From: a virus
Taxonomy: Duplodnaviria; Heunggongvirae; Uroviricota; Caudoviricetes
Length of the DNA stretch: 4,799 bases
Virus record (IMG/VR): IMGVR_UViG_2690316166_000016
Strand: one strand, 5' to 3'
Shown here: piece after piece, positions 1 to 4,799 of the stretch
Position numbering within the stretch: position 1 is the stretch's first letter
Layout of the letters: every line of letters begins with the position of its first letter
Position numbers and translations under genes: made by a program
The notes under the pieces: model-generated
What the model saw: the letters and a program-made list of their open reading frames with translations, nothing else
The model's database searches: none
Told to the model about the DNA's origin: nothing

Positions 1-26
1 GCTGACCCGGCAGCTTAAAAAACTGC

Positions 27-950
27 ATGATGGCCAGCCGGATGCGACGGCCACAGGAAAGAAAGGCCGGGCGAAAAAGGAACGAGAAAAAGGCCGCGCA
101 TAAACGCCAGCGTTTTTCTGTGGACTGGAAAACGCTGCATAACGGGCTTATCTGCCCTGACCGGACGTGGCGGCAAATTGTCACGCTGGAAGATGTGGTT
201 AATCACGGCTGGAAACACACCGATATTGATGAAATTCGTGATGAAAACACCGAAGACGAGTTCCGCAATCTCTATATGTGTGAGTTTGTCCGCGAAGGGG
301 AATCGGCATTTAACCTGAATATCCTGATTGGCTGCGGTGTTGACGGATACGACGACTGGAAAGACTGGAAACCCTTTGCCCCCCGCCCGATGGGGAATCG
401 TCCGGTATGGATTGGGTATGACGCAAACGGCAGCAGTGGTAACGGCGACAGCGGCGCTGTGTCCGTGGTGGTTCCTCCGGCTGTTCCTGGTGGTCGTTTC
501 AGAACGGTGGAGACGCGACGCGTTCAGGGGCTGGAATTTGAAGAGCAGGCCAGAGTTATTGAAGAGTTCACGTATCGCTACAACGTGGAACACATCGGCA
601 TTGATGCGACGGGAGGGCACGGGGATGCCGTCTATCAGATAGTGAAACGGTTTTTTCCCGCCGCCATCCCTTACACCTTCACGCTGTCATCAAAACGGTC
701 GCTGGTACTGAAAATGCTGCAAATAATGCGTGCCGGGCGGTGGGAATACGATCGCGCCGAACGCGAGCTGGTTGCGGCCTTTAACGCCGTGCGTAAGGTG
801 AAAACACCGGGCGGTTTTATCACTTACGAAACGGACCGCGCGAGGGGGATCAGCCACGGCGACCTTGCGTGGGCAACCATGCTTGCTGTCATTAACGAAC
901 CGATTGGCGGCGAAGGAGAAAACGAGCGTTTCACGGTTATGGAGTTCTGA
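27..950 (+). CDS. Phage terminase large subunit, C-terminal nuclease-domain portion (P2 gpP-like); the ATPase part is not in this ORF
   Basis: 307-aa ORF with RNase-H-like terminase nuclease signatures (VWIGYDANGSSGNGDSGAVSVV; EHIGIDATGGHGDAV; ISHGDLAWA) and no Walker A motif. Stop overlaps the next start in TGATG at 948-952. An in-frame TGA at 3-5 means the frame cannot extend upstream; a different frame is open from position 2 to a TAA at 107-109. Family assignment is from memory, not searched. Confidence 0.65.
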   Translation: MMASRMRRPQERKAGRKRNEKKAAHKRQRFSVDWKTLHNGLICPDRTWRQIVTLEDVVNHGWKHTDIDEIRDENTEDEFRNLYMCEFVREGESAFNLNILIGCGVDGYDDWKDWKPFAPRPMGNRPVWIGYDANGSSGNGDSGAVSVVVPPAVPGGRFRTVETRRVQGLEFEEQARVIEEFTYRYNVEHIGIDATGGHGDAVYQIVKRFFPAAIPYTFTLSSKRSLVLKMLQIMRAGRWEYDRAERELVAAFNAVRKVKTPGGFITYETDRARGISHGDLAWATMLAVINEPIGGEGENERFTVMEF

Positions 951-1757
951 TGAGCAGAAAAAATAAAAAAGTGCGCATGAGTTCACGCATTGATCTCGCT
1001 GATGCGCTCAGGAAAGAATCGTCGCTCAGTGCATTCACATTTGATGGTCCTTACCGCCTGACCGGGCATGACCTGCTGGACAATATGTACTGTGCTGATA
1101 ACGGGCGGTGGTATGAAACCCCGGTGGACTGGTACGGTCTGGCAAGAGCTGCCCGGCAAACGTCCTGGCATCAGTCTGCGCTTTACTTTAAGCGCAATGT
1201 ATTGCTCGGCTGCTATATTCCGCACCCGCTGCTTTCCCGGCAGGATTTCTCGGCGCTGGCGCTGGACTGGTTTGTGTTCGGTAACGCATTCCTTGAGCTT
1301 CGGAGCAATATGCTCGGCGAACCGCTTAAATTACGGCACGCCCTGGCGAAATACATGCGACGCGGAAGCGATCTTGAATCATGGTGGTATGTGCAGGATG
1401 GCAAGGATGCGTTTCAGTTTCGTCCTGGCAAAGTGTGCCACCTGATGAATCCGGATATTAACCAGGAAATCTACGGCATGCCGGAATATCTTGGCGCATT
1501 ACTCTCGGCCAGCCTTTCTCATTCGGCGGACATGTTCAGAAAACTGTACTACGACAACGGATCCCACGCCGGGTGCATCATCTACATCGGTGCAGCGCAG
1601 GTAAACCGCGAAAGCATGGACTCCCTGAAAGAAACGCTACAGGGGGCACGTGGTGGTGGTGCGTTTAAAAACGTGCTCATTCATGCGCCCAACGGGGGCA
1701 AAGAGGGGGTGCAAATTTTGCCGTTCCAGCAGATCACCGCAAAGGATGAGTTCATGA
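950..1757 (+). CDS. Phage portal protein (P2 gpQ-like), 5' portion; 3' end hidden in the N-run
   Basis: ATG at 950 preceded by GGAG (941-944); translationally coupled to the terminase stop (TGATG). 269 aa are resolved before the masked region. Terminase-then-portal with a 1-nt overlap is the order I recall for P2 genes P and Q. The frame stays open through the 381 N (a multiple of 3) to a TAA at 2219-2221, but the true stop is probably inside the mask. Confidence 0.6.
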
Positions 1758-2138
1758 NNNNNNNNNNNNNNNNNNNNNNNNNNNNNNNNNNNNNNNNNNN
1801 NNNNNNNNNNNNNNNNNNNNNNNNNNNNNNNNNNNNNNNNNNNNNNNNNNNNNNNNNNNNNNNNNNNNNNNNNNNNNNNNNNNNNNNNNNNNNNNNNNNN
1901 NNNNNNNNNNNNNNNNNNNNNNNNNNNNNNNNNNNNNNNNNNNNNNNNNNNNNNNNNNNNNNNNNNNNNNNNNNNNNNNNNNNNNNNNNNNNNNNNNNNN
2001 NNNNNNNNNNNNNNNNNNNNNNNNNNNNNNNNNNNNNNNNNNNNNNNNNNNNNNNNNNNNNNNNNNNNNNNNNNNNNNNNNNNNNNNNNNNNNNNNNNNN
2101 NNNNNNNNNNNNNNNNNNNNNNNNNNNNNNNNNNNNNN
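1758..2138. other. Masked/unresolved sequence (381 N)
   Basis: Run of n characters; length is a multiple of 3. Hides the portal 3' end and the region immediately downstream. Confidence 0.99.
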
Positions 2139-2167
2139 TGACGCGCTTCGCTTGTCTGCTGCTTCGC

Positions 2168-2192
2168 CGGGGCATAAAAAATTTATGCCCCG
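2168..2192. repeat. Perfect inverted repeat CGGGGCATAAA-aaa-TTTATGCCCCG (11-bp arms, 3-nt spacer)
   Basis: Read directly: arms 2168-2178 and 2182-2192 are exact reverse complements. No T-run follows on either strand, so it is not a canonical intrinsic terminator; it may be a protein-binding site or structural element. Confidence 0.8.
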
Positions 2193-2468
2193 ACTCTCCA
2201 GCTCCTGTATCAGTCAGATAATTTCACGACGCTTTCCTGCTGATTGCCATCATCGACAGTCAGACTCTTACGCAATCCCACCTCGTTGACTGCATATTCT
2301 CGCCGTCTCAGTGCGATTTTGACGGCCTTACCTTTCACCCCATCAAATCAAAAGCCCTCACGTCTTTTTCACGCTCAGCGTGAGAAATACAGCCATTCTG
2401 TTGTATCTCTGCGACATCGTTCAGGGAATGCTATTTACCCCCTGAAACGCGGGCTGTTCCCCCGTCAC

Positions 2469-2522
2469 CTGCGCGCAGAAAAAACGCGTTTTTTTGTGCA
2501 TGCACGGATCCTTGACGGATCC
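2469..2522. promoter_or_regulatory. Cluster of palindromes and short direct repeats between convergent transcription units
   Basis: CTGCGCGCAG (2469-2478); AAAAAACGCGTTTTTT (2479-2494); GTGCATGCAC (2496-2505); ACGGATCC twice (2504-2511, 2515-2522) with a TTGACG between them. Function not determinable; stems are too weak or AU-only for a confident terminator call. Confidence 0.35.
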
Positions 2523-2565
2523 AGCCGCCACGCGGGCCGGAAGGGCAAAAAGTCGTTCAAAAAAA

Positions 2566-2592
2566 TTGTGCAAATTTGTGCACTATTGTGCA
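2566..2592 (+). repeat. Three tandem direct repeats of TTGTGCA at 10-bp phasing
   Basis: TTGTGCA at 2566-2572, 2576-2582 and 2586-2592, with a fourth copy at 2494-2500 inside the GTGCATGCAC palindrome; followed by TATAAA (2595-2600). Helical-turn spacing suggests a protein-binding array (operator-like). Confidence 0.6.
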
Positions 2593-2632
2593 TTTATAAA
2601 ATCAACTAAAAAACACCTAGTGTGACTTACCT

Positions 2633-2818
2633 CTACCACTCGATCGGCACGTAGTCATTAAGTTCCGGAGACCAATTGCACTTTTCACATCTGTGTTTTC
2701 CATTCTGGCAGATACATAAACGATAACGGCCACAATGCGGGCACCCATTTTCACCATTATCATAATCACCGAGCGACCATTCCTGCATAAGCAGCTCTTC
2801 TTCATCATCATTTAGCAT
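2633..2818 (-). CDS. Small Cys-rich protein (61 aa), zinc-ribbon-like, acidic N-terminus; function unknown
   Basis: ATG at 2818 preceded by AAGGGGGA; TAG stop at 2633-2635. Six Cys arranged C-x2-C-x5-C-x1-C-x6-C-x2-C (GCPHCGRYRLCICQNGKHRCEKC). Third gene of a co-oriented operon. Confidence 0.6.
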   Translation of the reverse strand: MLNDDEEELLMQEWSLGDYDNGENGCPHCGRYRLCICQNGKHRCEKCNWSPELNDYVPIEW

Positions 2819-2832
2819 TAATCCCCCTTGAG

Positions 2833-3072
2833 CTATTTACTCTTCTCGGCCCTCAAAATCATACGAGAACCATCATCCAGCTCCCAATTAATTTCACCGC
2901 CTTCTGCCATGACTAGATGCCAAACGAGTTGAGCGGCCTCGTTGGTTACATCGCGACCGCGATCATTTCCTACGCGGCGTTTTGTTCCGTCTCCTAAGTC
3001 ACGCATTTTTGCCAATACGATGGTTTTTGATAGCGGTGAAAAACCAAGCTGTAGTCGTGCTGAATTACTCAC
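2833..3072 (-). CDS. Hypothetical protein (79 aa), function unknown
   Basis: GTG start at 3072 preceded by AAGGGGG with a 6-nt spacer. The start overlaps the stop of the upstream gene as GTGA. An alternative internal ATG would give a shorter product. No recognised family. Confidence 0.55.
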   Translation of the reverse strand: MSNSARLQLGFSPLSKTIVLAKMRDLGDGTKRRVGNDRGRDVTNEAAQLVWHLVMAEGGEINWELDDGSRMILRAEKSK

Positions 3073-3593
3073 TGGCTGCCCCCTTTGTACTGTGTTAACT
3101 CTTCCTGCTCCTGCATCATGCGATTGACCTGAACGCGTGTGCGTCGAACGGCAAAATTAAATTGAAACATGAGCCGGAACATTTCTGATGCTTCCGTGTG
3201 AGCATCACGGATAGGTGACAGGCGGTACAGTTCTGCCTCCGTAGCTTGTTGAATCAATGACAGATCAAATTGAAGTGCGGGTCTGGTACATTTTGCACAT
3301 CTGGCAGCAAGCTCCGGTATTAGTCTCTTAACGAAGGTGTTTTGCACCGCTTTGTTGATTTGTGTCTGCATCCAAATCGCAAATTTCAGCGAACGCATAA
3401 GTTTGATAGCCTCGGGCAGCGGCAGATAGATCATGCTGGTAGATTTGGGTGGTTGGTGAACCATCTTCACGGATACGCGATTTCGCAGCGTTCGGAAAAT
3501 CGTGTTCCCAACAACAGCTTCTACGGATACAGGACAGGGAGCCAGACCAGCCCGCAGTGCTTCTTTCATTAGCATGTATTCGTATTTTTTCAT
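3069..3593 (-). CDS. Hypothetical protein (174 aa), contains one CxxC (CAKC); function unknown
   Basis: ATG at 3593 preceded by GAGGAA with a 6-nt spacer; TGA stop overlapping the downstream GTG start. Basic, no recognised motifs. First gene of the operon. Confidence 0.65.
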   Translation of the reverse strand: MKKYEYMLMKEALRAGLAPCPVSVEAVVGNTIFRTLRNRVSVKMVHQPPKSTSMIYLPLPEAIKLMRSLKFAIWMQTQINKAVQNTFVKRLIPELAARCAKCTRPALQFDLSLIQQATEAELYRLSPIRDAHTEASEMFRLMFQFNFAVRRTRVQVNRMMQEQEELTQYKGGSQ

Positions 3594-3716
3594 CGTGTTT
3601 TCCTCGTGCGGGGCGACAGTGCACCCCGATAAAATTAAAAGCCGTCAAATTCGTCATTCAGGAAATAATGCCCGGATATTCCCTGCTATCTGACTGGTTA
3701 TCTGTGCGGTTGGTAC
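3594..3716 (-). promoter_or_regulatory. 5' leader / possible promoter region of the three-gene operon (also the parR 3' flank)
   Basis: 104-nt spacer between the parR stop and the gene start at 3593. Contains a TTGACG -35-like hexamer (minus strand, plus coordinates 3643-3648) but no convincing -10 at proper spacing. The operon may instead be read through from parMR. Confidence 0.25.
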
Positions 3717-3985
3717 NNNNNNNNNNNNNNNNNNNNNNNNNNNNNNNNNNNNNNNNNNNNNNCTGTCCTGGTTTGTGTCACCGATAACGCCTCATCGTCA
3801 GCCCATGCAGCCAGTCGGTAAGCCTCTGCTGGATTCATTTTCAGAAGTGCCAGCCCGGCCAGAAAAGCCACGCGTTGGCCGCTTTTGCGGGCTTCTGGTG
3901 TAAGGCTGCCCAGCCNNNNNNNNNNNTCGTTCTTGACGGCCGCAGGCTTCAGATAGAAACTTATCCGTCTGGTTGGTGTCGTCAT
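3698..3985 (-). CDS. parR: ParR-like centromere-binding partition protein (type II partition), about 95 aa, partly masked
   Basis: ATG at 3985 preceded by AAGGAG with a 7-nt spacer. N-terminal region (TRRISFYLKPAAVKN ... LGSLTPEARKSGQRVAFLAGLALLKMNP) matches my recollection of the ribbon-helix-helix N-terminus of plasmid R1 ParR. Lies immediately downstream of parM on the same strand. The C-terminus runs through a 46-N mask, so the stop at 3698 is provisional. Confidence 0.6.
   Translation of the reverse strand: MTTPTRRISFYLKPAAVKNXXXXXLGSLTPEARKSGQRVAFLAGLALLKMNPAEAYRLAAWADDEALSVTQTRTXXXXXXXXXXXXXXXXYQPHR
3717..3762. other. Masked/unresolved sequence (46 N)
   Basis: Run of n characters inside the parR 3' region. 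Confidence 0.99.
3916..3926. other. Masked/unresolved sequence (11 N)
   Basis: Run of n characters inside parR; ParR-like sequence continues in the same frame on both sides, so the mask appears to preserve length. Confidence 0.99.
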
Positions 3986-4076
3986 TGGTTTACTCCTTGT
4001 CCATTGCGTACAGCCCATTAACCAGAGCAAACTGTGGCACCCGCTATCCGCGAAGCCTGCGGAGTTAATGCGACTT

Positions 4077-4799
4077 TCATCGCGGACGGGGTGCCACAAT
4101 CTCCGCCCCTCCACCGACAACCATCACCCGCCCGTAACCCGAAAAACCCGCCAGCGCGCGGATCACGCGTTGTTTCAGTGTTTCTTCCTTTTCACGAATA
4201 ACCGCCATCAGGCTGGCGTAATGCGCGTCATTGTGGATGTGCTGGCGCAGCCAGGCTTCATCATGGCGATGTTCGATAATGGTATTGGCGATGTGGTGAC
4301 TGGTGCGCATACCGTTAGTGGCCATCACCGACAGTACGGCATCGGCCATCAGAGAAACGCCTACGTGTGGATCGCAAAACACCTGGCTGATACCTGCCAG
4401 TTGCCCCTGAACCTTTGCCACATCCAGCGTGGTTCCGCCCAAATCCACAATCAGCAGGGATTCAAACGGACTCATGTCAGCCAGTGCCTTAAAGCCAGCC
4501 GGAATGGATTCAGGCATAACCCGCACGTTACGGATAGTGAATGCTTCGCCGTTCTGGTACTCCACCGGGCGCATAACGTTCGCTTTTTTGCGGTTGATGT
4601 TGGCCATGTCCGGCTGTGCGTTTGTGTCGAAATACTCGCTCAGTGGCAGGGTGACAACCACATCCACCTCCTGTGGCGTGATGCCTGATTTGACCAGCGC
4701 GTGATGAATGGCAATGACATTTACATCGCTGTACTGGTATTGCGTGTCGGTTGTCTGGACAAAGCGATCGCTGACCGGATCAAAACCATAGCGCACGCC
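4077..4799 (-). CDS. parM: ParM/StbA actin-like plasmid partition ATPase; N-terminus lies beyond the window end, 3' end apparently truncated or frameshifted
   Basis: Frame open to the window edge. Actin-fold motifs present: LIVDLGGTTLDV (phosphate-2), VMPESIPAG, VMVVGGGAE (adenosine motif). Extensive similarity to R1 ParM as I recall it (YSDVNVIAIHHAL, EVDVVVTLPL). The ORF stops only 7 codons after GGGAE. Confidence 0.8.
   Translation of the reverse strand, partial: GVRYGFDPVSDRFVQTTDTQYQYSDVNVIAIHHALVKSGITPQEVDVVVTLPLSEYFDTNAQPDMANINRKKANVMRPVEYQNGEAFTIRNVRVMPESIPAGFKALADMSPFESLLIVDLGGTTLDVAKVQGQLAGISQVFCDPHVGVSLMADAVLSVMATNGMRTSHHIANTIIEHRHDEAWLRQHIHNDAHYASLMAVIREKEETLKQRVIRALAGFSGYGRVMVVGGGAEIVAPRPR

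What the first reader, a model, noticed from the sequence alone, without database searches (positions are those of the whole stretch)
2494..2600. Phased TTGTGCA direct repeats (3 tandem copies at 10-bp spacing plus a 4th inside the GTGCATGCAC palindrome): candidate operator or binding array
Copies at 2566, 2576 and 2586 are exactly one helical turn apart, so a protein would bind them on one face of the DNA. A fourth copy at 2494 lies inside a perfect 10-bp palindrome. GTGCAC also occurs in the operon's 5' leader (3619-3624). The array lies just 3' of the three-gene operon and is followed by TATAAA. It could be an operator for a locally encoded regulator, a phage regulatory or packaging-associated site, or a promoter firing antisense into the operon's 3' end.
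Basis: seen in the sequence. Interest (0 to 1): 0.45.

Follow-up and report, generated by a model that had tools for sequence, protein, structure and literature searches.

The report
Packaging-signal repeats of a P2-like prophage
The phased TTGTGCA repeats are real and strongly conserved, but they are the outer edge of the DNA-packaging (cos) signal of a P2-family prophage, not an operator or promoter for the neighbouring genes, so this is an ordinary kind of element with one under-described sub-part.

Summary
In detail: TTGTGCA sits at 2494, 2566, 2576 and 2586, and the phased triple is unique in the window and in a complete related phage genome.

The window is a P88-like (P2-family) prophage. 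It runs terminase P, portal Q, cos region, variable cargo, parR, parM.

The array is the last conserved element of the cos region. Homology to relatives runs from the portal to exactly 2592 and then stops, whatever the cargo.

A homolog of the P2 19-nt cohesive end lies at about 2451-2471. Measured from it, TGCA motifs fall at +46/+50 (the fourth copy) and at +118/+128/+138 (the array). In P2, P4 and 186 they fall at +44(/+50) and at +116/+126/+135-139. The gap from the proximal site to the array is 72 bp in all of them.

Portal-less, P4-like elements share with these phages only a ~145-bp block, from the cohesive end to the third repeat.

The array occurs without parMR, with two different replication modules and with many different cargos. 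That excludes a parC or local-operator role.

The most likely function is a cosB-like recognition array for the terminase (small subunit gpM); binding is inferred, not shown.

Novelty: a new member of a known kind. Interest is modest.

The parts
27..950 (+). 3' part of the terminase large-subunit gene (P2 gpP homolog)
   Evidence: tblastn gives 98.6% identity to the pS2122_1 terminase. The homologous gene is annotated in P88 and P88_4B11.
950..2141 (+). Portal gene (P2 gpQ homolog). The interior 1758-2138 is N-masked; the stop codon TGA is at 2139-2141.
   Evidence: 100% identity over the unmasked part. The gene is annotated as portal in relatives. It is 47% identical to P2 gpQ.
2169..2191 (+). 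GC-rich hairpin GGGGCATAAAAAATTTATGCCCC just after the portal stop. By position it corresponds to the P2 terminator tQ.
   Evidence: Seen in the sequence. P2 and 186 annotate the terminators tQ and tW directly after the portal gene. The equivalence rests on position only.
2451..2471 (.). Homolog of the P2-family 19-nt cohesive end (cosN). The boundaries are uncertain by about 2 nt.
   Evidence: GGGCTGTTCCCCCGTCACC matches the reverse complement of the P2 cos (GTGCTTTCCCCGCCTCGCC) at 13 of 19 positions. Relatives share a 12-nt run, CCCCGCCTCGCC, with P2. This is one of the most conserved blocks of the region. A 12.2-kb satellite-like contig begins at the equivalent of 2454. The phiRSA1 cos, GGTGAGGCGGGG..., resembles the minus strand here, GGTGACGGGGGA... 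(PMC5694545).
2470..2504 (.). Inverted repeat 1. It includes the palindrome AAAAAACGCGTTTTTT at 2479-2494.
   Evidence: Repeats I1 and I5. P2, P4 and 186 have an inverted repeat (CCGCCC...GGGCGG) at the same place after cos.
2494..2505 (+). TGCA starts at +46 and +50 from the cos start.
   Evidence: TTTTTGTGCA is near-invariant in relatives. Its position matches TTTTAATGCA(gtTGCA) at +44/+50 in the P2/P4/186 55-bp core.
2521..2540 (.). Degenerate GC-rich dyad (inverted repeat 2) midway between the proximal and distal sites
   Evidence: Relatives, 186 and P4 carry GCGCCAGnnCTGGCGC-type palindromes at about +67 to +87. The element is weak in this window. Its function is unknown.
2558..2565 (+). 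Conserved A7 tract immediately before the array. It is complementary to the T7 tract before the proximal site.
   Evidence: High information content; inverted repeat I7.
2566..2592 (+). Distal array: three TTGTGCA repeats at 10-bp spacing. TGCA starts at +118, +128 and +138 from the cos start, and the array begins 72 bp after the proximal site.
   Evidence: presence and uniqueness; conservation and fixed phase; same positions in P2/P4/186-type cos regions; right-hand limit of the block shared with portal-less elements.
2633..3593 (-). Variable cargo operon of 174 aa, 79 aa (DUF7446) and 61 aa (weak zinc-ribbon match), in the gpA-gpQ hotspot. It is not part of the cos element.
   Evidence: ORFs; Pfam. 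Homology to relatives breaks at 2593. The hotspot is described in PMC9122126.
3698..3994 (-). parR-like gene (Plasmid_stab_B), partly N-masked. Context only.
   Evidence: tblastn 89% identity; Pfam PF10784 on the pS2122_1 ortholog.
3999..4799 (-). parM, 3' part; it runs off the window. Context only.
   Evidence: tblastn 94% identity; annotated in relatives.

Best explanation
The three phased TTGTGCA repeats (2566-2592) are the distal element of the cos DNA-packaging signal of a P88-like, P2-family prophage. The fourth copy (2494) is the proximal element of the same signal.

The signal is a block of about 145 bp lying 3' of the portal gene. In order it contains:
- a homolog of the 19-nt cohesive end, at about 2451-2471;
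- an inverted repeat;
- a T-tract followed by the proximal TGCA site;
- a variable GC-rich dyad;
- an A-tract;
- the triple array.

Everything beyond the third repeat is exchangeable cargo.

The most likely mechanism is as follows. Protomers of the terminase, most likely an oligomer of the small subunit gpM (Pfam PF05944), bind the repeats on one face of the helix. The distal array is 72 bp, about 7 helical turns, from the proximal site, so both can be held in one nucleoprotein complex. That complex positions the large subunit gpP to make the staggered cut at the cohesive-end sequence. In this reading the array is the functional counterpart of the R sites of lambda cosB. It probably also helps set which helper terminase packages which phage or satellite: GTGCA-type repeats here, ATGCA-type in P2, 186 and P4.

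Shown here: location, conservation, fixed geometry, sharing with portal-less elements, and independence from cargo, parMR and gpA type.

Inferred, not shown: the identity of the binding protein, the exact nick positions, and whether the array acts at initiation or at termination of packaging.

The confidence of 0.7 combines about 0.85 that the array is a functional part of the cos packaging signal with about 0.55-0.6 that gpM is the protein that reads it.
For: 1. Context. The window matches Peduoviridae of the P88 group and has the gene order P, Q, intergenic region, cargo, parR, parM, gpA. This is the cos-proximal gpA-gpQ hotspot described in PMC9122126.

2. Boundary. All relatives align from the portal to exactly 2592 and diverge after it. 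In 45 representatives, information content is maximal over the A-tract and repeats 1-2, lower for repeat 3, low in the spacer between repeats 2 and 3, and 0 from 2593 on. Apart from single-base length differences in a few sequences (one in the T-run before the proximal site, one at the first base of the array), the alignment has no gaps between 2490 and 2592.

3. Test without ascertainment on the array. Loci were chosen by portal homology and anchored only on the cos block and the proximal site. Among the 64 unique sequences, repeat 1 is TTGTGCA in 61, repeat 2 in 54 (at least 5 of 7 in all), and repeat 3 in 36 (6 of 7 in 20 more). The offsets are constant within 1 nt.

4. Homology of architecture with experimentally defined cos sites.
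- P2-family cohesive-end homolog: 13 of 19 here; a 12-nt identical run in relatives.
- TGCA positions from the cos start: P2 44, 116, 126, 138; P4 44, 50, 116, 126, 139; 186 44, 50, 116, 126, 135/139; window 46, 50, 118, 128, 138.
- In 76 clusters (<90% identical) of P2/186/P4-type cos regions anchored only on the cohesive end, TGCA lies at +42..46 in 72, at +114..118 in 64, at +124..128 in 62 and at +133..141 in 48. Background occupancy between +55 and +105 is 1.3%. All 7 P4-like satellites in that set have the distal pair.

5. Natural 'minimal cos'. Portal-less elements share with the phages only the stretch from -118/-126 to +26 relative to the first base of the array, or -112 to +26 for L245, which is cut off by the end of its contig. 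That is the cohesive end through the third repeat. L233, for example, encodes an integrase, a P4-alpha-like primase, an epsilon-like protein and an orf88-like regulator. Izhakiella australiensis D4N98 carries both such an element and a P2-like prophage, with identical 27-nt arrays.

6. Module linkage. The array travels with the packaging module: it is kept where the portal is only 54-57% and gpM 44% identical. It does not travel with parMR, the gpA type or the cargo.

7. The terminase has diverged in step with the motif. P88-type gpM belongs to PF05944 and is 36% identical to P2 gpM.

8. Experiment in the literature. For P2/P4 cosmids, lengthening the DNA that flanks the cos core raised transduction by more than 10^4-fold (PMC9594776).
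Against: - No binding, footprint or cleavage data exist for this lineage. gpM binding is inferred by analogy with lambda gpNu1/cosB.
- The published 55-bp P2/P4 core (cited in PMC9594776 and PMC5694545) stops before the distal repeats. I could not read Ziermann and Calendar 1990 to learn whether their minimal functional fragment includes them.
- The linear record of P88_4B11 starts at the equivalent of 2547|2548, and one IMG/VR contig ends 4 nt away. That is about 97 bp from the predicted cohesive end and is unexplained.
- Repeat 3 is only moderately conserved. About 15% of P2-type cos regions lack a TGCA at the expected distal positions, so not every copy may be essential.
- Which end of the DNA is packaged first in P2-like phages was not established here. 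'cosB-like' and 'cosQ-like' therefore remain open.
Confidence: 0.7

Rival explanations
1. The array and its A-tract are an architectural site. It would be either an intrinsic bend or a binding site for a host nucleoid protein such as IHF, Fis or H-NS, and it would shape the cos region without being read by terminase itself.
For: Conserved A7 and T7 tracts flank the proximal and distal sites. Lambda cosB needs an IHF-induced bend between its R sites (my own knowledge). The fixed 72-bp spacing fits any looped complex.
Against: The conserved letters are the TGTGCA cores, not only the A-tracts. The core differs systematically between lineages with diverged terminases: ATGCA against GTGCA. A host factor would not predict that. 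By my own reading of the sequence, there is no good match to the IHF consensus WATCAANNNNTTR at the array.
Confidence: 0.12
2. The array marks a recombination boundary: a site used for exchange of cargo cassettes in the cos-proximal hotspot.
For: Homology breaks exactly after the third repeat in every comparison. PMC9122126 speculates that the nearby cos drives gene exchange.
Against: The sharp break is what selection on a packaging signal next to free-to-vary DNA would produce. No conserved recombinase accompanies the cargos. The same repeats sit at fixed positions relative to the cohesive end in P2, P4 and 186, whose neighbouring genes are unrelated. The other edge of the hotspot was not examined.
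Confidence: 0.05
3. The array is a weak intrinsic terminator or insulator for minus-strand transcripts (parM-parR-cargo) running toward cos.
For: The scan finds GTGCAcaaattTGCAC followed by AATTTTTTTG on the minus strand at 2583-2568. The hairpin appears in the minimum-free-energy fold.
Against: The stem is only 5 bp, and the 91-nt stretch does not fold better than shuffles (z = -0.84). In many relatives the stem shrinks to 4 bp. P2, P4 and 186 have the repeats but no T-run. Many cargos bring their own strong terminator hairpin that abuts the array.
Confidence: 0.05
4. The array is an operator or promoter element for the adjacent three-gene operon, or for an antisense transcript.
For: Phased direct repeats next to a TATAAA hexamer.
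Against: The array is invariant while the adjacent genes differ completely among relatives. TATAAA is cargo-specific, with information content 0. No sigma-70-like site is detected at the array. The motif occurs nowhere else in a complete P88 genome.
Confidence: 0.03
5. The array is the parC centromere bound by the phage-encoded ParR.
For: ParR-type adaptors bind phased direct repeats. No long upstream region precedes parM here: the gpA-parM gap is 77 bp in relatives.
Against: At least 14 loci contain the portal, the array and gpA but have no parM or parR: L018, L022, L023, L032, L033, L034, L052, L062, L078, L094, L114, L117, L132, L134. P2, P4 and 186, which have no parMR annotated in the stretches examined here, have the equivalent repeats. 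In this window the array is separated from parR by variable cargo.
Confidence: 0.02

Closest known systems
cos site of coliphages P2, 186 and satellite P4 (19-nt cohesive end plus the '55-bp core'; Ziermann and Calendar 1990, as cited in PMC9594776, PMC5694545 and PMC9122126)
   Same: - It lies directly 3' of the portal gene and next to the gpA-gpQ hotspot.
- It has a cohesive-end homolog (13 of 19), followed by an inverted repeat and a T-tract-TGCA proximal site at +44-50.
- It has a distal pair or triple of TGCA repeats at about +116, +126 and +136-139.
- The proximal site and the array are 72 bp apart.
- The block is shared with portal-less satellite-like elements.
   Different: - The repeat core is (T)GTGCA instead of (A)ATGCA.
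- All three distal repeats are exactly 10 bp apart; in P2-type sites the third spacing is 9-13 bp.
- The cohesive-end sequence differs.
- gpM is only 36% identical to P2 gpM.
- The cos of this lineage has not been mapped experimentally.
- The distal repeats lie outside the published 55-bp core and are not annotated in the P2, 186 or P4 records.
Lambda cosB (R3-I1-R2-R1), bound by the small terminase gpNu1 (my own knowledge)
   Same: Three short repeats lie within about 150 bp of the nicking site. An A/T-rich, bendable segment is present. The presumed role is to anchor the small terminase subunit so that the large subunit cuts cosN.
   Different: There is no sequence or protein homology: gpM belongs to PF05944, whereas gpNu1 is a winged-helix protein. 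Here all repeats are direct and 10 bp apart. No IHF site is evident. The array lies on the side of cosN away from the terminase genes. The resemblance is of function only, and it is not tested.
SPP1 pac site (pacL/pacR boxes bound by the small terminase G1P) (my own knowledge)
   Same: Several short repeated boxes at defined spacing are bound by an oligomeric small terminase near the cleavage site.
   Different: SPP1 uses headful packaging, its boxes flank the cut on both sides, and the sequences are unrelated.
parC centromere of R1-type ParMRC systems
   Same: Phased direct repeats of about one helical turn, and a parMR operon nearby.
   Different: The array occurs without parMR and in P2, P4 and 186. 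It is tied to the portal/terminase module, not to parMR.

Membership tests
P2-family cos packaging signal | Lies immediately 3' of the portal (gpQ) gene, between gpQ and the variable region that precedes gpA | tested here: met
   The portal ends at 2141 and the conserved block ends at 2592. Cargo, parR and parM follow, and relatives continue to gpA.
P2-family cos packaging signal | Contains the 19-nt cohesive-end sequence that terminase cuts to give 5' overhangs | tested here: inconclusive
   A sequence homolog is present at about 2451-2471. It matches P2 at 13 of 19 positions; relatives share a 12-nt identical run; the block is highly conserved. One contig starts at the equivalent of 2454. 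Actual cleavage cannot be tested with these tools, and the P88_4B11 record starts elsewhere.
P2-family cos packaging signal | Core elements next to the cohesive end: an inverted repeat, then TTTTAATGCA at +38 to +48 (the 55-bp core) | tested here: met
   Inverted repeat 1 at 2470-2504 and TTTTTTTGTGCA at 2489-2500. TGCA lies at +46, against +44 in P2, P4 and 186.
P2-family cos packaging signal | The signal is the only DNA shared between helper phages and their satellites | tested here: met
   Portal-less integrase/primase elements share only the stretch from about -118/-126 to +26 around the array.
P2-family cos packaging signal | The signal is sufficient and necessary for packaging by the cognate terminase | not testable with these tools
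   This needs cosmid transduction and deletion assays.
Lambda-type cosB (small-terminase binding repeats) | The repeats are bound by the small terminase subunit | not testable with these tools
   Inferred only. gpM lies outside the window, so it could not be submitted for structure prediction.
Lambda-type cosB (small-terminase binding repeats) | Homology to lambda R sites and gpNu1, with an IHF site between the repeats | tested here: not met
   gpM belongs to PF05944, which is unrelated to gpNu1. There is no match to the IHF consensus at the array (my reading of the sequence). The resemblance is functional, not one of membership.
parC centromere (ParMRC) | The repeats co-occur with, and depend on, parM and parR | tested here: not met
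   At least 14 loci have the array between portal and gpA with no parM or parR. P2, P4 and 186 have equivalent repeats.
Operator of a local transcription factor, or a promoter | The motif is linked to the regulated genes, is repeated at other promoters of the regulon, and overlaps a promoter | tested here: not met
   The cargo varies while the array is invariant. The motif is unique in the P88 genome. No promoter-like site is found.
Intrinsic terminator | A stable GC-rich hairpin followed by a U-run, conserved among relatives | tested here: not met
   The stem is 5 bp and the 91-nt stretch folds no better than shuffles, z = -0.84. The stem is weaker in relatives, and P2, P4 and 186 have no T-run.

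The most novel reading that the evidence does not exclude
The cos signal of the whole P2 family, phages and their satellites alike, may be larger than the textbook 55-bp core. In this reading it is a block of about 145 bp whose outer boundary is a pair or triple of TGCA repeats at fixed helical phase: +116, +126 and about +138, 72 bp from a proximal TGCA. This distal array would be a cosB-like docking site for gpM that has not been described as such. Its lineage-specific core, ATGCA in the P2/186/P4 type and GTGCA in the P88 type and its satellites, would help decide which helper can package which satellite.
Probability: 0.4. Interest if true: 0.5.

Novelty: new member of a known kind. Interest (0 to 1): 0.35.

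Why it matters
For annotating this window, the result turns an 'orphan' repeat array into a defined feature: the cos site of a P88-like prophage and the fixed edge of a known hotspot for defence and cargo genes.

More generally, the comparison shows that P2-family packaging signals have a conserved distal array, outside the usually quoted 55-bp core, at the same distance from the cohesive end in P2, 186, P4, the P88 group and new P4-like elements.

If terminase reads these repeats, three things follow:
- there is a concrete target for footprinting;
- the strong dependence of P2/P4 cosmid transduction on flanking DNA (PMC9594776) has an explanation;
- there is a handle for engineering or predicting helper-satellite packaging specificity.

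It is not a new kind of system.

Tried and rejected
- **Cos position from record ends.** I first took the P88_4B11 record start (2547|2548) as the cos end, because a second contig ends 4 nt away. I also considered purine-rich look-alikes of the P2 cos in the opposite orientation. I dropped these once the TTCCCCCG block proved to be the P2 cohesive-end homolog in the right orientation and all TGCA positions then lined up. The record start remains unexplained.
- **Contig ends as physical termini.** These were mostly uninformative. The breaks scatter (L161 is an IS1-like insertion; L175 ends at the equivalent of 2531) and probably reflect assembly at repeated prophage DNA. A scan meant to recover the other end of the L030 contig did not find it.
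- **Literature.** Ziermann and Calendar 1990 and the Christie and Calendar review are not held. Other papers only quote the 55-bp core. The supplement of PMC9594776 contains no cosmid sequences. Searches for 'Xuanwuvirus' and for P88 with parM gave nothing on cos.
- **Structure prediction of gpM.** Not possible, because gpM is not encoded in this window.
- **First attempt at fixed-offset motif counts.** One search was contaminated by spurious CCCCCG anchors. It was redone with a stricter anchor.
- **Pattern scan of IMG/VR.** One search also returned unrelated phages with TGTGCA arrays. These were set aside.

Full report
**1. The observation**

TTGTGCA occurs four times in the window, all on the + strand, at 2494, 2566, 2576 and 2586. 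The count alone is weak evidence: 1.15 copies are expected and 7 of 200 shuffles reach four.

The phased triple is a different matter. It is unique, and no shuffle produces it even when three mismatches are allowed. The same holds in the complete genome of phage P88: TGTGCA is if anything under-represented there (20 against 32.8 expected), and its only cluster is this locus. That criterion is not met.

Three side observations are incidental.
- The perfect palindrome GTGCATGCAC is found in only a few sequences; most relatives read GTGCACGCAC.
- GTGCAC at 3619 is at chance level.
- TATAAA lies in the first non-conserved bases after the array.

The N-masked stretches (1758-2138, 3717-3762, 3916-3926) do not touch the finding.

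**2. What the window is**

The region 2140-2592 matches P2-family phages of the P88 group (Xuanwuvirus and relatives) at 92-97% identity. The rest of the query matches them only in patches.

Annotated relatives show the gene order: terminase large subunit, portal, a roughly 450-bp intergenic region, variable genes, parR, parM, replication endonuclease gpA. This is the cos-proximal gpA-gpQ hotspot of P2-like phages, known for carrying tin/old and many defence systems (PMC9122126).

The three-gene operon next to the array (174 aa; 79 aa, DUF7446; 61 aa, weak zinc-ribbon match) is one such cargo.

**3. The array belongs to the conserved block, not to the cargo**

In every comparison, homology runs from the portal to exactly 2592 and then stops.

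I collected loci by portal homology alone, aligned 66 unique cos regions and reduced them to 45 representatives. Information content peaks at three places:
- a TTCCCCCG block (2457-2464);
- TTTTTGTGCA (2491-2500);
- CAAAAAAATTGTGCAAAnTTGTGCA (2558-2582).

It is lower over repeat 3, low in the spacer between repeats 2 and 3, and zero from 2593 on. Apart from single-base length differences in a few sequences (one in the T-run before the proximal site, one at the first base of the array), there are no gaps between 2490 and 2592, although the sequence between the two TGCA sites varies a great deal.

A second test anchored the loci only on the cos block and the proximal site, so that selection did not depend on the array. 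Of 64 unique sequences:

| Repeat | Exactly TTGTGCA | Remainder |
|---|---|---|
| 1 | 61 | 6 of 7 in the other 3 |
| 2 | 54 | at least 5 of 7 in all |
| 3 | 36 | 6 of 7 in 20 more |

Offsets are constant within 1 nt.

The array persists where the portal is only 54-57% and gpM only 44% identical. A scan of one genome per species finds it in prophages of at least 18 genera of Enterobacterales.

**4. It is not parC and not a local operator**

At least 14 loci contain portal, array and gpA with no parM or parR between them. The array also occurs with two unrelated gpA types, one 85-100% and one 31-35% identical to the pS2122_1 protein. The motif is absent elsewhere in the P88 genome, including the regions upstream of parM and the phage promoter regions. 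No promoter-like site overlaps it.

A terminator-like hairpin on the minus strand is an effect of TGCA being self-complementary. The stem is 5 bp, the 91-nt stretch folds no better than shuffles (z = -0.84), the stem is weaker in relatives, and P2, P4 and 186 have no T-run.

**5. Relation to the experimentally defined cos of P2, P4 and 186**

The sequences were read in the portal-to-cargo orientation. The block GGGCTGTTCCCCCGTCACC (2451-2469) matches the reverse complement of the P2 cohesive end, GTGCTTTCCCCGCCTCGCC, at 13 of 19 positions. Relatives such as L197 share a 12-nt run, CCCCGCCTCGCC, with it. The minus strand, GGTGACGGGGGA..., also resembles the mapped cos of the Ralstonia phage phiRSA1, GGTGAGGCGGGG... 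(PMC5694545).

Positions of TGCA motifs, counted from the cos start:

| Sequence | Proximal | Distal |
|---|---|---|
| P2 | 44 | 116, 126, 138 |
| P4 | 44, 50 | 116, 126, 139 |
| 186 | 44, 50 | 116, 126, 135/139 |
| this window | 46, 50 | 118, 128, 138 |
| P88-like relatives | 46 (54/55) | 118, 128, 138 |

The distance from the proximal site to the first distal repeat is 72 bp in all of them. The triple corresponds to a distal set of ATGCA repeats that lies outside that core and is not annotated in the P2, 186 or P4 records.

Between P2 and P4, identity is high from -10 to +50, random from +50 to +110, and rises again over the repeats.

I then sampled P2/186/P4-type cos regions anchored only on the cohesive end: 117 loci, 103 unique, 76 clusters below 90% identity.

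| Position window | Clusters with TGCA (of 76) |
|---|---|
| +42..46 | 72 |
| +114..118 | 64 |
| +124..128 | 62 |
| +133..141 | 48 |

Background occupancy between the sites is 1.3%. All seven P4-like satellites in the sample carry the distal pair.

**6. A natural 'minimal cos'**

Seven loci have the whole P88-type block but no portal or terminase nearby. L233 from Candidatus Erwinia dacicola encodes an integrase, an 889-aa P4-alpha-like primase, an epsilon-like protein, a repressor and an orf88/AlpA-like regulator, which is a P4-like gene set.

BLASTN between these elements and the phages finds a single shared segment. It runs from -118/-126 to +26 relative to the first base of the array, or from -112 for L245, which is cut off by the end of its contig. 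That is the cohesive end through the last base of the third repeat, with a few extra bases on either side in some pairs. This parallels P2 and P4, which share only cos. It places the array inside the unit that must be recognised for packaging.

One such element is a 12,723-bp contig with a 12,207-bp period, which is about the size of P4. After nine adapter-like bases its sequence starts at the equivalent of 2454, within 1-3 nt of the predicted cos boundary. Izhakiella australiensis D4N98 carries both such an element and a P2-like prophage, with identical arrays.

**7. Mechanism**

Shown:
- the array is the outer, phase-locked element of a roughly 145-bp conserved block;
- it is linked to the packaging genes;
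- it is shared with satellite-like elements;
- it is positionally homologous to repeats in mapped cos sites.

Inferred:
- terminase, most likely an oligomer of gpM, contacts the repeats on one DNA face (gpM is PF05944 and 36% identical to P2 gpM);
- together with the proximal site about 7 helical turns away, this positions gpP on the cohesive-end sequence, as gpNu1 on cosB does in lambda (my own knowledge);
- the ATGCA/GTGCA difference contributes to helper specificity.

One experimental hint fits an important element outside the core: lengthening the P4 cos flanks raised P2 cosmid transduction by more than 10^4-fold (PMC9594776). The sequences used in that work were not available.

Rivals, each with low weight, are a host architectural factor, a recombination boundary, a terminator, an operator and parC.

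**8. Open points**

- The P88_4B11 record and one contig break at about +97, not at the predicted cos.
- A GC-rich dyad of the form GCGCCAGnnCTGGCGC, at about +67 to +87, is shared by 186, P4 and many relatives. Its role is unknown.
- Packaging direction, and therefore whether the array is cosB-like or cosQ-like, was not resolved.
- I could not read the 1990 paper that defined the minimal cos.

**9. Verdict**

The favoured interpretation, a local operator or promoter, is wrong. The 'packaging-associated' alternative is right.

The element is the cos site of a P88-like prophage, which makes it a new member of a known kind. The family-wide distal repeat array is a tidy, testable extension of the usual 55-bp description. 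It is of modest interest rather than a surprise.

Noticed in passing
L233 (Ca. Erwinia dacicola), L256 (Izhakiella), L241 (Apirhabdus), L236 (Klebsiella indica), L261 (Escherichia sp.), L232 (Kluyvera), L245+L251 (MAG contig QAKE01000006.1): These portal-less, P4-like elements (integrase, alpha-like primase, epsilon-like protein, orf88-like regulator) carry the P88-type cos block. They look like satellites of P88-type helpers. One is a 12.2-kb unit assembled with terminal redundancy and binned as 'Bacillota', which is probably a mis-binning.
   Followed up: partly
L006 end and L002 end (P88_4B11 record termini), equivalent to window 2547|2548; L030 contig end 4 nt away: Two independent linear records break at GGGCA|AAAA, about 97 bp from the predicted cohesive end. 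This could be an assembly artefact or a real physical feature; it is unexplained.
   Followed up: partly
window 2521-2540; L198, L208, L017 and others; 186 and P4 right ends: A GC-rich palindrome of the type GCGCCAGnnCTGGCGC lies at about +67 to +87 from cos, midway between the proximal and distal TGCA sites. It is shared by 186, P4 and many P88-like relatives and is degenerate in this window.
   Followed up: partly
window 2633-3593 (minus strand): The cargo operon in the gpA-gpQ hotspot encodes a 174-aa protein with no Pfam match, a 79-aa DUF7446 protein and a 61-aa CxxC...CxxC zinc-ribbon protein. Its position makes it a candidate defence or accessory module. The same cargo and junction (TTTATAAAATCAACTAAAA) occur in L022, L189, L137, L041 and L084.
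   Followed up: no
window 3698-4799 and relatives (L001, L003, L008): P88-like P2-family phages carry a parM-parR pair directly after gpA, with only a 77-bp gap and no obvious upstream repeat array. Where their parC lies, and whether these phages can persist as plasmids, was not examined.
   Followed up: no
L161 (IMG/VR 2681813261_000011), last 50 nt: An IS1-like terminal sequence (GGTAATGACTCCAACTTATTGATAGTG...) is inserted right after the cohesive-end homolog (...GTCACCTG|GG...). It separates cosN from the rest of the signal in that prophage.
   Followed up: no
L056, L057, L076, L090, L104, L120, L127; L015/L070/L096; L024/L069/L081; L035; L086; L093: Unrelated viral contigs carry 3-6 or more TGTGCA repeats at 10-bp phase, in several cases immediately upstream of a gene start. 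These are probably operators or iterons of other phage groups.
   Followed up: no
L001 (Salmonella plasmid pS2122_1, 271,960 bp, IncHI2A), locus 5,800-31,000: The closest full-length relative of the window is a P88-like prophage that also carries sopE. In this 'plasmid' record it sits next to chromosomal-type genes (pheA, tyrA, aroF, rplS, trmD, ffh). That suggests a chromosome-derived segment or a mis-assembly.
   Followed up: no

What the first reader, a model, noticed from the sequence alone, without database searches (positions are those of the whole stretch)
2633..2818. 61-aa six-cysteine zinc-ribbon-like protein with an acidic N-terminus as terminal gene of the operon
The sequence MLNDDEEELLMQEWSLGDYDNGENGCPHCGRYRLCICQNGKHRCEKCNWSPELNDYVPIEW has six Cys spaced C-x2-C-x5-C-x1-C-x6-C-x2-C behind a DDEEE-rich leader. 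The spacing does not match the DksA/TraR, Ogr or Com patterns as I remember them. Small zinc-ribbon proteins in such operons are often regulators, sensors or inhibitors acting by protein or nucleic-acid binding.
Basis: partly seen in the sequence, partly recalled or inferred. Interest (0 to 1): 0.5.

Follow-up and report, generated by a model that had tools for sequence, protein, structure and literature searches.

The report
Orphan phage zinc-ribbon mini-protein beside cos
The 61-residue open reading frame is a real, strongly conserved small zinc-ribbon gene that phages carry as a free-standing accessory gene, here in the variable region next to the DNA-packaging site of a P2-like prophage; its function is unknown and it is not tied to the two genes upstream.

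Summary
The ORF at 2633-2818 (minus strand) is as described and is a real gene. It has a strong ribosome-binding site and dN/dS of 0.04-0.11. It has 184 relatives at the 50% cluster level and 375 at the 90% level, and it matches PHROG 24897 (function unknown) over its full length.

Only four cysteines (C26, C29, C44, C47) are invariant across the wider family, together with R33. C35 and C37 are traits of the close subfamily. The fold is a classic C-x2-C-x14-C-x2-C zinc ribbon: a basic core flanked by acidic tails. It has no significant match to any characterised protein or curated family.

The window is a P88-like (P2-family) prophage. The gene lies in the gpA-gpQ hotspot next to cos. In 28 P2-like loci the gene stays next to cos and the portal gene, while the genes upstream of it differ in at least eight ways. 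In other phages it often sits just before the terminase genes.

So the link to this operon is incidental. The same backbone usually carries an Ea22-like gene in its place, and only 1 of 5,426 complete E. coli genomes has this gene.

The mechanism is inferred only. I favour a stand-alone binding module that acts on a highly conserved target.

The parts
2633..2818 (-). CDS of the 61-aa zinc-ribbon mini-protein (called ZnR here). Predicted helix at residues 4-13 and ribbon at residues 26-47. Zinc ligands inferred as C26, C29, C44 and C47.
   Evidence: ORF. PHROG 24897, E=2.6e-46. Family alignments. dN/dS 0.04-0.11. AlphaFold2 pLDDT 87.8.
2821..2830 (-). Shine-Dalgarno sequence (CAAGGGGGAT on the minus strand; its AAGGGGGA core ends 4 nt before the ATG)
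   Evidence: Read directly from the sequence. Conserved in the Salmonella P2-like loci L008 and L012.
2558..2583 (-). Terminator-like hairpin GTGCACAAATTTGCAC followed by AATTTTTTTG, 50 nt after the stop codon. Probably ends the long rightward transcript before cos.
   Evidence: Consensus scan. The same element lies downstream of the gene in L008 and L012. It is a pattern match only.
2439..2848 (.). Block shared with divergent Salmonella P2-like prophages. The gene is 91-95% identical and the cos-proximal spacer 80-83%, against 72% in the portal and terminase genes. Homology stops about 30 nt upstream of the ATG.
   Evidence: blastn of the window against the loci.
2833..3072 (-). Upstream neighbour: 79-aa DUF7446 protein. 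Context only, not a conserved partner.
   Evidence: Pfam PF24233, E=9.7e-17. It is found next to many other genes in lambdoid and P1-like elements. It is adjacent to ZnR only in 5 near-identical loci.
3069..3593 (-). 174-aa orphan protein. Context only, not a conserved partner.
   Evidence: No Pfam, PHROG, PADLOC, NCBIfam or PDB hit. Only 8 enterobacterial clusters. Usually followed by an Ea22-like gene.
3698..4796 (-). StbB-like and ParM partition genes of the P2-hotspot cargo (context)
   Evidence: Pfam Plasmid_stab_B, ParM_N and StbA_N. Annotation of L001 and L002. Rousset 2022 reports that about a quarter of P2-like phages carry a partition system here.
27..2141 (+). Terminase gpP (3' part) and portal gpQ, convergent with ZnR across the cos region. 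These form the conserved flank of the hotspot.
   Evidence: Pfam and PHROG hits. Annotation of L001 and L002.

Best explanation
This is a genuine, free-standing phage accessory gene. It encodes a 61-aa zinc-ribbon mini-protein of an uncharacterised family that is catalogued only as PHROG 24897.

Shown:
- The gene is under strong purifying selection.
- The family-invariant residues are C26, C29, R33, C44 and C47, with R31, E45 and K46 nearly invariant. They form a classic C-x2-C-x14-C-x2-C ribbon. The two extra cysteines belong to the close subfamily only.
- The ribbon core is basic (median +3) and is flanked by acidic N- and C-terminal tails.
- The gene moves independently of its neighbours. 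In P2-like prophages it stays in the gpA-gpQ hotspot directly beside cos. In other phages it is often the gene just before the packaging module.

Inferred: the protein binds one zinc ion through the four invariant cysteines. It works alone, without catalysis, as a binding module. It would be made from the long rightward transcript that runs through the replication and partition genes. It would use the conserved Arg/Lys face of the ribbon and its acidic tails to bind and modulate a target that is itself highly conserved across bacteria. A nucleic-acid-handling host protein or a nucleic acid fits best, which would make it a host-takeover or counter-defence factor rather than a partner of the two upstream proteins.
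For: - Real gene: PHROG 24897 E=2.6e-46. 184 clusters at 50% and 375 at 90% identity. dN/dS 0.04-0.11.
- Four-cysteine ribbon: invariant columns. The Lactococcus phage homologue lacks C35 and C37. The AlphaFold2 model has pLDDT 87.8, with a helix and a three-stranded ribbon. The best structural neighbours are eL43, TFIIS and RPB9 ribbons, all non-significant.
- Charge pattern: the core is positive in 93% of members, the C-terminal tail negative in 90%, and net charge negative in 85%.
- Independence from neighbours: at least eight different upstream contexts in 28 P2-like loci. No neighbour family is shared across lineages. No flanking DNA motif is shared by 35 non-redundant lineages.
- Position next to cos: the portal gene is convergent 0.2-1.4 kb away in 27 of the 28 P2-like loci. 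In an Erwinia prophage the gene lies on the other side of the cos homologue. The locus is the published P2 hotspot (PMC9122126).
- Conserved target: ZnR is 66-84% identical where the portal protein is only 42-51% identical, with synonymous sites saturated.
- Accessory status: present in 1 of 5,426 complete E. coli genomes, in no plasmid record, and in no deposited enterobacterial phage.
Against: - There is no experimental or homology-based link to any target.
- There is no hit to PADLOC defence models. No anti-defence library was available to test against.
- Counter-defence proteins usually evolve fast and have narrow host ranges, unlike this family.
- A net charge of -8 argues against simple DNA binding, while the basic ribbon face argues against a pure DNA mimic.
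- Zinc binding, expression and timing have not been measured.
- Promoter assignment is weak. No consistent promoter of its own was found.
Confidence: 0.45

Rival explanations
1. It is a sequence- or structure-specific nucleic-acid-binding regulator. It would work like Ogr/Delta or Mu Com without being related to them: the ribbon binds a defined DNA or RNA site and switches phage gene expression.
Against: All of those matches fall below the family cut-offs and are generic to zinc ribbons. The protein is strongly acidic overall. No conserved flanking motif travels with the gene in 35 lineages. It is absent from most members of each phage lineage, so it cannot be a core regulator.
Confidence: 0.2
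2. It is an accessory factor for packaging or for the genome ends. It would act at cos, on the terminase, or on freshly injected DNA ends, for example by protecting ends or modulating cos cleavage.
For: The gene abuts cos in 28 P2-like loci that span 42-100% portal identity, and it occurs on either side of cos. In other phages it lies directly upstream of terS/terL (L005, L048-50, L059) or of an HNH gene followed by a weak terminase-like ORF (L036). The gene and the cos-proximal spacer are shared as one block between divergent P2-like phages.
Against: Most P2-like phages with the same cos region lack the gene, so it is dispensable for packaging. The terminases next to it belong to different families. 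In many lineages it lies beside helicase, exonuclease, integrase, methyltransferase or kinase genes instead. The cos-proximal region is a known insertion hotspot, which explains the position without any function.
Confidence: 0.12
3. It is one component of a three-gene module (174 aa, DUF7446, ZnR), such as a defence system or a toxin-antitoxin system. This is what the operon reading implies.
For: The genes are tightly coupled in the window: a 4-nt overlap and a 14-nt gap. The locus is a defence hotspot where a three-gene system without recognisable domains has been validated.
Against: The trio exists only in near-identical copies (L016-L019). Each gene occurs without the others. There are no PADLOC hits. 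The family sizes differ greatly: 8 clusters against 375.
Confidence: 0.05
4. It is a small zinc-ribbon toxin of the RalR/Lar type: a DNase or restriction-alleviation protein held in check by an antisense RNA.
For: It is similar in size to RalR and also prophage-borne. Four of 91 family members touch Pfam Lar_restr_allev below threshold (best E=9e-4).
Against: hhalign of the family profile against E. coli RalR gives 9% probability. No antisense RNA gene or promoter is evident. No significant sequence similarity beyond the CPxCG knuckle: 22% identity over the 36 aligned columns.
Confidence: 0.05

Closest known systems
Classic zinc-ribbon domains (TFIIS C-terminal domain, RPB9, TFIIB N-terminal ribbon, ribosomal eL43/L37ae)
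   Same: Two CxxC knuckles about 14 residues apart on a three-stranded sheet. These are the best, though weak, sequence and structure neighbours.
PHROG 24897 (phage orthologous group, function unknown)
   Same: Full-length match, E=2.6e-46. This is the same family.
   Different: The PHROG carries no annotation. This work adds the family's breadth, its invariant residues and its genomic behaviour.
P2 Ogr / P4 Delta late activators, Mu Com, and DksA/TraR
   Same: All are small zinc-binding phage or plasmid proteins of 60-75 aa. TraR also has an acidic N-terminal helix.
   Different: The cysteine spacing differs (Ogr C-x2-C-x22-C-x4-C and TraR C-x2-C-x17-C-x2-C, both quoted from memory). No Pfam hit to these families at E up to 1. 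The predicted helix is only about 10 residues, too short for a TraR-like probe of the RNA-polymerase secondary channel.
RalR/Lar of the Rac prophage (PF14354)
   Same: A 64-aa prophage protein with a CPxCG knuckle. A few family members touch the Pfam model below threshold.
   Different: The profile comparison gives 9% probability. This is not the same family.
Cargo of the P2 gpA-gpQ hotspot (old, tin, retrons, partition systems and others; Rousset et al. 2022)
   Same: Same locus and same patchy, mosaic behaviour.
   Different: Known cargo consists mostly of larger defence systems. This 61-aa gene keeps the cos-adjacent slot while the cargo upstream of it changes. It also occurs in unrelated phage types.

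Membership tests
PHROG 24897 | Full-length match to the family profile | tested here: met
   E=2.6e-46, residues 1-60 on profile positions 1-60 of 60
Classic zinc-ribbon fold | Two CxxC zinc knuckles on beta-hairpins that form a three-stranded sheet | tested here: met
   C26-x2-C29 and C44-x2-C47 are invariant in 91 sequences. AlphaFold2 places strands at 34-36 and 42-44 plus short bridges, pLDDT 87.8. Nearest folds are the eL43, TFIIS and RPB9 ribbons. This rests on a predicted structure only.
Classic zinc-ribbon fold | Binds one zinc ion through the four cysteines | not testable with these tools
   Needs metal analysis of purified protein.
DksA/TraR C4 zinc finger (PF01258) | Match to the Pfam model; C-x2-C-x17-C-x2-C after a long coiled coil with an acidic tip | tested here: not met
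   No hit at E up to 1. Not among the families hit by the 91 members. The knuckle spacing is 14 and the helix about 10 residues.
Ogr/Delta late activators (PF04606) | Match to the Pfam model; C-x2-C-x22-C-x4-C | tested here: not met
   No hit. The spacing differs.
Mu Com translational activator | Match to the Pfam model; a target gene with an RNA binding site immediately downstream | tested here: not met
   No hit. No downstream gene lies before cos. No conserved flanking motif.
Lar/RalR (PF14354) | Match to the family model or to E. coli RalR | tested here: not met
   4 of 91 members below threshold. hhalign probability 9%.
IS1595 transposase zinc ribbon (PF12760) | Score above the Pfam gathering threshold | tested here: not met
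   17.1 bits against a cut-off of 25.4.
Known anti-phage defence systems (PADLOC-DB 2.0) | Any of the three operon proteins matches a defence-system model | tested here: not met
   0 families for all three at E up to 1.
Cargo of the P2 gpA-gpQ cos-proximal hotspot | Located between replication gene A and portal gene Q of a P2-like phage, with variable gene content | tested here: met
   gpA ... ParM-StbB-174aa-DUF7446-ZnR | cos | gpQ in L016-L019 and L002. Alternative cargo in relatives. Hotspot definition from PMC9122126.
Three-gene functional module with the 174-aa and DUF7446 proteins | The three genes co-occur across lineages | tested here: not met
   They co-occur only in near-identical loci.

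The most novel reading that the evidence does not exclude
The family may be a previously unrecognised class of broadly distributed phage mini-proteins that act on a universally conserved bacterial target, such as RNA polymerase, SSB or the replisome, RecBCD-type end-processing enzymes, or the ribosome. Alternatively they may act on the phage genome ends themselves. Either reading would explain two observations: a 61-aa accessory protein is better conserved than the portal protein across Gamma- and Betaproteobacterial P2-like phages, and it keeps the slot directly beside cos, on either side of it, or just before the terminase genes.
Probability: 0.2. Interest if true: 0.6.

Novelty: new member of a known kind. 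Interest (0 to 1): 0.3.

Why it matters
If the inferred role is right, this would be a compact, zinc-stabilised, widely transferable phage effector against a conserved cellular target. Such a protein could serve as a probe or inhibitor. It would also explain one recurrent occupant of the P2 cos-proximal hotspot.

As it stands, the main value is corrective. The gene is real but is missed by RefSeq annotation in the one complete E. coli genome that carries it. The zinc site needs four cysteines, not six. The apparent three-gene operon is a mosaic of independent cassettes, so interaction experiments should not be limited to the two upstream proteins.

Tried and rejected
- Curated-family assignment. 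Pfam, NCBIfam, PADLOC and PDB sequence searches gave nothing above threshold.
- Lar/RalR and YdaE of the Rac prophage as relatives. hhalign probabilities were 9% and 0.3%.
- Degenerate HNH nuclease. Rejected from the sequence: the 14-residue gap between the knuckles is too short, there is no conserved catalytic His after the first knuckle, and the predicted core is all-beta.
- Homology between the Ea22-like protein that replaces the cassette in relatives and DUF7446. None found.
- A conserved partner gene. Neighbour clustering over 60+ loci found none beyond close relatives.
- A co-travelling cis element. No k-mer enrichment in the flanks of 35 lineages.
- LexA box or own promoter upstream in loci with an intergenic gap. 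No LexA box (CTGT-N8-ACAG) was seen on reading the upstream gap of L008, and no consistent promoter was predicted.
- Literature. No paper mentions DUF7446, and searches for a characterised small zinc-ribbon protein at the P2 hotspot found nothing relevant.
- Fused-domain clues. SLOG/YspA, XRE helix-turn-helix and coiled-coil N-terminal extensions are too heterogeneous to assign a function, and some may be gene-calling artefacts.

Full report
**Observation.** The window's minus strand carries an ATG-initiated ORF at 2633-2818 whose translation is exactly the 61-aa sequence quoted. The cysteines are C26, C29, C35, C37, C44 and C47, so the stated spacing is correct. The first 13 residues have a net charge of -6, and the whole protein is -8 with pI 4.4. 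A strong Shine-Dalgarno sequence (AAGGGGGA) ends 4 nt before the ATG. The gene follows the 79-aa gene at 2833-3072 after 14 nt, and that gene overlaps the 174-aa gene at 3069-3593 by 4 nt. Upstream lie StbB-like and ParM genes on the same strand. A terminator-like hairpin with a T-run lies 50 nt downstream. The description as the terminal gene of a co-directional string holds for this window.

**It is a real gene.**
- It matches PHROG 24897 (function unknown) end to end, with E=2.6e-46.
- A word-indexed search found 36 close clusters.
- An exhaustive profile search found 184 clusters at 50% identity with E of 1e-3 or better.
- A second profile search found 375 clusters at 90% identity.
- Against relatives whose synonymous sites are not saturated, dN/dS is 0.04-0.11. 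Against distant ones, dS is saturated while dN stays at 0.09-0.31.
- RefSeq's pipeline left the 100%-identical copy in E. coli FDAARGOS_943 unannotated.

**What the protein is.** Among close relatives all six cysteines look conserved. In a 91-sequence alignment of diverse members, the invariant columns are C26, C29, R33, C44 and C47. R31, E45 and K46 are at 90% or more, and G30, N39, G40, K41, W14, Y19, W49 and Y56 are strongly preferred. C35 survives in only 26 of 91 sequences and C37 in 61 of 91. A Lactococcus phage homologue that is 50% identical over residues 26-61 has neither. The family core is therefore a four-cysteine C-x2-C-x14-C-x2-C zinc ribbon, and the six-cysteine pattern is a trait of the close subfamily.

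AlphaFold2 with the family alignment gives a confident model (pLDDT 87.8). It has an N-terminal helix at residues 4-13, a three-stranded ribbon, and a C-terminal extension that packs back on the ribbon. Structure searches return only generic ribbons below significance:
- eL43/L37ae at Foldseek E about 0.5.
- The uncharacterised Lactococcus phage homologue in BFVD.

No Pfam, NCBIfam, PADLOC or PDB sequence match passes threshold. The sub-threshold matches are the usual cross-hits between zinc ribbons: TFIIB, Cys_rich_CPCC, IS91 and IS1595 transposases, L37ae and Lar. Profile comparison with E. coli RalR/Lar and YdaE is negative.

Across the family, the ribbon core is basic (median +3, positive in 93% of members). 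The N- and C-terminal tails are acidic, and 85% of members are net negative.

**Where it sits.** The window is a P88-like (Xuanwuvirus, P2-family) prophage, 100% identical over the non-masked parts of 79-3716 to the prophage-derived IMG/VR contig L016, and over 2139-3716 also to L017 and L019. Terminase gpP and portal gpQ lie on the plus strand. Next comes the cos-proximal spacer. Then, convergent with the portal gene, comes the end of the long rightward gene string: gpA, ParM, StbB, 174 aa, DUF7446, ZnR. This gpA-gpQ interval is the published P2 hotspot: 1,650 gene arrangements, about a quarter of them with a partition system, adjacent to cos (PMC9122126).

**The operon relationship is incidental.**
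- In the nearest relatives with the same ParM-StbB-174aa backbone, the slot of DUF7446 plus ZnR is taken by an unrelated ead/Ea22-like gene. This holds in a Salmonella IncHI2 plasmid insert and in dozens of E. coli chromosomes.
- In E. coli FDAARGOS_943, DUF7446 and ZnR follow a ClpX-type zinc-finger gene and a 75-aa gene instead of the 174-aa gene.
- In Salmonella and other P2-like prophages, ZnR follows a 136-aa gene after a 190-nt gap, or a 532-aa orphan, or a DUF7415 protein plus a methyltransferase-like protein, and so on. There are at least eight different upstream contexts.
- DUF7446 on its own is widespread in lambdoid and P1-like elements next to other genes.
- The 174-aa protein is a narrow enterobacterial orphan with 8 clusters.
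- Neighbour clustering over all loci found no gene family that accompanies ZnR beyond close relatives.
- No flanking k-mer is shared by 35 non-redundant lineages.

**What is conserved is the position.** In 28 P2-like loci whose portal proteins are 42-100% identical to the window's, ZnR is within 0.2-1.4 kb of the portal gene's 3' end. These loci come from Escherichia, Salmonella, Erwinia psidii, the betaproteobacterium Craterilacuibacter and metagenomes. In 27 of the 28 the two genes are convergent across the cos region. In the Erwinia prophage, the homologue of the window's cos-proximal spacer lies upstream of ZnR, so there the gene is on the other side of cos.

Between the window and the Salmonella P2-likes, the gene is 91-95% identical in DNA. 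The adjoining spacer is 80-83% identical, and the portal and terminase genes only about 72%. Homology ends 30 nt upstream of the ATG. The cassette has therefore been exchanged between lineages.

In the more distant P2-likes, ZnR is 66-84% identical where the portal protein is only 42-51%. That points to very strong constraint on the small protein.

Outside the P2 family, the gene lies directly upstream of small and large terminase genes in several lineages (L005, L048-50 and L059; in L053 five small ORFs intervene) or upstream of an HNH gene followed by a weak terminase-like ORF (L036). In others it sits among helicase, exonuclease, integrase, methyltransferase or nucleotide-kinase genes.

The gene is rare. 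It occurs in 1 of 5,426 complete E. coli genomes, in none of 72,556 plasmid records and in no deposited enterobacterial phage genome.

**Mechanism.** Nothing here measures function, so what follows is inference. The protein is too small and too beta-rich for a known catalytic fold. An HNH reading fails on spacing and on the missing catalytic histidine. It has no conserved partner gene and no conserved cis site. Yet nearly its whole surface is conserved across hosts as distant as Enterobacterales, Xanthomonadales, Neisseriales and (for the ribbon core) Lactococcus phages. That combination fits best a stand-alone binding module aimed at a target that is itself highly conserved, with the Arg/Lys face of the ribbon and the acidic tails as the interaction surface. 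Its accessory, patchy, hotspot-borne distribution fits host takeover or counter-defence better than a core phage function. I give this composite reading 0.45. The identity and independence parts are near certain. The target class is a guess.

The rivals are:
- A site-specific nucleic-acid-binding regulator (0.2).
- A factor associated with cos, the terminase or the DNA ends (0.12). This rival is attractive because of the position but is undermined by dispensability and by the hotspot explanation.
- A true three-gene module (0.05).
- A RalR-like small toxin (0.05).

**Comparison and novelty.** By fold this is a classic zinc ribbon. By family it is an uncharacterised phage group already catalogued without function as PHROG 24897. 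It is not a member of the DksA/TraR, Ogr/Delta, Com, Lar/RalR or IS1595-ribbon families, and it matches no known defence-system model. I rate it a new (uncharacterised) member of a known kind, of modest interest. The points beyond the ordinary are its unusually strong conservation for an accessory mini-protein and its persistent placement directly beside the packaging site.

Noticed in passing
window 78/79: Window bases 1-78 and 79 onward are both 100% identical to relatives such as L016. In L016 (and likewise in L001 and L002) they are separated by 563 nt of the terminase gpP gene that the window lacks. This is either a deletion that shifts the reading frame, which would cripple the prophage, or an assembly or processing artefact.
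   Followed up: partly
window 4033-4098: This 66-nt segment is a 46-nt core flanked by perfect 10-nt inverted repeats, TGTGGCACCC and GGGTGCCACA. It is 100% identical to relatives only in the inverted orientation. It lies in the 3' end of parM, so the ParM C-terminus is altered and the ORF upstream of stbB is lengthened. It could be a hairpin-mediated inversion or an artefact.
   Followed up: partly
window 1758-2138, 3717-3762, 3916-3926: The runs of N do not preserve length. 381 N stand for 236 nt, and 46 N stand for 20 nt, in the identical relative L016. Coordinates across these runs are therefore not collinear with real genomes.
   Followed up: yes
window 2494-2501 and 2566-2593: TTGTGCA(N) occurs three times at exact 10-nt spacing, plus one more copy 72 nt upstream, in the cos-proximal spacer. 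The repeats overlap the terminator-like hairpin. They are shared with P88-like phages that lack the zinc-ribbon gene. They may be binding sites for terminase or a cos-binding protein.
   Followed up: no
L002 8077-8259 (E. coli FDAARGOS_943, NZ_CP065615.1 21547-21752): The only complete E. coli genome with the gene has a 100%-identical copy that RefSeq/PGAP did not annotate.
   Followed up: yes
L062 and L038 5690-6180 (Erwinia psidii prophage): Here the homologue of the cos-proximal spacer lies upstream of the zinc-ribbon gene, and the portal gene starts about 30 nt after its stop. The gene is on the opposite side of cos from the window arrangement.
   Followed up: partly
L018 3960-5747: In this otherwise near-identical prophage the 174-aa gene is split by an insertion of about 1.2 kb, probably an insertion sequence.
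   Followed up: no
L012 3049-4647 (Salmonella P2-like hotspot): A 532-aa cargo protein immediately upstream of the zinc-ribbon gene has no PHROG or PADLOC hit. It is an uncharacterised hotspot gene, and it is disrupted in L020 and L026.
   Followed up: no
proteins P0060, P0209, P0112, P0127: The ribbon also occurs as the C-terminal domain of longer predicted proteins. One has a SLOG/YspA domain (Pfam E=8e-7), one an XRE-type helix-turn-helix domain, and two have coiled coils. Some of these may be gene-calling fusions.
   Followed up: partly
window 2833-3072 and relatives: The DUF7446 gene is 80-92% identical in DNA across P1-like plasmids, lambdoid prophages and a Yersinia phage, usually beside ead/Ea22-like, Eae or DUF2737 genes. 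It is an independently mobile small gene of the 'ea' regions.
   Followed up: partly

What the first reader, a model, noticed from the sequence alone, without database searches (positions are those of the whole stretch)
3986..4120. parM appears to end prematurely; ParM-like C-terminal residues continue in the +1 frame and run without a stop into parR
The parM frame stops at 4077-4079, seven codons after the GGGAE adenosine motif, whereas the actin-like fold needs roughly 30 more C-terminal residues. The +1 frame from about 4096 encodes ...HPVRDESRINSAGFADSGCHSLLWLMG..., which resembles what I recall of the R1 ParM C-terminus, and then continues uninterrupted into the ParR start at 3985. The frame change coincides with a CCCC run (about 4050-4060). 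This is either a genuine inactivating frameshift (a decaying partition system) or a homopolymer sequencing error.
Basis: partly seen in the sequence, partly recalled or inferred. Interest (0 to 1): 0.45.

Follow-up and report, generated by a model that had tools for sequence, protein, structure and literature searches.

The report
Small hairpin-flanked inversion truncating parM
The apparent frameshift at the end of the parM gene is really a 46-base stretch flipped between two perfect 10-base inverted repeats; it occurs only in this one draft Shigella sonnei contig and is an ordinary one-off lesion or sequencing artefact.

Summary
The window is the whole 4,799-bp scaffold CXEP01000242.1 of a Shigella sonnei draft assembly (GCA_001256535.1). 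It is part of a P88-like (Xuanwuvirus, P2-family) prophage that carries an R1-type parM-parR pair.

parM does stop early, at TGA 4077-4079, but there is no indel. A 46-bp spacer (4043-4088) lies between perfect 10-bp inverted repeats (4033-4042 and 4089-4098). It is the exact reverse complement of the sequence in every relative examined. Flipping it back gives 100% identity to intact prophages.

The missing ParM residues are encoded on the opposite strand. The last 17 codons (VPQFALVNGLYAMDKE plus stop, 3990-4040) remain in the original parM frame. The "+1 frame" peptide is antisense sequence, and its likeness to R1 ParM is at chance level (p=0.135). That frame is open into parR in intact phages too.

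The inverted form is absent from 1,274 complete E. coli genomes carrying this parM and from three contig collections. Neither of two reconstructed full-length truncated ParM proteins is among 15 billion public proteins. It is therefore a singleton, not a phase switch.

I cannot tell a private mutation in the isolate from an in-vitro or assembly artefact (roughly 50:43). The scaffold also has three N gaps, a private 563-bp terminase deletion and a private SNP. Low interest.

The parts
4077..4799 (-). parM, truncated allele. The 5' end runs off the contig. It encodes native residues up to Pro287, then RPR and TGA (4077-4079).
   Evidence: ORF list and translation. Pfam StbA_N plus ParM C-terminal domain positions 1-129/159. 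100% identical to L124 parM outside the inverted segment. The deposited product is CST17962.1, 'plasmid partition protein [Shigella sonnei]'.
4089..4098 (.). Inverted-repeat arm on the 5' side of the spacer in gene orientation (TGTGGCACCC on the gene strand)
   Evidence: the repeat finder pair I3, 10 nt, 100% complementary, 46 nt between arms. The 10-mer occurs only at these two places in the 35.8-kb P88 genome.
4043..4088 (.). 46-bp spacer, inverted relative to all relatives. It carries three in-frame stops on the gene strand. On the + strand it carries the native ParM codons; together with the arms, + strand 4034-4099 reads VAPAIREACGVNATFIADGVPQ.
   Evidence: Alignment to P88, pZ1323PEC0009-2 and Shae_phiSM. 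In-silico re-inversion test. BLAST gives a 66-nt, 100% match on the opposite strand in L124-L127 and L130. + strand translation. The breakpoints can lie anywhere within the arms.
4033..4042 (.). Inverted-repeat arm on the 3' side of the spacer in gene orientation (GGGTGCCACA on the gene strand)
3990..4040 (-). Orphaned native 3' end of parM: VPQFALVNGLYAMDKE plus TAA (3990-3992). It is still in the original parM frame but lies downstream of the stops.
   Evidence: Frame translation. Identical to the P88 and L124 ParM C-terminus. Aligns to R1 ParM ...QYDLVNGMYLI.
3994..3999 (-). parR ribosome-binding site AAGGAG, 8 nt upstream of the ATG at 3985
   Evidence: Read directly from the sequence
3654..3985 (-). 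parR (Plasmid_stab_B family), interrupted by two scaffold gaps (3916-3926 and 3717-3762). Sequence-identical to L124 at all non-N positions.
   Evidence: L124 ParR matches PF10784, E=2e-23. Coordinates mapped through L124. P88 ParR translation.

Best explanation
The 3' end of parM contains a quasi-palindrome: a perfect 10-bp inverted repeat (TGTGGCACCC / GGGTGCCACA) with a second 7-bp stem inside it. In this contig the 46-bp spacer between the arms has been flipped. The signature is that of inversion between short inverted repeats by strand or template switching at a hairpin during DNA synthesis: two switches, one in each arm.

Shown: the inversion itself, its exact boundaries within the arms, and the ancestral orientation in all relatives.

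Shown consequence: ParM is cut after Pro287 and gains RPR. It loses 32 C-terminal residues, the last 30 positions of the Pfam ParM C-terminal domain.

Inferred: the truncated ParM is non-functional, because this segment completes the actin-like fold. parR is probably still translated from its own AAGGAG site.

Inferred: the event was a single, non-programmed, private mutation in the prophage of this S. sonnei isolate. Partition genes of an integrated prophage are not under selection there.

Layered confidence: that it is an inversion and not a frameshift, about 0.98. That it is a one-off and not a switch, about 0.93. That it arose in the bacterium rather than in vitro, about 0.5. The number given is the last.
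For: Exact reverse-complement relation with no net length change. Perfect 10-bp arms 46 bp apart. The 66-nt element folds as single-stranded DNA at -19.3 kcal/mol, z=-3.7. All 131 related loci fetched, including 7 near-identical S. sonnei/E. coli prophages, have the standard orientation. Spacer inversion by template switching between short inverted repeats is documented, and in that study only for arms longer than 9 bp (PMC8604942).

For an in-vivo origin: arms of 10 bp are far shorter than any usual assembly k-mer, so a de Bruijn graph cannot flip the spacer (reasoning from established assembler behaviour). The reads themselves must therefore carry it. A single fold-back chimera gives only one of the two junctions.

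The 563-bp terminase deletion has a blunt junction between collinear points. Overlap-based misjoining or random ligation would not be expected to produce that. This suggests the prophage really is decaying.
Against: The inversion is a singleton. It is in 0 of 1,274 complete E. coli genomes carrying this parM. Both junctions are absent from the genome, viral and metagenome contig collections. Neither of the two reconstructed 290-aa full-length truncated ParM proteins tested is among 15 billion proteins; only the 239-aa partial from this contig is on record. The intact protein is on at least 1,000 contigs.

The same 4.8-kb scaffold has three N gaps whose lengths disagree with the reference, a private blunt 563-bp deletion 78 bp from the contig end, and a private SNP. 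Elsewhere it is identical to intact prophages. Such clustering of private anomalies fits poor data better than independent mutations.
Confidence: 0.5

Rival explanations
1. In-vitro or assembly artefact. The isolate has an intact parM. The inverted spacer came from hairpin-mediated template switching during library amplification, or from greedy scaffolding and gap filling of a poorly covered region, and entered the consensus because few reads covered it.
For: Three N gaps in 4.8 kb, two of them within 330 bp of the inversion. Their lengths (11, 46, 381) disagree with the true 17, 20 and 236 nt. A second singleton structural anomaly lies 78 bp from the contig end, and there is a private SNP. 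The inverted form occurs in no other public sequence searched. The widely used Velvet/SSPACE/GapFiller pipeline, applied to 299 S. sonnei assemblies, is described by its authors as greedy and liable to false joins (PMC5320598). Whether this assembly came from that pipeline is my inference, not verified.
Against: An exact inversion with both junctions inside a 10-bp repeat needs molecules that carry both switches. A 10-bp repeat cannot confuse k-mer graphs or 29-nt overlap extension. At normal coverage artefact molecules are outvoted. The sequence outside the three anomalies is error-free against L124.
Confidence: 0.43
2. Programmed, reversible intragenic inverton of the premature-stop type. 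It would toggle ParM between full-length and truncated forms, and so switch partition of a phage-plasmid on and off. It would be catalysed by a recombinase or by the hairpin itself.
For: Flanking perfect inverted repeats and an inversion size (46-66 bp) like reported intragenic invertons, for example the 57-bp one in BT0375. Premature-stop invertons are described, and 118 were reported in Gammaproteobacteria (bioRxiv 10.1101/2023.03.11.532203). P88-like phages encode a DNA invertase.
Against: No second instance of the flipped state in about 1,274 complete E. coli genomes, at least 120 viral contigs carrying the standard junction, or the other collections. A working switch should leave some assemblies in the other state. 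The phage invertase's own sites (TTATCGAATACCTCGGTTTACAGGAA, flanking a 3-kb tail-fibre segment) show no similarity to the parM arms: score at most 8 against a null mean of 8.4. From established knowledge of Hin/Gin-type invertases, they need an enhancer and looped DNA, and 46 bp between sites is too short. Consensus assemblies cannot exclude a minority sub-population state.
Confidence: 0.04
3. One reading: a +1 frameshift from a homopolymer (C-run) indel, real or a sequencing error, with the ParM C-terminus continuing in the shifted frame.
For: A CCCC on the gene strand sits at the junction (4088-4091). The adjacent frame is open.
Against: No net indel: 281 nt against 281 nt. The frame before and after the lesion is the same. 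About 20 clustered mismatches are explained exactly by reverse complementation. The shifted-frame peptide is not significantly ParM-like.
Confidence: 0.01

Closest known systems
Spacer inversion between short inverted repeats by replication template switching (quasi-palindrome mutagenesis; Ripley model; e.g. PMC8604942)
   Same: Perfect arms of 10 bp or more. The spacer is exactly reverse-complemented. No length change. The ancestral orientation is present in relatives. The element can form a hairpin.
   Different: The spacer here is 46 bp. The yeast coding-sequence cases are a few bases long (spacers of about 3-5 bp) and were tolerated as amino-acid replacements. Here the inversion introduces three stop codons and truncates the gene. 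An in-vivo origin is not proven.
Intragenic invertons of the premature-stop type (Chanin et al., bioRxiv 10.1101/2023.03.11.532203)
   Same: An inversion lying entirely inside a gene, flanked by inverted repeats, of similar size, producing a premature stop.
   Different: No evidence of two states in any population or across strains. No matching recombinase site. Seen once only.
R1 plasmid ParMRC type II partition system (ParM structures 1MWK/1MWM, 4A62)
   Same: The intact relative's ParM aligns to R1 ParM over residues 2-316, E=8.5e-93. A ParR of the Plasmid_stab_B family lies immediately downstream.
   Different: It is carried by an integrating P2-family prophage (P88-like), not a plasmid. 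The window's allele lacks the C-terminal 32 residues. parC lies outside the window and was not examined.
Escherichia phage P88 / Xuanwuvirus prophages
   Same: Same gene order, replication endonuclease - parM - parR - variable genes - portal - terminase, at 96-100% DNA identity.
   Different: This copy has the parM inversion, a 563-bp terminase deletion and assembly gaps.

Membership tests
Short-inverted-repeat spacer inversion (template-switch type) | Two inverted-repeat arms flank the rearranged segment | tested here: met
   10/10-bp perfect arms at 4033-4042 and 4089-4098
Short-inverted-repeat spacer inversion (template-switch type) | The spacer is the exact reverse complement of the ancestral spacer, with no net indel | tested here: met
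   Re-inversion gives 0 differences from L124 and 3 distant SNPs from P88. Both segments are 281 nt.
Short-inverted-repeat spacer inversion (template-switch type) | The event occurred during DNA replication in the cell | not testable with these tools
   Needs raw reads or the isolate
Programmed intragenic inverton | Both orientations occur within populations or among strains | tested here: not met
   0 inverted among 1,274 complete E. coli genomes, at least 120 viral contigs carrying the standard junction, and the GTDB species genomes and metagenome contigs. Minority states within samples could not be tested.
Programmed intragenic inverton | A cognate recombinase and a recognisable recombination site | tested here: not met
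   The P88 invertase's gix-like sites are unrelated to the parM arms
   Equal lengths and the same frame on both sides
ParM (type II partition actin-like ATPase) | StbA_N plus the complete ParM C-terminal domain; homology to R1 ParM | tested here: inconclusive
   Homology is clear: PF06406 at 5e-54 and PF21523 at 4e-57, and the intact relative matches 1MWK at 8.5e-93. The C-terminal domain is incomplete in the window (129/159 positions) and the N-terminus is off the contig. So this is a ParM-family gene but a truncated allele.
ParMRC locus | A ParR adaptor gene immediately downstream of parM | tested here: met
   PF10784, E=2e-23 for the identical L124 ParR. The ATG at 3985 is 4 nt after the native parM stop.
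ParMRC locus | parC centromere repeats upstream of parM | not tested
   The region lies beyond the contig end at 4799
Xuanwuvirus (P88-like) prophage | Synteny and high DNA identity to P88 across parM-parR-portal-terminase | tested here: met

The most novel reading that the evidence does not exclude
The conserved quasi-palindrome at the 3' end of parM in P88-like phages is a low-frequency reversible intragenic inverton, enzyme-independent or driven by an unidentified recombinase. It would switch the phage's partition system off by truncating ParM, and this contig caught a clone locked in the OFF state.
Probability: 0.03. Interest if true: 0.55.

Novelty: already known. Interest (0 to 1): 0.15.

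Why it matters
Biologically it matters little. It is one disrupted copy of a well-known partition gene, in a common prophage, in one draft assembly.

Its value is methodological. A cluster of mismatches with premature stops near a gene's end looked like a frameshift but is a small inversion bounded by inverted repeats. Frameshift-aware aligners and pseudogene callers would misdescribe it. The deposited gene calls already do: parR is over-extended and parM is listed as a short product.

If the inversion is real, it is a clean natural example in bacteria of a long (46-bp) spacer inversion between 10-bp repeats that inactivates a gene.

Tried and rejected
1. Homopolymer indel or frameshift: rejected, because lengths are equal and the frame is unchanged.

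2. ParM-likeness of the +1-frame peptide: rejected by a shuffle test, p=0.135.

3. "Open frame into parR" as a consequence of the lesion: rejected, because intact L124 has the same 46 open codons.

4. N runs as masks laid over the window: rejected, because the deposited contig L131 is identical to the window including the Ns.

5. Phage Din-type invertase acting on the parM repeats: no site similarity.

6. De Bruijn-graph flip of the spacer: rejected by reasoning, since the arms are only 10 bp.

7. Overlap-merge artefact for the terminase deletion: no shared sequence at the junction.

8. Looked for a listed parM inverton in the supplements of Chanin et al.: none are held as text.

9. Did not pursue look-ups of truncated ParM built on rarer alleles. 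The two commonest alleles were already negative.

10. Covariation test of the hairpin was not attempted. The fetched loci were selected with a pattern that fixes the left arm, so it would be biased.

Full report
**What the window is.**
The 307-aa ORF at 27-950 is on record on exactly one public contig: CXEP01000242.1 of assembly GCA_001256535.1, 4,799 bp long. That contig is identical to the window, N runs included. The deposited ParM fragment is CST17962.1, "plasmid partition protein [Shigella sonnei]".

DNA searches place the window in P88-like prophages (genus Xuanwuvirus, Peduoviridae, P2 family). The gene order is replication endonuclease - parM - parR - small variable genes - portal - terminase. 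Seven near-identical prophages were fetched as L124-L130 through an exact look-up of the 174-aa protein at 3069-3593.

**Checking the observation.**
On the minus strand parM reads ...VMVVGGGAEIVAPRPR and stops at TGA 4077-4079. The intact protein in P88 and L124 is 319 aa and ends ...GGGAEIVAPAIREACGVNATFIADGVPQFALVNGLYAMDKE. The intact protein aligns to R1 ParM (PDB 1MWK) over residues 2-316 with E=8.5e-93.

The window's product matches only positions 1-129 of the 159-position Pfam ParM C-terminal model. The premature end is therefore real: 32 residues are lost and RPR is added.

The adjacent frame does read HPVRDESRINSAGFADSGCHSLLWLMG and does run into the parR ATG at 3985. Three parts of the observation fail.
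- The peptide's similarity to the R1 ParM C-terminus is at chance level: score 19 against a shuffle mean of 15.3, p=0.135. The true segment scores 35, p=0.0005.
- The parR frame is open for the same 46 codons in intact L124, so this is not a feature of the lesion.
- There is no C run at 4050-4060. The runs are at 4088-4091 and 4106-4109.

Translating the parM frame further gives the decisive clue. It reads ...APRPR*KSH*LRRLRG*RVPQFALVNGLYAMDKE*. The native C-terminal 17 codons and the native TAA (3990-3992) are still in the original frame. Nothing is frameshifted.

**What it is.**
Aligned to P88, plasmid pZ1323PEC0009-2 and Citrobacter phage Shae_phiSM, the window is identical on both sides of a block of about 46 nt with clustered mismatches. 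That block is the exact reverse complement of the relatives' sequence.

Reverse-complementing the P88 segment, with breakpoints anywhere inside TGTGGCACCC...GGGTGCCACA, reproduces the window. Only three SNPs remain elsewhere in the 281 nt. Doing the same with the window gives zero differences from L124 at all non-N positions of parM-parR. BLAST independently reports a 66-nt, 100% match on the opposite strand in L124-L127 and L130.

In window coordinates:
- the arms are 4033-4042 and 4089-4098 (perfect 10/10);
- the spacer is 4043-4088.

The + strand at 4034-4099 now reads VAPAIREACGVNATFIADGVPQ, which are the native ParM residues. The 10-mer occurs only at these two places in the 35.8-kb P88 genome.

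The element is a quasi-palindrome with a second 7-bp stem (TCCGCGA/TCGCGGA). As single-stranded DNA it folds at -19.3 kcal/mol, z=-3.7. The RNA hairpin is kept in either orientation.

**How common it is.**
A 126-nt query centred on the element hits 1,274 of 5,426 complete E. coli genomes. All 1,268 records that cover at least 80% of the query fall in the 80-90% identity band, which is what the standard orientation gives when aligned through the palindrome. None covers the query at 95% or better.

Discriminating patterns of the form flank + arm + spacer were run for both junctions. Both give zero hits in the GTDB species genomes, IMG/VR and JGI metagenome contigs.

I reconstructed the full-length truncated ParM (290 aa) on the two commonest alleles. 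Neither is among about 15 billion proteins. The intact protein is on at least 1,000 contigs. The inversion is a singleton.

**Mechanism.**
Inversion of the spacer between short inverted repeats is the known product of two template switches at a hairpin during DNA synthesis. [quoted passage not shown] The 10-bp arms and the extra inner stem fit that model.

The consequences follow.
- Shown: three in-frame stops (4077-4079, 4065-4067, 4044-4046).
- Shown: ParM is truncated at residue 287.
- Inferred: loss of function, because the missing segment is conserved with R1 ParM and closes the actin-like fold (established knowledge of ParM structures).
- Inferred: parR keeps its own AAGGAG site 8 nt upstream of its ATG, so it is probably still expressed.

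**Is it a programmed switch?**
Intragenic invertons that create premature stops are described, including in Gammaproteobacteria, and P88 encodes a DNA invertase. Three points argue against a switch here.
- That invertase's sites are gix-like 26-mers flanking a 3-kb tail-fibre segment, and they have no similarity to the parM arms.
- From established knowledge, Hin/Gin-type invertases need an enhancer and DNA looping, and 46 bp is too short.
- No other assembly shows the flipped state.

I put this at about 4%.

**Real mutation or artefact?**
This cannot be settled from sequence alone.

The scaffold has three N gaps whose lengths (381, 46, 11) differ from the true 236, 20 and 17 nt. It has a 563-bp deletion in the terminase gene at 78|79, with a blunt junction, not a multiple of three, and on record nowhere else. 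It has a private synonymous SNP at 614. The remainder is identical to intact prophages.

Three private anomalies plus gaps within 4.8 kb suggest poor data. Greedy scaffolding and gap filling are acknowledged sources of false joins (PMC5320598). That this assembly used such a pipeline is my inference.

On the other side, a 10-bp repeat cannot mislead k-mer graphs or overlap extension. A fold-back chimera yields only one junction. A blunt, collinear 563-bp deletion is not what overlap misjoins or random ligation would be expected to produce. All of this suggests the sequenced DNA really carried these lesions, in a decaying prophage.

My estimate is about 50% in vivo, 43% in vitro or assembly, 4% programmed, and 1% or less for the frameshift model.

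**Verdict.**
The lesion is a small hairpin-bounded inversion, unique to one draft S. sonnei contig. It disrupts a well-characterised gene of a very common prophage. The kind of event is known, and the biological interest is low. The useful lesson is diagnostic: inverted-repeat-bounded micro-inversions can look like frameshifts.

Noticed in passing
window 78|79 (ORF 27-950): 563-bp deletion in the terminase large-subunit gene relative to L124 9371-9933, about residues 106-293 of 583. The junction is blunt with no microhomology, and the length is not a multiple of three. The resulting 307-aa ORF is on record only on this contig. The junction lies 78 bp from the contig end.
   Followed up: partly
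window 1758-2138, 3717-3762, 3916-3926: The N runs belong to the deposited scaffold. Their lengths (381, 46, 11) do not match the sequence they replace in near-identical prophages (236, 20, 17 nt). They are therefore estimated scaffold gaps. They distort ORF calls: the portal really ends at 2139-2141, and parR really spans 3654-3985.
   Followed up: yes
window 614: Private synonymous SNP in the terminase gene. The window has A; the six near-identical loci that cover the site have C. It is the only substitution against L124 in about 4.4 kb.
   Followed up: partly
window 3698-4114 (-): The gene call on record for the contig merges the parR frame with 43 upstream codons running through the inverted spacer. 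It overlaps the truncated parM by 38 nt. This is an annotation artefact: the real parR start is the ATG at 3985, behind AAGGAG.
   Followed up: yes
parM-parR locus; L001, L002: This R1-type plasmid partition pair sits in integrating P2-family prophages found in 1,274 of 5,426 complete E. coli genomes (2,802 chromosomal places against 4 on plasmids). At least one 34-kb circular record is filed as a plasmid (pZ1323PEC0009-2). That hints at an episomal phase for these phages.
   Followed up: no
window 3940-3950 and 4052-4062: Perfect 11-nt inverted repeat CCGCAGGCTTC/GAAGCCTGCGG between the 5' part of parR and the inverted spacer. In the standard orientation it would be a direct repeat. It is absent in P88, where parR has GAAGCCCGCCG. 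Probably chance.
   Followed up: no
window 2633-3593 (-): Variable-region genes between parR and portal: a 174-aa protein with no Pfam match, a 79-aa DUF7446 protein, and a 61-aa Cys-rich protein with a weak zinc-ribbon hit. The 174-aa protein is listed in 1,373 blocks of the public assembly collection.
   Followed up: no
L132 (P88) 23822-23886 and 26862-26926; invertase at 26977-27564: P88 carries a Gin/Cin-like invertible tail-fibre segment of about 3 kb. It has gix-like crossover sites and an adjacent DNA invertase gene.
   Followed up: partly
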